Shown here: one piece after another, positions 1-4,315 of the stretch | Numbering within the stretch: position 1 is the stretch's first letter | How the letters are laid out: each line of letters begins with the position of its first letter | DNA from: a plasmid | Assembly (NCBI RefSeq): GCF_056746865.1 | Contig: NZ_JBWKMP010000008.1 | DNA length: 4,315 nt | Strand: one strand, 5' to 3' | Notes under the pieces: generated by a model | What the model was told of the DNA's origin: nothing | What the model saw: the letters and a program-made list of their open reading frames with translations, nothing else | Databases searched by the model: none | Program-made: the position numbers and the translations under genes

Positions 1-170
1 CAGGTATCCGGTAAGCGGCAGGGTCGGAACAGGAGAGCGCACGAGGGAGCTTCCAGGGGGAAACGCCTGGTATCTTTATAGTCCTGTCGGGTTTCGCCAC
101 CTCTGACTTGAGCGTCGATTTTTGTGATGCTCGTCAGGGGGGCGGAGCCTATGGAAAAACGCCAGCGGCG
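1..170 (+). ncRNA. RNAII: 3' part of the ColE1-type RNA II replication primer, ending at the RNA-to-DNA transition (origin) around 160-170; continues from the end of the window across the circular junction
   Basis: Near-identical to the pBR322/pMB1 origin sequence as I remember it (ggtatccggtaagcggcagggtcggaacaggagagcgcacgagggagcttccagggggaaacgcctggtatctttatagtcctgtcgggtttcgccacctctgacttgagcgtcgatttttgtgatgctcgtcaggggggcggagcctatggaaaaacgccagc). Exact origin nucleotide is placed by analogy, not measured. Confidence 0.85.
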
Positions 171-415
171 CGGCCTTTTGTCCTGGCTTTGCCTTTTTGC
201 TCACATGTTCTTTCCGGCCTTATCCCCTGATTCTGTGGATAACTGTGTTACCGTTTTTGTGTGAGTCAGTACCGCTCGCCGCAGCCGAACGACCGAGCGT
301 AGCGAGTCAGTGAGCGAGGAAGCGGAAAAGCGCCTGGACGTGCATTTTCTCCTTACGCATCTGTGCGGCATTTCACACCCGGCATGGGGCACTTTTCATA
401 CAATCTGCACTGATG
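171..415. other. Region downstream of the ColE1 origin, homologous to the pBR322 segment between ori and bom (lagging-strand initiation / primosome assembly area by analogy)
   Basis: Recognisable collinear similarity to pBR322 (ctcacatgttctttcc...ccgctcgccgcagccgaacgaccgagcg.agcgagtcagtgagcgaggaagcgga...ttctccttacgcatctgtgcgg.atttcacacc). Functional sub-sites not resolved. Confidence 0.5.
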
Positions 416-520
416 CCGCATGGTTAAGCCAGTATACACTCCGCTGTCGCTACGCGACTGGGTCAGGGCTTCGCCCCGACACCCGCTGACGCGCCCTGGC
501 GGGCTTGTCTGCTGCCGAAA
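415..520. other. bom / oriT-like site (basis of mobility) of ColE1 type, including the presumed nic region near 421-441
   Basis: ccgcatggttaagccagtatacactccgctgtcgctacgcgactgggtcagggcttcgccccgacacccgctgacgcgccctggcgggcttgtctgc is collinear with the pBR322 bom region lying between ori and rop. No relaxase/mob gene in the window. Confidence 0.7.
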
Positions 521-559
521 ACGCTCGCGGACAAGCCGTGAGCGCCTCCGTCAGCTTCG

Positions 560-754
560 TTATGTTCCTGTTTCACTTTCAGTCTCAAAGCGAACCTGGA
601 TGCTGTTCTGGAGTTCTTCCGCGAGTTCGTGCAGTCGTTCGCACATGGCCGCCTGTTCGTCGGCATCCAGAGCATCCAGTTTTTCAAGCAGTGTCAGGCT
701 CTGGCTTTTGATAAATCGCGCCATATTCAGCGCAGTTTGTTGCTGTTTGTTCAC
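560..754 (-). CDS. rop: Rop/Rom, the RNA I-RNA II pairing modulator protein (64 aa, GTG start)
   Basis: Translation MNKQQQTALNMARFIKSQSLTLLEKLDALDADEQAAMCERLHELAEELQNSIQVRF... aligns by eye with pBR322 Rop (MTKQEKTALNMARFIRSQTLTLLEKLNELDADEQADICESLHDHADELYRSCLARF...). GTG start as in pBR322 rop. GGAG/GGAAG motif just upstream on the - strand. Position and orientation relative to ori match pBR322. Confidence 0.92.
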   Translation of the reverse strand: MNKQQQTALNMARFIKSQSLTLLEKLDALDADEQAAMCERLHELAEELQNSIQVRFETESETGT

Positions 755-880
755 CTTCCGTTGTTCTCCGTCAGTACCGGGTGTCGGGTGGACCCTGACC
801 AGGTGGTAATTGTAAGACGTTGCGGGCGACGGTATTACAATTGCACATCCTGTCCTGTTTTTTTAGGACGTATCATGGCA
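755..880 (-). promoter_or_regulatory. Candidate rop promoter/leader region containing an inverted repeat TAATTGTAA(806-815)...TTACAATT(834-842); TACAAT-like -10 on the - strand
   Basis: Inverted repeat and a TACAAT hexamer read on the - strand. No convincing -35 at canonical spacing, so promoter assignment is tentative. Confidence 0.3.
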
Positions 881-1111
881 CAGCATATCAACTGATAAAT
901 AATCCCTGTGCAGTGCAGCCGCTGTTGCATAAAATTTCGCTCTGCGTCGAGTGTTTCTTAATCAATAATTCCGCTGATACTCCGGAAAAACGCGAGTCTG
1001 TTCTCATGCCTGAAATGCCCACACCCCACGCAAAAACAATTTTTTGCTGATTTTTCTTTATAAATAGAGAGTTATGACAAATTAGTTCTTCTTGCTCTCT
1101 TTGTGATATTT

Positions 1112-1160
1112 AAAAAAGCGGTGTCGGCGCGGTGTTGTAGCTGCGCCAACACCGCTTTTT
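1112..1160. terminator. Strong bidirectional rho-independent terminator: 13-bp stem gcggtgtcggcgc / gcgccaacaccgc with one mismatch, 12-nt loop, A6 upstream and T5 downstream
   Basis: Seen directly: aaaaaa-gcggtgtcggcgc-ggtgttgtagct-gcgccaacaccgc-ttttt. A/T runs on both sides allow termination in either direction. Confidence 0.75.
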
Positions 1161-1275
1161 AGGGGTGGTACTGACTATTTTCATAAAAAACATCATTTTA
1201 TATTAGGGGTGCTGCTAGCGGCGCGGTGTGTTTTTTTACAGGACGCCCCTGGGGGCGCTGCTAGGGGTGTCTGTT
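1160..1275. repeat. Repeat-rich, potentially structured spacer: TAGGGGTG x3 (1161-1168 as aggggtgg, 1204-1210, 1262-1269), GCTGCTAG x2 (1211-1218, 1257-1264), CGGCGCGGTGT x2 (1125-1135, 1219-1229), long-range inverted repeat ctagcggcgc(1215-1224)/gcgctgctag(1255-1264)
   Basis: Words found by reading the sequence. No ORF of 60 aa or more on either strand here. Function unknown. Confidence 0.5.
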
Positions 1276-1289
1276 CAGATATGTAGCAA

Positions 1290-1520
1290 TGAGTCAGGGA
1301 TTCACGAACTGAAAATGTCCGAAAATGTGTCTCATGGGCACCGTATGCGCCCAAACCGATCGCCATTCACTTTCATGCATAGCTATGCAGTGAGCTGAAA
1401 GCGATCCTGACGCATTTTTCCGGTTTTCGCTTGGTAAAACATCTCTTTTTGCGGTGTTCGCGGCAGAATCGCGTTCAGCGCGTTTTAGCGGTGCGCGTAA
1501 TGCGACGTTATGGTAAATGA
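1290..1520. other. cer-like plasmid multimer resolution site: accessory region with ArgR-box-like palindrome (about 1376-1393, atgcatagctatgcagtg) and XerC/XerD core at 1490-1518 (GGTGCGCGTAA-tgcgacg-TTATGGTAAAT)
   Basis: Core arms match the Xer family (dif GGTGCGCATAA / TTATGTTAAAT; ColE1 cer GGTGCGTACAA / TTATGGTAAAT as I recall). Flanking gcgttcagcgcgttttagcggtgcg resembles ColE1 cer. ARG-box-like dyad lies about 110 bp upstream, the expected geometry. Confidence 0.75.
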
Positions 1521-1535
1521 GGCTGTTGAGTTATT

Positions 1536-1564
1536 AATGTTATGTCGTAATGTACGTATATAAT
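1536..1564 (+). promoter_or_regulatory. Candidate sigma70 promoter for the small ORF: consensus -10 TATAAT (1559-1564), weak -35 (ttaatg, 1536-1541)
   Basis: Perfect TATAAT hexamer within gtacgtatataattc. The -35 is weak. Inferred from sequence only. Confidence 0.4.
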
Positions 1565-1650
1565 TCAGGCGAAGATGAGAAAAGATGAATAGATCTGATA
1601 TGAATTACCATGATTACTCATGGACGGCTGTACAAGGAGATAATCCACGA

Positions 1651-1878
1651 ATGACTAAGCTAGATGCCACGCGCTTTAGCCGTCATGAGGGTTATGAGGT
1701 GTTAGATTTGATTAATTCCTTCCAGGCCAAAGGGGGTGGTGCTCTGACGCTAAAATCACAGCAGATTATCGAGTGGATGCTACATGAACGCCTGCCATCC
1801 AATATCCAGGGGCGAGCTCAGGTTAAAGCGTGGGTGGTTGATAACTTCTCGCAAATGAAGGATGGTTATCCATTCTGA
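1651..1878 (+). CDS. Small hypothetical protein (75 aa from ATG 1651; the in-frame ORF extends to ATG 1585, giving 97 aa), function unknown
   Basis: Strong Shine-Dalgarno AAGGAGA (1634-1640) 10 nt before ATG 1651. Clean intrinsic terminator immediately downstream. I do not recognise the family and see no obvious helix-turn-helix signature. The longer 1585 start has a weaker RBS. Confidence 0.55.
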   Translation: MTKLDATRFSRHEGYEVLDLINSFQAKGGGALTLKSQQIIEWMLHERLPSNIQGRAQVKAWVVDNFSQMKDGYPF

Positions 1879-1879
1879 T

Positions 1880-1906
1880 AAAAAGCCCGCTACAGCGGGC
1901 TTTTTC
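1880..1906 (+). terminator. Rho-independent terminator after the small ORF: stem agcccgc / gcgggct, loop taca, T-run; A-run upstream
   Basis: Seen directly: aaaaa-agcccgc-taca-gcgggct-tttt(t), starting 2 nt after the stop codon. Confidence 0.8.
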
Positions 1907-2015
1907 ATGAGCTGTGCTCAATGAGGCATTATGGTAAATTGTTATGGAGTGGGCATGTCTGTATATGATGCCTGGTGGTATGATTTTGTTTGTAACACTG
2001 GAAGGTTGTTGGAAT
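1907..2015 (+). promoter_or_regulatory. Upstream region of the endonuclease gene, containing TTATGGTAAAT (1929-1939; identical to the cer XerD arm, and readable as an extended -10 TGgTAAATT) and RBS GGAAGG (2000-2005)
   Basis: Sequence reading only. The promoter is not experimentally defined. Confidence 0.35.
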
Positions 2016-2939
2016 ATGGATTTAACAAATATTGAATTTATTAATGATGCCGCAATAAATAGGAGGCGTTACTGGACTAATGAAATTGTCAAATTAAGTG
2101 GGCATTTTGTTAATGACTCCAGTAGGGTTGAGGAGGAAATTATTTATGAAGTTTCCAAATCTGGATCTCAGGCTTTATTGGACCACCTTCGATTATGCAC
2201 AGCCATTCCTGAATCATATGAGCATGATTCAAGCGAAGAAAAGTTATATTCAAAGTATACAGACGCATTGATTTCTGAATGTTTTAAGTTTTTTGGTTTG
2301 AATAGCATTGTGTTAACTGAGAGGGCTGATGCGGCAGATGTAGAAGTTGTATGTGATAGTTATTCTTTTGTTGCTGATGCTAAAGTTTTTCGGTTAAGTC
2401 GAACAGCTAAAAATCAGAAAGATTTTAAAGTTCAAGCAATGGATGGTTGGAGGAATACTAAAGATTTCGCCATGGTTGTTTGTCCAATATATCAGCTTCC
2501 AGTTAAATCAAGTCAAATATATCAACAAGCTATTCTTCGCAATGTGTGTGTGTTTACTTATACTCATTTAGCTGTTCTGGTAAAGTATGCTGACATTGTT
2601 GGTAGTGATGTTAGGATATTGTTAGAGGAAATATTCAGATCTGTCATACTCATGAATCCAAGTAAGGATAGTGTGCAGTACTGGACTATGATTAATAGAA
2701 CGATGTTGAATTATGATAAGAGAATAGAAAAACTTTGGATTGATGAGCGAATTGCTACATCAGAGGGTATCTATGTGCTGAAAAAGATGGCAATAGAATA
2801 CCTCTCTTCCGAGAGAGGTAGAATTCTAAGCATGAGCAGAGAAGAGGCTGTAAGAGCTTTGATTAAAATGAATAAAATTGAAAGTAGAATTGAGCAGATT
2901 AAAAAAGTGACAGATAATAATATTCTGTCACTTAAATAA
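2016..2939 (+). CDS. Type II restriction endonuclease, HindIII family (predicted AAGCTT specificity); 307 aa from ATG 2016, with the open frame extending upstream to 1944
   Basis: Translation contains ...SFVADAKVFRLSRTAKNQKDFKVQAMDGWR..., which matches my memory of the HindIII catalytic region (ADAKSFRLSRTAKNQKDFKV, PD-D/ExK active site), plus further collinear similarity (EEKLYSK..., SREEAVRALIK...). Length is close to HindIII (300 aa). Start at 2016 is preferred because the 24 upstream codons look non-native. This would correspond to the EcoVIII-type enzyme if my recollection of pEC156 is right (unverified). Confidence 0.88.
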   Translation: MDLTNIEFINDAAINRRRYWTNEIVKLSGHFVNDSSRVEEEIIYEVSKSGSQALLDHLRLCTAIPESYEHDSSEEKLYSKYTDALISECFKFFGLNSIVLTERADAADVEVVCDSYSFVADAKVFRLSRTAKNQKDFKVQAMDGWRNTKDFAMVVCPIYQLPVKSSQIYQQAILRNVCVFTYTHLAVLVKYADIVGSDVRILLEEIFRSVILMNPSKDSVQYWTMINRTMLNYDKRIEKLWIDERIATSEGIYVLKKMAIEYLSSERGRILSMSREEAVRALIKMNKIESRIEQIKKVTDNNILSLK

Positions 2940-3854
2940 TTATTTGTTTAATCTCTTTATACTGGTCTCTACATATGTAGGGTTTATTTCGAAACCAATA
3001 TAATCCCTACCTAAATCTTTCGCTGCTACCAATGTAGAACCACTGCCACTAAAAGGGTCAATGACTAATTGACCTTTTTGTGTTGTTAATTCTATAAGTG
3101 TTTTCATTAAGGCTACAGGTTTTTGTGTTGGGTGTAATCCACTTTCATTGCTGGAAAATCCAGCTGTAATGACATTTTCAGGTTTGCCATTTCTTGCTAC
3201 AAATGCATCTTGATTATAAGCACCGACACCATGAATAATTGCATTATCTGCAATTGTGCCGCCAATTTTATATGGTTTAGAGAACCATAGTATGGGTTCA
3301 AAGGTTGGTTGTAGATTTCCAACTCGCCATCCATTCCATTTTTCTGCGTTTAATGTATCCCCGCGCCTTTCGTAAACGCAACTCAACCTTTGGGCTCTGT
3401 GAGGGGCTTTTACTCTCATCCATGCAATTATATCGCGAAGATTGAATCCAGCATCTTCCATTGCACATATGCATCGATGAGAAAATCTTCTGCCTGCAAA
3501 AATAATTGCACTGGCACCTGGTTTTAATACTCTGAACCATTCAGTAGCCCATTCTTCACACCATTGCTGATATTCTAATGGTATTTTCTTATCAGCCTCT
3601 GACCATCCATTTATTGGTTTTCCTCTTTTTTTAAAAATAGCACCTGCGTTTTTCTGCGCAGGGCTTGAACCTAGGTATGCGTTATTTGAGTTATTATGTA
3701 GCACATCCCAGTCTTCTGCTCCTATCCCATAAGGGATATCACTGAGTATTAAATGTGCATATTGTGATGGGAGTTTTTTTATTAATGATATCGAGTTACC
3801 ATTGGTAACGGTATTCTTTTTTATTTCATCAGGTAATTGGATCTTGTTTAACAT
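2940..3854 (-). CDS. DNA methyltransferase, beta-class (motif IV near the N-terminus, motif I near the C-terminus), amino-methyltransferase (N6-adenine by analogy to M.HindIII); 304 aa
   Basis: Motifs seen in the translation: LILSDIPYG (motif IV, DPPY-like), HPTQKP, VIDPFSGSGSTLVAA (FxGxG AdoMet-binding motif I). RBS AGGAA upstream of ATG at 3854 on the - strand. Convergent partner of the HindIII-like endonuclease. Confidence 0.9.
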   Translation of the reverse strand: MLNKIQLPDEIKKNTVTNGNSISLIKKLPSQYAHLILSDIPYGIGAEDWDVLHNNSNNAYLGSSPAQKNAGAIFKKRGKPINGWSEADKKIPLEYQQWCEEWATEWFRVLKPGASAIIFAGRRFSHRCICAMEDAGFNLRDIIAWMRVKAPHRAQRLSCVYERRGDTLNAEKWNGWRVGNLQPTFEPILWFSKPYKIGGTIADNAIIHGVGAYNQDAFVARNGKPENVITAGFSSNESGLHPTQKPVALMKTLIELTTQKGQLVIDPFSGSGSTLVAAKDLGRDYIGFEINPTYVETSIKRLNK

Positions 3855-3912
3855 CTAAATTCCTGCTCTTTCATAGCTTTAAAAACACGCTGATAGTATA
3901 CGTTAAAGTACC
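3855..3912 (-). promoter_or_regulatory. Candidate promoter/leader of the methyltransferase gene (-10-like TATACT, + strand 3895-3900), immediately adjacent to the RNA I terminator and RNA II promoter
   Basis: TATACT hexamer read on the - strand. No convincing -35. Placement is inferred. Confidence 0.3.
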
Positions 3913-3948
3913 TTGACGCAGGATTACCTTTCATCGTAGCCTTTCTGA
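3913..3948 (+). promoter_or_regulatory. RNA II promoter (-35 TTGACG 3913-3918; -10 candidate TAGCCT about 3937-3942)
   Basis: Position equivalent to the pBR322 RNA II promoter just upstream of the aaaaaacc...RNA I terminator sequence. The -10 assignment is approximate. Confidence 0.55.
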
Positions 3949-4053
3949 AAAGAAAAAACCGCCTTGCAGGGCGGTTTTTTCAAGGTTCAAAGAACTTGCA
4001 GGTTTTTGAACCACGGTAACTGGCTTTGTGGGAGCGCAGTCACCAAAATCTGT
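3949..4053 (-). ncRNA. RNAI: RNA I, the antisense copy-number control RNA (about 105 nt), complementary to the 5' end of RNA II
   Basis: 5' end placed by analogy with pBR322 RNA I (acagtatttggtatctgcgc... corresponds here to the reverse complement of gcgcagtcaccaaaatctgt). 3' end at the shared terminator hairpin. Confidence 0.8.
3953..3980 (-). terminator. RNA I terminator hairpin (aaaaaa-ccgcc-ttgcag-ggcgg-tttttt), which also forms the 5' stem-loop of RNA II
   Basis: Seen directly; equivalent to the pBR322 aaaaaaaccaccgctaccagcggtggtttgttt element. Confidence 0.8.
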
Positions 4054-4057
4054 TCTT

Positions 4058-4092
4058 TCAGTTTAGCCTTAACTGGCAAGAAACTTCAAGAC
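4058..4092 (-). promoter_or_regulatory. RNA I promoter (on the - strand: -35 TTGAAG = + strand 4084-4089; -10 CTAAAC = + strand 4061-4066)
   Basis: Same arrangement and near-identical hexamers to the pBR322 RNA I promoter as I recall it (TTGAAG...17 bp...CTACAC). Confidence 0.6.
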
Positions 4093-4315
4093 CAACTCCC
4101 ATAAAACCGTTACCAGTGGCTGCTGCCAGTGGCGTTAAGGCGTGTCTTACCGGGTTGGACTCAAGACGATAGTTACCGGATAAGGCGCAGCGGTCGGGCT
4201 GAACGGGGGGTTCGTGCACACAGCCCAGCTTGGAGCGAACGACCTACACCGAACTGAGATACCAACAGCGTGAGCTATGAGAAAGCGCCACGCTTCCCGA
4301 AGGGAGAAAGGCGGA

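Follow-up and report, generated by a model that had tools for sequence, protein, structure and literature searches.

A pEC156/EcoVIII-type plasmid record of 4,315 bp read across its end junction

Introduction

ColE1-type replicons encode no plasmid Rep initiator and need the DNA polymerase I and RNase H of the host, and the ColE1 bom site (a MOB-HEN oriT) requires MbeA-D in trans. Among plasmids of this type, pEC156 has been studied experimentally since 2001. It is a 4312-bp ColE1-type, EcoVIII-bearing plasmid of Escherichia coli E1585-68 (AF158026; PMC4743918). EcoVIII recognizes AAGCTT (PMC4743918, PMC5974420), and both the R64-type and the F-type oriT of pEC156 have been shown to be functional (PMC4743918). 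Function has also been shown for its cer site (PMC4743918, PMC5573283), and the cer-minus derivative pRB1 forms multimers and is unstable in a hyper-rec host (PMC5573283).

Here, we analyze a 4,315-nt stretch of plasmid DNA (hereafter, the window), which belongs to the known pEC156/EcoVIII type and is, in that respect, ordinary. Almost certainly, the window is the complete monomer of a natural plasmid that resembles pEC156, a ColE1-type replicon with theta replication and a high copy number, linearized arbitrarily inside the RNA II gene.

Relationship to pEC156 and to plasmids of the same length

The window was judged against pEC156 by the published descriptions of that plasmid and by the backbone of pEC886, which is the same plasmid with an additional 4.9-kb transposon. 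As described, pEC156 shares RNA I/II, ori, rom, and cer with the window and, like it, carries F-type and R64-type oriT, convergent ecoVIIIR and ecoVIIIM, and no mob genes (PMC4743918). Published pEC156 primers match the window, engineered sites excepted, the NheI site is unique in both plasmids, and the HpaI-EcoRV fragment measures 1475 bp in the window vs the published 1.48 kb. Rare codons AGG16-17 in R and AGA122-123 in M are found as published for EcoVIII (PMC6456624; for M also PMC5974420). The window is 4315 bp long and pEC156 4312 bp; the pEC886 backbone (4312 bp, numbered as pEC156) is 99.86 per cent identical to the window, with 3 SNPs and three 1-nt indels between the two. In pEC886, R is annotated as a protein of 324 aa.

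Eight circular 4315-bp plasmids in public records, among them pSL26_ColRNAI (NZ_CP032493), pRHBSTW-00204_4 (CP056658), pKOr019_4 (NZ_CP091669), and pXJPTE1-3 (NZ_CP176789), have the length and order of the window; none is identical to it in sequence, and they are opened elsewhere. Their hosts are E. coli and Salmonella, and their countries of origin are Mexico, the UK, Japan, China, and the USA. Annotation of these records is uneven: R is given a length of either 307 or 331 aa, the small ORF one of 75 or 97 aa, and some records leave M out.

Evidence for circular closure of the window

Fusing the two termini of the window gives the 52-mer CGCTTCCCGAAGGGAGAAAGGCGGA/CAGGTATCCGGTAAGCGGCAGGGTCGG, an exact match, which we take to be contiguous pBR322/pMB1 RNA II sequence. 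The two ends share no terminal overlap or duplication. With ColE1 (NC_001371) as the reference origin for alignments, ColE1 832..1803 aligns as one block with window 4109..4315 continued into 1..754 (88 per cent identity over 976 columns), and identity to ColE1 is 99 per cent over the 340 nt that have the junction at their center (window 4138..162). A 201-nt query across the junction matches 1762 plasmid records in one unbroken piece, 628 of them at an identity of at least 99 per cent. When rotated, the eight circular 4315-bp records coincide with the window at exact length, apart from 2–7 substitutions each; they are opened at seven differing start points, and a 120-nt junction sequence lies unbroken inside each of them. 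From the window's own sequence and these near-identical records, we infer that the molecule is a closed circle. The preliminary description had read the window as a whole circular ColE1-type plasmid and had proposed alignment to a ColE1-type origin as a check, and both the rotations and the unbroken alignment bear this out. It had also proposed looking for reads that span 4315 to 1; here, the eight independent circular assemblies of equal length, opened at differing points, fulfill that role.

Related sequence does occur in larger molecules: an 87-kb IncF plasmid carries a related ori and restriction-modification (R-M) segment (87.5 per cent identity over 62 per cent of the window), pEC886 is the same plasmid enlarged by its transposon, and E. 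coli chromosomes yield 298 partial matches. Nevertheless, it is very improbable that the window is a copy that sat in a larger replicon (chromosome, cointegrate, or large plasmid) or was cut out of one in silico, with ends that match by coincidence. The ends join base-perfectly, with neither overlap nor gap, into sequence 99 per cent identical to ColE1; eight independent circular records have the same length; and all matches covering at least 80 per cent of the window are on plasmid records, with none on chromosomes. Least probable of all is an assembly or laboratory artifact, whether a mis-circularized contig that lost or duplicated bases at the join or contaminating DNA from a cloning vector based on pMB1/ColE1. 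Around the junction, the sequence is indeed identical to the origin part common to usual vectors, and the older sequences of pEC886 and pEC156, at 4312 bp, fall 3 nt short of the window (PMC4743918). However, vector markers are absent, the only ORFs are rop, a 97-aa gene, R, and M, and RNA I and the RNA II 5′ region are strongly diverged from ColE1. The three 1-nt pEC886 differences, at 4296, 167, and 185, occur where the ori region has G/C-rich runs and lie away from the join, and all eight modern 4315-bp assemblies agree with the window there.

Replication region

For a complete ColE1-type monomer opened inside RNA II, the replication functions are read across the junction as follows.

3913..3942, plus strand: putative RNA II promoter P2 (-35 TTGACG at 3913-3918, 18-nt spacer, -10 TAGCCT at 3937-3942)
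3947..4315, plus strand: RNA II pre-primer, 5′ part (start at ~3947 ± 3, by ColE1 alignment; -265 G-run at 4205-4210)
1..159, plus strand: RNA II pre-primer, 3′ part (-20 G-run at 136-141; 99 per cent identity to ColE1 1039-1197)
3950..4051, minus strand: RNA I, antisense copy-number regulator with three stem-loops, complementary to the RNA II 5′ end (Rfam RF00106)
4060..4089, minus strand: putative RNA I promoter P1 (-35 TTGAAG at 4089-4084, -10 TAAACT at 4065-4060)
560..754, minus strand: rop (rom), 64 aa (Pfam PF01815 Rop, E = 8e-35, 1-57 of 57; one copy)

RNA I matches the full-length RF00106 model in one copy (85.8 bits vs a gathering score of 47; E = 1.5e-15), and rop is annotated as Rop across all related records. 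In ColE1, RNA II starts at 641 and ori lies at 1196, a distance of 555 nt. The G-runs and the A-run of the window's RNA II are identical to those of ColE1 in a contiguous alignment to ColE1 641-1196, and the RNA-to-DNA transition (ori) falls on the A-run at 155-159; because of a 25-nt deletion after 4093 relative to ColE1, RNA II is only ~527 nt long in the window. Linearization cuts it after ~369 of these ~527 nt, with the -265 G-run before the junction and the -20 G-run after it. RNA II thus runs from ~3947 through 4315 into 1 and on to ori, in agreement with the preliminary description, which had placed the opening inside RNA II and advised that features at either end be read across the junction.

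A consensus promoter scan (9 found vs a shuffle expectation of 9.0) missed both replication promoters; P1 and P2 were instead located by alignment. P2 was positioned on ColE1 P2 (TTGAGA/TAATCT) and falls outside the backbone common to sibling plasmids; its presumed -10 hexamer, TAGCCT, is weak. The sequence upstream of the RNA I 5′ end suggests P1, by analogy to P1 of ColE1/pMB1.

Neither the ORF list nor a Pfam search of the window revealed a Rep-family ORF. RefSeq annotates a 53-aa 'replication initiation protein' at 4058-4219, which is without a Pfam match and, lying inside RNA II, is probably a spurious call. We also rejected an ORF spanning the junction: one frame is open for 122 codons, of which the first start leaves 24 aa, the other frames give at most 46 aa, and no ORF with a start codon and more than 46 aa crosses the junction. 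By its sequence features, the replicon is of ColE1 type (ColRNAI), with RNA I, RNA II/ori, and Rop, the last being optional in the family.

By analogy to ColE1, RNA II would be transcribed from ~3947 and read through 4315 into 1, would form a persistent hybrid with its template through the -265 and -20 G-runs, and would be cut by RNase H at the A-run 155-159 to provide a primer for DNA polymerase I. RNA I, from the opposite strand, and Rop would hold back priming and fix the copy number.

Transfer origins

323..510, minus strand: ColE1-type bom (oriT) with nic sequence (~96 per cent identity to ColE1 1360-1521; one copy)
775..862, plus strand: R64 (IncI1)-type oriT (inverted repeat at 808-843, ATCCTG nick motif at 848-853)
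1019..1269, plus strand: F (IncFI)-type oriT (nic-complement CCACACCCCACGC at 1019-1031; TraM/TraY/IHF binding region)

The bom 13-mer TAAGCCAGTATAC at 425-437 is identical to ColE1 1462-1474, and the nick presumably lies within GTATACTGG/CTTA. The R64-type (MOBP) oriT is 86 per cent identical over 91 nt to R64 66946-67036, directly upstream of nikA (E = 4e-24); at 832-862, 30 of 31 nt match R64, and the putative NikA-binding inverted repeat is followed by the ATCCTG nick region, as in IncI1 origins. Over 252 nt, the F-type (MOBF) oriT has 90 per cent identity to the part of F that precedes traM (66155-66405; E = 2e-93). Judged by these similarities, the window has three transfer-origin loci. 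No mbe genes were found in the window (ORF list and Pfam search), which has no relaxase gene; transfer would depend on helpers acting on the bom, R64-type, and F-type origins.

cer-type site and a second Xer core-like site

~1300..1518, plus strand: cer-type multimer resolution site (left limit approximate; accessory region and core at 1490-1518)
1911..1939, plus strand: second Xer core-like site (GCTGTGCTCAA-TGAGGCA-TTATGGTAAAT; a direct repeat relative to the cer core)

A cer core was defined as an 11-nt XerC arm, a 6–8-nt center, and an 11-nt XerD arm, and the accessory region as the ~180 nt that precede the XerC arm, including an ArgR box ~100 nt from it. The window has such a core at 1490-1518, GGTGCGCGTAA-TGCGACG-TTATGGTAAAT, which aligns to ColE1 GGTGCGTACAA-TTAAGGGA-TTATGGTAAAT. 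A perfect ArgR-box-like palindrome, TGCATAGCTATGCA (1376-1389), aligns to the ColE1 box at a distance of ~107 nt vs 106 nt. It scores below 14/18 against the ARG-box consensus, and accessory identity to ColE1 is only ~46 per cent; a strict consensus scan of the cer region found no match of at least 14/18, so that the box is identified only by the ColE1 alignment. At this site (~1300-1518), XerCD, ArgR, and PepA of the host would resolve multimers.

The second core, detected in a repeat search, is 78 per cent identical to the cer core over 27 nt, in register, with an exact XerD arm. The claim that every backbone function is present exactly once therefore holds for RNA I, rop, ori, and bom and fails for the transfer origins and the Xer core-like sites, the latter comprising one full cer site and one additional core-like site.

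EcoVIII genes

2016..2939, plus strand: ecoVIIIR, HindIII-family Type II restriction endonuclease, 307 aa (Pfam RE_HindIII, PF09518, 4.8e-101)
2940..3854, minus strand: ecoVIIIM, beta-class N6-adenine DNA methyltransferase, 304 aa (Pfam N6_N4_Mtase, PF01555, 5.3e-49)

PADLOC assigns ecoVIIIR to REase_II (4.7e-174; residues 25-331 of the long ORF), and the position of AGG16-AGG17 fixes its start (PMC6456624). The convergent, abutting ecoVIIIM matches MTase_II of PADLOC and has motif IV (DIPY, residue 39) ahead of motif I (FSGSGS, residue 268). On sequence grounds, the pair is a HindIII-family Type IIP endonuclease with a beta-class N6-adenine methyltransferase, which would serve phage defense and post-segregational killing (2016-3854). 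Avoidance of AAGCTT was considered and rejected: the window contains 0 sites, and this absence is uninformative because only 1.27 are expected.

Proposed exchange of cargo at Xer arms

The R-M genes have a GC content of 0.36 vs 0.515 in the backbone. Two ColRNAI siblings, of 3257 bp (with HigBA) and 4715 bp (with AbiEii/PP2C), share the window backbone from 3933/3942 to 1519/1525 at 96–98 per cent identity and carry different cargo from the cer XerD arm to the start of RNA II; homology with siblings carrying other cargo stops exactly at the XerD arm. A 5719-bp mob+ EcoVIII plasmid has window 1468..754 in common (97 per cent), ColE1 mbe genes in place of window 755-1467, and a transition inside the XerC arm, where ColE1-like sequence gives way to window-like sequence. 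On other small plasmids, related R-M alleles, with ~77 per cent DNA identity, lie directly downstream of a single Xer site. Low-GC cargo may thus have been swapped into a conserved backbone via Xer-site recombination, and cargo edges that fall exactly on Xer arms support the published evolution of ColE1 plasmids by recombination at cer.

The 97-aa gene and its Xer-bounded segment

1585..1878, plus strand: conserved 97-aa gene between cer and the R-M genes, function unassigned
1884-1905: terminator hairpin after the 97-aa gene, seen in Rfam alignments

The single cargo module of the preliminary description resolves into two units, namely the EcoVIII R-M pair and the 97-aa gene in a 421-bp Xer-bounded segment; that inventory was incomplete rather than wrong. 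The 97-aa protein has 39 homologs with full-length coverage and invariant N-terminal residues. It matches no family in Pfam, NCBIfam, or PADLOC, its confident AF2 model (pLDDT 86.8) has no fold match in PDB (best E = 3.6), and its gene has no constant neighbor in Kosakonia, Aeromonas, and Roseateles. Weak Rfam matches at ~1798-1908 (rsmX, Trp leader, and isrK), all below the gathering score, were rejected; the intrinsic terminator hairpin after the gene accounts for them.

The second Xer core is kept together with the 97-aa ORF in two other records (L027 and L028), where homology stops at the second XerD arm; in an unrelated context, the gene has both flanking cores, with homology ending exactly at that arm. 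Related R-M plasmids have just one Xer core at the corresponding place. The gene thus looks like an Xer-bounded module, which is the only, mildly, new point of our analysis. Tentatively, and with considerable doubt, the 421 bp at 1519-1939, with the gene, its terminator, and the second core, may be a discrete Xer-mobilized cassette of enterobacterial ColE1-type plasmids that encodes a plasmid-benefit or defense-associated factor. Such a cassette would enter and exit at cer by XerCD recombination between the directly repeated cores, in loose analogy to the pdif modules of Acinetobacter.

Implications for annotation and comparison with known systems

Because linearization splits RNA II, a linear reading would miss or truncate the functional unit of the origin, and the record should be treated as a circle for annotation. 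The element is otherwise a textbook-type replicon, near-identical in at least eight public assemblies from four continents, and a clean example of cargo boundaries on Xer arms. Its public annotation is inconsistent, with three R starts, a shortened call of the 97-aa gene, and the 'replication initiation protein' inside RNA II.

Relative to ColE1 (NC_001371), the origin, bom, and rop are collinear, and the cer core and the position of the ArgR box are conserved. The window differs from ColE1 in having no mbe, colicin, immunity, or lysis genes, in the strongly diverged RNA I and RNA II 5′ region with its 25-nt deletion, in a cer center of 7 nt instead of 8, and in the additional F-type and R64-type oriT. 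With HindIII and LlaCI, it has in common an RE_HindIII endonuclease and a beta-class N6-adenine methyltransferase, whereas the pair in the window is plasmid-borne and found in Enterobacteriaceae.

Circularity of the plasmid

When the last and first bases of the window are joined, they give exactly the 52-mer quoted in the preliminary description, and the ends carry no terminal overlap of 8-199 nt, the sign of a mis-trimmed circular contig. ColE1 (NC_001371), our reference origin standing in for pBR322/pMB1, gives one alignment block with the doubled window, and this block crosses the junction of the two ends (4109..4315|1..754 corresponds to ColE1 832..1803, with 88 per cent identity over 976 columns), and in a global alignment the ~340 nt around the junction (4138..162) are 99 per cent identical to ColE1. 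A 201-nt query across the junction finds contiguous matches in 1762 PLSDB records, 628 of them at no less than 99 per cent identity. Eight public records that were deposited as circular have exactly the length of the window, 4315 bp (five from PLSDB and three from RefSeq complete E. coli genomes). Each corresponds to the window, rotated or reverse-complemented, and departs from it by only 2-7 substitutions; their start points differ, and the 120-nt junction is unbroken in all eight. The single-block ColE1 alignment, the contiguous PLSDB matches and the eight circles show that the join is real plasmid sequence. No meaningful open reading frame was found across it.

The base-perfect join, the alignment over the junction and the same-length circles thus bear out the proposal that the window is a whole circular ColE1-type plasmid. 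Integration in a larger replicon is very unlikely, given the join, the eight circles of one length and the lack of a near-full-length chromosomal copy: among 5426 complete E. coli genomes, all places covering at least 80 per cent of the window lie on plasmid records. The join and the circles, together with the absence of vector markers, make an assembly or vector artefact very unlikely as well. Separately, an 87-kb IncF mcr-3.5 plasmid (NZ_CP064016, 5562-15435) holds a diverged (87.5 per cent) segment with a ColE1 origin and a HindIII-family restriction-modification (R-M) system adjoining IS26, which shows that large resistance plasmids can capture a small plasmid of this kind.

The preliminary inventory, with each backbone function present once and a single cargo module, stands as far as it goes, but three additions are called for: two further oriT, another Xer core and the conserved gene for a 97-aa protein.

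Features of the plasmid, in window coordinates
136-141: RNA II G-run at -20
~323-510: ColE1-type bom, ~96 per cent identical to ColE1, nic 13-mer unchanged
560-754, minus strand: rop (Pfam, 8e-35)
775-862: R64-type oriT, 86 per cent of 91 nt; R64 counterpart directly upstream of nikA
1019-1269: F-type oriT, 90 per cent of 252 nt; F counterpart upstream of traM
1490-1518: cer core, GGTGCGCGTAA-TGCGACG-TTATGGTAAAT
1585-1878: 97-aa ORF between cer and ecoVIIIR, with its own terminator
1911-1939: second Xer core-like site, direct orientation, 421 nt after the cer core, GCTGTGCTCAA-TGAGGCA-TTATGGTAAAT
2016-2939: ecoVIIIR, 307 aa
2940-3854, minus strand: ecoVIIIM, 304 aa
3913-3918 and 3937-3942: RNA II promoter, TTGACG and TAGCCT, placed by alignment to ColE1
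~3947 through 4315|1 to the A-run at 155-159: RNA II, by alignment to ColE1
3950-4051, minus strand: RNA I (Rfam, 85.8 bits against a gathering score of 47)
4205-4210: RNA II G-run at -265

Replication and copy control

As had been proposed, the plasmid is cut inside RNA II: the -265 G-run precedes the junction and the -20 G-run follows it, and the functional origin is therefore split by linearisation. In ColE1, the RNA II +1 (641) and the A-run of the origin (1193-1197) are 555 nt apart; RNA II of the window is ~527 nt long, shortened relative to ColE1 by a 25-nt deletion after 4093. By analogy with ColE1, replication would be primed through RNA II, RNase H and Pol I, and RNA I and Rop would control copy number. 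The RNA I loops are diverged and probably confer an incompatibility specificity differing from that of ColE1.

RefSeq places a 53-aa 'replication initiation protein' (WP_071779772.1) at 4058-4219 on the minus strand, within and antisense to RNA II. Since this frame has no Pfam match and replicons of the ColE1 kind work without a Rep protein, the label is probably a propagated mis-annotation.

Transfer origins

The R64-type and F-type oriT, both absent from the preliminary list, were confirmed against reference R64 and F sequence. In the published plasmid pEC156, both types are functional (PMC4743918), and the plasmid is mobilised by F and R64 (PMC4743918, PMC5573283). For the ColE1 bom to be used, Mbe proteins would have to be provided in trans. 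A 24-nt stretch of bom, GGTCAGGGCTTCGCCCCGACACCC (461-484), is identical to part of R64 oriT and has an imperfect, inverted counterpart at 779-800, within the window's own R64-type oriT; rop therefore lies between two copies of the element in opposite orientation.

Xer sites and the 97-aa gene

Upstream of the cer core lies a perfect palindrome, TGCATAGCTATGCA (1376-1389). In alignment it coincides with the ArgR box of ColE1, and its distance from the XerC arm is about that of the ColE1 box; over the rest of the accessory region, identity to ColE1 is only ~46 per cent. Multimer resolution of pEC156 depends on cer (PMC4743918, PMC5573283). By our own arithmetic, an exact copy of the 11-mer TTATGGTAAAT, as found in the second core, is expected by chance ~0.002 times in a sequence of the window's size.

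The two directly repeated cores (1490-1518, 1911-1939) bracket the 97-aa gene, which is situated just upstream of the endonuclease promoter fragment (1814-2109). Judged by its conservation, this ORF is a real gene: 39 homologues have full-length coverage, and residues Y8, Y11, S12, W13 and D19, all of which precede the start used in RefSeq, are invariant among them. RefSeq calls the gene at 75 aa (WP_015059041.1), and some records leave it out. Because homologues from Kosakonia, Aeromonas and Roseateles keep the residues upstream of the 75-aa start, comparison favours the 97-aa reading as the conserved one. Neither Pfam nor NCBIfam nor PADLOC assigns the protein to a family; its AF2 model is confident (three helices, pLDDT 86.8) and has no fold match in the PDB.

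Homologues elsewhere have no constant genomic neighbour. A chromosomal one on a Kosakonia contig (L020) adjoins paired genes for a protein kinase and a PP2C, with an integrase alongside, and a plasmid with the same backbone as the window (L013, NZ_CP139128) carries AbiEii-family and PP2C-phosphatase cargo; the shared PP2C may reflect coincidence or a defence-island association.

In two unrelated contigs (L027, 2884-3390; L028, 933-1439), an 87 per cent identical homologue of the gene lies in the same core-gene-terminator-core layout, and the second XerD arm marks precisely where homology to the window stops. The recurrence suggests that the gene is an Xer-bounded module, a description not found in the accessible pEC156 papers. 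Related HindIII-family R-M plasmids have one Xer core, ~115 nt upstream of the endonuclease gene.

Mosaic structure and R-M cargo

Two ColRNAI plasmids with other cargo, of 3257 bp (HigBA) and 4715 bp (AbiEii/PP2C), share 3933/3942..1519/1525 with the window at 96-98 per cent identity, and their homology ends exactly after the cer XerD arm and restarts at the 5' end of RNA II. A 5719-bp plasmid with ColE1 mbe genes has 1468..754 in common with the window; inside the XerC arm, its sequence stops resembling ColE1 and begins to resemble the window. The mosaic agrees with a published model in which ColE1 plasmids evolve through recombination at Xer and oriT sites (Tran 2012 and Zakharova 2002, cited in PMC8683028 and PMC6764390), and the principle of such exchange is thus already known. 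The cargo would have been acquired through Xer recombination. The RNA II promoter, with its weak -10 hexamer TAGCCT, lies in a region (3855-3946) outside the segment common to these backbones, where it stands back-to-back with the sequence upstream of ecoVIIIM, so the cargo swap also replaced the promoter of the replication primer.

ecoVIIIR and ecoVIIIM are convergent and abutting, with a GC content of 0.36 versus 0.515 for the backbone. Public records give the endonuclease (1944-2939) three starts, for proteins of 331, 324 or 307 aa. The PADLOC profile, together with the positions published for AGG16-AGG17, fixes the start at 2016 (307 aa). Stabilisation of pEC156 depends on EcoVIII (PMC4743918, PMC5573283).

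Comparison with pEC156

pEC156 (AF158026, 4312 bp, from E. coli E1585-68) is a ColE1-type replicon that carries RNA I, RNA II, rom, cer and the EcoVIII R-M genes, has two transfer origins dependent on helpers, and lacks mob genes (PMC4743918). We judged likeness to it from its published features and from the pEC886 backbone. The window has a single NheI site (1214) and an HpaI-EcoRV fragment of 1475 bp (1.48 kb published); both ecoVIIIR::lacZ primers match, engineered sites excepted, at 1814 and 2109, and AGG codons 16-17 of the endonuclease and AGA codons 122-123 of the methyltransferase are also present (PMC6456624).

pEC886 (NC_019079) is the same plasmid interrupted at window 902/903, where a blaTEM-2 transposon of 4949 bp (4001-8949) separates the R64-type from the F-type oriT and no 5-bp duplication of the target can be seen. 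Apart from the transposon, pEC886 has 4312 bp; relative to the window it shows 3 SNPs and lacks one nucleotide at each of 4296, 167 and 185, positions where the window agrees with all eight modern assemblies. Sequence comparison shows every part of the plasmid to be there and intact, in an order collinear with ColE1, F, R64 and pEC156. On these likenesses, we assign the plasmid to the pEC156 type, an element already known.

Follow-up and report, generated by a model that had tools for sequence, protein, structure and literature searches.

The bom region of the DNA stretch analyzed here (4315 bp, hereafter the window) appears to be an orphan oriT of the MOB-HEN type, carried by a relaxase-less plasmid of the pEC156 kind in which the mob operon has been replaced, and probably usable in trans; a probability of about 0.85 is assigned to this reading. 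The window is a complete circular Escherichia coli plasmid with a ColE1-type replicon and is of the pEC156 type; sequences identical to it over the full length (100%) are found in E. coli from wastewater (CP056658.1), in Salmonella Typhimurium from cattle (NZ_CP032493.1) and in CP098986.1, a complete circular plasmid. The gene order, RNAI, ori, bom and rom, is the same as in ColE1, with the bom placed between oriV and rom. The only ORFs longer than 130 aa in the window code for a HindIII-family endonuclease and an N6-adenine methyltransferase and, together with Rop, these proteins account for all the Pfam matches obtained in a scan of ten window ORFs (Rop, RE_HindIII and N6_N4_Mtase). The features that define the plasmid are the following:

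3950-4051, minus strand: RNAI of a ColE1-type replicon (Rfam RF00106, 85.8 bits)
560-754, minus strand: rom/rop (Pfam Rop, E 8e-35), with the start codon at 754
1944-2939, plus strand: HindIII-family endonuclease (Pfam RE_HindIII)
3854-2940, minus strand: N6-adenine methyltransferase (Pfam N6_N4_Mtase)

An ORF overlapping the bom (420-809) was discarded as a gene; it has no family match and runs antisense to rom. The backbone composed of ori, bom, rom, two further oriTs and cer is common to many plasmids of 3.2-4.7 kb, which share 96-97% identity and carry other cargo.

Additional elements were observed in the remaining part of the plasmid. A cer-like XerC/XerD core is located at 1490-1518 (GGTGCGCGTAA, a 7-nt spacer and TTATGGTAAAT), and the 11-mer of its XerD arm, TTATGGTAAAT, is found again a short distance before the start of the endonuclease gene (1929-1939). 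Between cer and the restriction-modification (R-M) genes, a 97-aa ORF (1585-1878, plus strand) matches phrog_33929, whose function is unknown, over its full length (E 1e-35), has no match in Pfam, NCBIfam or PADLOC, and is followed by a GC hairpin (1881-1907) with a T run; this ORF seems to be a genuine gene, conserved but without a known function. The sequence AAGCTT, target of the EcoVIII/HindIII-type system that the plasmid apparently encodes, does not occur in the whole window; this absence alone is not significant, since about one site is expected by chance in 4.3 kb. Finally, RefSeq annotates a 53-aa "replication initiation protein" at 4058-4219 (minus strand), within the RNAII/RNAI region, in the window as well as in related ColE1-type plasmids; since a plasmid-encoded initiator protein is dispensable for ColE1 replicons, this entry is probably an annotation artefact.

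Sequence comparison supports the identification of the bom. Window 330-556 has 87% identity with ColE1 (NC_001371, 1367-1604; E 2e-83) and 82% over 224 bp with the pBR322 backbone of pOF39 (2329-2106, minus strand; E 2e-62), the latter being used as a stand-in for pBR322, with a 100% match over 359 bp to the pBR322 sequence. The preliminary description had recognized a bom conserved relative to pBR322 and had placed the nic neighbourhood at 421-441, and both observations hold, the latter segment being identical to ColE1. The frame 415-520, used there for the whole region, is reasonable but arbitrary, and also holds one arm of a separate inverted repeat (502-512/527-537). Homology to ColE1 and pBR322, a conserved core with nic and an upstream inverted repeat, and a location adjacent to oriV and rom are all found together, as expected for a bom. 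The elements recognized in the region are:

425-484, minus strand (nicked strand): conserved 60-bp core of a ColE1-type (MOB-HEN/MOBP5) oriT, i.e. the bom, delimited by comparison with relatives
437-424, minus strand: nic region, 5'-GTATACTGGCTTAA-3', found by motif search and invariant in all the ColE1-type cores aligned
462-480: hairpin A, from folding, an 8-bp inverted repeat GTCAGGGC-TTC-GCCCCGAC
446-458: hairpin B, from folding, GTCGC-TAC-GCGAC
484-485: hypervariable spacer, where the 10-bp difference from pBR322 falls, with a gap placement that is ambiguous over about 480-488
502-537: distal inverted repeat (arms at 502-512 and at 527-537), located outside the core and conserved in both ColE1 and pBR322

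The mob genes that accompany this region in ColE1 are absent, as the preliminary description had stated. Searching the window by tblastn with ColE1 MbeA, MbeB, MbeC and MbeD and with IncI1 NikA and NikB gave a best E value of 0.72, and no Relaxase or MobC Pfam domain is present among the ten window ORFs scanned; thus, the plasmid does not have the MbeA relaxase and accessory proteins of its own that characterize a self-sufficient mobilizable plasmid (pMOB). BLAST end-points indicate how this arrangement is built: homology to ColE1 and to its mob+ relatives extends from oriV through bom and rom and ends exactly at 754. In ColE1 the start of mobC lies 64 bp past the point matching window 754, while in the window two further oriTs are found there. 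The absence of mob genes is thus explained by a replacement that begins at the rom start codon and has removed the mob operon, located after rom in ColE1.

With distant mob+ plasmids from Enterobacter, Erwinia and Edwardsiella the window shares a single block, the 60-bp segment at 425-484, which in those plasmids precedes mobC by about 100 bp; on sequence grounds this segment is most likely the functional unit of the bom. It agrees with the oriT annotated in pSNC3-Kan (pEC34B-based, nt 913-1001; PMC9282650), which corresponds to window 402-485. Compared with ColE1, 57 of the 60 positions are identical, with substitutions at 446, 455 and 471, and every column that is invariant across eight aligned ColE1-type oriTs is retained. 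The minus strand of the core, read 5' to 3', contains hairpin A (480-462), hairpin B (458-446) and the nic region GTATACTGG|CTTAA, with the conserved nic motif GTATACTGGCTTA at 437-424. The nick is predicted in the minus strand at 429|428 (TGG|CTT), which we take to be the phosphodiester cleaved in ColE1 and pBR322. The choice of strand agrees with the figure in PMC9282650: the strand described there has the plus orientation of the window, therefore the minus strand would be the one nicked. Folding of the whole minus strand at 405-545 was not significant (z = -0.8). As for hairpin B, it was rejected as a selected structure: the two substitutions that are private to the window with respect to ColE1, at 446 and 455, both make its stem stronger, but its significance is doubtful because the stem is not conserved in the distant relatives.

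The conservation of the core bears directly on a rival explanation, in which the bom is an inert and unselected relic located between oriV and rom, and all transfer proceeds through the F-type and IncI1-type oriTs. The exact replacement of the mob operon from the rom start codon would agree with such a relic, as would the presence of two other oriTs and the mobilization of pEC156 via F and R64, reported in PMC4743918. Moreover, relative to ColE1 the core is no better conserved than the left flank (330-424), so that its integrity could be due to recent common ancestry and not to selection. Conversely, all positions that are invariant across distant functional ColE1-type oriTs are intact in the window, which speaks against a relic, and the 60-bp core is also found in isolation on unrelated plasmids without a relaxase. 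Indeed, a 1551-bp relaxase-less Col(MG828) plasmid carries the core as an isolated module with 58/60 identical positions and sharply defined borders on either side; such cases argue that plasmids acquire orphan cores and maintain them because they can be used in trans. For pBR322, use of the orphan bom in trans is a classical result (Finnegan and Sherratt 1982, cited in PMC9282650). Overall, the relic explanation is considered rather unlikely, and an orphan oriT usable in trans remains the preferred reading. That the bom of the window is active in trans is the somewhat favored outcome of the sequence comparison, against which the two private core substitutions (446 and 455) have to be set.

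The Col(MG828) plasmid (CP057721.1) offers a further observation, since at 972-1321 three modules are packed together: a block 85% identical to window 271-330, which is possibly an ssi, an IncI1-type oriT (1070-1161) and the 60-bp ColE1-type core (1262-1321). Thus, orphan oriT modules of ColE1 and IncI1 type travel together outside ColE1 replicons. A different situation is found in NZ_AP027826.1 (3824 bp), a diverged plasmid that has no mob genes and encodes an R-M system of the HindIII family; at 500-570 this plasmid retains the distal part of the core and has TAAGCTCGGATACAC as nic region, versus TAAGCCAGTATACAC in the window; judging from this change, its oriT may have a different relaxase specificity.

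The sequence beyond rom contains the two other origins, which lie 290 and 535 bp from the bom and were identified using the RefSeq record of F and an IncI plasmid as references for the F and R64 oriTs:

775-862, plus strand: IncI1 (R64)-type oriT, 86% identical to the segment that directly precedes nikA-nikB in an IncI plasmid
1019-1269, minus strand: F-type oriT, 226/252 identical (90%) to F (NC_002483, 66155-66405), upstream of traM

In the IncI1-type oriT the arms of the 17-bp inverted repeat (808-818 and 832-842) are 91% complementary, the nick region CATCCTGTCC is located at 846-855, and 30 of the 31 positions at 832-862 are identical to the IncI oriT; the nick is predicted in the plus strand at 852|853, presumably the position used in R64. 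Nick region, NikA-binding repeat A and inverted repeats of an IncI1 (R64) oriT are therefore present, without nikA and nikB. Of the two inverted repeats that characterize IncI1 oriTs, of 17 and 8 bp (PMC3817090), the 8-bp element is degraded in the window by a 2-bp deletion. About 314 PLSDB records contain the same copy of this oriT with a coverage of at least 80%.

The F-type oriT has the F-specific nic motif GTGGGGTGT|GG, exact, at 1029-1019 in the minus strand, with a predicted nick at 1021|1020, and the nic/TraI-binding sequence is adjacent to the region of the IHF, TraY and TraM sites, as in the oriT of F (IncFI). Homology to F collapses 2 nt past the predicted nic (1021|1020, minus strand; window 1005-1031); this pattern would fit a capture of the F oriT mediated by the relaxase at nic, or selection acting on the relaxosome-binding side of nic only. 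With no relaxase and with oriTs homologous to those of conjugative plasmids (86% for IncI1 and 90% for F), the window has the features of a pOriT plasmid.

Comparison of the origins also revealed that the segment around hairpin A (461-484) is identical at 24 of 24 positions to the reverse complement of the 8-bp inverted repeat element of the IncI1 oriT, the corresponding value for ColE1 being 23/24; thus, ColE1-type and IncI1-type oriTs share a module. In the window the two occurrences of this module are in inverted orientation and flank rom (461-484 versus 781-804). If the bom works, the 24-bp element would be a functional module shared with the IncI1 oriT, serving for example in the binding of an accessory protein or in the termination of transfer.

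The same combination of origins has been described for pEC156 (AF158026), a 4312-bp plasmid carrying the EcoVIII R-M system, from E. coli E1585-68 (Mruk 2001; Werbowy and Kaczorowski 2016, PMC4743918). Like the window, pEC156 has a ColE1-type replicon, measures about 4.3 kb and lacks mob genes; it carries rom, cer and a HindIII-isospecific R-M system, and an "oriT-type R64" is followed by an "oriT-type F". The coordinates given for these oriTs (3867-3960 and 4098-4312/1-69) correspond to 775-862 and about 1000-1290 in the window, with a constant offset of about 3098, and the two lengths are 4312 and 4315 bp. From size, gene content and this constant coordinate offset we infer that the window is a plasmid of the pEC156 type. 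According to the same source, derivatives of pEC156 are mobilized without Mob proteins by F'ts114lac::Tn5 (efficiency 0.55) and by R64drd11 (0.24), and are transferred among several enterobacteria; in the part available, these results are reported without oriT-deletion controls. That part counts two oriTs and makes no mention of a ColE1-type bom.

These data modify the view of the preliminary description, according to which the bom is the sole transfer route, ColE1-type Mob proteins are needed in trans and the missing 10 bp may cripple nicking. Such a view is suggested by a bom without mob genes, and it agrees with the finding that a ColE-type oriT lacking these genes is not moved by IncP tra functions alone (PMC9282650). 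The relevant plasmid, pSe-Kan, resembles the window, as does pKPN2, in being ColE-like and without a mob operon and in carrying a ColE-type oriT1 together with an F-type oriT about 90% identical to F, while the cargo differs (aph(3')-I or the Kpn2I R-M system; PMC9282650). In that work pSe-Kan was not mobilized by IncP tra (<1e-7), showing that a ColE-type oriT needs Mob proteins in order to function, but the plasmid was mobilized by F tra (0.69, with cointegrate formation only partly excluded), as would not be expected if the bom were the only route. The F-type and IncI1-type oriTs present in the same window, and the report that F' or R64drd11 alone is sufficient to mobilize derivatives of pEC156 (PMC4743918), speak in the same sense; as to the missing 10 bp, the short allele occurs alongside intact mob operons, and mobilizable plasmids have spacer lengths between 0 and +13 nt. 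The sole-route view is thus very improbable. The statement that the plasmid should be mobilizable only with ColE1 Mob proteins in trans is probably right for the bom itself, in the light of the IncP result with pSe-Kan, and is wrong for the plasmid, because of the two other oriTs and of the published mobilization of pEC156 by F and R64. Differences between related plasmids are also on record, since pKPN2, unlike pEC156, is reported as not mobilized by R64drd11 (PMC4743918).

Other known systems are placed at different distances from the window. In pBR322 a homologous orphan bom, derived from pMB1, lies between ori and rop, equally without mob genes, and differs by 10 additional bp in the spacer and by two changes in hairpin A; its mobilization classically depends on Mob proteins provided in trans (as cited in PMC9282650), and F alone does not move pBR322 because neither an F-type nor an R64-type oriT is present. 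ColE1 has a nearly identical core (57/60), an identical nic region and the same position of the bom relative to oriV and rom; unlike the window, it carries mbeC, mbeA, mbeB and mbeD immediately beyond rom and has a +10 spacer. The pOriT "hitcher" plasmids (PMC11389934) are similarly relaxase-less, with oriTs that match those of conjugative or mobilizable helpers; in that review pEC156 is the example of a multi-oriT mobilizable plasmid and two oriTs are counted, whereas the window has three oriT-like loci corresponding to three relaxase lineages (MOB-HEN, IncI1 MOBP and MOBF).

The absence of about 10 bp relative to pBR322 is real and the gap, at about 484, appears in the alignment with ColE1 as well. 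The 10 extra bases are GCTAAAACCT in ColE1 and CCGCCAACAC in pBR322; because of a local repeat, the pBR322 segment can equally be written as gccaacaccc, as in the preliminary description, and the placement of the gap is ambiguous by a few bases. For a survey of the spacer, 60 records were taken at even intervals from the 2265 PLSDB matches, and 41 of them span the site: relative to the window no extra nucleotides are present in 9/41, while +3 is found in 3/41, +10 in 24/41, +11 in 1/41 and +13 in 4/41. The inserted sequences differ among ColE1 (+10), pBR322 (+10) and pSNC3-Kan (+13), and the last plasmid has been mobilized experimentally by IncP and F tra genes (PMC9282650). The short allele (0 extra nt) is found in pTA133-2, pGPT21-004_2 and an ETEC plasmid, all encoding MobC, MbeB and MbeD; pTA133-2 and pGPT21-004_2 also have a full-length MbeA ORF with the Pfam Relaxase domain (510 and 517 aa), and MbeA of pTA133-2 is 92% identical to that of ColE1. 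Thus, the suggestion that the missing bases could affect nicking is unlikely to be correct, since the spacer is hypervariable and located at the outer (distal) edge of the conserved core 425-484, and the short allele co-occurs with full mob operons. The length involved, about 10 bases, is approximately one helical turn, so that any phasing with the distal inverted repeat at 502-537 would be kept. Distant plasmids of Enterobacter and Erwinia have a ColE1-like GCTAAAAC spacer, a finding that favors a deletion in the window over a duplication in ColE1 and pBR322; in view of the wide range of spacer lengths (0 to +13 nt), the polarity of the indel is unimportant.

A separate question concerns the segment beyond the spacer. 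The distal inverted repeat at 502-537 may belong to a second primosome assembly site, ssiB, of the ColE1 replicon. The whole segment at about 485-540 would then be part of ssiB/n'-pas and not of the oriT, and the indel would alter the spacing between oriT and ssiB, with no change inside the oriT. In favor of this proposal, conservation of the oriT core does not extend past 484, a distinct inverted repeat, also conserved, follows at 502-537, ssiB lies further downstream of ori than ssiA (PMC3167613), and the block at window 271-330, in common with the Col(MG828) plasmid, resembles the first ssi. On this evidence the assignment to ssiB deserves serious consideration, with the odds somewhat against it.

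Under the preferred reading, that of an orphan oriT usable in trans, a co-resident ColE1-like plasmid would supply the MOB-HEN relaxosome, made of MbeA with MbeB and MbeC. This complex would form on 425-484 and introduce a nick into the minus strand near 429|428, leaving the relaxase attached to the 5' end; the coupling protein and pore of a conjugative plasmid would then export the nicked strand, with the oriV side first. With the mob operon replaced from the rom start codon by oriTs of IncI1/R64 and F type, the relaxases of the corresponding conjugative plasmids would act directly on the added origins: NikA and NikB of IncI1 plasmids at 775-862, with a plus-strand nick near 852|853, and TraI, TraY, TraM and IHF of the F system at 1019-1269, with a minus-strand nick at 1021|1020. 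The 10-bp difference would reflect length variation in a non-conserved spacer that borders the core, leaving the nick site undamaged. In its strongest form this scheme makes the orphan bom a working third transfer origin, so that one plasmid could be served by three relaxase systems (MOB-HEN, IncI1 NikAB and F TraI), a proposal whose chances we judge to be slightly short of even.

Natural co-residents were looked up in one carrier of a plasmid identical to the window, E. coli RHBSTW-00204, and include a 116-kb conjugative IncFIB/FII plasmid (CP056656.1), a 4.4-kb non-mobilizable plasmid and a 4.2-kb MOBQ plasmid. None of the co-resident plasmids looked up in this host is of the MOB-HEN type, a result in line with the relic explanation discussed above. 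The oriT of CP056656.1 (74066-74497) has an R100-type nic, GTAGTGTGT|GG, and is otherwise unlike the F-type oriT of the window. Since the nic is of R100 type (GCGTAGTGTGT|GG) and the region of the TraM and TraY sites is unrelated, the 116-kb plasmid is no obvious cognate helper.

A bom without mob genes is a textbook arrangement, of which pBR322 is the classic case; indeed, orphan boms, relaxase-less pOriT plasmids and pEC156 as a multi-oriT plasmid are already established, and the finding has little consequence beyond correct annotation. The 10-bp difference from pBR322 and ColE1 is to be regarded as a common natural spacer allele and not as a lesion. The sole small addition concerns the number of oriT-like loci in the pEC156-type backbone, three versus the two given in the 2016 paper; the ColE1-type bom, unmentioned in the text available (PMC4743918), is a possible third route. 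The pEC156 type is a cited multi-oriT example that spreads an R-M system among enterobacteria, and a plasmid such as the one analyzed here should be scored as mobilizable by F-like and IncI1 helpers, beyond ColE1 Mob proteins alone.

Follow-up and report, generated by a model that had tools for sequence, protein, structure and literature searches.

What is the function of a 164-bp block, positions 1112-1275, that stands out on a small plasmid by a strong hairpin and by a set of repeated words? The window, i.e. the whole stretch of DNA that was analysed, represents the entire plasmid, a ColE1-type replicon of 4315 bp. The initial annotation had read the block as a bidirectional terminator followed by shuffled repeats and nested inverted repeats, and had proposed a small structured RNA, a protein-binding array or a scar of past recombination. 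It had also found no explanation for the block among ColE1 functions, and rightly so: the explanation lies in functions of the F plasmid. With high confidence, we assign 1112-1275 to the half of an F-type origin of transfer (oriT, ~1003-1276) that binds TraM; this oriT is an orphan, residing on a small ColE1-type plasmid without transfer genes.

The block resides on a ColE1-type restriction-modification plasmid

According to the list of open reading frames (ORFs) and the matching records, the plasmid carries rop (560-754, minus strand), the gene of a HindIII-family restriction endonuclease (1944-2939) and a methyltransferase gene (2940-3854, minus strand). RNAI (3950-4051, minus strand) was the sole Rfam 15 match above the gathering score in the whole window. 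Over its full length, the window is 100% identical to three plasmid records of 4315 bp originating from E. coli and Salmonella, which comprise the HindIII-family restriction-modification system together with rop and cer. At 1490-1518, we observed a motif that we take to be the XerC/XerD core of a cer-type site (GGTGCGCGTAA-TGCGACG-TTATGGTAAAT), comparable to cer of ColE1; its XerD-arm word TTATGGTAAAT is found again at 1929-1939, immediately upstream of the restriction endonuclease ORF. A 97-aa ORF (1585-1878) probably corresponds to the 'hypothetical protein' CDS of the matching records; downstream of it, at ~1881-1906, lies a clean terminator made up of a hairpin and a T run. Sub-threshold Rfam matches to rsmX, Trp leader and isrK at 1798-1908 most likely reflect this terminator.

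The block is part of an F-type oriT

Comparing the plasmid with the oriT of F (F 66139-66410) revealed a gap-free alignment over window positions 1003-1276, with 85.4% identity, and beyond 1276 the identity to F amounts to just 25.6%. The right-hand limit of the homology to F-like plasmids can be placed at 1273-1277, where identity drops, traM is absent and the plasmid's own sequence towards cer follows. The right flank beyond the end of homology is common to four small plasmids. A similarity search with 1105-1280 retrieved 3809 plasmid records, of which 3020 belong to conjugative plasmids. In F and nine other IncF-type plasmids that we examined, the matching segment is located in the non-coding gap reaching from the SLT/gene X gene to traM, and this gap is the origin of transfer. 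The gene X and traM flanks are both missing from the window, and the oriT is therefore an orphan. Compared to F, the window also lacks the DNA between sbmA and traM, and the plasmid is devoid of traM, traY and traI. As neither the ORF list nor the matching records contain TraI, TraY or TraM for this plasmid, the oriT can act only with an F-like helper that supplies all of them in trans.

The homology extends to the nic region and the TraI trans-esterase site, which map to the minus strand at 1019-1029 and read 5'-TTTGCGTGGGGTGT/GGGCAT-3', the slash marking the nick between 1021 and 1020. The F TraI substrate is TTTGCGTGGGGTGT/GGT (PMC2504302), and the minus strand at 1036-1019 is identical to it over 14 nt on the 5' side of nic and 2 nt on the 3' side; 3' of nic, the window sequence diverges from F. 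Relaxosome cryo-EM has located the TraI trans-esterase site at bp -2 to +9, IHFa at +23 to +60 and the TraY arm at +43 to +94 (PMC12117103). We assigned bp +1 to window position 1021, numbered towards traM and transferred the F site coordinates through the gap-free alignment. On this basis, the IHFa-equivalent position would span 1043-1080 and the equivalent of the TraY-binding arm (sbyC/sbyA) 1063-1114. A nic-proximal inverted repeat, GCAAAAACAATTTTTTGC, can be read from the sequence at 1031-1048 and is conserved with F (GCAAAAACAAGTTTTTGC). With positions transferred from the F literature, the order of sites is colinear with that in F, namely nic, IHFa, sbyC/A, sbmC, IHFb, sbmB and sbmA. Homology, colinearity and site positions are direct observations of the present analysis.

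The strong hairpin maps to sbmC

In the F literature, three TraM sites are described between nic and the traM promoter. Among these, sbmC lies within an inverted repeat and matters most for transfer, sbmA shows the highest symmetry, and sbmA and sbmB overlap the traM promoter. The F duplex ds-27_+143 encompasses full sbmC (PMC12117103). Because full sbmC of F thus ends by +143, which corresponds to window position 1163, the presumed terminator at 1112-1160 can be assigned to sbmC, and the repeat arms, the fold and the motifs of this palindrome point to the same site. The arms, at 1113-1130 and 1143-1160, are 18 nt long and 94% complementary. As RNA, the hairpin was predicted to fold with -34.6 kcal/mol on the plus strand (z = -7.65) and with -31.6 kcal/mol on the minus strand (z = -7.92). 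Like F sbmC, both arms bear F-type TraM motifs, AGCGGT at 1117-1122 and ACCGCT at 1151-1156.

The same palindrome has the anatomy of a Rho-independent terminator, with a GC-rich stem of 20 bp between A6 and T5 flanks, a pronounced folding stability on either strand (z ~ -7.7), and a run of U5 following it on the plus strand and of U6 on the minus strand. It could thus mainly or additionally serve as a bidirectional terminator that shields the oriT or the cer region from read-through, a role that we nevertheless consider very unlikely. Unlike Rho-independent terminators, the hairpin lacks a transcription unit that it could end: upstream of it, neither strand has the end of a plausible gene, and 950-1600 contained no promoter-like site. 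A consensus scan for terminators in this same interval left 1112-1160 uncalled, picking up only two weak sites at 1209-1229. Moreover, the F counterpart is a documented TraM site, i.e. a known site of protein binding to double-stranded DNA. Finally, a stable hairpin is absent at the sbmC position in 5 of 11 homologous oriTs (z >= -0.9 in four of them and -2.1 in the fifth); the hairpin-free F-like alleles of p2012C-4221, pKSR100, pKP18 and pEA24_5 yielded z-scores between -0.9 and +0.1. Since several F-like oriT alleles lack it, the 1112-1160 hairpin is an allele-specific arrangement of TraM half-sites rather than a conserved terminator, and the function that the initial annotation had ascribed to it finds no support.

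Compared to F and to sister small plasmids, the asymmetric centre of the window's sbmC (1130-1143, CGGTGTTGTAGCTG) is inverted. When flipped, it matches the corresponding sequence of pO26-S3 at 14 of 14 positions, as compared to 4 of 14 in the direct reading; for F, the respective values are 12 of 14 and 4 of 14. This inversion explains why sbmC and sbmB both carry the word CGGCGCGGTGT on the plus strand. In the pSNC3-Kan paper, the same spot of sbmC was mentioned only as the "least conserved region". Megablast searches with flipped and unflipped sbmC 49-mers returned 295 and 1037 records, numbers that are ambiguous, given that the flipped palindrome is approximately the reverse complement of the unflipped one. 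We therefore checked the orientation of sbmC in its sequence context in two conjugative plasmids. The inverted centre, in the same orientation relative to traM, is also present in the IncF plasmids pSCMY2 and pEC488-3.

The repeated words are parts of TraM recognition sequences

The features listed by the initial annotation, comprising the hairpin, the repeated words and the pairings, are all present at their coordinates. The repetition is well above chance level: the 164-bp region contains 8 repeated 8-mers as compared to a shuffle mean of 0.41, and a single one of 2000 dinucleotide shuffles reaches 8. The word TAGGGGTG occurs at 1160, 1204 and 1262, GCTGCTAG at 1211 and 1257, and CGGCGCGGTGT at 1125 and 1219, with no occurrence of any of the three on the opposite strand. 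In TAGGGGTG, GCTGCTAG and CGGCGCG, parts of the sequence recognised by TraM are reiterated, and the symmetric binding of TraM is reflected by the inverted repeats of the block. The suggestion of a protein-binding array was thus right in kind, as alignment and literature identify the repeats as the TraM sites sbmC, sbmB and sbmA of an F-type oriT.

Downstream of the hairpin, a spacer (1161-1202) harbours the first TAGGGGTG copy, GTACTGAC and an A/T-rich stretch. It is identical to F at 40 of 42 positions, and GTACTGAC is invariant across 12 oriTs. The spacer aligns with the IHFb region of F, which in the F literature adjoins sbmB. The IHF consensus WATCARNNNNTTR, searched with at most one mismatch, had no match in this presumed IHFb spacer and was not enriched in the window; the label of a putative IHFb site for 1161-1202 derives solely from the alignment to F.

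The two remaining TraM sites were positioned from where the motifs fall, from the direct repeat and from the alignment to F, and labelled A and B by the order nic-sbmC-sbmB-sbmA-traM known from the F literature, where one 75-bp DNA holds sbmA plus sbmB. The predicted sbmB (TTAGGGGTGCTGCTAGCGGCGCGGTGTGTT, 1203-1232) is identical to F at 30 of 30 positions and contains the sole NheI site of the plasmid (1214-1219). The predicted sbmA (1243-1272), a dyad-symmetric site, is indicated by the F motif positions, its symmetry and the alignment. Both sites have the core GGGG(T/C)GCTGCTAG(C/G)GG in common, forming the direct repeat D1.

The TraM motif of F is A(G/C)CG(G/C)T (Wong et al. 2011), and the two F motifs in sbmA align with window positions 1245-1250 and 1263-1268. 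In the window's sbmA, this canonical motif is missing, with AGGGGT replacing AGCGGT and CCCCT being present on the other side. Accordingly, the outer half-sites, which are ACCGCT...AGCGGT in F, read CCCCT...AGGGG in the window as well as in the pSLT-like and pKP18-like alleles, and ATCCT...AGGAG in pCam. Over 12 oriTs, 92.5% of the cells of the sbmA dyad are paired, and 3 of its 10 pairs change on both sides. Judged from this alignment, such symmetric double changes are as expected for a site that would co-evolve with a symmetric binding protein. Because sbmA lacks the canonical F motif yet sbmB is identical to F, the window oriT is a mosaic of allele types. Given the missing motif in sbmA and the inverted centre of sbmC, F TraM's affinity for these two sites, and its binding to the window's own variants, are putative.

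The nested pairings within the repeats exist as proposed. Of the ten positions in 1215-1224 (CTAGCGGCGC), nine pair with 1255-1264 (reverse complement CTAGCAGCGC) and one forms a G-T, and CGCCC at 1244 and GGGCG at 1253 are both present. However, these pairings are not those of the predicted minimum-energy fold, and the segment 1161-1280 folds no better than shuffled sequences (z = -1.49 on the plus and -0.43 on the minus strand). With a fold stability at shuffle level on both strands, we dropped the small RNA as a candidate.

The proposal that 1160-1280 encodes a small structured regulatory RNA had been built on the nested inverted repeats and on the lack of a convincing ORF, which is essentially right, since only two short, overlapping, mechanical ORFs of 57 and 56 aa cross the block. 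In addition, the traM promoters overlap sbmA/sbmB in F-like plasmids, so that some transcription could start here. Still, such an RNA is extremely improbable. Besides the lack of excess folding stability, there was no Rfam 15 match at E <= 1 within 1112-1275, the scan of 950-1600 revealed no sigma-70-like promoter, and the F sequence that follows sbmA, traM included, is lacking. Known sites for proteins binding double-stranded DNA fully account for the conserved features.

Proposed mobilisation by an F-like helper

In F, TraM tetramers bind cooperatively to the double-stranded DNA of the three sbm sites, bridging the oriT to TraD, and without any sbm site, F transfer falls 10,000-fold (PMC12117103). 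Applied to the present plasmid, the F-type organisation suggests the following route. The TraI relaxase of a co-resident F-like plasmid, aided by IHF and TraY at 1043-1114, would nick the minus strand between 1021 and 1020. TraM tetramers of the helper would bind double-stranded sbmC (1112-1160), sbmB (1203-1232) and sbmA (1243-1272). By contacting the coupling protein TraD, TraM would then hand the nicked small plasmid to the F conjugation pore for transfer.

The F-type oriT of this plasmid type is already known, as it has been described and experimentally tested for pEC156, a plasmid of 4312 bp with a ColE1-type replicon, an EcoVIII restriction-modification system (AAGCTT), cer and rom (Werbowy et al. 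2016, PLoS One, PMC4743918). Its 'oriT-type F' matches F 66136-66410 and has been annotated with sbmA, sbmB, sbmC, sbyA, sbyC and IHF sites (PMC4743918). The window has in common with pEC156 the ColE1 replicon with rom, cer, the EcoVIII/HindIII-family system, the size of ~4.3 kb, the extent and the sites of the oriT, and an R64-type oriT ~230 bp upstream (PMC4743918). It fits the pEC156 plasmid type, an identity deduced from these common features, with a length of 4315 bp as compared to the reported 4312 bp. The oriT-type F was also reported for pKPN2, pSe-Kan and pColG (PMC4743918), and the block of pColG is 100% identical to that of the window.

The upstream site is a second orphan oriT, of the R64/IncI1 type, located at 775-862 of the window (GGTAATTGTAA...TTACAATTGCACATCCTGTCC). 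About 1585 conjugative plasmid records match it, with ~86% identity among the matches listed. The 'oriT-type R64' of pEC156 has been published, and the plasmid was mobilised by R64drd11 (PMC4743918).

The data on pEC156 also bear on whether the block might be an inert relic, i.e. a fragment of F oriT that was left by recombination and is no longer functional. The homology stops directly behind sbmA, there is no traM, and both sbmA and the centre of sbmC deviate from F, all of which would be expected of such a remnant. However, F mobilises pEC156 derivatives efficiently: with F' as helper, their mobilisation reached 0.55-0.63 relative to F transfer, whereas a derivative without both oriT loci was mobilised at 0.0001 (PMC4743918). 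Furthermore, the 1112-1275 block is at least 99% identical in 118 plasmid records and at least 95% identical in 216, occurring on differing small backbones of 2.3-5.3 kb, and the same allele represents the resident oriT of the IncF conjugative plasmids pSCMY2 and pEC488-3. A non-functional relic is therefore highly improbable. The 'scar of past recombination' of the initial annotation is apt insofar as the block is part of a captured piece of F-like oriT, with the homology ending just after sbmA; being functional in pEC156, it is no dead scar.

The pEC156 constructs may also be informative about the individual TraM sites of the F-type oriT. In the mobilisable plasmids pIB8 and pIB9, a 0.8-kb cassette is inserted into the NheI site of pEC156, in whose numbering oriT-F occupies 4098-4312/1-69 (PMC4743918). 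Coordinate 1 of pEC156 falls within ~10 bp of the NheI site of the window, and from this mapping, the site used in pIB8 and pIB9 appears to be 1214-1219, inside sbmB. If the two NheI sites are the same, the cassette splits sbmB and moves sbmA 0.8 kb away while mobilisation is still efficient, so that sbmB and sbmA would contribute little in cis. Provided that the NheI mapping is right, this suggests that an intact sbmB and an adjacent sbmA are dispensable in cis, and the mobilisability of pIB8 and pIB9 would fit sbmC as the critical TraM site.

oriT segments are shared with conjugative IncF plasmids

Over the 247 bp of window 1019-1265, the conjugative IncF plasmids pSCMY2 and pEC488-3 show 100% identity to the small plasmid, while being F-like on both sides of this segment, which is located at ~1408-1654 of NZ_CP122518.1 and NZ_CP109877.1. 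The shared segment includes the sbmC centre in its inverted form and a left half of sbmA that is of the small-plasmid type. As for the breakpoints of the exchange, the left one can be resolved only to 1019-1040, a range that includes nic; on the right, the breakpoint coincides with the centre of sbmA. Based on these sequence relationships, it is very likely that small and conjugative plasmids have exchanged oriT segments in some way. The more specific idea that the stretch from nic to sbmA constitutes an exchangeable cassette, moving between small ColE1-type and IncF conjugative plasmids, is tentative and in our view rather doubtful. Speculatively, TraI-mediated oriT-oriT strand exchange in co-transfer could combine with homologous recombination within sbmA; if true, such events would create hybrid TraM sites.

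The E. albertii plasmid pEA24_5 (8.6 kb) presents, at 240-560, the left and right flanks of the window with a more divergent F-like oriT allele between them. Among the matches listed for the pEA24_5-type allele, no conjugative one was closer than ~90% along a portion of the query, or 75-85% along its greater part. Because a close conjugative counterpart is thus lacking among these matches, we do not generalise the cassette-exchange idea.

Implications for plasmid spread

Beyond the published description of pEC156, the present analysis makes minor additions, namely the inversion of the sbmC centre, the symmetric co-variation of the sbmA half-sites and the oriT segment shared with some IncF plasmids. 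For the understanding of TraM specificity and oriT evolution, their interest is modest. The main value of the assignment is that it keeps the block from being recorded as an unknown RNA or a terminator.

The plasmid resembles the MOB-less 'pOriT' plasmids, which are likewise small, carry a conjugative-type oriT, lack a relaxase and depend on a helper (Ares-Arroyo, Coluzzi and Rocha 2022, NAR, PMC10123127). It differs from these in carrying two different orphan oriTs, of the F and the R64 type, an arrangement already published for pEC156. Spread by means of a borrowed oriT is established for pEC156, pKPN2, pSe-Kan and 'pOriT' plasmids generally. For the present plasmid, the borrowed F-type oriT, together with the second, R64-type oriT, would be offered to whichever conjugative plasmid is co-resident, explaining how a 4.3-kb restriction-modification plasmid without transfer genes spreads among enterobacteria.

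Follow-up and report, generated by a model that had tools for sequence, protein, structure and literature searches.

The window, i.e. the whole 4315-bp stretch of DNA analyzed, is a complete ColE1-type plasmid that several GenBank records match at 100% identity. Among its features are Rop, RNAI and a restriction-modification (R-M) system of the HindIII family. At 1308-1518 lies a cer-like site, in which an accessory region with an ARG box precedes a core made of a XerC arm, a central region and a XerD arm; a second, degenerate core lies further to the right (Table 1). Two open reading frames that overlap the accessory region, 1228-1398 (+) and 1193-1366 (-), were treated as spurious.

Table 1. 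Features of the cer-like site and of the degenerate second core, in window coordinates
Feature	Position	Strand	Sequence and basis
Accessory region, cer-like	1308-1489	+	Expected ArgR/PepA wrapping DNA; left limit is the onset of family-wide conservation
Direct repeat GAAAATGT, two copies	1311-1318, 1321-1328	+	A-tracts phased at a 10-bp period, where the accessory region starts on the left
Pcer-equivalent position	1375-1401	+	ATGCAT (1375-1380), 15-bp spacer, TGAAAG (1396-1401); from alignment
ARG box	1376-1389	.	Perfect 14-bp palindrome TGCATAGCTATGCA; expected binding site of the ArgR hexamer, predicted from sequence
rcd-equivalent region	1402-1489	+	T/A tracts at 1415-1419, 1424-1427, 1436-1439, 1446-1450, 1483-1486
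Imperfect inverted repeat	1402-1414 / 1458-1471		As 17 positions, 1397-1413 / 1460-1476, with 14 paired (own count)
4-bp hairpin	1470-1482	+	CGCG-TTCAG-CGCG, in the rcd-equivalent region
XerC-binding arm	1490-1500	+	GGTGCGCGTAA; predicted from sequence and degenerate-pattern match
Central (crossover) region	1501-1507	+	TGCGACG, 7 bp; sequence and degenerate pattern
XerD-binding arm	1508-1518	+	TTATGGTAAAT; the site and the conserved plasmid backbone both end here on the right
Degenerate second core	1911-1939	+	GCTGTGCTCAA (7/11 against the XerC arm), TGAGGCA, perfect XerD arm TTATGGTAAAT

Core and accessory region

The degenerate pattern GGTGCGYRYAA-N6-8-TTATGKTAAAY has a single match in the 4315-bp window, against 0.00 expected from shuffled sequences. 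The match, at 1490-1518, has the arm-spacer-arm layout of cer-like sites (11 bp, 6-8 bp, 11 bp). Its 7-bp central region sets it apart from dif and psi, where this region is 6 bp long. The XerC arm is one base away from the dif arm, GGTGCGCATAA, and likewise from the psi arm, GGTGCGCGCAA. The XerD arm does not differ from that of ColE1 cer, whose core (NC_001371, 3909-3938) reads GGTGCGTACAA TTAAGGGA TTATGGTAAAT and has a central region of 8 bp. An earlier reading made from the sequence only had described both arms, the 7-bp tgcgacg between them and a different central region in ColE1, and is borne out on each count. A XerD-arm-like inverted sequence at ~1602-1612 agrees at 9/11 positions and was judged a chance match, about one such being expected in our own estimate.

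The same reading called the central region non-standard, which holds relative to ColE1 alone and fails in general. We scanned cer-like cores in one genome per species. Among the resulting 109 cores the central region is 6 bp in 51, 7 bp in 39 and 8 bp, the ColE1 type, in 19, which makes 7 bp the second commonest length class. TGCGACG itself is found in 9/109 cores, beside four different XerC arms; sites L002, L014 and L019 also have it. A core identical to that of the window is present in ~200 PLSDB plasmids from at least four genera. Central regions of 6-8 bp are described for Xer sites (PMC5357621). The 7-bp spacer is thus a common natural form and ordinary. A literature search with the XerC arm string gave nothing relevant, and one for ‘7-bp central region’ returned only Vibrio phage papers.

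Conservation by position, computed over 46 distinct cer-like sites, sets in ~75 bp left of the center of the ArgR box and runs to the core; over this stretch the window can be aligned with the ColE1 accessory region. The ArgR-box-like dyad that had been placed at 1376-1393 is confirmed, as the shorter palindrome of Table 1. It is near-invariant in the alignments and equals the family consensus gTGCATagccATgCA. From its center it is 107 bp to the XerC arm and 125 bp to the XerD arm, the modal geometry, shared by 62/80 sampled sites. The window thus has the single ARG box ~100 bp upstream of the core, at fixed helical distance, that marks the cer family. Where the central region has 6 bp, an extra base ahead of the XerC arm may compensate and so keep the distance from ArgR box to XerD arm at 125 bp; if this is true, the XerD side is the one to which the geometry of the synapse is measured.

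The direct repeat gaaaatgt, also noticed previously, is present in both copies. An 8-mer repeated at such short distance is not significant by itself (~1 expected by chance per 4.3 kb, own estimate). Conserved columns of the 46-site alignment nevertheless take in the second copy (g.aaat) and part of the first; the ColE1 sequence aligned here is GAAACCATGAAAAATGG. The T-tracts at 1415-1419, 1424-1427 and 1446-1450 likewise coincide with conserved T columns. Together, ~1308-1489 has the length (~180-200 bp) and the phased A/T tracts around ARG box and core that characterize accessory DNA in this family; such phased tracts have been described (PMC2831885). Orientation agrees as well. RNAI lies on the minus strand (3950-4051), so RNAII is on the plus strand, on which the ARG box (1376) comes before the core (1490). 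According to PMC2831885, the ARG box precedes the core along the RNAII direction in all ColE1-like plasmids, and the window has this constant orientation relative to the origin.

Plasmid identity and cargo junction

In size, gene content and restriction map the plasmid fits pEC156, which encodes an EcoVIII/HindIII-family R-M system. The unique NheI site at 1214 and the ~1.48 kb from HpaI (2312) to EcoRV (3787) match the pEC156 constructs in PMC4743918, and the published oriT coordinates agree if pEC156 numbering begins at the NheI site. By these signs the window plasmid is probably of pEC156 type (4315 versus 4312 bp). The site is an already known one, the described cer locus of a characterized plasmid type.

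For pEC156 the multimer experiment suggested by the sequence-only reading has been published in part: cer-minus derivatives multimerize (PMC5573283). Two cer-minus plasmids, pRB1 and pRB2, are unstable in a hyper-recombinogenic host, where multimers as large as 10-mers arise, and the cer-plus pIB8 is stable (PMC5573283; PMC4743918). The R-M system acts as the second stability system of pEC156 (PMC4743918). If the plasmid is what it appears to be, this literature implies that the window site would convert multimers to monomers and stabilize the plasmid. Its sequence elements predict dependence on host XerC, XerD, ArgR and PepA.

We consider it probable that 1308-1518 serves a ColE1 plasmid of pEC156 type as its cer-type site for multimer resolution, that it lacks Pcer and Rcd, and that its core is also the boundary between cargo and backbone. 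By analogy with ColE1 cer, two directly repeated copies of the site in a dimer would be wrapped together by host ArgR, bound at the ARG box, and by PepA, which would lie along the bent accessory DNA with its phased A/T tracts. Wrapping would bring the two 29-bp cores into alignment. XerC at its arm would then exchange the top strands at the boundary of arm and central region, after 1500, with XerD on the opposite arm. Processing of the Holliday junction would turn the dimer into two monomers.

The cargo side of the core invites a different emphasis. Today the core could serve mainly as a Xer-dependent junction for gene exchange, by cer x cer recombination of co-resident plasmids or by resolution of oriT cointegrates, with swapping of the cargo right of the XerD arm and dimer resolution secondary; we regard this as possible but hold it only tentatively. 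Several observations favor it. Many plasmids resemble the window as far as 1518-1525, where the likeness ends within 1-7 bp of the XerD arm and gives way to different cargo; over the 46 cer-like sites conservation falls to zero right after this arm. Since similarity ends exactly at the XerD arm, the core is a cargo junction. Another plasmid has the ORF97 module (1519-1906) after the same core, with another neighbor, and related R-M modules directly adjoin other cer cores on the right. The R gene of three related HindIII-family R-M plasmids begins ~115 bp right of a genuine cer core. A given central region can also be found with more than one XerC arm and in more than one accessory lineage.

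The degenerate core at 1911-1939 points the same way. It holds the second exact XerD arm of the window (0.13 expected), over 27 nt it directly repeats 1492-1518 with 78% identity, and its TGAGGCA is one base off the natural 7-bp central region TGAGGCG. Without accessory sequences and situated between two cargo modules, it is probably a fossil junction from the joining of cargo rather than an active site. Published precedents for cer/Xer cargo exchange are qnrB19 plasmids (Tran 2012) and R-M plasmids (Zakharova 2002), in the form in which PMC8683028 and PMC10454011 cite them. However, a role in exchange is compatible with dimer resolution, which is the function backed by the pEC156 experiments. 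The strict ArgR-to-core geometry is a requirement of resolution selectivity, not of intermolecular exchange, and exchanges would be rare evolutionary by-products that cannot be dated from sequence. We keep multimer resolution as the main function. The junction supports the published picture of the XerD arm as the seam that joins cargo, here R-M genes, to ColE1-type backbones.

Promoter and hairpin at the Rcd position

Reviews present Rcd as a feature of cer, and the site might both resolve dimers and encode a functional Rcd-like checkpoint RNA from a non-consensus or displaced promoter. We consider this unlikely. ColE1-lineage sites have TAAAAT as a -10 hexamer, 15 bp past a -35 in the ArgR box; it is invariant in the eight sites aligned. 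We infer that this is Pcer of ColE1 from the 15-bp spacer, the direction of transcription, the description ‘encoded within cer’, the RNA length of 70-90 nt and the covarying hairpin downstream. A second ColE1 candidate, TGAACG-15-TACAAT, was rejected. Its -10 lies inside the XerC arm, Pcer mutations are reported to be without effect on resolution, and no structure is associated with it; its RNA would fall mostly outside cer in unconserved sequence, and Rcd is described as lying within cer. The window counterpart of this candidate (TCAGCG-15-CGTAAT) is a poor match.

At the Pcer-equivalent position of the window, the -35 equivalent is ATGCAT and the -10 equivalent TGAAAG lacks A2 and T6 of the sigma-70 hexamer. 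The window thus has no sigma-70 promoter of the Pcer kind (15-bp spacer, a -35 overlapping the ARG box as xTGCAT, a TAnnnT -10). In a census of 80 sites, TAnnnT is present at the -10 equivalent in 26 and absent in 54, the window included. A scan of 1150-2000 on both strands for sigma-70-like promoters with 16-18 bp spacers found none. Such spacers make a scan blind to Pcer even in ColE1, so we used our own scan with spacers of 14-18 bp, which gave nothing beyond a weak match (8/12) at each of 1301 and 1309. Both scans reproduce the earlier failure to place a confident Pcer, and no alternative promoter turned up on either strand. Pcer itself is atypical and context-dependent, and the lack of a consensus promoter does not prove a lack of transcription.

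The RNA unit gives the same answer. In ColE1-lineage sites it lies between ArgR box and XerC arm, corresponding to window 1396-1489, and not across the core. The hairpin of this lineage (~65-70 nt) has a consensus energy of -39.3 kcal/mol, 10/25 compensatory pairs and z scores from -4.65 to -4.8. No stable covarying hairpin of this size was found downstream of the Pcer equivalent in the window. The fold of 1408-1488 reaches -19 kcal/mol (z -0.35) and that of 1394-1488 reaches -29.3 kcal/mol (z -1.67), as against -4.7 to -4.8 in true members; the consensus fold of the window lineage has -8.4 kcal/mol and 1/16 compensatory pairs. For 1440-1530, the interval from which the sequence-only reading had suggested a possible Rcd-like transcript, z is -0.60, no better than shuffles; with the homologous unit elsewhere and both -10 hexamer and hairpin absent, that suggestion is not supported.

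Some traits do favor an Rcd-like RNA. By position the region is the homolog of rcd, and it retains a residual similarity of 21 bits (E ~0.003) to our Rcd covariance model. The imperfect inverted repeat pairs at 14/17 positions, with the better of the two energies above. The lineage conserves its motif CTGACGC...GCGxCAG, in which 87% of cells are paired. A private hairpin of the window lineage (CGATCCTGACGCA / TGCGxCAGAATCG) was considered on these grounds and rejected, its covariation being at shuffle level: the observed values were reached by 59-62/500 shuffles. In addition, a start at the ColE1-equivalent ~1408 would remove the 5' arm of the inverted repeat. Members score 45-105 bits with the covariance model, an independent member 69 bits, and 33/100 scanned loci reach at least 45 bits. 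Of the promoter-bearing sites searched, these matches miss a single one; no window-type site is among the matches. Promoter-like hexamer and stable fold co-occur across the 80 sites (Mann-Whitney p = 1e-9), and the window falls in the class that has neither. The pEC156 papers PMC4743918 and PMC5573283 do not mention Rcd. An Rfam scan of the window returned RNAI and weak terminator-driven matches only, none of them in 1290-1520, and this silence is uninformative because ColE1's own cer is also unmatched and Rfam has no Rcd family.

Judged by these sequence features, the window site is a recombination site only, without the Pcer/Rcd checkpoint module, as are ~2/3 of the sampled cer-like sites. 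We lean toward the broader reading that this cer lineage lacks the Rcd division checkpoint altogether. The inverted repeat would then be a decayed remnant of the hairpin, and Pcer with Rcd would be an optional module in about one third of natural cer-like sites, whatever the length of the central region; pEC156-like plasmids would meet the ‘dimer catastrophe’ otherwise, for example by R-M post-segregational killing. The comparison provides a sequence definition of the ColE1-type Rcd module: the -35 in the ARG box, TAnnnT 15 bp past it, and then a covarying hairpin. Since most sampled cer-like sites lack this module, annotating ‘Rcd’ by analogy at any cer-like site is unsafe. For the window itself the significance is small, the locus being a described one and its flagged 7-bp spacer common.

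It is highly improbable that the site is a non-functional cer relic on a plasmid kept by copy number and R-M post-segregational killing alone: the site departs from ColE1 in its central region, its XerC arm and a half-site of the ARG box, and the R-M system offers a second means of stability (PMC4743918), but all defining elements are intact and closer to the family consensus than those of ColE1, the identical core is maintained in the PLSDB plasmids counted above, and the multimerization and loss of cer-minus pEC156 in a hyper-recombinogenic host contradict it.

Comparison with known systems

The closest well-known counterpart is ColE1 cer (NC_001371, ~3700-3938). It shares with the window the XerD arm, a GGTGCG...AA-type XerC arm, a single ARG box ~105-107 bp upstream, phased T-tracts, the conserved block GCGTTTTAGCGGTGCG, the orientation to the origin and the kind of plasmid. 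It differs in its central region (TTAAGGGA, 8 bp, versus TGCGACG, 7 bp), at three positions of the XerC arm and in the right half of the ARG box (ATTCA in ColE1, ATGCA in the window). The stretch from ARG box to core belongs to a different sequence lineage. ColE1 cer also has Pcer (TTGCAT-15-TAAAAT) and the Rcd hairpin, whereas the window has neither; at the homologous position, 1396-1489, the window retains the 3' block ATCGCG...CGCGTTTTAG of the ColE1 Pcer/Rcd RNA.

Three other sites combine a 7-bp central region with the window's distance from ArgR box to XerD arm: L013 (Yersinia pestis, pPst/pPCP1-type), L015 (a Klebsiella aerogenes plasmid) and L014 (Escherichia coli p655Rt_7), the last with the same TGCGACG. 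Unlike the window, all three have a ColE1-lineage accessory region, TAAAAT and an Rcd hairpin (80-103 bits).

The pSC101 site psi and chromosomal dif use the same recombinases as the window site, but have 6-bp centers where the window has 7 bp and an ARG box. Their XerD arms are of the TTATGTTAAA type, and both complete XerD strand exchange. psi works with PepA and ArcA and dif with FtsK, neither of them with ArgR and PepA.

The overall layout is that of small ColE1-like plasmids whose variable regions are bounded by Xer and oriT sites: the qnrB19 plasmids (Tran et al., 2012), the R-M plasmids pECL18/pKPN2 (Zakharova et al., 2002) and the pCERC7 group (Moran and Hall, 2017). Cargo adjoins the right side of the XerD arm, as ORF97 and the R-M genes do in the window, and oriT lies directly left of cer, again as in the window, with no essential difference. 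To this arrangement the window adds the degenerate core at 1911-1939.

Core, central region and accessory sequences

The window contains a single match to a degenerate full-core pattern (chance expectation 0.00), with arms and 7-bp spacing as described in the sequence-only reading. That reading called the central region non-standard. Relative to ColE1, whose core reads GGTGCGTACAA TTAAGGGA TTATGGTAAAT as that reading also stated, the label is right; for cer-like sites generally it is not, because 7-bp centers are widespread and 6–8 bp is the normal range of Xer central regions (review PMC5357621). PLSDB has 292 records matching a 45-nt query centered on the core, and 203 of these match at ≥99% identity; the genera are Escherichia, Klebsiella, Salmonella, Shigella, Enterobacter and Citrobacter. 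In the comparison plasmids, centers of 6, 7 and 8 bp all lie beside closely related accessory regions. The center of E. coli plasmid p655Rt_7 is identical to the window's TGCGACG, and other 7-bp centers occur in one Y. pestis pPst plasmid and one K. aerogenes plasmid. Scanning one genome per species with the pattern GGTGCGNNNAA-N6-8-TTATGGTAAAT gave 109 sites, with centers of 6 bp (51 sites), 7 bp (39) and 8 bp (19); nine have TGCGACG, next to four different XerC arms. The 7-bp center is an ordinary natural variant.

Features of the window and of ColE1 cer
Feature	Position	Strand or placement	Detail
rop	560–754	minus
R64-type oriT	~769–862	left side of cer	as published for pEC156, coordinates converted
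F-type oriT	~1000–1283	adjoins cer on left	as published for pEC156, coordinates converted
Direct repeat	1311–1318, 1321–1328		GAAAATGT
ARG box	1376–1389		TGCATAGCTATGCA
XerC arm	1490–1500		GGTGCGCGTAA
Central region	1501–1507		TGCGACG
XerD arm	1508–1518		TTATGGTAAAT
ORF97 cargo module	1519–1906	right of core	ORF 1585–1878 (97 aa), terminator 1880–1905
Degenerate second Xer core	1911–1939	direct repeat, 421 bp downstream of true core	GCTGTGCTCAA TGAGGCA TTATGGTAAAT
HindIII-family endonuclease and N6/N4 methyltransferase			window-encoded
RNAI	3950–4051	minus	85.8 bits
ColE1 promoter candidate 1		plus strand, ColE1	TTGCAT-15-TAAAAT; -35 overlaps ARG box
ColE1 promoter candidate 2		plus strand, ColE1	TGAACG-15-TACAAT; -10 inside XerC arm

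The suggested ArgR-box-like dyad is a perfect 14-bp palindrome, and the suggested direct repeat is also present. We profiled conservation in an ungapped alignment of 46 distinct sites, with the ARG box and the XerD arm as anchors. Conservation begins ~75 bp left of the ARG-box center (window ~1308), includes part of the first GAAAAT and all of the second, and peaks at the ARG box, where the consensus gTGCATagccATgCA is the window's own box. Further conserved are T-tracts coinciding with window 1415–1419, 1424–1427 and 1446–1450 and the block just before the XerC arm; directly after the XerD arm, conservation drops to zero.

From the window's ARG-box center it is 107 bp to the XerC arm and 125 bp to the XerD arm. 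This is the modal geometry: 62 of 80 cer-like sites have 125 bp between ARG-box center and XerD-arm start. A 6-bp center goes with one additional base immediately before the XerC arm (108+11+6, versus 107+11+7 for 7-bp sites). Most 8-bp-center sites have 126 bp; ColE1 has 125 bp. Among the cer-like sites scanned, the mixed combination 107+6 is rare, with 5 sites, and 108+7 is absent. Either selection on synapse geometry or plain common descent may lie behind the constant 125-bp distance. Since RNAI is on the minus strand, the primer RNAII is on the plus strand; the ARG box and then the core follow in the RNAII direction, the constant orientation of cer in ColE1-like plasmids (PMC2831885). Before the XerC arm, the window has a short hairpin, CGCG-TTCAG-CGCG (1470–1482), where ColE1 has CGCG-CTGAA-CGCG (3889–3901). 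The two lineages share the stem, but their loops are reverse complements, so that this small palindromic element looks as if inverted between them.

The Pcer/Rcd module

Published Rcd work describes a 70–90-nt RNA encoded within cer and transcribed codirectionally with RNAII; the Pcer hexamers are 15 bp apart, and Pcer mutations have no effect on resolution. The plus strand of ColE1 cer has two promoter candidates with this spacing. We infer that candidate 1 and the hairpin that follows are the Pcer/Rcd module, an assignment of our own rather than one quoted from the primary papers, because only candidate 1 precedes structure (ColE1 3829–3907 folds at −35.5 kcal/mol, z −4.8), its TAAAAT is invariant in 8/8 ColE1-lineage sites, and the hairpin covaries, with compensatory changes in 10 of 25 pairs (consensus −39.3 kcal/mol).

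The sequence-only reading left room for an Rcd-like RNA at 1440–1530. That stretch has a fold z of −0.60, and both the Pcer hexamers and the Rcd hairpin are absent from the window. Aligned to ColE1 Pcer are ATGCAT (1375–1380) and TGAAAG (1396–1401), the latter a −10 equivalent lacking A2 and T6. The equivalent of candidate 2 is also poor (TCAGCG-15-CGTAAT), and a scan of both strands found no further promoter-like sites near the window cer. The positional equivalent of rcd (1408–1488) folds at −19 kcal/mol (z −0.35; z −1.67 when the upstream limit is moved to 1394); across 11 sites of the window lineage, the consensus structure reaches just −8.4 kcal/mol and has a single compensatory pair. With a covariance model trained on the aligned ColE1-lineage sites, the model's own members score 80–105 bits, an independent member (L020, a related R-M plasmid) 69 bits and the window 21 bits. 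An imperfect inverted repeat (1402–1414 with 1458–1471) is conserved in the window lineage, where its covariation is no better than in shuffles; this repeat may be what is left of a hairpin, or an element acting at the DNA level. To the extent that sequence can decide, the answer on Rcd for this window is negative. Rfam is no help here because it has no Rcd family. Its weak sub-threshold matches to rsmX, Trp leader and isrK (window 1798–1908) all rest on the cargo-module terminator and are not credible RNA genes.

A census of the 80 scanned sites with a recognizable ARG box divides the family. A TAnnnT hexamer stands at the Pcer −10 position in 26, with a median downstream fold z of −5.0; in the remaining 54 the position holds CAGAAA, TGAAAA, TGAAAG, TAAAAC or the like, and the median z is −0.97 (Mann–Whitney p = 1e-9). 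The covariance model reaches at least 45 bits at 33 of 100 scanned loci, and among the loci searched it misses a single promoter-bearing site and picks up zero window-type sites. About one-third of natural cer-like sites combine a Pcer-like TAnnnT, placed 15 bp after xTGCAT, with a stable ~65-nt covarying hairpin, and the rest lack the two together (loci L012–L018, L020 and L021–L129). Both classes include 6-, 7- and 8-bp centers, so center length and Rcd status are independent. A small group with GCGCAT...AAAAAC (L085, L098, L104, L124) has the hairpin (72–73 bits) and a different hexamer in that register.

Some enterobacterial cer-like sites lie on short contigs of unrelated bacteria: L060 (Zoogloea sp.), L097 (Thauera sp.), L021 (Streptomyces), L043–L045 (Streptococcus) and others. 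Accessory regions among them equal the window's in ARG box, TGAAAG hexamer, TGCGACG center and fold energy, and the Zoogloea and Thauera contigs have ~1x coverage. The likeliest source of the cer-like sites in these assemblies is contamination with E. coli plasmid DNA.

The core as a junction with cargo

Backbone similarity to hundreds of plasmids ends no more than a few bases from 1518, with unrelated cargo beyond. The 97-aa ORF product strongly matches phage family phrog_33929 (function unassigned) and has no match in Pfam or NCBIfam. The ORF97 module occurs in 9 PLSDB records only. In one 3855-bp plasmid (NZ_AP022102) it follows the same core at 97% identity, with the ORF frameshifted and a different neighbor.

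The degenerate second core separates the ORF97 module from the restriction gene. Its exact XerD arm (1929–1939; 0.13 expected) falls inside 27 nt that directly repeat the true core at 78% identity, and the 7-bp "center" is one base off the natural center TGAGGCG. In three related HindIII-family R-M plasmids (L020, L130, L131), the endonuclease gene starts ~115 bp right of a genuine cer core. On the simplest reading, the second core appears to be a fossil, left by a former cer/R-M junction: the R-M module would originally have stood directly beside a cer core, and later joining of the ORF97 module and the present cer would have left the fossil behind. Earlier work (Tran 2012, Zakharova 2002; cited in PMC8683028, PMC10454011) already proposed that recombination at cer and oriT is one way in which ColE1 plasmids evolve, R-M plasmids among them, and Moran and Hall (2017) make the same proposal.

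Plasmid identity and comparison with known cer sites

Over its full length the window is 100% identical to three 4315-bp entries for complete plasmids of E. coli and Salmonella (CP056658.1, NZ_CP032493.1, CP098986.1), and pEC886 corresponds to this plasmid plus a Tn3 insertion. Size (4315 versus 4312 bp), gene set and restriction map point to pEC156, the EcoVIII R-M plasmid. The map (unique NheI at 1214; HpaI 2312 to EcoRV 3787, ~1.48 kb) agrees with the pEC156 constructs of PMC4743918, and the published oriT coordinates fit as well, provided that pEC156 is numbered from the NheI site. The cer site sits between the transfer origins on its left and cargo on its right; the many conjugative-plasmid matches in the similarity search came from the oriT portion of the query. 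The plasmid encodes an AAGCTT-specific R-M system, and the whole window has no AAGCTT (HindIII/EcoVIII) site.

Our new points are modest: the division of the family by presence or absence of the Rcd module, the constant ARG box–XerD arm distance and the fossil core. The sequence-only reading correctly described a known object. The window shows every sequence feature by which cer-type sites are defined, and its site is a genuine multimer resolution site belonging to a characterized plasmid type. Work on pEC156 lends independent experimental support. Its authors recognized the pEC156 cer locus through similarity to ColE1; cer-minus derivatives pRB1 and pRB2 formed multimers up to 10-mers and were unstable in hyper-recombinogenic JC8679, in which the cer-plus parent was stable (PMC5573283, PMC4743918). 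By analogy with the ColE1 paradigm (summarized in PMC5357621), the window site would need XerC, XerD, ArgR and PepA, and strand exchange on its 7-bp center would presumably be of the ColE1 kind.

Follow-up and report, generated by a model that had tools for sequence, protein, structure and literature searches.

The window, that is the whole stretch of 4,315 nucleotides that was analysed, is a complete pEC156-type ColE1 plasmid that carries the EcoVIII (HindIII-like) restriction-modification (R-M) system. pEC156 serves as an experimental model for the maintenance of R-M plasmids, for their mobilisation and for the control of endonuclease expression. A preliminary description had pointed to an open reading frame (ORF) between cer and the R-M genes. 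This ORF is present at positions 1585-1878 of the plus strand and runs from an ATG to a TGA with 97 aa. The features of the region are as follows:

1490-1518, plus strand: cer crossover core, consisting of the XerC arm GGTGCGCGTAA, the spacer TGCGACG and the XerD arm TTATGGTAAAT (exact XerD-arm 11-mer)
1537-1564, plus strand: candidate promoter by direct reading, with -10 TATAAT at 1559-1564 and a weak -35 ATGTTA at 1537-1542
1577-1584, plus strand: A-rich leader GAGAAAAG directly before ATG 1585, a weak Shine-Dalgarno (SD) sequence (duplex -2.9 kcal/mol)
1585-1878, plus strand: protein-coding gene, 97 aa and stop (ATG-to-TGA ORF, phrog_33929 member)
1634-1653, plus strand: AAGGAGA (1634-1640) and internal ATG 1651, earlier taken as SD and start, inside conserved coding sequence
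1880-1905, plus strand: intrinsic-terminator hairpin AAAAAGCCCGC TACA GCGGGCTTTTT of the bidirectional type (fold and inverted repeat I19)
1911-1939, plus strand: another cer-core-like site, GCTGTGCTCAA TGAGGCA TTATGGTAAAT, which repeats the cer core in direct orientation
2016-2939, plus strand: ecoVIIIR, HindIII-family endonuclease gene (Pfam RE_HindIII, E = 4e-101)
2940-3854, minus strand: ecoVIIIM, N6-adenine DNA methyltransferase gene (Pfam N6_N4_Mtase, E = 5e-49)

The cer site of pEC156 has been described (PMC4743918). The longest ORF covering ecoVIIIR opens at position 1944; the true start is instead ATG 2016, since the AGG AGG codons of R16 and R17 described in PMC6456624 fit this position. 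RNAI, the sole Rfam match above threshold, is encoded on the minus strand, so that RNAII, cer, rcd and the ORF all lie on the plus strand. Sub-threshold Rfam matches to rsmX and the Trp-leader at 1798-1908 merely reflect the terminator hairpin.

Gene model and expression signals

The list of ORFs also contains a spurious ORF of 129 aa antisense to rop, and the length of an ORF alone is thus not evidence for a gene. The reality of the gene at 1585-1878 was therefore argued from conservation and dN/dS. Comparison with relatives gave dN/dS values of 0.04-0.12, corresponding to strong purifying selection on the ORF. When codons 1-22 were taken separately, they were also found to be under purifying selection, including within the enterobacterial clade. 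ATG 1585 and the GAGAA core of the leader are kept in the relatives, and the frame from 1585 is uninterrupted in every intact relative that was aligned. Judged by its conservation, the ORF is a real and strongly conserved gene. The strong selection, together with the conservation of start codon and terminator, argues indirectly for the earlier view that it is genuinely expressed.

The preliminary description had preferred a 75-aa product starting at ATG 1651, and this preference did not hold. All 97 aa (100%) are covered by 39 homologs, and homologs of 90-105 aa align along all 97 residues. Y8, Y11, S12, W13 and D19, all of which lie within the first 22 residues, are invariant in the alignment. 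Met23, encoded by ATG 1651, is replaced by Lys in most homologs and is present as Met in the enterobacterial clade. Together with the selection on codons 1-22, the alignment shows that the form under conservation is the 97-aa product started at ATG 1585.

The AAGGAGA sequence that had been read as the SD lies 10 nt before ATG 1651, and its duplex with the anti-SD is the strongest among the candidate starts (-8.5 kcal/mol, compared with -2.9 kcal/mol for ATG 1585 and -0.9 kcal/mol for ATG 1600). However, it is located within the coding sequence, where it overlaps the codons GGA GAT of G18 and D19, and it is peculiar to pEC156, with AAGGCGA at this place in the closest relative and CCCGGCGA or CCTGGCGA in the others. 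Public records give the ORF under three different gene models, and the 75-aa model is called by some PGAP annotations. One might assume that pEC156 is a special case, in which the 75-aa protein carries the function and the upstream 22 codons are vestigial in this allele, as the strong SD, the Met23 of the enterobacterial clade and these annotations would allow. This assumption seems improbable, given that the five invariant residues sit in the N-terminal 22, that residues 1-10 are modelled with a pLDDT of 95, that the segment is under selection inside the enterobacterial clade itself and that the longer frame is open throughout the intact relatives. Owing to the poor SD at 1585 and the strong one at 1651, a 75-aa isoform may also be made in pEC156.

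For transcription initiation, a possible promoter with a perfect -10 had been proposed. The TATAAT (6/6) is indeed found at 1559-1564, and by eye the best -35 is ATGTTA (3/6) at a spacing of 16 nt, but a consensus scan of positions 1300-2100 yielded no sigma-70 promoter, the TATAAT candidate falling below the threshold. Moreover, this -10 is not conserved, and relatives have TATCAAT there. The terminator reported close to the stop codon was confirmed by folding. Its GC-rich hairpin, followed by T5, begins 1-2 nt past the ORF stop and has a folding energy of -18.8 kcal/mol (z = -4.07; 1 of 200 shuffled sequences folds equally well). In three relatives (L002, L097 and L096) the stem is conserved while the loop varies. 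The hairpin was missed by the consensus scan tool, probably because it can be extended through the flanking A/T runs, which uses up the T tail.

Relation to the EcoVIII system

Among the roles suggested earlier was that of a candidate regulator of R-M establishment. Such a controller would delay or tune expression of the endonuclease in a naive host. The ORF lies immediately upstream of ecoVIIIR in the same orientation, with a gap of 137 nt, and no C protein is known for EcoVIII. In type II R-M systems, the C protein is likewise small, and its gene directly precedes that of the endonuclease in the same orientation. However, C proteins carry an XRE/HTH_3 domain, which is absent from the ORF product, and they are linked to R-M systems, whereas homologs of the ORF are not. 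Close relatives (76-98% identical) adjoin other cargo without an R-M system, and no HindIII-type gene was present among 130 sampled neighbours of the family. The base composition of the ORF is also unlike that of the R-M genes: its GC content is 45.6% compared with 34-38%, and its GC3 of 46% resembles the 52% of the backbone gene rop and not the 26-28% of the R-M genes.

The terminator lies between the ORF and ecoVIIIR, and the two genes are thus probably not co-transcribed. A published reporter fragment, which we mapped to about 1813-2103, drives expression of ecoVIIIR without the ORF, and the tuning of endonuclease synthesis has been ascribed to clustered rare Arg codons (PMC6456624). These genomic comparisons show the ORF to be independent of the R-M system. 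Being backbone-like, outside the low-GC module and furnished with its own terminator before ecoVIIIR, it is, on this evidence, not a dedicated regulator or C-protein-type controller of EcoVIII, and control of EcoVIII establishment by its product is very improbable. The alternative of an unrelated passenger comes closest among the options named earlier, but it understates how often the family recurs beside defence systems and is for this reason too weak.

Association with cer and core-like sites

The start of the XerD arm of cer precedes that of the ORF by 77 nt, and the distance from XerD arm to ATG is 77-79 nt in all five enterobacterial plasmid relatives. On the other side of the gene, a second core-like site follows the terminator. 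The exact sequence TTATGGTAAAT occurs at just two places in the plasmid, namely in the sites at 1490-1518 and 1911-1939, which form a direct repeat (D3) of 27 nt with 78% identity, 421 nt apart. The XerC arm of the right-hand site is degenerate, matching the left arm at 7 of 11 positions. The ORF and its terminator are therefore bracketed by two candidate Xer sites. The relative L097 has a similar core-like site after its terminator. Homology with a 3855-bp sister plasmid that carries other cargo stops just past the terminator and a few bases short of the second site.

In pdif modules the sites are usually inverted, whereas the core sites of pEC156 are direct repeats and the right XerC arm is degenerate. 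What pEC156 has in common with Xer-flanked modules of ColE1 plasmids and with the pdif modules of Acinetobacter (PMC7399989) is a gene, together with its terminator, framed by a pair of sites of the XerC-spacer-XerD type whose XerD arms are identical. Exchange of modules at Xer and oriT sites has been described for ColE1 plasmids (Tran et al. 2012; Zakharova et al. 2002, as cited in PMC8683028 and PMC6764390), and the bracketing found here provides a concrete example of how small cargo may move between such plasmids. An association with Xer sites throughout the family was considered and rejected, as it was seen in the enterobacterial plasmid clade only.

A function linked to cer was also considered. 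The ORF would then be read through from the dimer-activated Pcer/rcd promoter, and its product would aid the multimer checkpoint or Xer recombination. The fixed distance between XerD arm and ATG in the five relatives and the second core-like site after the gene are compatible with this, as is the orientation of rcd, whose transcription follows the RNAII direction and leads from the accessory sequences to the XerCD core (PMC2831885). On the other hand, the constant distance could simply mean that the block was inherited as a whole, and the wider family, which lives in chromosomes, transposons and prophages, shows no association with Xer sites. Published work on plasmid stability credits cer, EcoVIII and copy-number control and does not mention the ORF. 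In the lineage of the 3855-bp plasmid, a frameshifted copy of the ORF persists in two independent assemblies. A cer-linked function is accordingly quite unlikely, and the same frameshifted copy makes an essential role as a stability factor, as had been suggested, unlikely.

Protein family, genomic context and candidate function

The product had earlier been described as not assignable to any family. This is true for Pfam and NCBIfam, neither of which gave a match at E <= 1, and PADLOC-DB v2.0.0 gave none at E <= 0.01 for the pEC156 protein and two divergent homologs. However, phrog_33929 (PHROGs v4, unknown function) is a full-length match with E = 1.2e-35, residues 1-96 aligning with profile positions 4-100 of 101. 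Our own profile search found 768 cluster representatives of the family in public data (the query cluster being P0001), and among the best 150 of these 768 nearly all are single-domain proteins of 90-100 aa. The phrog_33929 proteins and the pEC156 protein are equal in size and both stand-alone, while in the related entry phrog_32103 (196 aa) the domain forms the C-terminal half. Since nothing is known about phrog_33929, membership gives the protein a name and no explanation. Equivalent clusters are annotated as 'hypothetical protein' (WP_250695915.1, UniRef A0A8E2PR19). Our literature search found no mention of the ORF, its motif or these accessions, and the ORF goes unmentioned in the pEC156 papers PMC4743918, PMC6456624 and PMC5573283. 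The family occurs in Proteobacteria, Bacteroidota, Campylobacterota and CPR bacteria. Its motifs YSW, D[ND]P, R-x-EGYEVL-x3-N, LP and the W of the last helix are all present in the pEC156 protein, as Y11-S12-W13, D19-N20-P21, R33-H-EGYEVL-DLI-N44, L70-P71 and W83, respectively.

Structure prediction with AlphaFold (AF2) gave a confident three-helix model (pLDDT 87.6, pTM 0.81) with helices at residues 36-45, 56-69 and 77-94, parted by loops of 10 and 7 residues, and with an ordered, aromatic-rich N-terminal segment. No structural relative of this model was found among PDB or viral structures, and the best hit of a sequence profile search of the PDB had E = 0.2. A Gly-Ser-linked tandem model reached a pTM of 0.46 and gave no confident homodimer. 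For 36 family members, no HTH or other Pfam signal emerged up to E <= 10 (HTH families in at most 1 of the 36, with E > 0.1). The pI of the family has a median of 8.1 and ranges from 5.1 to 10. Longer relatives were inspected for an informative domain fusion, and none was found: both P0151, which arose by tandem duplication, and P0191, an apparent gene-call fusion with an integrase fragment, lack an informative Pfam domain. P0151, a natural tandem duplicate, has Ala/Lys-rich, histone-like linkers.

The genomic settings of the family comprise small ColE1 plasmids, a megaplasmid, Tn7-like transposons, integrase islands and the gpA-portal hotspot of P2-like prophages. Whereas the pEC156 member adjoins the EcoVIII R-M system, the pHG1 member lies beside Gabija and Avs1, and Gabija is found again at a second locus (L107). 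Other members lie beside PARIS-like AriA/AriB, beside a Type III CBASS, beside CcdAB with an S-pyocin module, or in an island with AbiH, SIR2 and TIR. In Tn7-like elements, members occur with a UvrD/GajB-like helicase or HipBA, and tight linkage was seen to genes of ThsB (Thoeris TIR), PDC-S06 and PDC-S28. In two P2-like prophages, the family member sits exactly in the gpA-portal interval, a documented anti-phage hotspot (Rousset et al. 2022, PMC9122126). Ordinary housekeeping genes also occur among the neighbours. The loci show that the family recurs next to defence or toxin systems on mobile DNA, as a descriptive tally of gene neighbourhoods without a matched background control.

No conserved partner gene emerged from clustering of the neighbours at about 80 loci, where the largest cluster stems from 5 related Flavobacterium loci. 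The 130 neighbours span 83 Pfam families, none of which occurs in more than 3 neighbours. Judged by these neighbourhoods, the gene is shown to stand alone, with no fixed partner. A type II toxin-antitoxin pair was rejected as an explanation, since no adjacent small partner is conserved in the about 80 loci and the flanks in pEC156 are cer and the terminator. The family resembles the unknown-function cargo of the P2 gpA-portal and P4 psu-int hotspots (PMC9122126; bioRxiv 10.64898/2026.02.27.708500) in that it occupies the gpA-portal interval of the two P2-like prophages and, elsewhere, lies beside known defence systems that vary by locus. Those hotspots are, however, defined by the conserved backbone of one element, whereas the phrog_33929-type family moves among plasmid, Tn7-like element, integrase island and prophage.

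Our preferred explanation, which we consider slightly more likely than not (about 0.55), is that the ORF is an autonomous cargo gene of mobile elements, independent of EcoVIII, whose product probably acts in phage/mobile-element conflict as a small binding protein. The ORF would be a monocistronic gene with its start at ATG 1585, encoding a soluble protein of 97 aa and 11.2 kDa that is predicted to fold as a compact three-helix domain with the conserved aromatic N-terminal segment packed on it. It belongs to a widespread but uncharacterised family, whose members are about 90-100 aa long, stand alone and lie in variable cargo regions of mobile elements, very often directly beside differing anti-phage or toxin systems. 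In pEC156 it would form part of backbone-like DNA tied to cer, outside the low-GC EcoVIII module, and its position between directly repeated XerCD-core-like sites would fit the known shuffling of ColE1 modules at Xer sites. As to the activity itself, we tentatively suggest, at somewhat less than even odds, that the protein acts alone as a small binder of a conserved component of the cell or the invader, either a protein or a small ligand, and serves as defence-type cargo in the conflict between mobile element, phage and host. DNA seems a poor candidate for the ligand, given the lack of HTH signal in the 36 members and the median pI of the family. The conservation of the family is unusually high, which is atypical for fast-evolving immune sensors and counts against this explanation, as do the lack of a PADLOC model match and of a confident dimer in the tandem model.

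Alternatively, the protein might be a promiscuous transcriptional regulator of the adjoining defence or cargo operon, similar to CapW/BrxR or C proteins but built on a novel fold for binding DNA. Small regulators are typically of this size, the gene often lies immediately upstream of diverse co-oriented defence genes with gaps of 0-50 nt, and the linkers of the tandem relative P0151 could be taken in the same sense. Nevertheless, the gene is equally often downstream, convergent or divergent, so that there is no upstream/downstream asymmetry, and the terminator isolates it in pEC156 and relatives. The 36 members gave no HTH, wHTH or RHH Pfam signal, the spacing of the predicted helices (10- and 7-residue loops) appears unlike HTH, and the tandem model predicts no dimer. 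We regard such a regulator as unlikely.

A further alternative is an anti-defence protein, with which the mobile element would neutralise an immune system of the host on entering a new cell. The protein is small, stand-alone and borne by mobile elements, and its conservation across phyla would fit a conserved host target. Searches of the INPHARED phage genomes (50,697 records) with two divergent queries found no homolog, and in viral contigs the family is rare (13 loci in 2.9 million, several of them at provirus edges or in the P2 defence hotspot), most members being cargo of chromosomal islands. On these grounds, an anti-defence function is distinctly unlikely. With regard to conjugative transfer, the traM-proximal side of the F-like oriT, on which the ORF is located, would be transferred last, judged by the F nic sequence. 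It would thus not be a leading-region gene, and the idea of leading-region anti-defence was rejected on this basis.

Returning to the autonomous cargo gene, a broader version of this explanation is more speculative and, on balance, rather unlikely. Here the whole family, at about 95 aa, would be a conflict module that stands alone and has so far gone unrecognised, either a single-gene factor against phages or mobile elements or a universal accessory of defence islands, spread across phyla via defence hotspots, and the ColE1 copy would be a captured Xer-flanked cassette directly downstream of the dimer-activated Pcer. A conserved protein of less than 100 aa with a confident, unmatched fold and a recurrent defence context is a cheap candidate for a defence, counter-defence or accessory function. 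In pEC156 itself, the ORF is probably missing from some of the published derivatives with cer or R-M deletions, which could confound the reading of their phenotypes.

Start codon and expression signals of the small ORF in pEC156

The window is a ColE1-type plasmid in its entirety. It corresponds to pEC156, the natural carrier of the EcoVIII restriction-modification (R-M) system, and in a database comparison several 4315-bp plasmids of E. coli and Salmonella were identical or nearly identical to it. EcoVIII is an isoschizomer of HindIII. The following features were assigned:

560-754, minus strand: rop (Pfam Rop, E = 8e-35)
Upstream of cer: F-like and R64-like oriT loci (approximate mapping from coordinates in PMC4743918)
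1490-1518: cer core (PMC4743918 and XerD-arm matching)
1585-1878, plus strand: target ORF (ORF list)
2016-2939, plus strand: HindIII-family endonuclease, ecoVIIIR (Pfam, E = 4e-101)
2940-3854, minus strand: N6-adenine methyltransferase (Pfam, E = 5e-49)
3950-4051, minus strand: RNAI (Rfam, 85.8 bits)

The target ORF is not mentioned in the pEC156 papers PMC4743918, PMC6456624 and PMC5573283, and public databases hold three conflicting gene models (97, 92 and 75 aa), each named "hypothetical". Its length by itself is no proof of a gene: the plasmid also contains a spurious ORF of 129 aa, antisense to rop. Among 5.8 billion proteins, a word-indexed search recovered 39 homologs, which are 76-119 aa long (mostly 90-105 aa); most of them align across the entire 97-aa form starting at ATG 1585. 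Residues Y8, Y11, S12, W13 and D19 are invariant in the alignment and all lie upstream of ATG 1651, the start of the 75-aa form; Met23 is replaced by Lys in most sequences. Compared with four enterobacterial relatives (76-87% protein identity), dN/dS was 0.04-0.12, and the first 22 codons were found to be constrained separately (dN 0.05-0.16 versus dS 0.65-1.17). As judged from these alignments, the ORF is a real gene under purifying selection, and the 97-aa form, not the 75-aa product chosen in the preliminary description, is the conserved one. This corrects the gene model of a model plasmid.

It is improbable that the 75-aa product is the functional form in pEC156. Its start codon has the stronger SD duplex (-8.5 versus -2.9 kcal/mol for ATG 1585), and the AAGGAGA motif described earlier is indeed present at 1634-1640, 10 nt ahead of ATG 1651. 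However, the invariant residues and the constrained codons lie upstream of this start, and AAGGAGA, which is part of the Q17-G18-D19 codons, is found only in pEC156; the closest relative carries AAGGCGA at this position and others CCCGGCGA or CCTGGCGA. ATG 1585 and its A-rich GAGAA leader are conserved among relatives. Because the SD of ATG 1585 is weak compared with that of ATG 1651, a shorter isoform may be made in pEC156.

All sequence elements listed in the preliminary description were located. TATAAT, the -10 of the possible promoter, is present at 1559-1564 (plus strand), but the candidate -35 element read by eye, ATGTTA, separated by a 16-nt spacer, matches at only 3/6 positions, and a consensus scan of 1300-2100 found no sigma-70 promoter. 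In the upstream alignment, relatives carry TATCAAT instead of TATAAT. The terminator reported just past the stop codon was confirmed as a GC-rich hairpin with a T5 tail starting 1-2 nt after the stop (-18.8 kcal/mol, z = -4.07; 1/200 shuffles folded as well), and in three relatives the stem is conserved and the loop changed. The hairpin was not picked up by the consensus terminator scan, probably because its stem can extend through the flanking A and T runs. Rfam also gave two sub-threshold matches over the 3' end of the ORF (1798-1908), one to rsmX with 32.8 bits against a gathering score of 56 and one to the Trp leader with 25.5 bits against 41; both appear to be driven solely by this hairpin.

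To our knowledge, ColE1 replication requires no plasmid-encoded initiator. The 53-aa 'replication initiation protein' called by PGAP inside the RNAII/RNAI region at 4058-4219 (minus strand; WGB73051.1, WP_071779772.1) is therefore probably an annotation artefact.

Relation to EcoVIII and to cer

Lying between cer and the EcoVIII genes, the ORF had been put forward as a candidate regulator of R-M establishment. Its composition (GC 45.6%, GC3 46%) is close to that of the backbone (cer 49%, rop 50% GC) and unlike that of the R-M genes (GC 34-38%, GC3 26-28%). A 3855-bp plasmid carries the cer-ORF-terminator block at 95.6% identity, diverges just past the terminator and has two hypothetical proteins as cargo, without R-M. 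In this lineage the ORF is frameshifted by a change of GGGGGTGGTG to a G9 run, which could reflect a simple pseudogene or a slippage-prone tract. The frameshift is common to two independent assemblies (NZ_AP022102.1, locus L002, 2190-2205; NZ_JBWPXN010000006.1, locus L121), so persistence of the plasmid does not depend on the gene. Furthermore, the published ecoVIIIR reporter fragment has a working promoter (PMC6456624) and, by our own mapping to about 1813-2103, includes only the last 22 ORF codons. Composition, the 3855-bp plasmid, the frameshift and the reporter together argue against a C-protein-like EcoVIII controller, a role we consider very improbable. We conclude that the gene is independent of EcoVIII.

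The longest endonuclease ORF opens at ATG 1944 (331 aa), a start adopted in one PGAP annotation of the same plasmid, but the published numbering of the R16/R17 AGG AGG codons of ecoVIIIR (PMC6456624) places the true start at ATG 2016 (307 aa). A GGAAGG SD lies 8-10 nt ahead of ATG 2016 (duplex -6.2 kcal/mol). By eye, TGGTATGAT at 1976-1984, about 30 nt upstream of ecoVIIIR, reads as a candidate extended -10 (TGn + TATGAT); it scored below the threshold of the consensus promoter scan and is plausibly the natural ecoVIIIR promoter, within the published reporter fragment.

All enterobacterial plasmid relatives have the ATG 77-79 nt downstream of a cer-type XerD arm. Exact copies of the XerD-arm 11-mer TTATGGTAAAT are present at only two places in pEC156, 1508 and 1929 (both plus strand), and each copy closes a 27-nt direct repeat (78% identical). 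The ORF and its terminator therefore lie between the cer core and a second core-like site (XerC-spacer-XerD, 1911-1939), which directly follows the terminator and repeats the cer core in the same orientation. Just beyond this site the low-GC R-M module starts, and a relative (L097) has a similar second site after its terminator. Module exchange at Xer/oriT sites is given as an accepted route of ColE1-plasmid evolution in Tran et al. 2012 and Zakharova et al. 2002, as cited in PMC8683028 and PMC6764390, where it is also cited as proposed for R-M plasmids. Since rcd transcription has the same direction as RNAII, running from the accessory sequences to the XerCD core (PMC2831885), and RNAI is on the minus strand, the ORF is co-oriented with and just downstream of the dimer-activated promoter Pcer. 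A plasmid function linked to cer/Pcer would suit this arrangement and has little probability; beyond the enterobacterial plasmid relatives, no Xer-site link was found in the family. Dimer-state-coupled read-through from Pcer into the ORF is possible but purely speculative.

We also noted that the plus strand carries cer, RNAII and the ORF and is the expected direction of Pcer/rcd (1290-1585), and that the ORF is the first coding sequence downstream of Pcer, with a spacing conserved in five plasmid relatives.

The protein family

The protein has no Pfam, NCBIfam or PADLOC match, but aligns along its whole length with phrog_33929 (unknown function; E = 1e-35) and also matches the C-terminal half of phrog_32103. 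The earlier statement that no family could be assigned holds for Pfam and NCBIfam. PHROGs and "hypothetical protein" clusters already list the family, and no published study of it was found in the literature. A profile search with HMMER, run exhaustively over 1.84 billion cluster representatives, gave 768 relatives; nearly all of the 150 best-scoring ones are stand-alone proteins of 90-100 aa. Members were found in Proteobacteria, Bacteroidota, Campylobacterota, Geobacter and CPR bacteria.

The structure prediction suggested earlier alongside the HMM search yielded a confident AlphaFold2 model (pLDDT 87.6, pTM 0.81), with predicted helices at 36-45, 56-69 and 77-94 and an ordered N-terminal segment. 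A Gly-Ser-linked tandem model, in which both copies folded, reached a pTM of 0.46 and did not support a confident homodimer. The protein is hydrophilic (GRAVY -0.69). With a pI of 6.8 and a family median of 8.1 (range 5.1-10), it is neither an acidic DNA mimic nor uniformly basic. Comparison of 36 diverse members with Pfam at E <= 10 revealed no weak match that recurred consistently, HTH families included.

In the metagenomic protein P0151 (313 aa) the domain is duplicated in tandem and joined by Ala/Lys-rich, histone-tail-like linkers, and one Flavobacterium locus (L093, 7792-8384) carries two adjacent paralogs 2 nt apart. Both hint at a paired function, but the linked tandem model did not predict a dimer with confidence.

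Genomic neighbourhood of the family

About 100 loci were gathered, and three genes per side were clustered across ~80 of them. No conserved partner gene was found across these ~80 loci; the largest cluster comprised five closely related Flavobacterium genomes. Among the 130 immediate neighbours, 83 Pfam families are represented, and no single one occurs at more than three loci. Nameable neighbours are disproportionately defence, toxin or mobile-element genes that vary by locus, a descriptive association.

Neighbours of family genes at individual loci
pEC156: EcoVIII R-M
Cupriavidus megaplasmid pHG1 (L004): Gabija upstream, Avs1abc downstream
L107: Gabija again, other downstream gene
Pseudoalteromonas plasmid: PARIS-like AriA/AriB
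Tn7-like elements at comM: UvrD/GajB-like helicase, or HipBA and a DUF4238 gene
L104: Type III CBASS operon
L099-L103: island with AbiH, SIR2, TIR, GIY-YIG and E2/ThiF/JAB
Loci with a tightly linked downstream gene: ThsB (E = 8e-61), PDC-S06/AAA_13 (E = 7e-244), PDC-S28 helicase (E = 1e-98)
Salmonella ColE1-type plasmid: CcdAB and S-pyocin/immunity module
Kosakonia integrase island: kinase/PP2C pair

In two P2-like prophages, the family gene lies between gene A and the portal/terminase genes; the gene A-portal interval is a documented hotspot of anti-phage cargo (PMC9122126; bioRxiv 10.64898/2026.02.27.708500). The family was absent from 50,697 phage genome records and is rare on plasmids (~13/72,556 sequenced records); among complete E. 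coli genomes it was present in 9/5,426, always on small plasmids.

The gene stands alone. It is part of an uncharacterised family and is found repeatedly in cargo regions of mobile elements and of defence. Our preferred reading, at a probability of about 0.4, is that the product would act alone as a small binding protein whose target is a conserved component of the cell or of an invader, and would serve as defence-type cargo in conflict between mobile elements, phages and hosts. A promiscuous regulator of the neighbouring cargo seems unlikely; the Pfam comparison gave no HTH signal. An anti-defence factor is slightly less likely again. The ORF makes a solid and cheap lead for experiments, although it does not so far point to a surprising mechanism.

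The same Gabija system (GajA 656 aa, GajB 633 aa) followed by the ORF was observed in two elements, pHG1 (L004, 3817-15656) and L107 (2925-8404). Downstream of the pair lies Avs1abc in the former versus an unknown 324-aa gene in the latter, an indication that Gabija can move together with the ORF.

Follow-up and report, generated by a model that had tools for sequence, protein, structure and literature searches.

Why does the XerD arm of cer recur, letter for letter, in front of the endonuclease gene of a small plasmid? The window analysed here, a stretch of 4315 bases, is a complete circular ColE1-type plasmid of the pEC156 type with the EcoVIII restriction-modification (R-M) system, in line with the descriptions in PMC4743918 and PMC6456624, and several 4315-bp plasmids from E. 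coli and Salmonella, with annotated genes for a HindIII-family endonuclease, a methyltransferase and Rop, are 100% identical to it. In this window the 11-mer TTATGGTAAAT occurs exactly at 1508-1518 and at 1929-1939, both times on the plus strand, and there is no third copy. By analogy with related plasmids, we think it fairly probable, at roughly two chances in three, that the second copy belongs to an accessory-less XerC/XerD core-type site at 1911-1939, and that this site is the downstream junction of a cassette placed by Xer recombination between cer and the EcoVIII genes. The features on which the argument turns are the following:

560-754, minus strand: rop
1293-1489, plus strand: cer accessory sequences, recognised by a profile match and an ArgR box
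1376-1389: ArgR box TGCATAGCTATGCA, within the cer accessory region
1490-1518, plus strand: genuine cer core, with XerC arm, 7-nt central region and XerD arm
1519-1910, plus strand: small-ORF cassette, with promoter-like elements, a 97-aa ORF and an intrinsic terminator
1911-1939, plus strand: secondary Xer core-like site of 29 bp, without accessory sequences
1964-1984, plus strand: candidate -10 elements of ecoVIIIR, TATGAT at 1964-1969 and TGgTATGAT at 1976-1984
2025-2939, plus strand: ecoVIIIR, HindIII-family endonuclease, with its start at 2025
2940-3854, minus strand: ecoVIIIM, methyltransferase, convergent with ecoVIIIR, taken from the ORF list and the RefSeq annotation of identical plasmids
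3950-4051, minus strand: RNAI of the ColE1 replicon (Rfam RF00106, 85.8 bits), just before which the cargo stops in this map

RNAI was the sole finding of the Rfam scan, weak matches at 1798-1908 being due to a terminator hairpin. Judged from the 44% coverage of plasmid matches, the match to the backbone would restart at about 3935. The G+C content, 0.44-0.48 before the second site, falls to 0.35 there, on entering the R-M genes.

The first copy of the 11-mer lies in a complete cer. Its core consists of the XerC arm GGTGCGCGTAA (1490-1500), the central region TGCGACG (1501-1507) and the XerD arm TTATGGTAAAT (1508-1518), and the XerC arm scores 16.6 bits against a matrix derived from 13 genuine XerC arms. 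A profile built on 48 accessory regions from other plasmids, run over the whole window, matches 1293-1489 only (E = 1e-38), and the ArgR-box pattern is likewise found at 1376-1389 and nowhere else in the window.

The second copy is the right-hand part of a comparable arrangement, namely GCTGTGCTCAA (1911-1921), TGAGGCA (1922-1928) and TTATGGTAAAT (1929-1939). Its XerD arm agrees in 11 of 11 positions with the XerD arms of the resident cer and of the further genuine sites of ColE1 cer type that we collected; its central region is one base off the TGAGGCG of genuine cer sites and, like that of the resident cer, begins with TG. The left arm agrees with GGTGCGCGTAA at 7 of 11 positions and stands at the same 7-nt distance from the XerD arm; the similarity between the two sites reaches leftward over 27 nt at 78% identity (1492-1518 versus 1913-1939). 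With 3.7 bits in the 13-arm matrix, GCTGTGCTCAA ranks among the top 1.2% of window positions, which at p ~0.01 is modest evidence when taken alone, and it departs from the canonical GGTGCG at two of the six positions, placing it among the weaker left arms of its kind. As direct repeats 421 bp apart, the two sites enclose an ORF (1585-1878) and its terminator (1880-1905). A sequence-only reading of this DNA had proposed an exact, directly oriented repeat that brackets the small ORF and its terminator and sits within a Xer-core-like site rather than being a stray repeat; all of this is borne out, the last part by the leftward similarity at the right spacing.

That the repeat arose by chance and has no biological meaning is scarcely credible. 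Exact repeats of this length are in themselves nothing special here, as three further direct repeats of 11-12 nt occur in this AT-rich window, and the general rarity of a recurring 11-mer, which had been put forward as an argument, thus carries little weight. What counts is the identity of the 11-mer as a XerD arm: this specific sequence appeared in none of 200 dinucleotide-preserving shuffles, the match runs on to the left with the arms correctly spaced, the site falls on the boundary between cassette and R-M system, and the same architecture recurs in many plasmids. The heptamer AATGAGG, also cited as lying beside both copies, is indeed present at 1516-1522 and 1920-1926; since it follows one 11-mer and precedes the other, and is found at least twice in 32 of the 200 shuffles, we dropped it as evidence.

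Core-like as it is, the second site is, by its sequence, not a cer. Sites of the cer type have some 180 bp of accessory sequences beside the XerC arm, with an ArgR (or ArcA) box and a PepA-binding region. Neither the accessory profile nor the ArgR-box pattern, both applied to the whole window, finds anything beside it; the DNA that precedes it is the 3' end of the small ORF and its terminator, past which the site begins after 5 nt. Multimer resolution is therefore not expected of it. We also considered that sites of this kind might be truncated cers, and sought a terminator-like hairpin just before genuine XerC arms; the five regions folded gave z-scores between -1.4 and +0.1 and lent the idea no support.

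The position of the 11-mer just ahead of ecoVIIIR raises the question of whether it is there as a promoter element, with TGgTAAATT (1932-1940) as an extended -10 and the identity to a XerD arm incidental or secondary, an alternative that the sequence-only reading had itself named. The rare Arg codons of ecoVIIIR are reported at positions 16 and 17 (PMC6456624), where they fall only if translation starts at 2025; the start of a homologue aligns with the same position. The fragment 1814-2103 drives an ecoVIIIR::lacZ fusion (PMC6456624). A promoter for ecoVIIIR is needed between 1905, where the terminator ends, and 2025, and this interval includes TGgTAAATT, which matches four of six hexamer positions plus the TG and ranks in the top 0.6% of plasmid positions. 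There is a precedent as well, the EcoRI promoter PR within the cer core of pMB1 (PMC7315355). A promoter and terminator scan of 1380-2100 returned nothing, missing even the obvious terminator under its stem and loop rules, and we replaced it with our own heuristic scoring and folding. In this ranking, TGgTAAATT (7.2) comes third after TGgTATGAT at 1976-1984 (9.5) and TATGAT at 1964-1969 (9.2), the latter aligning with TGtTATGAT in a sister lineage of the R-M system; the pEC156 literature covered here gives no mapped transcription start for ecoVIIIR (PMC6456624). Among the sites, the base right after the 11-mer, on which a -10 would critically depend as its last position, may be T, G, C or A; in pKPN2 the next gene at the same 11-mer (dcm) is convergent, and in locus L005 the 11-mer is followed by a terminator. 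A promoter role therefore fails to explain why the 11-mer is there, and we regard that reading as improbable, whereas a secondary, dual use of the site as a promoter element is possible.

Between the two sites lies a single ORF, at 1585-1878 on the plus strand and coding for 97 aa. The protein corresponds over its full length to phrog_33929 (1e-35), a PHROG without annotated function, and has no match in Pfam, in NCBIfam or in the phage collection. A 56%-identical homologue is encoded on Cupriavidus pHG1, between helicase/ATPase genes and an Avs1 defence system. The ORF is preceded by putative promoter elements, read by eye as TTGAGT (1526-1531), TAATGT (1548-1553) and TATAAT (1559-1564), and followed by the intrinsic terminator at 1880-1905, with a folding energy of -18.8 kcal/mol (z -5.5).

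One related plasmid, L001 (NZ_AP022102.1), carries the same cassette and terminator behind cer, with the ORF frameshifted. Homology stops at 1906, 5 nt before the XerC-like arm, and no core follows; a Xer site is thus not invariably present at this junction, and the half-site on the left, at 1907-1928 (22 nt), is without a known source. The sequence-only reading had named relatives in which the small ORF lacks flanking Xer-like sequences as a ground for refuting it; in this plasmid none is present on the right, and cer stands on the left.

In other plasmids of the family, cer itself is the seam between backbone and cargo. Along the backbone, hundreds of ColE1 plasmids agree with the window at 99-100% as far as position 1519, which directly follows the XerD arm; beyond it they part into cargo that consists mainly of toxin-antitoxin, abortive-infection-type or R-M genes. 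Eight plasmids with the closest backbones, selected solely by their match to the cer region, each have a different cargo right behind the XerD arm, for example HigA/RelE, an AbiE-like toxin with a PP2C phosphatase, the Eco29kI R-M system or a Kpn2kI-type R-M system. Where the XerC arm is identical and the flank matches, the central region changes with the cargo, TGCGACG in one case and TGAGACG in another, which places the crossover inside the core. A secondary site is present in one of these eight; it is found also in the pEC156 type and is absent from the related L001. On sequence grounds, such seams would be the places where host Xer recombination has swapped cargo in many related plasmids.

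The EcoVIII cargo follows the same pattern. As a whole, comprising small ORF, second site and R-M genes, it is joined to four distinct XerC arms with distinct accessory regions, the arms being GGTGCGCGTAA, GGTGCGTGTAA, GGTGCACGCAA and GGTGCGTACAA. A sister lineage of the HindIII-family R-M system, 77-87% identical, has the XerD arm of a genuine cer directly in front of it in L002, L003 and L007; the core there reads GGTGCACGCAA, CGGATG, TTATGGTAAAT, and the endonuclease gene starts about 115 nt downstream. The second XerD arm of our window, 85 nt before its own endonuclease gene, holds the equivalent position. For this particular site, neither an empty allele nor one with other right-hand cargo was found among plasmids, E. 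coli genomes and metagenomes, and the nearest approach to an occupied and empty pair for the pEC156 cassette is this cer of the sister lineage in front of its R-M genes, at 77-87% identity.

A complete pair exists for the Kpn2kI/Ecl18kI R-M family, where the alleles read as follows:

pKPN2 and pECL18 (empty): accessory region, XerC arm, TGCGACG, TTATGGTAAAT, ccatatgggggggg, R-M genes
L086 and several 6268-bp plasmids (occupied): the same cer, a 699-bp insert, the same ccatatgggggggg, R-M genes
The 699-bp insert: a cassette with a 151-aa ORF, terminator, GGTTCGTGTAG, TGAGACG, TTATGGTAAAT
L090: the 151-aa cassette and site as in L086, then unrelated DNA

In pKPN2, pECL18, L086 and the 6268-bp plasmids alike, ccatatgggg directly follows the last TTATGGTAAAT. 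The two alleles thus differ by exactly one cassette and one core, with the XerD arm duplicated and no other scar, and judged from the sequences this is what site-specific insertion at cer would be predicted to leave. Our window parallels the occupied allele in design, with cer, a small cassette, a secondary core and an R-M system in succession.

Sites of this kind form a class. A search for short similarities retrieved Klebsiella and Citrobacter plasmids of equal layout. Behind cer they have an unrelated small ORF with a terminator of the type GCCCGC-N4-5-GCGGGCTTTTT; 3 nt further on comes a degenerate XerC-like arm, which a 7-nt central region separates from TTATGGTAAAT, and different DNA lies beyond. 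Pattern scans yielded 7 loci in species-representative genomes (Enterobacteriaceae, Pantoea, Mixta, Klebsiella, Buttiauxella) and 63 in metagenomes, about 5 of which look like chance; as the scans required an exact XerD arm and the GCGGGCTTTTT terminator, the conservation of these two elements is in part ascertainment and the counts are not to be read as frequencies. Together, at least a dozen unrelated cassette families share the order of cer, one or more ORFs, terminator, degenerate XerC-like arm, central region of 6-8 nt, TTATGGTAAAT and variable cargo; among their products are a 90-aa Cys-rich, a 151-aa acidic and a 72-aa Gly-rich protein as well as RelB/RelE-type pairs. In 57 loci with at least two XerD arms, all 133 sites are in direct orientation, and arrays reach three sites in L006 and four in L010.

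Units are shuffled across these sites. Eleven left-hand units each have from two to five right-hand partners, and four units on the right have two left-hand partners each; every break lies in the stretch that runs from the XerC-like arm to where the XerD arm ends. The central region goes with the right-hand cargo in some families, CATGCGAGCAA for instance occurring with TGAGGCG, TGACGCG, TGGGACG or GGGATG, and in others it stays with the cassette; either strand exchange may therefore define the junction. Of 47 distinct left arms that are non-canonical, about 36 fall in the top 5% of background with the XerC-arm matrix, and by this measure they are degenerate but real XerC-type arms.

For the pEC156 type, these comparisons suggest the following course of events. 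An ancestral ColE1 plasmid would have had cer directly abutting the R-M genes, and recombination inside the core would have joined this cer to a DNA circle, or to a second plasmid, that brought the cassette and a degenerate XerC-like half-site of its own. The upstream product site would have kept the resident accessory sequences and the canonical XerC arm and remained a working cer, and the downstream one would have combined the cassette's poor XerC-like arm with the genuine right half of cer, that is, central region and perfect XerD arm, with the R-M genes behind. The proposal that the cassette was acquired by Xer recombination, already made from the sequence alone, remains the best reading, given the position of the second site at a module boundary and the recombination breakpoints in related plasmids. 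XerCD is suggested as the agent because the plasmids in this comparison encode no recombinase, the XerD site is duplicated exactly and the breakpoints lie in the core; we infer this, together with insertion as the direction and any present-day binding or activity, and for this site in particular the argument leans on analogy and on the sister lineage. The partner may have been a small circle or a whole plasmid that was later reduced; we favour the small circle, by analogy, on account of the recurrent position next to a terminator and of the scar-free occupied and empty pair. Recombination of the cer type needs accessory sequences on both partners (PMC9113270; PMC11724359), which speaks against an accessory-less site as a partner.

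The course of events could also have been a different one, in which two plasmids formed a cointegrate by cer x cer recombination and the second replicon was deleted together with its accessory sequences, so that the second site would be a leftover with a decayed XerC arm on its left. Such cointegrates, formed at Xer and oriT sites, are the published model for cargo exchange between ColE1 plasmids, as other papers cite it (Tran et al., 2012; Zakharova et al., 2002), and they would explain the perfect right half equally well. Random deletions, however, would hardly stop time and again right behind a terminator and 3-5 nt short of the XerC arm, in a dozen unrelated cassettes; the occupied and empty alleles differ, without a scar, by one cassette and a core; and secondary sites have left arms that deviate systematically from the canonical form and move together with their cassette. 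We therefore regard a cointegrate origin as unlikely.

Acquisition of the cassette by Xer-mediated insertion may, in turn, be one instance of something more general. Tentatively, as a serious possibility on which we would not insist, ColE1 plasmids of Enterobacterales may host a recombinase-less cassette system that is run by the XerCD of the host, with the small ORF of pEC156 as one such cassette. The unit would consist of a promoter, one or more ORFs, a terminator and, at its end, a degenerate XerC-like half-site of its own; insertion would take place at the XerD side of cer, giving direct arrays of up to four cores, and each insertion would leave behind an accessory-less secondary core that could be reused for the exchange of cargo.

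Judging from its composition, the second site is probably almost silent today: XerD would bind it well and XerC weakly, and recombination with cer should be rare, given that an ArgR/PepA accessory region is lacking and the central region is 7 nt long. It had also been proposed that the cassette could be excised by Xer recombination, and one may ask whether XerCD recombines cer and the second site to an appreciable extent, releasing a 421-bp circle with the small ORF. The direct orientation, the identical XerD arms and the TG at the start of both central regions would allow for it, and directly repeated Xer sites are known to delete the gene that they flank if both carry accessory sequences (PMC9113270). 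The second site, however, has no accessory sequences, and with 29 bp and a 7-nt central region it falls outside the class of 28-bp sites with a 6-nt central region, the only one that has been shown to act in an FtsK-dependent, accessory-free manner (PMC11724359). The natural record offers nothing for excision either. About 20 natural copies are on record, in plasmid entries, in E. coli genomes and on metagenome contigs, from three continents and several species. All of them keep the two sites at a distance of 421 bp, and a deletion variant with cer joined to the R-M genes was found neither among these copies nor in a collection of 72,556 plasmid records, in 5426 complete E. coli genomes or in metagenomes. 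The excision proposal is not supported, and we consider ongoing excision very improbable. A published cer-minus derivative, pRB1, forms multimers; its deletion end-points are unstated and it is thus uninformative on the second site alone.

How, then, does the locus relate to known systems? With the ColE1 cer and related multimer-resolution sites of plasmids (psi, mwr, parB), the second site shares the identical 11-bp XerD arm; it has a XerC-like arm 6-8 nt away, the orientation of the resident cer and a central region of the sequence type known from genuine cer sites. It differs from them in its degenerate XerC arm and in having neither the accessory region of about 180-200 bp nor the ArgR box.

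Elements known as IMEX, such as CTX-phi, TLC-phi and the gonococcal genetic island, integrate at dif by means of the host Xer recombinases. The cassettes described here resemble them in having no recombinase of their own and in being flanked, in direct orientation, by one good and one degenerate host-Xer site, which in our window are cer at 1490-1518 and the site at 1911-1939, with only the 97-aa ORF between them. They also resemble them in that occupied and empty alleles differ by the element and one site, as seen in the parallel Kpn2kI/Ecl18kI family. In contrast to IMEX, the target is a plasmid cer and not the chromosomal dif, the cargo consists of single-gene cassettes of 0.4-1.4 kb and not of phages or islands, and no activation factor is evident.

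The pdif modules of Acinetobacter, which are bounded by inverted sites and occur in Rep_3-type plasmids, are likewise plasmid modules bounded by XerC/XerD-like sites that occur in varied contexts and often carry toxin-antitoxin or accessory genes. Here, by contrast, the 57 multi-site loci have all of their 133 sites in direct orientation, a complete cer comes first, and the replicons are ColE1 plasmids of Enterobacterales. The resemblance to a dif module suggested by the sequence-only reading accordingly does not fit this locus, where both sites are on the plus strand and only one has accessory sequences.

The use of cer as a crossover point for cargo on ColE1 plasmids, including the R-M systems of pKPN2 and pECL18, is credited by citing papers to Zakharova et al. 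(2002) and Tran et al. (2012). The cointegrate model of these authors concerns the same plasmids and the same role for cer, with R-M and other cargo; as the citing papers give it, it deals with complete cer sites on whole plasmids, and accessory-less secondary cores or single-gene cassettes do not appear. In the EcoRI system of pMB1, the R-M genes also lie just downstream of a Xer core with a promoter overlapping it (PMC7315355), the difference being that the core of pMB1 belongs to a real cer, whereas that of our window is a second, accessory-less site with better -10 candidates downstream. Integron cassettes, finally, are comparable in forming arrays of direct sites (up to four here, in L010, and three in L006) that part short single-gene units with a half-site at the 3' end; they differ in that the cassettes considered here have no dedicated integrase and no attC hairpin, bring along promoter and terminator, and would depend on the XerCD of the host as recombinase.

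A literature search with the 11-mer itself returned nothing relevant. The pEC156 literature covered, which does not include the original papers of 2001 and 2015, mentions a single cer, and no description of accessory-less secondary cores directly repeated with cer on small enterobacterial plasmids was found in the literature searched, the coverage of which is incomplete. According to a survey from 2025, all Xer sites on small enterobacterial plasmids had accessory sequences (PMC11724359), a statement on their universality that the secondary cores described here qualify.

For pEC156 itself, this reading sets the small ORF apart as an acquisition of its own and fixes where the EcoVIII cassette begins on its left. 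More broadly, ColE1-like plasmids rank among the major carriers of genes for defence, toxin-antitoxin systems, bacteriocins and resistance, the capture of which has been explained only loosely, by cointegrates at cer and oriT. If the reading proposed here is true, core-only Xer sites behind small cassettes would provide a precise and testable mechanism for the modularity of ColE1 plasmids, and mobile elements that exploit Xer would extend from the chromosomal dif and the plasmids of Acinetobacter to the best-studied plasmid family.

Directly after the cer XerD arm, a common motif, (G/C)G(G/A)GCTGT(T/C)GA, is found in the window (1519-1535) and in four of the plasmids or contigs fetched for comparison (L017, L039, L065 and L086), and the cassettes that share it, with examples such as gaggctgttgag, ccgggctgttgag and ccgagctgtcgaa, encode unrelated proteins. 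This cassette-start motif could be either a common promoter region or a XerD-side extension of the Xer site. A resembling GAGCTGT lies at window positions 1908-1914, immediately 5' of the second, accessory-less site. At 1942-1947, 2 nt 3' of the second XerD arm (TTATGGTAAATTGTTATGGAG), TTATGG forms a partial third copy.

Elsewhere, two of the fetched sequences carry arrays of direct Xer cores, which set apart units of 230-450 bp:

L010, sites at 83, 1868, 2257 and 2493: four direct Xer cores
L006, sites at 1233, 1647 and 2099: three direct Xer cores

Some of the secondary cores in these arrays are not preceded by a terminator, which is therefore a common but not an obligatory element. Terminator-adjacent lone sites with 6-nt central regions, such as the one in which CGGATG separates GCGGCGTACAA from TTATGGTAAAT, were found in longer, single-site contigs (L013, L014, L016, L021, L034, L042 and others), one of them a 417-kb Buttiauxella scaffold. 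They could represent the 28-bp accessory-free, FtsK-dependent type.

Downstream of the second site, the endonuclease gene begins too early in some RefSeq records, which place its start at upstream ATGs (window 1944-2939) and so list products of 331 or 324 aa. Its true start is at 2025, as follows from the published Arg16/Arg17 codons and from the start of the homologue, so that ecoVIIIR spans 2025-2939 on the plus strand (304 aa). Two types of repeat were observed in and around the restriction-modification genes:

2898-2940: inverted repeat with 17-nt arms and a 9-nt gap, at the convergent junction of ecoVIIIR and ecoVIIIM, likely a bidirectional terminator common to both genes
2037-2048 and 3778-3789: two exact copies of the 12-mer TTTATTAATGAT, near the 5' ends of the endonuclease and methyltransferase coding regions, a repetition probably due to chance in AT-rich DNA

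Fragments identical to pEC156 were also found, at ∼1.2x coverage, in the assemblies of two betaproteobacterial isolates, on contigs of Zoogloea sp. 1C4 (L011) and Thauera sp. 2A1 (L015), where they most likely represent contamination and not true hosts.

The small-ORF cassette of NZ_AP022102.1 is probably a pseudogene; its ORF is broken at 2190-2210, where a run of Gs is one base too long, is recovered by tblastn only in two pieces, and has a sole annotated CDS of 132 nt. The small ORF has only one distant homologue, with 56% identity, in Cupriavidus necator pHG1 (L091, 3492-3794); it is flanked on one side by AAA-ATPase/helicase genes and on the other by an anti-phage system of AVAST type 1 (Avs1a/b), which places it in the setting of a defence island.

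Follow-up and report, generated by a model that had tools for sequence, protein, structure and literature searches.

A ColE1-type plasmid carrying an AT-rich EcoVIII-type restriction-modification module that is probably old cargo

Introduction

pEC156 is the EcoVIII restriction-modification (R-M) plasmid of Escherichia coli E1585-68 (GenBank AF158026), described by Mruk, Kaczorowski and co-workers. The plasmid has a functional cer locus and is stabilised by this locus and by the EcoVIII endonuclease (PMC4743918). The AAGCTT specificity of EcoVIII, a HindIII isoschizomer, has been reported experimentally (PMC4743918, PMC5974420). M.EcoVIII and M.HindIII are 50% identical, the lowest similarity for any pair of the three isospecific enzymes in that comparison (PMC5974420). 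The R-M genes of pEC156 were reported to have a GC content below 38% (the plasmid has 49.3% and E. coli 50.8%) and a low codon adaptation index (CAI); low GC and low CAI were together read as horizontal transfer (Mruk et al. 2019, PMC6456624).

The HindIII R-M system of Haemophilus influenzae Rd (PDB 2E52, 3A4K) resembles EcoVIII in several respects: both pairs belong to the PF09518 and PF01555 families, a block in the catalytic region (ADAK...RLSRTAKNQKDFKV) is conserved, and the specificity is AAGCTT, that of EcoVIII being taken from the literature. Here we describe a plasmid with an R-M pair of this kind, and examine how its composition, codon usage and junctions bear on the origin of the pair.

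Results

Identity of the plasmid

The window, that is, the whole stretch of 4,315 nucleotides that was analysed, is a complete ColE1-type plasmid known from E. coli and Salmonella. Five circular plasmid records, each of 4315 bp, cover 100% of it with 99.8-100% identity, and its backbone matches at least 5000 records of ColE1-like plasmids. The record L011, labelled 'Zoogloea' (1008 bp, coverage 1.1, 100% identical), was set aside as a host record because of probable contamination. RNA I (RF00106) overlaps the RNA II primer region and rop is present, which identifies the replicon as ColE1-type. The rop gene lies within the GC-rich backbone and provides a reference for the composition contrast. 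The terminator hairpin of RNA I (3952-3981; folding energy -19.7 kcal/mol, z=-5.0) marks the right-hand edge of the backbone. The features of the plasmid are listed in Table 1.

Table 1. Features of the 4,315-nucleotide plasmid, in order of position
Feature	Position	Strand	Remarks
rop	560..754	-	Pfam PF01815, 119 bits; GC 0.505, GC3 0.531
cer core: XerC arm, central region, XerD arm TTATGGTAAAT	1490..1518	+	left edge of variable cargo slot
ORF97 module: 97-aa ORF (1585-1878) and hairpin/terminator (1880-1905)	1520..1906	+	GC 43.7%
Candidate second Xer-like core; left arm degenerate, XerD arm exact	1911..1939	+	left end of R-M cassette
Non-coding leader and presumed R promoter region	1940..2015	+	upstream of conserved R start
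ecoVIIIR-type gene (R), HindIII-family type II endonuclease, 307 aa	2016..2939	+	GC 34.3%, GC3 0.28; PF09518
ecoVIIIM-type gene (M), N6-adenine beta-class DNA methyltransferase, 304 aa	2940..3854	-	GC 37.6%, GC3 0.26; PF01555
M upstream region and right cassette junction	3855..3941	.	GC 38%
RNA I, antisense replication regulator	3950..4051	-	Rfam RF00106, 85.8 bits vs gathering score 47

Like pEC156, the window has a ColE1 replicon with RNA I/RNA II, rop (rom), cer and a convergent R-M pair. The two also agree in the number of Arg codons (20 in R, 18 of them rare, and 15 in M, 13 of them rare), in the Arg cluster at R codons 16-18, and in the GC content of the R-M genes (below 38%) relative to that of the remaining plasmid (about 49%). 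On the other hand, the published length of pEC156 is 4312 bp instead of 4315 bp, and the tandem Arg residues of M, given as 167-168 in the pEC156 paper, are residues 163-164 in the window. The protein sequence of M is identical to UniRef Q46975_ECOLX. Judged by the published features and the Q46975_ECOLX match, the window appears to match a pEC156-type plasmid with an EcoVIII-type R-M pair. The plasmid has no AAGCTT site where 0.7-1.3 are expected, an expectation too low to inform on avoidance.

The endonuclease and methyltransferase genes

The R product matched Pfam PF09518 with 338.2 bits (cut-off, 25.3; E=5e-101) over profile positions 3-284 of 285, and aligned to the HindIII structures 2E52/3A4K with E=2e-36, the ADAK...SRTAKNQKDFKV block being conserved. 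The PD-(D/E)XK-type block 'VADAK.FRLSRTAKNQKDFKV' is nearly identical in R and 3A4K/2E52; its residues are presumably catalytic, an assignment that we take from the HindIII structure papers. In alignment A2 of R homologues, the columns of D121 and K123 are invariant, as are Arg residues 16-17. The M product matched Pfam PF01555 with 167.6 bits (cut-off, 26.7), and its motif order is that of the beta class, with 'SDIPYG' (motif IV) at about residue 38 and 'DPFSGSGST' (motif I) at about residue 270. The stop codons of the two convergent genes abut, and the 3' end of R contains a hairpin (within 2890-2950) with a folding energy of -18.1 kcal/mol.

The start of R had been placed at position 1944, and RefSeq likewise has a 331-aa ORF that starts there and takes in the leader at 1940-2015. 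However, the homologues begin at the equivalent of position 2016 and align from residue 1, and only with a start at 2016 does the Arg cluster fall on codons 16-18, as published. Therefore, R starts at 2016, the conserved and published position, and the reading frame from 1944 is over-extended. In a sequence search, the left flank (1907-2030) had matches only in the pEC156 lineage.

Base composition

The GC content of positions 1944-3860 (1917 nt) was 36.1%, compared with 49.7% in the other 2398 nt (2x2 chi-square = 80.2, p=3.5e-19). The original prediction of an AT-rich R-M island in a GC-richer backbone, made by eye, was thus confirmed by calculation, and the block differs significantly from the rest of the plasmid. 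Among all 4315 circular segments of 1917 nt, the one with the lowest GC content was 1979-3895 (35.8%); 1944-3860 ranked 71st lowest and is therefore essentially the GC minimum. The plasmid falls into three compositional tiers rather than two: ori-rop at 57% (4107→833), cer/ORF97 at 44-46% (834-1910), and the R-M region at 34-38%. An unconstrained segmentation with two boundaries split off the 57% GC ori-rop block first (833/4112), not the R-M island. In the segmentations that were best by BIC, the left change point was at 1901-1976, an edge recovered only by models with at least three segments, and the right one was at about 4106, inside RNA I/RNA II and not at 3860. It follows that the left edge is well defined by composition alone and the right edge only poorly.

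The dinucleotide signature distance to E. coli was 140 for the cassette and 64 for the plasmid backbone; 2-kb chunks of E. coli gave 68±15 with a maximum of 99.

Codon usage

Codon usage was compared with that of a host sample of 58 E. coli K-12 genes (GC3 mean 0.520, sd 0.056, minimum 0.384). The GC3 values of R (from 2016) and M were 0.283 and 0.257, respectively (z = -4.3 and -4.7). All four codons predicted from the sequence to be frequent in the R-M genes were enriched in R plus M relative to the host sample, namely AAA (55.6 vs 40.8 per 1000 codons), AAT (45.8 vs 15.2), ATT (49.1 vs 24.5) and TTA (36.0 vs 10.8). In addition, ATA, AGA and AGG were enriched 10-14 fold and CTG was depleted 11-fold. 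With ribosomal-protein/EF genes as the reference set, the CAI was 0.26 for R and 0.23 for M, compared with a host median of 0.55 and a host minimum of 0.23. Composition and codon usage of the module are thus atypical of the flanking replicon and of the host alike.

The variable slot and its junctions

Backbone homology with the siblings L002 and L006, which have no R-M pair, stops at 1519-1525, directly past the XerD arm of cer, and resumes at 3942 (L002) and 3933 (L006). The shared backbone (3933/3942→1519/1525) is 88-99.9% identical. In sibling plasmids with this common backbone, the slot is occupied by HigBA, AbiE-like or unknown modules, and the slot cargo of L002 and L006 has a GC content of 33.9% and 41.3%, respectively, against 51-52% in their backbones. 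The whole variable slot, ORF97 module included, spans 1520 to about 3941. The R-M pair is present in some and absent from others of these homologous replicons, with defined junctions, and its interpretation as a probable horizontally mobile cargo module is supported.

A cer-type recombination site comprises an XerC arm of 11 bp, a central region of 6-8 bp and an XerD arm of 11 bp, and cer function takes about 180 bp of accessory sequence in addition. At the first Xer site (1490-1518), both arms are present in the backbone region that is termed cer in the literature. The XerD-arm 11-mer, which is invariant in L002-L008, occurs twice in the window, compared with 0.13 expected occurrences. Its second occurrence belongs to a core-like direct repeat of the cer core located 421 nt downstream of it (repeat family D3, 1492-1518 vs 1913-1939, 78% identity over 27 nt). 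The left arm of this candidate site matches that of the first in 7 of 11 positions, and the site adjoins the ORF97 terminator, without accessory sequence. A single Xer core is located 76-115 nt upstream of R in L003, L004, L005 and L095.

A Pfam search with ORF97 returned no match. The hairpin downstream of it (1880-1905) folds with -18.8 kcal/mol (z=-4.9). Both this hairpin and the RNA I terminator were found by folding; a consensus terminator scan missed them because of its rules on loop length and stem. In L007, a plasmid without the R-M pair, the cer-ORF97 segment (window positions 1341-1906) is common at 95% identity, and other cargo follows past the terminator. The ORF97 module is therefore within the cargo slot but outside the R-M island.

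On the right-hand side, positions 3855-3901 occur only with this R-M lineage, whereas 3902-3949 are about 90% identical in other ColE1 plasmids; 10-50 nt separate the cassette from the RNA I 3' end (3950). The original prediction had the island bounded by the small-ORF terminator and Xer-like motif on one side and by the RNA I terminator on the other. This holds on the left, where homology to L007 stops at 1906, at the end of the ORF97 hairpin, with the Xer-like core next, and on the right, where homology to other backbones starts again at 3902-3942, close to but outside the RNA I end; the part that did not hold is the gene start at 1944. The right-hand joint lies at the RNA I terminator, and no Xer or oriT site was identified at it. 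The crossover mechanism is not readable from the sequence, since all partners have one and the same XerD arm.

Relatives of the R-M pair

The nearest relatives of R (69-82% identity) are on small ColE1 or Rep3 plasmids, those named being from E. coli, Pantoea, Providencia and Xenorhabdus, and on metagenomic contigs; all are AT-rich. Relatives are found on Providencia, Xenorhabdus and low-GC Rep3 plasmids. Outside plasmids, the closest relatives (54-64% identity) come from many different phyla, and a GC content of 40-55% is frequent among their R genes. R and HindIII share 36% identity over 250 aligned residues, and HindIII is on a separate long branch in an NJ tree drawn without support values. 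The HindIII R-M system is chromosomal in Haemophilus and not plasmid cargo. Considering the low identity of R and M, the separate branch and this chromosomal location, HindIII is a distant family member and not the source. The patterns used in the genome scan (SEEKLYSK and ERAD[AS]ADVE) are specific to the EcoVIII-like subfamily and thus blind to HindIII-like genes of Pasteurellaceae, so the absence of Pasteurellaceae among the matches is not evidence. Within this range of relatives, from small Enterobacterales plasmids through the scattered sequences of 54-64% identity to the distant HindIII, no donor lineage was identified.

Persistence of the AT-richness

Between the R-M genes of the window and those of the L003 type, pS was 0.75-0.80 and dN was 0.09-0.12 (Nei-Gojobori); dS is given only as saturated because pS is above the Nei-Gojobori saturation limit. 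In the same comparison, RNA I was 73.5% and RNA II 68-72% identical. The ori and the R-M pair have diverged to a similar extent, which is compatible with old co-inheritance and equally with repeated exchange of the cassette among ColE1 plasmids that had diverged beforehand. Recombination of this kind has occurred in L005, even inside M.

Despite saturated synonymous divergence, the ColE1-borne EcoVIII-like lineages have kept a GC3 of 0.26-0.31, and their composition is therefore not a short-lived transient. The same order is seen in the ColE1 plasmid L095, whose backbone has 41.5% GC: the Xer core is followed after 76 nt by R and M, and after another 92 nt by RNA I. The GC of R and of the rest, respectively, was 0.281 and 0.328 in L096, 0.312 and 0.387 in L094, 0.318 and 0.418 in L091, 0.338 and 0.415 in L095, 0.344 and 0.489 in L003, and 0.343 and 0.494 in the window. 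Related endonuclease genes were below the GC of their flanks in 52 of 56 unrelated genomes from many phyla (mean difference, -7.1 points). Across the family, the GC of R correlated with that of its context (r=0.81, slope 0.58), and inverse regression assigned an R gene of 0.344 GC to a host of 0.41±0.05 GC. The R gene of the window is offset from its host by -16 points, about twice the family mean (z=-2.1), so that some genuine origin in a lower-GC pool is still needed. The composition of the R-M genes fits a gene pool of hosts or plasmids of about 33-42% GC.

Discussion

We consider it very probable that the R-M pair is old, AT-rich EcoVIII-type cargo in the variable slot of a ColE1 plasmid and not the product of a recent jump from Haemophilus. 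The pair would be accessory cargo in the single variable slot of the plasmid, between the XerD arm of cer and the RNA I terminator/RNA II promoter, and the block would be AT-rich because it is such cargo. By analogy with what has been published for pEC156, the module would serve as a defence and addiction unit: R would cut unmethylated AAGCTT, M would protect the host DNA, and loss of the plasmid would kill the cell. Judging from the junctions, transfer of the module among small plasmids was most likely due to recombination in or beside conserved flanks (the Xer core and the ori region). Its AT-richness would then be an old, persistent property of the R-M lineage rather than the mark of a recent event.

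It is improbable that the island is a passive relic, left by a fairly recent transfer out of a low-GC organism such as Haemophilus and not yet drifted to E. coli composition. The genome of H. influenzae has a GC content of roughly 38%. The 34-38% GC of the island is near this value, R and M both fall into HindIII families, the codon usage is foreign to E. coli, and horizontal transfer is the published reading. Nevertheless, R is only 36% identical to HindIII, M.EcoVIII and M.HindIII share only 50%, relatives of 69-82% identity are on plasmids of E. coli, Pantoea, Providencia and Xenorhabdus and on metagenomic contigs, and the ColE1-borne lineages are saturated in synonymous divergence and still AT-rich. 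Haemophilus, implied as the source in the original prediction, is thus not supported. As for the wider claim of acquisition from a low-GC donor, the module is indeed foreign to the backbone and to E. coli and absent from sibling backbones; the low GC is no clean evidence of a recent jump, given the saturated lineages that keep their low GC3 and the R genes that lie below the GC of their flanks in so many genomes. That there is no island at all, only a local fluctuation in GC or the amino-acid constraint of two proteins, merits practically no credence. It is true that GC1 and GC2 are also low, that FYMINK residues are enriched in the two proteins (0.31-0.32 compared with 0.23 in the host sample), and that the remaining plasmid is itself heterogeneous (38% to 60% GC). 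However, third codon positions show the contrast most strongly (GC3 0.26-0.28 vs 0.52±0.06), the chi-square p value is 3.5e-19 for what is essentially the global GC minimum, the dinucleotide distance is beyond the host range, and the presence/absence polymorphism matches the compositional edges.

AT-richness and rare codons might instead be actively maintained, through low translation of a toxic endonuclease or xenogeneic silencing, or reflect an AT-biased equilibrium typical of mobile defence genes; we regard this as possible, if somewhat doubtful. A low GC content would then tell little about a donor. In plasmids whose backbones have 49% GC, the GC3 has stayed at 0.26-0.31 although dS is saturated, the endonuclease genes lie below flank GC in 52 of 56 genomes of many phyla, other cargo in the slot is AT-rich too, and Arg 16-17 are invariant in alignment A2. 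The rare-Arg cluster has moreover been proposed as a natural tuner of endonuclease synthesis (Mruk et al. 2019, PMC6456624). Yet the GC of R tracks its context, as mutational drift predicts and a fixed optimum does not, the window deviates beyond what the family trend predicts for a 51% GC host, and the divergence of the lineages might have taken place in low-GC hosts. The more specific proposal, that low GC and rare codons are a selected lineage trait that throttles or silences a toxic module on a multicopy plasmid, co-diversifying with ColE1 in hosts of about 50% GC, is offered only tentatively and is rather unlikely.

The AT-rich block is real and ordinary. The discovery value is small, since the GC and codon contrast of EcoVIII/pEC156 and its reading as horizontal transfer have been published, as has the pattern of GC-rich core and AT-rich cargo in ColE1 plasmids. 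What is gained are corrections: the donor is not Haemophilus, R starts at 2016 and not at 1944, and the slot from the XerD arm of cer to the RNA I terminator holds interchangeable addiction/defence modules. For R-M genes, a GC content below that of the context is the rule in the genomes compared here. A low R-M GC can outlast very long periods of divergence and therefore argues only weakly for a recent event or for any one donor.

The window shows the mosaic pattern described for ColE1 plasmids, in which the housekeeping region is host-like and GC-rich (51.7-59.4% in Enterobacteriaceae) and the accessory region, of 32.4-52.5% GC, may hold R-M or toxin-antitoxin systems (Ares-Arroyo et al. 2018, PMC5864857). 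Locating the slot edges of this backbone at the Xer core and at the RNA I terminator, as done here, goes beyond that study. Recombination at Xer/cer and oriT is known from pECL18/pKPN2 (Zakharova 2002) and qnrB19 plasmids (Tran 2012), as cited in PMC8683028. As in the plasmids covered there, cargo joints of the window coincide with Xer core sites; unlike in those plasmids, its second core is a candidate only and its right joint is at the RNA I terminator. Acinetobacter pdif modules (PMC7399989) are, like ORF97, small modules between two directly repeated Xer-like cores, and by analogy with them the ORF97 segment may be an excisable Xer module.

Identity of the plasmid and its genes

The window, 4315 bases long, covers a circular plasmid in full. 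It agreed over its whole length, at 99.8–100% identity, with five plasmid records of 4315 bp from E. coli and Salmonella. In the pEC886 record, this plasmid additionally carries a Tn3/blaTEM-2 insertion. The window is a ColE1-type replicon in which a convergent gene pair, encoding an endonuclease (R) and a methyltransferase (M), occupies the interval 1944–3860. By its published description, pEC156 (4312 bp, AF158026), the carrier of the EcoVIII R-M system, is just such a plasmid (PMC4743918). As published for EcoVIII, 18 of the 20 Arg codons of R and 13 of the 15 of M are rare, and R has three clustered Arg codons from codon 16 onward, two of them rare and one common (PMC6456624). In addition, UniRef entry Q46975_ECOLX is the M protein of the window. 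By these published features, the window may be named a pEC156-type plasmid. M has tandem rare Arg codons, which are numbered 167–168 in the published account (PMC6456624) but are codons 163–164 in the window (3363–3368 region), where a stop codon lies directly upstream of the M ATG. Either the paper misnumbers them or the window differs slightly from AF158026.

Features of the window
Feature	Coordinates	Strand	Remarks
rop	560–754	−	Pfam PF01815
cer core	1490–1518		XerC arm, central region, XerD arm
ORF97 and strong hairpin	1520–1906		first slot unit; 97-codon ORF (1585–1878)
Second Xer-core-like site	1911–1939		between units; 78% identical to cer core over 27 nt
R	2016–2939	+	HindIII-family endonuclease (PF09518, 338 bits)
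M	2940–3854	−	N6/N4 methyltransferase (PF01555, 168 bits)
RNA I	3950–4051	−	Rfam RF00106, 85.8 bits

R had been taken to start at 1944, but its homologues begin at the ATG at 2016, the Pfam match agrees with that start, and the published codon numbering fits no other; the product then has 307 aa. The coordinate 1944 should be dropped. The RefSeq endonuclease has 331 aa from 1944, 1944–2015 being the extra part. The stop codons of R and M adjoin (TAA at 2937–2939 and TTA at 2940–2942), and a strong hairpin within 2890–2950 (−18.1 kcal/mol, z = −5.8), which overlaps the 3′ end of R, may be their shared terminator.

Inside the RNA II primer region, a 53-codon GTG ORF (4058–4219, minus strand) is annotated in RefSeq as a "replication initiation protein" (WP_071779772.1). 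Since ColE1 replication is not known to need a Rep protein, this call is probably spurious.

Composition of the R-M module

The original prediction, made by eye, was of an AT-rich island at 1944–3860. The GC and codon-usage calculations that it proposed were performed, and the difference from the rest of the plasmid was significant. The GC content was 36.1% in the interval and 49.7% elsewhere (chi-square 80, p = 3e-19), and the window of equal length with the lowest GC content on the circle is offset from the interval by no more than 35 nt. The GC contents at third codon positions (GC3) of R and M were 0.28 and 0.26, respectively, compared with 0.52±0.06 (minimum 0.38) in 58 E. coli K-12 genes. 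The codons AAA, AAT, ATT and TTA, named in the prediction, were enriched 1.4- to 3.3-fold in the R-M genes relative to this host sample, and ATA, AGA and AGG more than 10-fold; the codon adaptation index (CAI) of R-M fell among the lowest host values. By dinucleotide signature, the cassette lay about 4.8 sd from E. coli, whereas the backbone was typical. Three compositional tiers were found: ori-rop (57% GC), the cer/ORF97 region (44–46%) and R-M (34–38%). Since RNA I and the RNA II 5′ region have only 38–46% GC themselves, composition sets the left edge at 1901–1976 and the right edge near 4106, not at 3860. AAGCTT, the EcoVIII target, had no sites in the whole window compared with 0.7–1.3 expected, which is not significant.

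A cargo slot between the cer core and RNA I

The backbone from 3933/3942 through 4315 and 1 to 1519/1525 recurs at 88–99.9% identity in L002 (a plasmid of 4721 bp) and L006 (one of 3257 bp), where an AbiE-like toxin-antitoxin pair or HigBA fills the slot instead. Their cargo is AT-rich too (33.9% and 41.3% GC versus 51–52% for the backbones). The left break directly follows the XerD arm of the cer core (TTATGGTAAAT, 1508–1518). In the window the slot consists of two units, the ORF97 module and then the R-M pair. ORF97 had no Pfam match. The R-M-less L007 also has the ORF97 unit, and its homology with the window stops at 1906. The second Xer-core-like site carries an exact XerD arm, a motif present twice in the window versus 0.13 expected by chance. 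On the right, 3855–3901 is specific to the R-M lineage of the window, and 3902–3949 recurs in other ColE1 plasmids, up to the RNA I end at 3950. The predicted boundaries, a terminator/Xer-like motif on the left and the RNA I terminator on the right, are thus essentially right by the homology breaks at 1906 and 3902–3942. Comparison of the replicons shows the R-M module to be an interchangeable cargo of a defined slot.

Across L002, L006 and L007, the slot cargo (AbiE-like toxin-antitoxin, HigBA and unknown genes) has 34–41% GC versus 51–52% for the backbone. Within 1490–1939, two Xer-core-like sites in direct repeat, spaced by 421 nt, flank ORF97 and its hairpin. Were these sites to recombine, the ORF97 module would be lost and a plasmid of 3894 bp would remain, with cer and R-M arranged as in L003, L004 and L095; no such variant was found among the PLSDB matches.

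Relatives and source of the module

The low GC content had been ascribed to a low-GC donor, with HindIII hinting at Haemophilus. HindIII is a distant relative, only 36% identical to R over 250 aligned residues, and has a long branch in the NJ tree, which was not bootstrapped. Far closer are R proteins on small plasmids: at 81–82% identity, further ColE1-type plasmids, from E. coli and Klebsiella, and a Pantoea sequence (L003, L004); at 74%, L095, a metagenomic ColE1 plasmid (backbone 41.5% GC); at 72–73%, a 3990-bp Providencia contig and a Xenorhabdus Rep3/Mob plasmid; and at 69%, L096, a 33% GC Rep3 plasmid. These 69–82% relatives formed one clade in the same unbootstrapped tree, and 54–64% relatives from many phyla fell outside. 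The Haemophilus suggestion should be dropped. M.EcoVIII is 50% identical to M.HindIII and 62% to lactococcal M.LlaCI (PMC5974420). A 1008-bp contig of 'Zoogloea sp. 1C4' (NZ_SSXU01000138.1, coverage about 1.1), 100% identical to the window R, appears to derive from an enterobacterial plasmid that contaminated the assembly.

Between the window and L003-type genes, synonymous differences were saturated (pS 0.75–0.80) and dN was 0.09–0.12, and RNA I and RNA II were 68–74% identical. Despite this divergence, the R GC content stays at 0.34 and GC3 at 0.26–0.31 in all these lineages. Within the plasmid clade, as the GC content outside R climbs from 0.33 to 0.49, that of R goes up only from 0.28 to 0.34. 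In GC content, R was below its flanks in 52 of the 56 genomes with usable flanks (mean difference −7.1 points, r = 0.81, Wilcoxon p 5e-10). The family trend predicts an R GC content of 42% at a host value of 51%; the 34% of the window lies 2.1 residual sd below this value, and a context of 41±5% GC was obtained by inverse regression. In our reading, the R-M module is part of a pool of AT-rich genes that plasmids carry in lower-GC hosts, and the usual AT offset of such genes accounts for part of the GC contrast. Because AT-richness is also persistent, it neither dates the acquisition nor names a donor.

Recombination of the cassettes

L003, L004, L005 and L095 share the order Xer core, 76–115 nt, R, M, about 100 nt, RNA I. 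Recombination shuffles these cassettes, as seen in L005 and L008. L005 (NZ_CP064016.1, 6001–9874) is a ColE1 fragment adjoining IS26 on a conjugative IncFII plasmid with mcr-3.5 and qnrS1. Its R-M pair is chimeric. R is of the L003 type (dS 0.01), whereas RNA I/RNA II and the region upstream of M match the window at 100% identity. M falls between the two types, with a dS of 0.28 from the window and of 1.03 from L003, which points to a crossover inside M. In L008, the cer-ORF97-R-M-ori block of the window is joined to a different rop/mob region. Cassette exchange would take place at, or next to, the Xer core and the flank of ori; the XerD arm does not differ between partners, so that a crossover by Xer cannot be distinguished from one driven by homology.

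Comparison with known systems

EcoVIII cuts and methylates AAGCTT, and cer, copy-number control and EcoVIII stabilise pEC156, the stated mechanism being post-segregational killing (PMC4743918). The AT-rich island is a correct finding, yet already known: the published GC contents are below 38% for the EcoVIII R-M genes, 49.3% for the plasmid and 50.8% for E. coli, with CAI values of 0.151 and 0.185 (PMC6456624). ColE1 plasmids have been described as mosaics of GC-rich conserved and AT-rich variable regions (PMC5864857), and cer/Xer and oriT recombination is cited in PMC8683028 as a route of their evolution.

What the first reader, a model, noticed from the sequence alone, without database searches (positions are those of the whole stretch)
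2016..3854. HindIII-family Type II R-M system carried as cargo on a ColE1 replicon
The + strand ORF carries the HindIII-like catalytic block ADAKVFRLSRTAKNQKDFKV, and the - strand ORF is a beta-class amino-methyltransferase (DIPYG ... DPFSGSGST). A plasmid-borne HindIII isoschizomer is an addiction-type module on a high-copy replicon. From memory this matches the EcoVIII system of E. coli plasmid pEC156, so I rate it as very likely known rather than novel; that recollection is unverified.
Basis: partly seen in the sequence, partly recalled or inferred. Interest (0 to 1): 0.55.

Follow-up and report, generated by a model that had tools for sequence, protein, structure and literature searches.

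The report
EcoVIII restriction-modification system on pEC156-type plasmid
The window is a complete small ColE1-type plasmid carrying the already well-studied EcoVIII (HindIII-like, AAGCTT) restriction enzyme and its protective methylase, so the finding is real but ordinary and already known.

Summary
Window 2016-2939 (+) encodes a 307-aa HindIII-family endonuclease (Pfam RE_HindIII E=4.6e-101; PDB HindIII E=1.7e-36). Its residues D108/D121/K123 align to HindIII's catalytic Asp93/Asp108/Lys110. Window 2940-3854 (-) encodes a 304-aa beta-class amino-methyltransferase (N6_N4_Mtase E=7.5e-49), with DIPY near the N-terminus and FSGSG near the C-terminus.

The 4315-bp window is a whole circular ColE1 plasmid with RNAI, Rop and cer. 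It is 100% identical to several deposited E. coli and Salmonella plasmids.

- published ecoVIIIR primers
- the rare AGG16-AGG17-CGT18 arginine cluster, and AGA122-AGA123 in M
- arginine-codon counts of 18/20 and 13/15 rare
- a unique NheI site and a 1.48-kb HpaI-EcoRV fragment
- G+C values

Direct comparison with AF158026 (4312 bp) was not possible.

According to the literature, the system cuts and methylates AAGCTT, stabilises the plasmid by post-segregational killing, and is throttled by the rare-codon tandem. "High-copy" is overstated: about 14 copies per cell were measured.

Verdict: already known, low interest. Side observations: a conserved unknown 97-aa gene bracketed by two XerD arms, and a cer-adjacent cargo slot.

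The parts
2016..2939 (+). ecoVIIIR-type gene: 307-aa HindIII-family Type IIP restriction endonuclease (stop TAA at 2937-2939)
   Evidence: ORF. Pfam RE_HindIII 4.6e-101. PDB HindIII 1.7e-36. PADLOC REase_II 3.6e-174. The start at 2016 is supported by the published codon numbering and primers and by homology with the 82%-identical lineage beginning at 2013-2028. The PGAP starts at 1944/1965 (331/324 aa) are probably too long.
2061..2069 (+). Codons 16-18, AGG-AGG-CGT: the rare-arginine tandem that throttles translation of the endonuclease
   Evidence: Codon positions. Experimental role reported in PMC6456624. Conserved as AGA-AGG-CGT, preceded by ATA-ATA, in the 82%-identical lineage.
2337..2384 (+). 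PD...D-X-K catalytic core: D108 (2337-2339), D121-A-K123 (2376-2384)
   Evidence: These align to HindIII Asp93, Asp108 and Lys110 (alignment, numbering check, catalytic residues named in PMC3479186).
2940..3854 (-). ecoVIIIM-type gene: 304-aa beta-class N6-adenine DNA methyltransferase
   Evidence: ORF. Pfam N6_N4_Mtase 7.5e-49. PADLOC MTase_II 2.6e-83. PDB beta-class MTases (DpnA-type 5HFJ, CcrM, RsrI, MboIIA). The exact sequence is in the public collection under UniRef representative Q46975_ECOLX.
3726..3740 (-). MTase motif IV (DIPYG; DPPY-type catalytic motif), aa 39-43
   Evidence: 'Motif IV (DIPY)' is named for HindIII-like MTases in PMC12294265.
3033..3059 (-). MTase motif I (DPFSGSGST; FxGxG AdoMet-binding motif), aa 266-274
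   Evidence: This stretch aligns to motif I of solved beta-class MTases.
1906..2015 (+). Region upstream of R that should hold the R promoter and RBS (inferred)
   Evidence: The published 'natural promoter + RBS + 29 codons' fragment maps to 1814-2102. A strong terminator ends at about 1905, so the promoter should lie between it and 2016. The exact -35/-10 elements are not determined here.
3855..3949 (.). Spacer between the M start and the RNAI 3' end/RNAII start. It holds the M RBS (AGGA 8 nt before the ATG) and, inferred, the M promoter (-) back-to-back with the RNAII promoter (+; TTGACG...TAGCCT)
   Evidence: Read from the sequence. RNAI coordinates. The TTGACGCAGGAT.ACCTTTC.TCGTAGCCTTT block is conserved in all R-M-bearing relatives but not in L003/L004. 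Promoter assignments are inference.
3950..4051 (-). RNAI, the antisense copy-number regulator of the ColE1 replicon. RNAII/ori run on the + strand across the window ends
   Evidence: Rfam RF00106, 85.8 bits, E=1.5e-15.
560..754 (-). rop/rom gene (64 aa, GTG start)
   Evidence: Pfam Rop 8.9e-35. RefSeq WP_001041633.1 sits at the same place.
1280..1518 (+). cer multimer-resolution site. Core: XerC arm 1490-1500 GGTGCGCGTAA, central 1501-1507, XerD arm 1508-1518 TTATGGTAAAT. It forms the left edge of the cargo slot
   Evidence: Aligned with the cer regions of related plasmids. Homology with backbones lacking the R-M ends at 1519-1525. cer of pEC156 is described in PMC4743918. Arm assignment rests on my knowledge of the ColE1 cer/dif consensus.
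1585..1878 (+). ORF97: conserved 97-aa protein of unknown function, followed by a strong hairpin terminator (1884-1905). It is in the cargo slot but is not part of the conserved R-M unit
   Evidence: The gene is absent upstream of R in the 82% lineage and present without the R-M in NZ_AP022102.1.
1911..1939 (+). Second cer-core-like site (GCTGTGCTCAA-TGAGGCA-TTATGGTAAAT) with a perfect XerD arm, 77 bp upstream of R
   Evidence: Expected 0.13 matches at <=1 mismatch; 2 were found.

Best explanation
This is the EcoVIII Type IIP restriction-modification system, a HindIII isoschizomer pair, on a pEC156-type ColE1 plasmid.

The 307-aa PD-(D/E)XK endonuclease (predicted catalytic residues D108, D121, K123) cuts unmethylated AAGCTT. 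The convergently transcribed 304-aa beta-class methyltransferase converts the first adenine of AAGCTT to N6-methyladenine using AdoMet, which protects host and plasmid DNA.

There is no controller (C) protein. Endonuclease output is held down after transcription by a tandem of rare arginine codons at positions 16-17.

The module restricts incoming phage and foreign DNA. It also stabilises its plasmid: cells that lose the plasmid dilute out the methylase and are killed by residual endonuclease (post-segregational killing). This works together with cer/Xer multimer resolution and RNAI/Rop copy control.

Shown here: gene structures, family membership, conserved catalytic and AdoMet motifs, the replicon context, cargo boundaries, and agreement with all testable published descriptors of EcoVIII/pEC156. 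Taken from the literature and not testable here: AAGCTT specificity, m6A at the first A, killing and stabilisation, the codon effect, and mobilisation through F-like and R64-like oriT.
For: Family:
- Pfam RE_HindIII 4.6e-101.
- PDB HindIII 1.7e-36, with D/D/K aligned to Asp93/Asp108/Lys110.
- Pfam N6_N4_Mtase 7.5e-49.
- Motif IV lies N-terminal and motif I C-terminal.

Identity with EcoVIII/pEC156:
- Published primers map at 1814-1834 and 2088-2102.
- AGG16-AGG17-CGT18 in R and AGA122-AGA123 in M; 18/20 and 13/15 Arg codons are rare.
- The restriction map fits: unique NheI, and HpaI-EcoRV 1.475 kb.
- G+C is 35.9% in the R-M unit and 49.4% elsewhere.
- pEC886 (NC_019079) is the same plasmid plus a Tn3-family TEM-2 transposon.

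Replicon: RNAI, Rop, cer.

Function, from the literature:
- AAGCTT recognition and plasmid stabilisation by killing of plasmid-free segregants (PMC4743918; PMC5573283).
- m6A on the first A (PMC5974420).
- Rare-codon control (PMC6456624).

Signs that the system is under selection: both proteins are 100% conserved in plasmids from E. coli and Salmonella from several countries, and the rare-Arg tandem and catalytic block are conserved in an 82%-identical sister lineage.
Against: - No direct alignment with AF158026 was possible, and the window is 3 bp longer than the published 4312 bp.
- PMC6456624 gives R.EcoVIII as 36.7 kDa, whereas the 307-aa product computes to 35.6 kDa.
- One sentence of that paper places an MTase 'AGG tandem at 167-168'. 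The window has AGG163-CGC164. The same paper elsewhere gives AGA122-AGA123, which does match.
- No enzymatic activity can be tested here.
- NCBIfam has no model that names R.
- The absence of AAGCTT from the plasmid is not significant (0 found, 1.3-1.9 expected).
Confidence: 0.94

Rival explanations
1. It is a HindIII-family R-M pair related to EcoVIII but distinct from it, with a different recognition sequence or cleavage position.
For: AF158026 could not be aligned directly. The plasmid length differs by 3 bp. An 82%-identical sister lineage exists on other ColE1 plasmids, so the family is not monomorphic.
Against: Every published EcoVIII-specific descriptor tested matches the window: primers, codon identities and positions, Arg codon counts, restriction fragments and G+C. 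The DNA-contacting and catalytic block SRTAKNQKDFK is identical to that of HindIII itself.
Confidence: 0.03
2. The endonuclease is inactive or silent and the methylase acts as an orphan, so the locus is a decaying remnant, not a working R-M or addiction module.
For: Translation of R is strongly inhibited by the rare-Arg tandem. Several GenBank records annotate only one of the two genes.
Against: Both ORFs are intact, and the catalytic D/D/K residues and AdoMet motifs are present. R is 100% identical in seven plasmids from different hosts and sources. The missing annotations are explained by genes running across the start of the record or by the incomplete PLSDB gene table (tool description). 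The literature shows active restriction and R-dependent stabilisation.
Confidence: 0.03
3. The module's main selected role is defence against phage and foreign DNA for the host. Plasmid addiction is a side effect, not the reason it sits on the plasmid.
For: Restriction of phage by EcoVIII is measurable and rises 7-fold when one rare codon is replaced. The R-M+ plasmid is mobilised less efficiently than the R-M- one (abstract). Relatives carry abortive-infection-type cargo (AbiEii) in the same slot.
Against: The endonuclease gene is one of three factors shown to keep pEC156 stable. The same slot in close relatives holds classic toxin-antitoxin addiction modules such as RelE/HigA. The natural codon tuning sacrifices defence potency for host fitness (abstract). 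The two roles do not exclude each other.
Confidence: 0.3

Closest known systems
EcoVIII R-M system of E. coli E1585-68 plasmid pEC156 (GenBank AF158026; Mruk, Kaczorowski, Werbowy and co-workers)
   Same: The same 307-aa and 304-aa convergent genes on a ColE1/rop/cer plasmid. Also the same: primer sites, rare-Arg codon positions and counts, NheI/HpaI/EcoRV map and G+C contrast.
   Different: The window is 4315 bp against the published 4312 bp. Base-for-base identity was not checked because the record is not in the searchable collections.
HindIII (Haemophilus influenzae Rd; PDB 2E52/3A4K) and M.HindIII
   Same: Same Pfam family. About 43% identity over the aligned catalytic half. The SRTAKNQKDFK block is identical and the Asp/Asp/Lys catalytic residues are conserved. 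The literature reports the same AAGCTT specificity.
   Different: HindIII is chromosomal in Haemophilus. The N- and C-terminal parts diverge. There are 13 residues between the two catalytic Asp here against 15 in HindIII. M.EcoVIII and M.HindIII are reported as only 50% identical.
Sister lineage of HindIII-family R-M on 3.7-6 kb ColE1 plasmids of E. coli and Klebsiella (e.g. NZ_AP027826.1, NZ_AP022151.1)
   Same: Same convergent R/M arrangement with abutting stops. Same linkage of M to the RNAI/RNAII promoter region. Rare-Arg tandem at codons 16-17. R is 82% and M 85% identical.
   Different: In that lineage R follows cer directly (XerD arm about 115 bp upstream), with no ORF97 segment and a different R upstream region.
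Other plasmid-borne Type II R-M addiction modules on ColE1-like plasmids (e.g. Kpn2I on pKPN2, EcoRI, EcoRV)
   Same: A small mobilisable ColE1-type plasmid with R-M as stabilising cargo. pKPN2 also has F-like and R64-like oriT.
   Different: The enzyme families and specificities are unrelated. Other Type II R-M systems are controlled by C proteins, regulatory MTases or antisense RNA, whereas EcoVIII uses codon-level control.

Membership tests
HindIII-family Type IIP restriction endonuclease (Pfam PF09518) | Full-length match to the RE_HindIII profile | tested here: met
   E=4.6e-101, residues 20-298 on model positions 3-284 of 285. PDB HindIII E=1.7e-36.
HindIII-family Type IIP restriction endonuclease (Pfam PF09518) | PD...(D/E)XK catalytic residues equivalent to HindIII Asp93, Asp108 and Lys110 | tested here: met
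   D108, D121 and K123 align to them. The HindIII residues are named in PMC3479186.
HindIII-family Type IIP restriction endonuclease (Pfam PF09518) | Cleaves A^AGCTT | not testable with these tools
   Reported for EcoVIII in the literature. It needs a digestion assay.
Beta-class N6-adenine/N4-cytosine amino-methyltransferase (Pfam PF01555) | Match to the N6_N4_Mtase profile and to solved beta-class MTases | tested here: met
   E=7.5e-49. Matches to a DpnA-type MTase, CcrM, RsrI, MboIIA and PvuII MTases.
Beta-class N6-adenine/N4-cytosine amino-methyltransferase (Pfam PF01555) | Circularly permuted motif order: catalytic motif IV (DPPY-type) N-terminal, AdoMet motif I (FxGxG) C-terminal | tested here: met
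   DIPY at aa 39-42 and FSGSG at aa 268-272.
Beta-class N6-adenine/N4-cytosine amino-methyltransferase (Pfam PF01555) | Forms m6A on the first A of AAGCTT | not testable with these tools
   Reported for M.EcoVIII in PMC5974420. It needs a methylome or a protection assay.
EcoVIII / pEC156 specifically | Published ecoVIIIR primers and the 29-codon fusion point fit the sequence | tested here: met
   1814-1834 with 2 engineered mismatches, and 2088-2102 exact. Codon 29 ends at 2102.
EcoVIII / pEC156 specifically | Rare arginine codon pattern: AGG16-AGG17 plus a frequent codon at 18 in R; AGA122-AGA123 in M; 18/20 and 13/15 Arg codons rare | tested here: met
   One sentence of the paper ('AGG tandem at 167-168' in M) does not fit: the window has AGG163-CGC164.
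EcoVIII / pEC156 specifically | Restriction map used to build pIB8/pIB9: single NheI site, and a 1.48-kb HpaI-EcoRV fragment spanning the R-M | tested here: met
   NheI at 1214 only. HpaI 2312 to EcoRV 3787 spans 1.475 kb.
EcoVIII / pEC156 specifically | Nucleotide identity to GenBank AF158026 (4312 bp) | not tested
   The record is absent from the collections. The window is 4315 bp.
ColE1-type replicon | RNAI/RNAII antisense control, and Rop | tested here: met
   Rfam RNAI 85.8 bits. Pfam Rop 8.9e-35.
ColE1-type replicon | cer (Xer) multimer-resolution site | tested here: met
   A core of GGTGCGCGTAA-7 nt-TTATGGTAAAT plus about 200 bp of accessory region aligns with the cer sites of relatives. 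Function is reported for pEC156.
C-protein-controlled Type II R-M | A small HTH controller gene next to R | tested here: not met
   The only neighbouring ORF (ORF97) has no Pfam, NCBIfam or PADLOC hit, and no HTH-like fold match. The literature describes codon-level control instead.

The most novel reading that the evidence does not exclude
The R-M system itself is known, but the plasmid's architecture may record something not described for pEC156. The stretch between the cer XerD arm and the RNAII promoter behaves as an exchangeable cargo slot. Close relatives hold RelE/HigA or AbiEii there, a sister lineage holds the R-M directly after cer, and here the slot holds two stacked modules. The first is ORF97 plus its terminator. 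The second starts at another cer-core-like site with a perfect XerD arm and continues through R and M. This would mean Xer-site-associated recombination shuffles addiction and defence cassettes among ColE1 plasmids. It would also make ORF97, a widespread uncharacterised family seen in transposon and island cargo, a candidate accessory or defence-related gene.
Probability: 0.25. Interest if true: 0.35.

Novelty: already known. Interest (0 to 1): 0.08.

Why it matters
It matters little as a discovery. EcoVIII/pEC156 has been studied since 1984, with published sequence, enzymology, regulation, stability and mobilisation work. Three points have some practical value.

- The plasmid is circulating unchanged in E. 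coli and Salmonella from livestock, wastewater, rivers and humans. It occurs with a Tn3-family TEM-2 transposon inserted (pEC886), and a related R-M-bearing ColE1 segment (R 82%, M 95% identical) occurs between IS26 copies on an mcr-3.5 IncF plasmid.
- Automated annotation mis-calls the R start and sometimes omits one gene.
- The cer-adjacent cargo slot and ORF97 give modest leads on how small plasmids swap stabilising and defence modules.

Tried and rejected
- Fetching AF158026 (pEC156), AP001918 (F) and AB027308 (R64) from the annotated collections: none is held. Direct identity to pEC156 and the published oriT similarities therefore could not be recomputed. The oriT positions in the report are only mapped by coordinate offset.
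- Reading the primary EcoVIII gene paper (PMC154532): not held.
- NCBIfam gave no model for R, and only sub-threshold hits for M and Rop.
- Avoidance of AAGCTT in the plasmid as evidence of self-protection: 0 sites against 1.3-1.9 expected, which is not significant. Relatives with the same R-M carry one site.
- The consensus promoter scan found no more sites than shuffles (8 against 9.1), so I assign no promoter from it.
- The longer R ORFs annotated by PGAP (331 aa from 1944, 324 aa from 1965) are rejected in favour of 2016. The reasons are the published codon numbering, the full-length PADLOC and Pfam alignment, and the loss of homology upstream of 2013-2028 in the sister lineage.
- ORF97 as a controller or anti-restriction protein: no profile hit, no PDB fold match (best E=2.4), and it occurs without the R-M. 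No functional link is shown.
Full report
**What is in the window**

The 4315-base window is not a fragment. It matches three deposited circular 4315-bp plasmids at 100% over its whole length: E. coli CP056658.1 and CP098986.1, and Salmonella Typhimurium pSL26_ColRNAI NZ_CP032493.1. Several others match at 99.8-99.9%. It is therefore a complete small plasmid, opened inside its replication origin.

The replicon is ColE1-type. Rfam finds RNAI at 3950-4051 on the minus strand (85.8 bits against a gathering score of 47). The 64-aa ORF at 563-754(-) is Rop (Pfam 8.9e-35). A cer site with the core GGTGCGCGTAA-N7-TTATGGTAAAT lies at 1490-1518, behind about 200 bp of accessory sequence that aligns with the cer regions of related plasmids.

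**Checking the observation**

- R runs from the ATG at 2016 to the TAA at 2937-2939 on the plus strand (307 aa).
- M runs from the ATG at 3854 down to the stop at 2940-2942 on the minus strand (304 aa).
- The genes converge and their stop codons abut.

The quoted peptides are present. ADAKVFRLSRTAKNQKDFKV is R residues 120-139, DIPYG is M residues 39-43, and DPFSGSGST is M residues 266-274.

R evidence:
- It matches Pfam RE_HindIII over essentially the whole model (E=4.6e-101).
- It matches a PADLOC type II REase model end to end (3.6e-174).
- It matches the solved HindIII structures 2E52/3A4K (E=1.7e-36).
- In that alignment, R residues D108, D121 and K123 fall on HindIII Asp93, Asp108 and Lys110. 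PMC3479186 names these as HindIII's catalytic residues.
- The block SRTAKNQKDFK is identical in the two enzymes.

M evidence:
- It matches Pfam N6_N4_Mtase (7.5e-49).
- It matches solved beta-class enzymes such as a DpnA-type MTase, CcrM, RsrI and MboIIA.
- The catalytic DPPY-type motif lies near the N-terminus and the FxGxG AdoMet motif near the C-terminus, which is the beta-class order.

**Is it EcoVIII of pEC156?**

GenBank AF158026 is not in the collections I can query, and the primary gene paper is not held. I therefore tested the window against concrete descriptors printed in open papers from the Gdansk group. All of the following fit.

(i) Primers. [quoted passage not shown] One is at 1814-1834, with only the two mismatches that create the XhoI site. 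The other is at 2088-2102, an exact match. Position 2102 is the last base of codon 29 counted from the ATG at 2016.

(ii) Arginine codons. The paper describes two rare arginine codons at positions 16 and 17 followed by a frequent one, with mutants named R(AGG)16->CGC and R(AGG)17->CGC. The window has AGG16-AGG17-CGT18. The paper gives AGA122-AGA123 in the methylase, and the window has exactly that. It counts 18 of 20 arginine codons as rare in R and 13 of 15 in M, and I count the same.

(iii) Restriction map. pIB8 was made by inserting a cassette at the NheI site of pEC156, and pIB9 by deleting a 1.48-kb HpaI-EcoRV fragment carrying the R-M. The window has a single NheI site (1214). HpaI at 2312 and the outer EcoRV at 3787 are 1.475 kb apart and span most of both genes.

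(iv) Base composition. The R-M unit is 35.9% G+C and the rest of the plasmid 49.4%, against the published '<38%' and 49.3%.

(v) A related record. pEC886 (NC_019079.1), an E. coli clinical-isolate plasmid, is this same plasmid with a Tn3-family TEM-2 transposon inserted at window 902/903.

Small discrepancies remain.
- The published length is 4312 bp and the window is 4315 bp.
- The 2019 paper quotes 36.7 kDa for R, whereas 307 aa computes to 35.6 kDa.
- One sentence places an 'AGG tandem at 167-168' in M, which the window does not have. That sentence also conflicts with the AGA122-AGA123 given elsewhere in the same paper.

I conclude that this is the EcoVIII system on a pEC156-type plasmid, with about 94% confidence.

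**How it works**

Shown here by sequence:
- an intact PD-(D/E)XK endonuclease of the HindIII family
- an intact beta-class amino-methyltransferase
- convergent genes with abutting stop codons
- no HTH controller gene nearby

From the literature on pEC156/EcoVIII:
- Both enzymes recognise AAGCTT.
- The methylase makes N6-methyladenine at the first A using AdoMet.
- The endonuclease gene is one of three factors that keep the plasmid stable, together with cer and copy-number control. Plasmid-free segregants lose methylation and are killed.
- Translation of R is throttled by the rare-arginine tandem. Replacing one codon raises restriction about 7-fold but lowers host fitness.
- The plasmid lacks mob genes but is mobilised by F and R64 through two oriT-like loci. 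By coordinate offset from pEC886's origin at the NheI site, these map to roughly window 769-862 (R64-like) and 1000-1283 (F-like). This mapping is inference only, because the F and R64 records were not available.

New but minor support that the codon device is functional: an 82%-identical sister lineage of the endonuclease keeps a rare tandem at the same codons (AGA16-AGG17-CGT18), preceded by two rare ATA codons.

'High-copy' in the finding's text is an overstatement. The marked derivative pIB8 was measured at 14±2 copies per cell in MG1655.

**Cargo status and surroundings**

Close backbone relatives without the R-M share only window 3933/3942-4315 plus 1-1519/1525, at 97-99% on the long arm. 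These relatives are pRHB23-C24_4 (CP057515.1) and E. coli M10 plasmid E. The variable slot therefore runs from just after the cer XerD arm (1508-1518) to the RNAII promoter (about 3940). In those relatives the slot holds an AbiEii/AbiGii-family toxin pair or a RelE/HigA toxin-antitoxin pair.

The G+C drop to 32-37% across 1950-3900 agrees with foreign origin.

Homologues of R are rare on plasmids. Only 18 of 72,556 PLSDB records have one, all from Enterobacteriaceae. Seven carry the identical protein and eleven carry the roughly 80-82% lineage on 3.7-6 kb ColE1 plasmids or, once, inside an IncF plasmid. Among 5,426 complete E. coli genomes the system is in 7, always on plasmids.

**Noticed around it**

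ORF97. Between cer and R lies a 97-aa ORF (1585-1878). It is followed by a strong palindromic terminator (-18.8 kcal/mol, z=-5.2).
- It is a genuine conserved gene, with 39 clusters at 43-99% identity over its full length and invariant motifs.
- It has no Pfam, NCBIfam or PADLOC hit.
- A confident AlphaFold model (pLDDT 87.7) has no PDB fold match. It matches only uncharacterised ~90-100-aa proteins in AFDB, one of them fused to an HNH nuclease.
- Distant homologues sit in Tn7-like or integrase-island cargo.

ORF97 is not part of the conserved R-M unit. The sister lineage lacks it, and its R follows cer directly, with the XerD arm about 115 bp upstream. ORF97 plus its terminator also occur without the R-M in NZ_AP022102.1, where homology to the window stops at 1906.

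A second Xer-like site. Just after that break point the window has a second cer-core-like site at 1911-1939, GCTGTGCTCAA-TGAGGCA-TTATGGTAAAT. It has a perfect XerD arm and matches the true core at 22 of 29 positions. Two matches to the XerD arm were found where 0.13 are expected.

The simplest reading is that the plasmid is a stack of two modules joined at Xer-type sites. This is inferred, not demonstrated.

M and the replication control region. M lies directly downstream of RNAI on the same strand and back-to-back with the RNAII promoter. That promoter block is conserved together with the R-M across lineages, but not in the backbones lacking it. Any transcriptional coupling is speculation.

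**Verdict**

It is an already-known, extensively characterised system, so interest is low. The only mildly new material is the modular, Xer-site-bounded layout of the cargo slot and the uncharacterised ORF97 family.

Noticed in passing
window 1585-1878 (+), terminator 1884-1905: ORF97 is a conserved 97-aa protein family of unknown function. It has invariant YSW..GD.P / FSRHEGYEVL / LPS / W..N motifs. It has no Pfam, NCBIfam or PADLOC hit and no PDB fold match, despite a confident model (pLDDT 87.7). Homologues lie in Tn7-like and integrase-island cargo. RefSeq annotates only a truncated 75-aa version.
   Followed up: partly
window 1911-1939 (compare cer core 1490-1518): There is a second cer-core-like site with a perfect XerD arm (TTATGGTAAAT) 77 bp upstream of R, matching the true cer core at 22 of 29 positions. 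Together with the real cer it brackets the 421-bp ORF97 segment in direct orientation. It may be a relic of Xer-site recombination that joined two cargo modules.
   Followed up: partly
window ~1520-3940; L003 (CP057515.1), L004 (NZ_CP010205.1), L015 (NZ_AP022102.1): The interval between the cer XerD arm and the RNAII promoter is a variable cargo slot in this ColE1 plasmid group. Relatives hold AbiEii/AbiGii-type toxin genes, RelE/HigA, or other hypothetical genes there in place of the R-M.
   Followed up: partly
L002 (NC_019079.1, pEC886) against window 902/903: pEC886 is this same plasmid with a roughly 4.95-kb Tn3-family transposon (TnpA, resolvase, TEM-2 beta-lactamase) inserted between rop and the F-like oriT region.
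   Followed up: yes
L007 (NZ_CP064016.1, 87.7-kb IncFII mcr-3.5 plasmid) 4001-7874: A ColE1 segment carrying a HindIII-family R-M sits between IS26 copies next to mcr-3.5. Its M is 95% identical to the window's M but its R only 82%. That makes it a mosaic of the two lineages, with a recombination point inside or near the R-M.
   Followed up: partly
window 1944-2015 and 4058-4219; annotations: There are annotation inconsistencies in the public records. R is called from upstream ATGs (331 or 324 aa) instead of the experimentally supported 307 aa. Some records list only R or only M. A 53-aa ORF lying inside the RNAII region, opposite strand (4058-4219, -), is labelled 'replication initiation protein', which is probably spurious for a ColE1 replicon.
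   Followed up: partly
window 3855-4051: ecoVIIIM starts 96 bp downstream of the RNAI 3' end on the same strand and lies back-to-back with the RNAII promoter. This promoter block (TTGACGCAGGAT.ACCTTTC.TCGTAGCCTTT) is conserved with the R-M in both lineages but differs in the backbones lacking it. RNAI read-through into M is conceivable but untested.
   Followed up: no
L005/L006/L007 R genes, codons 14-18: The 82%-identical sister endonucleases keep a rare-arginine tandem at codons 16-17 (AGA-AGG-CGT), preceded by two rare ATA isoleucine codons. This suggests that the translational throttle described for EcoVIII is conserved.
   Followed up: yes
window 2799-2820 (-) and 2967-2982 (+): Terminator-like hairpins for each convergent gene lie inside the 3' end of the opposing gene. 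Terminator-like sites in 1500-4100 are enriched (7 against 1.9 expected in shuffles). Their function was not tested.
   Followed up: no
whole window: There is no AAGCTT site in the plasmid. This is not significant (1.3-1.9 expected), and relatives with the same R-M (L008, L006) each carry one site.
   Followed up: yes

Follow-up and report, generated by a model that had tools for sequence, protein, structure and literature searches.

A predicted methyltransferase terminator within the last endonuclease codons at the tail-to-tail junction of the EcoVIII restriction-modification genes

Background

HindIII of H. influenzae Rd and PsaI both have their endonuclease and methyltransferase genes arranged head to tail (PMC12294265), an order that a preliminary description of the present locus had given correctly for HindIII. 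EcoVIII, known from plasmid pEC156 of E. coli E1585-68 (Mruk & Kaczorowski 2003; PMC4743918; PMC6456624), possesses a homologous endonuclease and a homologous beta-class m6A methyltransferase and shares, according to the literature, their AAGCTT specificity, the sequence that is cleaved and methylated by EcoVIII (PMC4824078, PMC5974420). In contrast to HindIII and PsaI, its genes stand tail to tail with zero spacer, and this convergent order has been published before. Synthesis of the EcoVIII endonuclease is controlled at translation, through the rare AGG codons 16-17 (PMC6456624). The methyltransferase gene cloned alone (pEcoVIIIM) is expressed from its own promoter. In the EcoVIII and pEC156 literature covered, which comprises reports other than the primary 2003 description, we found no other control of EcoVIII, nothing on terminators, antisense RNA or transcript mapping, and no description of a hairpin in the 3' codons of the endonuclease gene or of its conservation. 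How endonuclease is kept below methyltransferase in type II systems without a C protein is only partly understood.

Convergent and antisense arrangements are known from several other systems. In AhdI and Esp1396I, putative bidirectional terminators stand between the converging transcription units (PMC2275141, PMC2691842). These two and the LlaCI-like pAW153 resemble EcoVIII in having a self-complementary element between converging endonuclease and methyltransferase units, which in their case is proposed to stop both transcripts. In that group the hairpin occupies an intergenic spacer and the endonuclease is under a C protein, whereas EcoVIII has no spacer and no C protein, and its hairpin lies within the last 11 endonuclease codons. 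At convergent E. coli gene pairs, hairpins are reported to program head-on collisions of RNA polymerase (Ju et al. 2019, as cited in bioRxiv 10.1101/2022.10.23.513370). The EcoVIII junction may be similar to the overlapping bidirectional terminators of E. coli in that a boundary hairpin, weak by itself in at least one direction, would give short overlapping 3' ends. EcoVIII differs in that the element is inside coding sequence and expression of the endonuclease is probably low; in the collision model, low expression of this kind lowers collision-driven termination. EcoVIII may also be compared with EcoRI, Eco29kI and the type I toxin-antitoxin pairs par/Fst and BsrG/SR4, the last two with 3'-overlapping convergent RNAs; all are modules of toxin-antitoxin character whose toxic member is adjusted by antisense transcription or by convergent promoters. 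In EcoRI and Eco29kI, however, the genes stand in tandem, and dedicated reverse promoters inside the endonuclease gene act at the mRNA 5' end, whereas any antisense RNA of EcoVIII would be supplied by the mRNA of the partner gene and would lie at the 3' ends.

The plasmid and its restriction-modification genes

The window, meaning the whole stretch of 4,315 nucleotides that was analysed, is a complete ColE1-type plasmid. The features that define this type, RNAI/RNAII replication control and Rop, are represented by an Rfam match to RNAI at 3950-4051 on the minus strand (85.8 bits) and by the ORF at 560-754, which is the Rop CDS annotated in identical records. Plasmids that are 100% identical over 4315 bp carry annotations for a HindIII-family REase, an MTase and Rop.

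The endonuclease gene ecoVIIIR (R; 2016..2939, plus strand), assigned from its ORF and homology, encodes a HindIII-family type II restriction endonuclease of 307 amino acids. PGAP and the raw ORF list place its start at ATG 1944, giving 331 amino acids; when started at 2016 the protein has 307 amino acids and 35,556 Da, with AGG as codons 16-17, in agreement with PMC6456624. These tandem rare Arg codons (AGG16-AGG17; 2061..2066, plus strand) are the ones published as limiting endonuclease synthesis at translation. The protein matches the HindIII structures 2e52 and 3a4k over residues 42-296 (phmmer, E=1.8e-36), PF09518 is found in all close homologue clusters, and the PGAP name is 'HindIII family type II restriction endonuclease'. 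The methyltransferase gene ecoVIIIM (M; 2940..3854, minus strand), assigned from its ORF and Pfam, encodes an N6-adenine (beta-class) DNA methyltransferase of 304 amino acids, with the Pfam domain N6_N4_Mtase (PF01555, E=7.5e-49) at residues 34-299 and AGA122-AGA123 as in PMC6456624. The structure match and PF01555 together confirm the HindIII-family endonuclease and methyltransferase pair named in the preliminary description.

The published features of EcoVIII, namely protein sizes, rare-codon clusters and primer sites, are all matched in the window; the 3' parts of both primers of PMC6456624, with their added restriction-site tails removed, match at 1822 (plus strand) and 2102 (minus strand). 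Compared with EcoVIII/pEC156, the 307- and 304-residue proteins, AGG16-17, AGA122-123, the convergent layout and the lack of a C protein are all alike, as is the ColE1-type backbone with Rop and RNAI; the plasmid measures 4315 bp here and 4312 bp in the published description. The window is a pEC156-type ColE1 plasmid with the published EcoVIII restriction-modification system, a HindIII isoschizomer, and probably represents that very system or a near-identical copy with no substantive differences from pEC156. The present finding is mostly a rediscovery of a characterised plasmid system, to which the hairpin in the R codons adds one modest new detail.

No C protein is evident, as the preliminary description had also stated. 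The sole ORF upstream of R (1585-1878) has no Pfam or NCBIfam match, so that its candidacy as a C protein is unsupported, and the whole-plasmid scan places a strong terminator (1885-1900) between it and R. The arrangement typical of C-protein-controlled systems, a small HTH gene upstream of R with C-boxes, is absent. Methylation feedback through promoter AAGCTT sites is excluded as well, since the whole plasmid contains no AAGCTT site.

The stop-to-stop junction in the HindIII family

The R ORF (1944..2939, plus strand) ends with TAA at 2937-2939, and the M ORF (2940..3854, minus strand) ends with a stop that reads TTA on the plus strand at 2940-2942. There are 0 bases between the two stops, as first described, and both are contained in AAATAATTATTT (2934..2945), which is indeed a perfect 12-bp palindrome. 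The palindrome results from both genes finishing AAA-TAA, where AAA is a Lys codon: TAA/TTA, with the slash at the gene boundary, is palindromic by construction, and its extension requires just AAA as the last codon in both genes. One explanation would make the palindrome itself functional: a protein might bind it as an operator, recombination or the joining of cassettes might take place there, or it might form a cruciform. It is perfect and centred exactly at the gene boundary, and another perfect 12-bp palindrome stands 24 nt off (2969-2980). Against such a function, the palindrome is kept in no relative, even where the same zero spacing occurs, and is broken in all those examined (AAGTAG/TTATTT, AGTTGA/TTATTT, TATTAA/TTATAT, AGTTAA/TTAATT). 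Roughly half of composition-matched shuffles have such a palindrome: 48% of dinucleotide shuffles of the restriction-modification module (36% GC) contain one or more perfect palindromes with a length of at least 12 bp. Its RNA form would be only a 4-bp A-U stem, and the two AAA-TAA gene ends explain it fully. The palindrome, unconserved and of chance-level frequency, shows no sign of function and was rejected as a functional site; the comparative data bring this explanation, which we regard as highly improbable, close to refutation.

HindIII-family loci were classified with a tree of R into 25 convergent loci, 19 tandem loci with an orthologous M and 41 tandem loci with a different M. All 25 convergent loci fall in one contiguous block of the tree, consisting of two adjacent clades and covering several phyla. 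The convergent layout had been taken for a rearrangement relative to the HindIII prototype; as one such block, it is not a local event. In 23 of the 25 convergent loci the stop codons are spaced between a 17-nt overlap and a 5-nt gap (0, +2, +4, +5, -4, -11, -15 and -17), with true coding overlaps of 4-17 nt among them and spacing 0 in five distinct lineages. Among relatives that retain the pair the full range is -17 to +102. The module is carried by different replicons, including ColE1, Rep3 and an IncF plasmid where it lies beside IS26. Judged from these comparisons of sequence, the tight junction is inherited throughout the convergent clade of HindIII-family systems.

The same observations could be accounted for by a junction without any regulatory role, whose tight packing would reflect ancestry and selection for a small mobile cassette in which the two genes cannot be separated. 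The arrangement is inherited inside one block of the R tree, the module occurs on ColE1, Rep3 and IncF replicons, and the spacing drifts from -17 to +102 while the pair is never lost. Under this explanation the hairpin described below would be an mRNA 3'-end stabiliser or incidental to a conserved C-terminal peptide, and its loop and part of its arms do encode a family-wide V-x-D-N-x-I motif. Two observations speak against it: the final 12 codons of R are unusually conserved at synonymous positions, and pairs change in a compensatory manner in places where the residues differ. We consider a junction without regulatory role rather unlikely.

A hairpin at the 3' end of the endonuclease coding sequence

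The last 11 codons of R contain a conserved hairpin (2905..2933) with the stem AAGUGACAGA/UCUGUCACUU, supported by fold z-scores, covariation and synonymous conservation. The AU-rich stem has 10 bp, 2905-2914 pairing with 2924-2933, with G-C in 4 of the 10 pairs, and encloses a loop of 9 nt. Fold z-scores are -4.4 on the plus strand and -5.1 on the minus strand; the core hairpin (2907-2931) has -9.7 kcal/mol and is weaker than the canonical terminators of the plasmid. The preliminary description had seen no GC-rich terminator hairpin at the junction. There is indeed no intergenic room for one, but the statement does not hold for the conserved 10-bp stem with its four G-C pairs and U6 tract inside the coding sequence. 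The 3' arm of this hairpin falls within the interval 2925-2955 to which that description referred.

Pairing is maintained in 80% of cells across relatives, compared with 34-50% in slid controls (n=10 sequences from about three lineages). Five pairs show double changes, with a covariation score of 0.273 compared with at most 0.144 in slid controls; the 10 sequences of about three lineages provide few independent events, and the structure scored was derived from the window itself, which gives it an advantage over the slid controls. Among 297 windows scored for synonymous conservation, the one formed by the last 12 R codons takes third place, while the 3' end of M is unremarkable. In the Xenorhabdus/Providencia group compensatory pair changes occur despite altered residues (T/D/S to N/N/L), indicating selection on the nucleic-acid structure and not on the peptide.

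On the M-sense strand a stable stem-loop is formed by 2931-2907, and a U6 tract (2901..2906, minus strand; AAAAAA on the plus strand) lies directly 3' of the core, so that the core stem is followed by UUUUUUAAUCU, as in an intrinsic terminator. U-rich tails are present at the same place in nine of ten close sequences, the window included; the tail is poor in one close relative, L093. The U-rich tail is also under coding constraint through Lys, Ile and Gln codons. On the R-sense strand the tail after the hairpin is AAAUAAUUAUUUGUUU, with its first U-run only 7-8 nt past the stem, and the boundary hairpin, itself conserved, thus has a U-tract on one side only. Where relatives possess a spacer, they carry a hairpin there instead: in the relative L090 it is a 12-bp stem with U6 towards M, and in the LlaCI-like pAW153 it is AU-rich. 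A search among distant convergent members in other phyla gave no consistent comparable hairpin, and Rfam contains no known RNA matching the junction.

Predicted transcript ends

Our explanation of the locus joins the published tail-to-tail junction of EcoVIII, its inherited tight spacing and the conserved hairpin in R as the predicted terminator of M, and we give it a probability of somewhat over one half (about 0.55). The hairpin would act as an intrinsic terminator of M mRNA, since on the M-sense strand it begins 7 nt beyond the M stop and leads into UUUUUU; its place within the R coding sequence would reflect the lack of a spacer that could accommodate it. The 3' end of M mRNA is predicted at about 2897-2905. 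The first description had allowed that transcripts may terminate inside the opposite gene, and a terminator predicted in the R codons would fit that alternative. If this is true, a compact, mobile, toxin-antitoxin-like cassette insulates its converging transcripts without a spacer.

Terminator candidates were ranked by a score d, our own re-implementation of the d'Aubenton-Carafa type, which serves ranking only. The standard scan overlooks the junction hairpin, as its loop limit is 8 nt and the loop has 9 nt. The top of the whole-plasmid scan is held by three strong canonical bidirectional terminators (six entries, d=16-28). The next two candidates are 3056-3074 on the plus strand (d=4.3) and 2931-2907 on the minus strand (d=2.6), the latter ranking eighth. 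The M-side hairpin is borderline, with d=+2.6 in the window and -5 to -21 in relatives, and comes first or second among the minus-strand candidates in nine of ten close sequences, again counting the window. On the R-sense strand, which lacks the U-tract of an intrinsic terminator, d is -26.

For the R transcript the hairpin, having no adjacent U-tract in this direction, would be a pause or collision point, like the bidirectional terminators with overlapping 3' ends at convergent gene pairs of E. coli. Any remaining read-through from R might stop at the hairpin of 3056-3074, or Rho might end it on the untranslated C-rich RNA; the mRNAs would then overlap at their 3' ends by just tens of nucleotides, or by up to about 180. 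The element at 3056..3079 (plus strand; d=4.3) is located in M coding sequence, 117-140 nt beyond the R stop, and consists of the window-specific hairpin GGUCAAU-GACUA-AUUGACC followed by UUUUU; it is absent from a variant of about 77% identity. Transcripts that read through from R might end there. A weak hairpin, CUCUACAUAUGUAGGG with UUUAUUU (2967..2982, plus strand; d=-22, unconserved), is located 28-43 nt beyond the R stop. It contains the second perfect 12-bp palindrome, CTACATATGTAG (2969-2980), 24 nt from AAATAATTATTT. Both hairpins are missing from relatives and were rejected as conserved R terminators.

Balance of endonuclease and methyltransferase

The proportion of endonuclease to methyltransferase would depend mainly on the genes' separate promoters and on the published block that rare codons impose on translation of R, with convergent transcription as a secondary influence at most. 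A stronger role for convergence was raised in the preliminary description: without effective termination at the junction, interference and long 3' antisense duplexes would set the ratio in place of a C protein. The zero spacer and the lack of a C-protein-like gene are consistent with this, as are the absence of AAGCTT, and hence of methylation feedback, from the plasmid, the borderline quality of the hairpin as a terminator with no U-tract in the R sense, the antisense or convergent-promoter control of EcoRI and Eco29kI, and the 3' overlap usual among convergent members, some of which have coding overlaps of 4-17 nt. Yet the conserved hairpin with U6 occurs exactly at the place expected of an M terminator, and the best non-canonical terminator candidates of the plasmid cover both directions. 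Rho should curtail read-through, because the untranslated RNA is C-rich and G-poor. Moreover, the published control of R is translational (PMC6456624), and ecoVIIIM alone (pEcoVIIIM) is expressed from its own promoter. Control of the ratio by interference therefore seems decidedly unlikely.

A coupling of the two genes through the predicted M terminator may also be imagined. Located in the last R codons and only moderately efficient, this terminator would leak, and M transcription would run antisense into R with collisions of polymerases, making R output inverse to M promoter activity. Such coupling could provide a C-protein-free, methylase-first delay on entering a new host, and the zero or negative spacing, near-universal in the convergent clade, would have been selected for it. 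We regard this proposal as speculative and doubtful. If the hairpin acts as predicted, synonymous mutants of its stem offer a simple handle on 3' antisense overlap and on the balance of R and M.

Promoter-like hexamer pairs number 9, compared with a shuffle expectation of 9.0, and none is conserved; the pair at 2890-2918, antisense into M, was discarded on both grounds. For about 130 nt past both stops C exceeds G, a composition compatible with a Rho back-up.

Identity of the plasmid and its restriction-modification system

The window is a complete circular ColE1-type plasmid of 4315 bases, with RNAI (Rfam) at 3950-4051 on the minus strand. Three records of 4315 bp from E. coli and Salmonella (CP056658.1, NZ_CP032493.1 and CP098986.1) are 100% identical to it over the full length, and their annotation lists a HindIII-family endonuclease, a site-specific DNA methyltransferase and Rop; two further 4315-bp records match it at 99.8-99.9%. 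The endonuclease (R) matches the solved HindIII structures (E=1.8e-36) and its homologue clusters carry PF09518, while the methyltransferase (M) is an N6_N4_Mtase (PF01555, E=7.5e-49). Read from the ATG at 2016, R is 307 amino acids long with AGG at codons 16-17, and M has 304 amino acids with AGA at codons 122-123. The natural ecoVIIIR promoter was cloned with two primers (PMC6456624) whose 3' parts match the window at 1822 and 2102. Since annotations, protein sizes, AGG/AGA codons and primer sites agree, the sequence identifies the system as EcoVIII (AAGCTT, a HindIII isoschizomer) of pEC156, published at 4312 bp (PMC4743918), or of a near-identical plasmid. The EcoVIII system on this plasmid is already known. 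In PGAP records and protein cluster P0001, R has 331 amino acids and starts at ATG 1944, with 1944-2015 extra; as the start at 2016 fits the published EcoVIII features, the database start appears to lie 24 codons too far upstream.

Gene order and junction spacing in the HindIII family

R and M were located in 80 loci from one-genome-per-species contigs and in 12 closer relatives. They are convergent at 25 loci, in tandem (R then M) with an orthologous methyltransferase at 19, and in tandem with a different methyltransferase at 41. Hosts of the convergent loci extend from Enterobacterales through Acidobacteria, Chloroflexi and Verrucomicrobia, and in a neighbour-joining tree of the endonucleases these loci occupy one contiguous block of two adjacent clades. 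HindIII itself is head-to-tail, as the preliminary description had stated, and forms with PsaI the sole such pair among characterised HindIII-isospecific systems (PMC12294265). This spread, the tree block and the published gene orders indicate that the convergent order is not peculiar to this plasmid; it is an old family-level state, already in the literature, and not the local rearrangement first supposed.

Stop-to-stop spacing at the convergent loci (negative values being overlaps) is 0 (five lineages), +2, +4, +5 (four), -4 (five), -11 (four), -15, -17 (two), +46 and +102, so that in 23 of the 25 the stops overlap or lie no more than 5 nt from abutment. By these sequence comparisons the tight tail-to-tail junction is conserved.

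The methyltransferase behind the approximately 41 differently paired tandem loci (L010-L084), which account for roughly one in two HindIII-family endonuclease genes of the sampled genomes, matches M.EcoVIII weakly (25-44%, C-terminal part), and the endonuclease family is thus paired with at least two methyltransferase lineages. The convergent cassette is found on varied replicons, including p75PM1-IncFII-mcr-3.5 (L002), Rep3 plasmids (L086 and L090) and a ColE1 plasmid with Rop and a ProQ-like gene (L089), and in one of these cases it lies with a ColE1 remnant beside IS26 in an 88-kb IncF mcr-3.5 plasmid. This shows that the two genes travel together as one module. A 1008-bp contig in a draft assembly of Zoogloea sp. 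1C4 (L005, very low coverage of about 1.1) encodes an endonuclease 100% identical to that of the window (tblastn, residues 1-294); its most likely source is contamination or carry-over, not Zoogloea itself.

A conserved hairpin in the last codons of R

The junction is as first described: the R stop TAA (2937-2939) is followed with zero spacer by the M stop (TTA on the plus strand, 2940-2942), and the perfect palindrome AAATAATTATTT (2934-2945) covers both. This 12-bp palindrome was rejected as a meaningful element. Any TAA|TTA junction is its own reverse complement, and the longer palindrome needs merely an AAA lysine codon ending both genes; when the R-M module (36% GC) is shuffled with its dinucleotides preserved, 48% of the shuffles contain a perfect palindrome of at least 12 bp, and the palindrome of the window is disrupted in all relatives, including the four other zero-spacing lineages. 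It is incidental. Another perfect palindrome, CTACATATGTAG (2969-2980), lies 24 nt from the first, within the 3' end of the M coding sequence, and is not conserved in relatives, and a 14-bp one, TGCATAGCTATGCA (1376-1389), lies in the non-coding region upstream of a small ORF (1585-1878).

The claim that the junction lacks any terminator-like hairpin proved wrong. Immediately 5' of the R stop, a stem AAGTGACAGA / TCTGTCACTT (2905-2914 / 2924-2933) with a 9-nt loop can form on both strands, wholly within the last 11 R codons (KVTDNNILSLK), and it folds far better than shuffles (z = -4.4 and -5.1 on the two strands). In an alignment of 10 distinct relatives (A3), 80% of cells in the 14-pair extended helix are paired, against 34-50% in controls with the partner slid by 1-3 columns; both-sided changes occur at 5 pairs, and the covariation score is 0.273 against at most 0.144 in controls, from few independent lineages and for a structure that was read off the window itself. 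Sequences of the Xenorhabdus/Providencia group have GGAAAGUA.../...UACUUUCC as their stem, and the encoded residues are also altered; a stem kept while residues change argues for selection on the hairpin as structure rather than as peptide. Synonymous conservation across the five closest lineages puts the last 12 R codons in third place among 297 windows (0.18, mean 0.45), and the M 3' end is unremarkable.

Predicted transcription termination at the junction

Both strands of the plasmid were scanned with our own hairpin-plus-U-tail score (d), which follows a d'Aubenton-Carafa-type formula and is approximate, serving for ranking only. Three canonical bidirectional terminators (d 16-28) were found at 1118-1155, 1885-1900 and 3959-3974, the last being the RNAI terminator. 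That at 1118-1155, a 38-nt hairpin with A6 and T5-6 on its flanks, is very stable (-26 to -28 kcal/mol) and lies in a region without a convincing ORF. The next two are the M-side junction hairpin (minus strand, 2931-2907, d=2.6) and a plus-strand hairpin (3056-3074, d=4.3) that lies inside M, 117-135 nt past the R stop. In the M sense the junction hairpin starts 7 nt past the stop and is followed by UUUUUUAAUCU; in the R sense it has no adjacent U-tract. Among 10 close sequences, window included, this hairpin ranks first or second of the minus-strand candidates in 9, and 3056-3074 is found in this plasmid alone. Relatives with a spacer have the hairpin there instead, as a 12-bp stem with an M-side U6 tract (L090) or an AU-rich hairpin (LlaCI-like pAW153). 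Read-through RNA beyond either stop goes untranslated and, over some 130 nt, is rich in C and poor in G (C/G 2-4), which, from what is known of antisense suppression in E. coli, makes Rho a plausible back-up past both stops.

Most likely, M transcripts would terminate at the hairpin embedded in R, and R transcripts would pause there and then end when their polymerases collide with those of M, at the downstream hairpin, or via Rho; the two mRNAs would share some tens of nucleotides, with about 180 as the upper figure. Of the original interpretation, the missing spacer, the missing C protein (a controller of R-M gene expression) and the unavoidable 3' overlap stand, but a terminator-like hairpin does exist. 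Such an arrangement would be similar to that of AhdI and Esp1396I, whose convergent units have putative bidirectional terminators between them (PMC2275141, PMC2691842), and to the model of convergent E. coli genes in which hairpins programme head-on collisions, but the EcoVIII element lies within coding sequence. What is modestly new is the tight junction across the family together with the conserved hairpin embedded in a gene, although the hairpin may already stand in the primary EcoVIII papers.

Control of the R:M ratio and neighbouring elements

As was initially proposed, convergent transcription might conceivably stand in for a C protein and itself set the ratio of R to M. No C-like gene was found on the plasmid: the plus-strand ORF at 1585-1878 (97 aa; 75 aa in RefSeq), just upstream of R and followed by the strong terminator 1885-1900, has no Pfam or NCBIfam match and is not evidently a C protein. 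There is also no AAGCTT site for methylation feedback in the whole plasmid (0, against 1.9 expected from shuffles), consistent with site avoidance but not significant alone. However, ecoVIIIM cloned alone works from its own promoter, and the sole EcoVIII control found in the literature covered is translational, through the rare codons AGG16-AGG17 (PMC6456624).

A promoter-like pair, TTGAGC-17-GATAAT (2890-2918, plus strand), overlaps the hairpin 5' arm and points antisense into M; a variant with 77% identity does not conserve it, and in total promoter-like sites are as frequent as expected from shuffles. RNAI and its terminator lie directly upstream of M on the same strand (region 3855-4051). 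By analogy with ColE1, TTGACG on the plus strand at about 3913 would belong to the RNAII promoter and stand back-to-back with the M promoter region, so that M expression and replication-primer transcription may affect each other.

Follow-up and report, generated by a model that had tools for sequence, protein, structure and literature searches.

The DNA analysed here (the window, 4315 bp) is a complete circular ColE1-type plasmid whose sequence has been rotated, its two ends meeting within the origin. Among plasmid records it has five counterparts in E. coli and Salmonella, each of them likewise 4315 bp long and 99.8-100% identical to it over 100% of the length. Its ColE1-type nature is indicated by a rom/Rop gene (560..754, minus strand; taken from the ORF list and annotated as Rop in the identical records), by an origin region with homology to more than 5000 ColE1-type plasmid matches and by an RNA II promoter placed for an RNA II whose 5' end, with its +1 as inferred below, is complementary to RNA I. 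The cargo is a restriction-modification (R-M) system. The endonuclease gene (R; plus strand, ending at 2939) is convergent with a gene for a DNA methyltransferase (M; minus strand, 2940..3854, ATG at 3854 in the ORF list), which encodes a 304 aa protein of EcoVIII type and HindIII specificity family. The M product matched adenine-methyltransferase families in NCBIfam, identical records annotate it as a site-specific DNA-methyltransferase, and its catalytic motif has no N-terminal extension ahead of it. Reading the sequence directly, a Shine-Dalgarno motif AGGA (3861..3864, minus strand) is located 6 nt before the M ATG.

A HindIII-family endonuclease and an adenine methyltransferase in convergent orientation on a plasmid of ~4.3 kb is the gene content of the pEC156/EcoVIII family and, to judge from its sequence, the window plasmid belongs to it, so that the plasmid and its parts are already known. 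pEC156 is a ColE1-type plasmid of 4312 bp (GenBank AF158026) from E. coli E1585-68 that carries the EcoVIII R-M system (PMC4743918; PMC6456624). Common to both plasmids are the ColE1 replicon (RNA I, RNA II, rom) and convergent HindIII-family R and M genes, and pEC156 is 3 bp shorter, the likeness having been judged by length, gene content, published primers and R codons. The 3' parts of published pEC156 primers match the window at 1822-1834 and 2088-2102. The work on pEC156 and EcoVIII is reportedly that of Mruk et al., from 2001 and 2003. Additionally, no C-protein gene was identified in the window plasmid. AAGCTT sites are absent from the entire plasmid, so control of the M promoter through methylation of cognate sites can be ruled out.

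A tblastn search of 72,556 plasmid records with M recovered 18 enterobacterial plasmids, 8 in the clade of the window and 10 in a sister clade whose M protein is 85.8% identical and whose replicon body is 72-75% identical to that of the window. One member of the window's clade (L001) is a cointegrate within an IncFII mcr-3.5 plasmid. RNA I, the antisense RNA that controls copy number, lies on the same strand as M and just upstream of it in all of the R-M plasmids inspected (12/12), with a gap of 95 or 87 nt, and no M gene away from RNA I was found in the 72,556 plasmids or in 5,426 complete E. coli genomes. In the window 95 nt (3855-3949) separate the M ATG from the 3' end of RNA I and the RNA II +1, as in two further plasmids (L001 and L004), and the figure for eight sister-clade plasmids is 87 nt. 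This is the spacing that the initial annotation had given, with about 95 bp between the M ATG and the RNA II start, the latter being inferred.

RNA I was identified by an Rfam match (RF00106) at 4051..3950 on the minus strand, which spans the full length of the model (1-102) and, at 85.8 bits (E = 1.5e-15), exceeds the gathering score of 47. Its 5' end was extended by 2 nt to ACAG on the assumption that it starts as ColE1 RNA I does, giving a transcript from about 4053 to 3950 (3950..4053, minus strand). M and RNA I are thus transcribed from the same strand and in the same direction, as had been proposed. The top minus-strand match to our promoter weight matrix (PWM, 7.7) is the RNA I promoter (4060..4089), with a -35 TTGAAG (4089..4084), a spacer of 18 bp and a -10 TAAACT (4065..4060), and both TTGAAG and the -10 are conserved in the M-sense alignment. 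The predicted fold consists of three stem-loops (MFE dG -42.9 kcal/mol, z = -5.1), the last of which is the terminator. This hairpin (GAAAAAACCGCC / CUGCAA / GGCGGUUUUUUC) occupies 3952..3981 on the minus strand, in good agreement with the interval 3953-3980 of the initial annotation, and the same DNA read on the plus strand is stem-loop I of RNA II. Its 12-bp stem has a CCGCC/GGCGG core extended by A-U pairs and is followed by U6-C-U4 (3958..3948), that is, a G+C-rich hairpin directly before a U-run, as in intrinsic (Rho-independent) terminators. At -18.3 kcal/mol the dG of the hairpin lies within the range for seven other ColE1 replicons (-17.2 to -20.4 kcal/mol), whose U-runs are no longer than the one here, and the element is 85-88% conserved between the two R-M clades. 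A simple scan missed it, presumably by extending the stem into the U-run.

The RNA II promoter was located by positional homology with two plasmids whose replicon bodies are 94-96% identical to that of the window and which carry other cargo in the same slot, namely HigBA toxin-antitoxin genes (L005, NZ_CP104673.1) and AbiE genes (L006, CP057515.1). Its -35 is the TTGACG at 3913..3918 on the plus strand, the motif that the initial annotation had singled out, which is invariant in the corresponding alignment (A1); its -10 is TAGCCT (3937..3942, plus strand), separated from it by an 18-bp spacer, and the pair has a PWM score of 7.3. The start of RNA II would be at about 3948-3950, a placement based on the start of pMB1, which we take to apply here. 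The equivalent promoters read TTGACT, 17 bp, TATCGT in L005 and TTGAGA, 17 bp, TAATCT in L006. In both plasmids the cargo adjoins the RNA II -35 within tens of bp, as in the window, but each has an RNA II promoter sequence of its own. With respect to canonical ColE1/pMB1, the window shares the three-stem-loop RNA I, the terminator overlapping the RNA II +1, the homologous promoter positions and rom, and differs in that its RNA II promoter (TTGACG, 18 bp, TAGCCT) is specific to R-M plasmids.

Upstream of M the evidence for a promoter comes mainly from the comparison of the two clades. A simple weight matrix for sigma-70 promoters, with consensus-base frequencies as in published compilations, was run over both strands. 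Minus-strand candidates in 3855-3950 scored 3.7-5.7, in a plasmid in which 156 of 42,840 positions score at least 5, so the scores are within noise and the M promoter is not identifiable from this sequence alone; the clade comparison does better. A consensus promoter and terminator scan returned no M promoter either, but the RNA I terminator and the promoters of RNA I and RNA II went undetected too; because bona fide elements escaped it, its silence about M is uninformative and was discarded as evidence. In the alignment, TATAAT is invariant in 8/8 sister-clade plasmids while the bases on either side vary, and it aligns without gaps with TACTAT (3898..3893) of the window, which overlaps a second hexamer, TATACT (3900..3895). 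Both hexamers of this candidate -10 (3893..3900, minus strand) have the A2 and T6 typical of sigma-70 -10 elements. The distance from the -10 hexamer to the RNA II -35 is 14 bp in both clades, and the rest of the 55-bp M leader region is only 31-38% identical between them, compared with ~75-76% for the M coding sequence. The maintenance of a -10 at a fixed 14 bp amid such divergent DNA argues for an M promoter of its own. The sister clade also has a counterpart of the Shine-Dalgarno motif, AAGGTG, at the equivalent place.

The other parts of this putative promoter are poor. At the -35 position (3916..3923, minus strand) the candidates are CTGCGT (3921..3916) and TCCTGC (3923..3918), which match the consensus at no more than two of six bases (CTGCGT, 2/6 at 17 bp spacing) and overlap the RNA II -35 on the opposite strand. 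The extended -10 TG is absent from the candidate promoter. With so poor a -35 and no TG extension, the M promoter is predicted to be weak and dependent on its -10, and transcription would start near 3886-3888, with a leader of 32-34 nt that includes the AGGA. An UP element at -40 to -60 was considered and rejected by eye, as the stretch is not A/T-rich. The initial annotation had allowed that a complete promoter of M's own with a start well inside 3855-3890 would form part of the case against its proposal; the predicted start and the conserved -10 point in that direction, but the promoter is incomplete, its -35 matching at best 2/6. In this regard, ecoVIIIM is treated as self-promoted in PMC6456624, where the entry for pT7-EcoVIIIM in the table of plasmids calls the construct a fusion 'with its own promoter'. 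The open-access pEC156/EcoVIII literature contains no mapping of the M promoter or start and specifies no fragment for the pRR clone, and neither RNA I read-through nor a common promoter block is discussed in it.

The arrangement of both predicted promoters is divergent and back-to-back, as the initial annotation had described. Their starts would be ~62-64 bp apart, and the two -35 regions fall within the same 10 bp and have 3916-3918 in common. The same annotation had placed the RNA I terminator immediately upstream of the M -10; the order is correct but the distance was loosely put, since the best -10 candidate (3893-3900) is 45-55 bp past the end of RNA I. A promoter nearer to the gene has also to be considered, with a -35 TTAACG (3906..3901), a -10 TTTAAA (3883..3878) and a start near 3871. 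Its score of 5.4 ranks it with the top minus-strand candidates of the interval, and its -35-like hexamer is positionally conserved in the sister clade as TTGACA, TTAACA or TTGGTA, the perfect TTGACA being present in L008 and L011-L013. Nevertheless we regard it as very unlikely to be the main promoter of M, given that its -10 in the window is without the critical A2 and T6, that all sister-clade sequences have a poor -10 at the corresponding place (TAATCG, AAACCA) and that its score is within noise. On the plus strand, a promoter-like site (TTCATA at 3870-3875, 18 bp, TGaTAGTAT at 3894-3899) scored 8.5, above the RNA II promoter, but it is not conserved in the sister clade and was set aside; it is probably a by-product of the palindrome GTATAC.

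Read-through from RNA I was the centre of the initial annotation, which held that it would enter M and could couple modification to replication control. The first part is topologically possible. RNA I and M are both read from the minus strand, on which 3835-3949 is no more structured than shuffled sequences (z = -0.07) and contains nothing terminator-like, and with no second terminator between the RNA I end and M any polymerase that escaped would transcribe M. Furthermore, with an M promoter as weak as the one predicted, a read-through of a few percent from the strong RNA I promoter could make up a considerable fraction of M mRNA. All 18 R-M plasmids retain the arrangement, and among them M is never separated from RNA I, and L005 has, upstream of its RNA II -35, a second and bidirectional terminator for which the R-M plasmids have no counterpart. 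The gene next to RNA II in L005 is oriented towards it and ends in this terminator, which lies just upstream of the -35 and would also stop RNA I read-through. It is thus conceivable that read-through supplies a substantial part of the M mRNA and that M output is in this way tied to the RNA I promoter and, through it, to replication control, but several observations make this improbable in our view. The terminator is canonical, with its 12-bp stem and U6CU4, and it is not weaker than those of relatives without a co-oriented downstream gene; being as stable as in the seven replicons compared, it gives no sign of selection for leakiness. The M -10 is at a fixed position in both clades. In addition, recombination where replicon homology ends accounts equally well for the conserved linkage of M and RNA I, and no report of RNA I read-through into cargo genes was found in the literature searched.

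RNA I carries RNase E and PcnB decay determinants, and RNA I-M chimeras would carry them too, which is a further point against substantial read-through. As for the claim that coupling would help methylation keep pace with copy number, RNA I is synthesized constitutively and its output would scale with gene dosage, as that of any constitutive promoter on the plasmid does, so coupling to RNA I synthesis should give nothing beyond what the location of the gene already provides. Neither this claim nor that of a link between modification and replication control is therefore borne out by the stability of the terminator, the conservation of the M -10 or dosage considerations.

The feature of this region that is new is a strict linkage between a variant of the primer promoter and the R-M cargo. 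A blastn search with the 45 bp at 3906-3950, which comprise the upstream half of the M promoter and the whole RNA II promoter, found this segment in 18 of 72,556 plasmids, and these are exactly the 18 that carry the M gene, although more than 5000 plasmids match this replicon. With 18/18 records and none elsewhere, chance does not explain the linkage. Homology of the nearest backbone relatives without R-M genes is lost in the same zone (3933..3946): for L005 it ends at 3933 and for L006 at 3942, inside or just past the RNA II promoter, and the relatives of the sister replicon that are without R-M genes, which are 94% identical to it, lose homology at the equivalent of ~3946. Similarly, in the 5,426 complete E. 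coli genomes, matches without the M gene start at 3931-3952. The presence of the 45-bp block in exactly the 18 R-M plasmids, together with the loss of homology at the RNA II -10/+1, indicates that R, M, the M promoter and the RNA II promoter form one co-inherited block that has been joined to different replicon bodies at this point. The simplest reading of the linkage is a neutral one, in which a crossover at the first conserved replicon sequence keeps the promoter with the cargo.

Segment 3910-3948 is 90% identical between the R-M clades (35/39), while identity is ~75% in the M coding sequence and likewise in the RNA II body, which corresponds to a binomial P of 0.02 for a background of 0.75. 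This excess leaves room, on thin evidence, for functional constraint, one possibility being that this DNA also serves as the upstream half of the M promoter. A stronger form of this idea would be that the two promoters work as a unit, mutual exclusion of polymerases or coupling through supercoiling tuning primer and M reciprocally or jointly, and that the block is for this reason co-inherited and conserved. Starts only 62-64 bp apart and -35 regions with 3916-3918 in common would fit such a unit, as would a conservation that exceeds not only that of the flanking coding sequence and RNA II body but also the 31-38% of the leader. Additionally, the block is exclusive to R-M plasmids, and elsewhere the spacer of the RNA II promoter varies freely, even in replicons with an identical RNA II 5' end (L018, L023, L032 and L041). 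The conservation excess, however, is modest, and a more recent exchange of this short segment could yield the same pattern. The M start site and -35 are predictions, and the linkage would be expected anyway if crossovers fall at the first conserved replicon base; on balance such a unit seems to us unlikely. A related and similarly doubtful proposal is that the R-M cassette carries its own RNA II promoter fused to the M promoter and has been joined to at least two ColE1 bodies, with linked transcription and a cargo that sets or senses the rate of replication initiation. If this were true, M and primer transcription would be mechanically linked through the -35 region common to both promoters, and the M promoter could not be deleted without damage to replication.

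How ordinary the adjacency of M and RNA I is was judged from 20 natural ColE1-type loci of enterobacteria, retrieved by means of a conserved RNA II motif, ~17 of which had enough flanking sequence. Counting raw ORFs, the RNA I strand of 5-6 of these ~17 has one of 100 aa or more that starts 54-206 nt past the RNA II +1, and ~10 have an ORF on the RNA II strand that ends 45-120 nt upstream. Among the ORFs downstream of RNA I, family support was obtained only for that of L051 (AAA ATPase); the ORF of L049 had no match in NCBIfam or Pfam, and those of L049 and L024 are unrelated to each other. The position and co-orientation of M with respect to RNA I are thus not unusual among ColE1 loci, and a compact region of divergent promoters where cargo meets replicon is an ordinary arrangement.

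Taken with the promoter and terminator comparisons, these data favour the following account, to which we give a probability of roughly 60%. Region 3855-4060 would be the junction between an EcoVIII-type R-M cargo and a ColE1 replicon, where M is transcribed mainly from its own weak sigma-70 promoter, with a good -10 (3893-3900) and essentially no -35, back-to-back with the primer promoter. Efficient termination of RNA I would occur at its normal, strong intrinsic terminator, 45-55 bp before the M -10, and the few polymerases that escape it would add to M transcription as a minor by-product and not as a control device. M dosage would follow copy number for the simple reason that the plasmid carries the gene. 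The tight packing would result from the modular evolution of ColE1 plasmids, in which cargo modules adjoin the RNA II promoter and, in the present case, include it, recombination between replicons presumably crossing over at the first conserved replicon sequence, the RNA II -10/+1.

Some features of this junction have parallels in well-known systems. In pBR322 the neighbouring bla gene reads towards the origin, whereas M in the window reads away from it. Overlapping divergent sigma-70 promoters are found in the tet / anti-tet (P1) pair of pBR322 and in tetA/tetR of Tn10, and competition between polymerases is expected at such pairs. With the M promoter as predicted, the window would resemble them in having opposite-strand promoters with common upstream DNA, and it differs in that one partner drives a replication primer and that no repressor or operator is evident. 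If the account that we favour is right, the region is merely the compact cargo/replicon junction of a known plasmid. The linkage, in turn, indicates that the primer promoter of a ColE1 plasmid can belong to the cargo module instead of the replicon body. As it holds in 18/18 R-M plasmids across bodies that are 72-75% identical, it bears on where the limits of ColE1 'origins' are drawn when plasmids are typed or vectors designed, and on how cargo exchange could alter copy number. An interaction between the promoters of a defence gene and of a replication primer, if demonstrated, would be a modestly new route for cargo to influence plasmid replication.

Lastly, the timing devices of type II R-M systems (C proteins, methyltransferase autorepression and antisense RNAs) answer the same need as any control of M in this plasmid, namely sufficient M relative to R. 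For EcoVIII, expression of ecoVIIIR has been reported to be braked by rare arginine codons (PMC6456624). In agreement with that report, the R gene of the window has AGG-AGG as codons 16-17 when counted from the ATG at 2016.

The endonuclease and methyltransferase genes are arranged tail-to-tail with zero spacer (2937-2942), their stop codons abutting, one ending at 2939 and the other beginning at 2940. No terminator separates the two genes and, therefore, transcripts of the endonuclease gene must run antisense into the methyltransferase gene, and those of the methyltransferase gene into the endonuclease gene. A terminator-like hairpin on the plus strand (3795-3809; GTTACCATTGGTAAC followed by a T-rich tail) is located within the 5' end of the methyltransferase coding region. 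Antisense transcription that enters from the convergent endonuclease gene could end there, short of the RNA II promoter, with one such hairpin observed against 0.7 expected from shuffles, which is about chance. Furthermore, a promoter-like site is present on the plus strand beside the methyltransferase start (3870-3899), with TTCATA separated by 18 bp from the extended -10 TG-a-TAGTAT, and it scored 8.5 in a simple sigma-70 weight matrix, versus 7.3 for the real RNA II promoter. Its predicted start would be near 3906, with plus-strand transcription directed into the RNA II promoter. This site probably arises because of the palindrome GTATAC, which is also part of the candidate minus-strand -10, and it is not conserved in the sister clade of restriction-modification plasmids.

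In a backbone relative that carries HigBA instead of a restriction-modification system (L005, NZ_CP104673.1), a perfect bidirectional terminator (2340-2365; GGCCGC-TATAT-GCGGCC, with A and T runs on either side) separates the HigA gene from the RNA II -35 and insulates the replicon in both directions, whereas the restriction-modification plasmids are without a counterpart of it. In addition, a natural ColE1-type locus of Pantoea eucrina (L049, NZ_MAYN01000003.1) has a 151-aa minus-strand ORF, on the RNA I strand, that begins within the RNA II promoter region. This ORF, for which no Pfam or NCBIfam matches were found, starts about 54 nt beyond the RNA I end and from the RNA II +1 and thus has scarcely any space for a promoter of its own; provided that it is a real gene, this locus is a better candidate than the window for expression by RNA I read-through.

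Upstream of the endonuclease gene, in 1585-1908, a 97-aa plus-strand ORF had no NCBIfam match, and identical records annotate a 75-aa shorter version of it as a hypothetical protein. A strong terminator hairpin (~1884-1905) comes after this ORF and accounts for the Rfam matches to rsmX, Trp leader and isrK, all of them sub-threshold. The endonuclease ORF itself was called mechanically on the plus strand from ATG 1944 (1944-2939, 331 aa), the start annotated in RefSeq records, and ATG 2016 (307 aa) is the start that agrees with the two rare codons, AGG-AGG, which have been published as codons 16-17. AAGCTT (HindIII/EcoVIII) sites are absent from the whole plasmid (1-4315) against 1.9 expected from shuffles, which would fit with the cognate site being avoided but is statistically unremarkable at this length. 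Lastly, a variant of the entire small plasmid, adjoining IS26, was found inside an 87.7-kb IncFII plasmid with mcr-3.5 (L001, NZ_CP064016.1, 3001-6874). Its methyltransferase is 95.7% identical in protein to that of the window and the junction (3825-4075 in window coordinates) is identical, so that this record looks like a cointegrate in which the RNA I/methyltransferase junction has been preserved intact.
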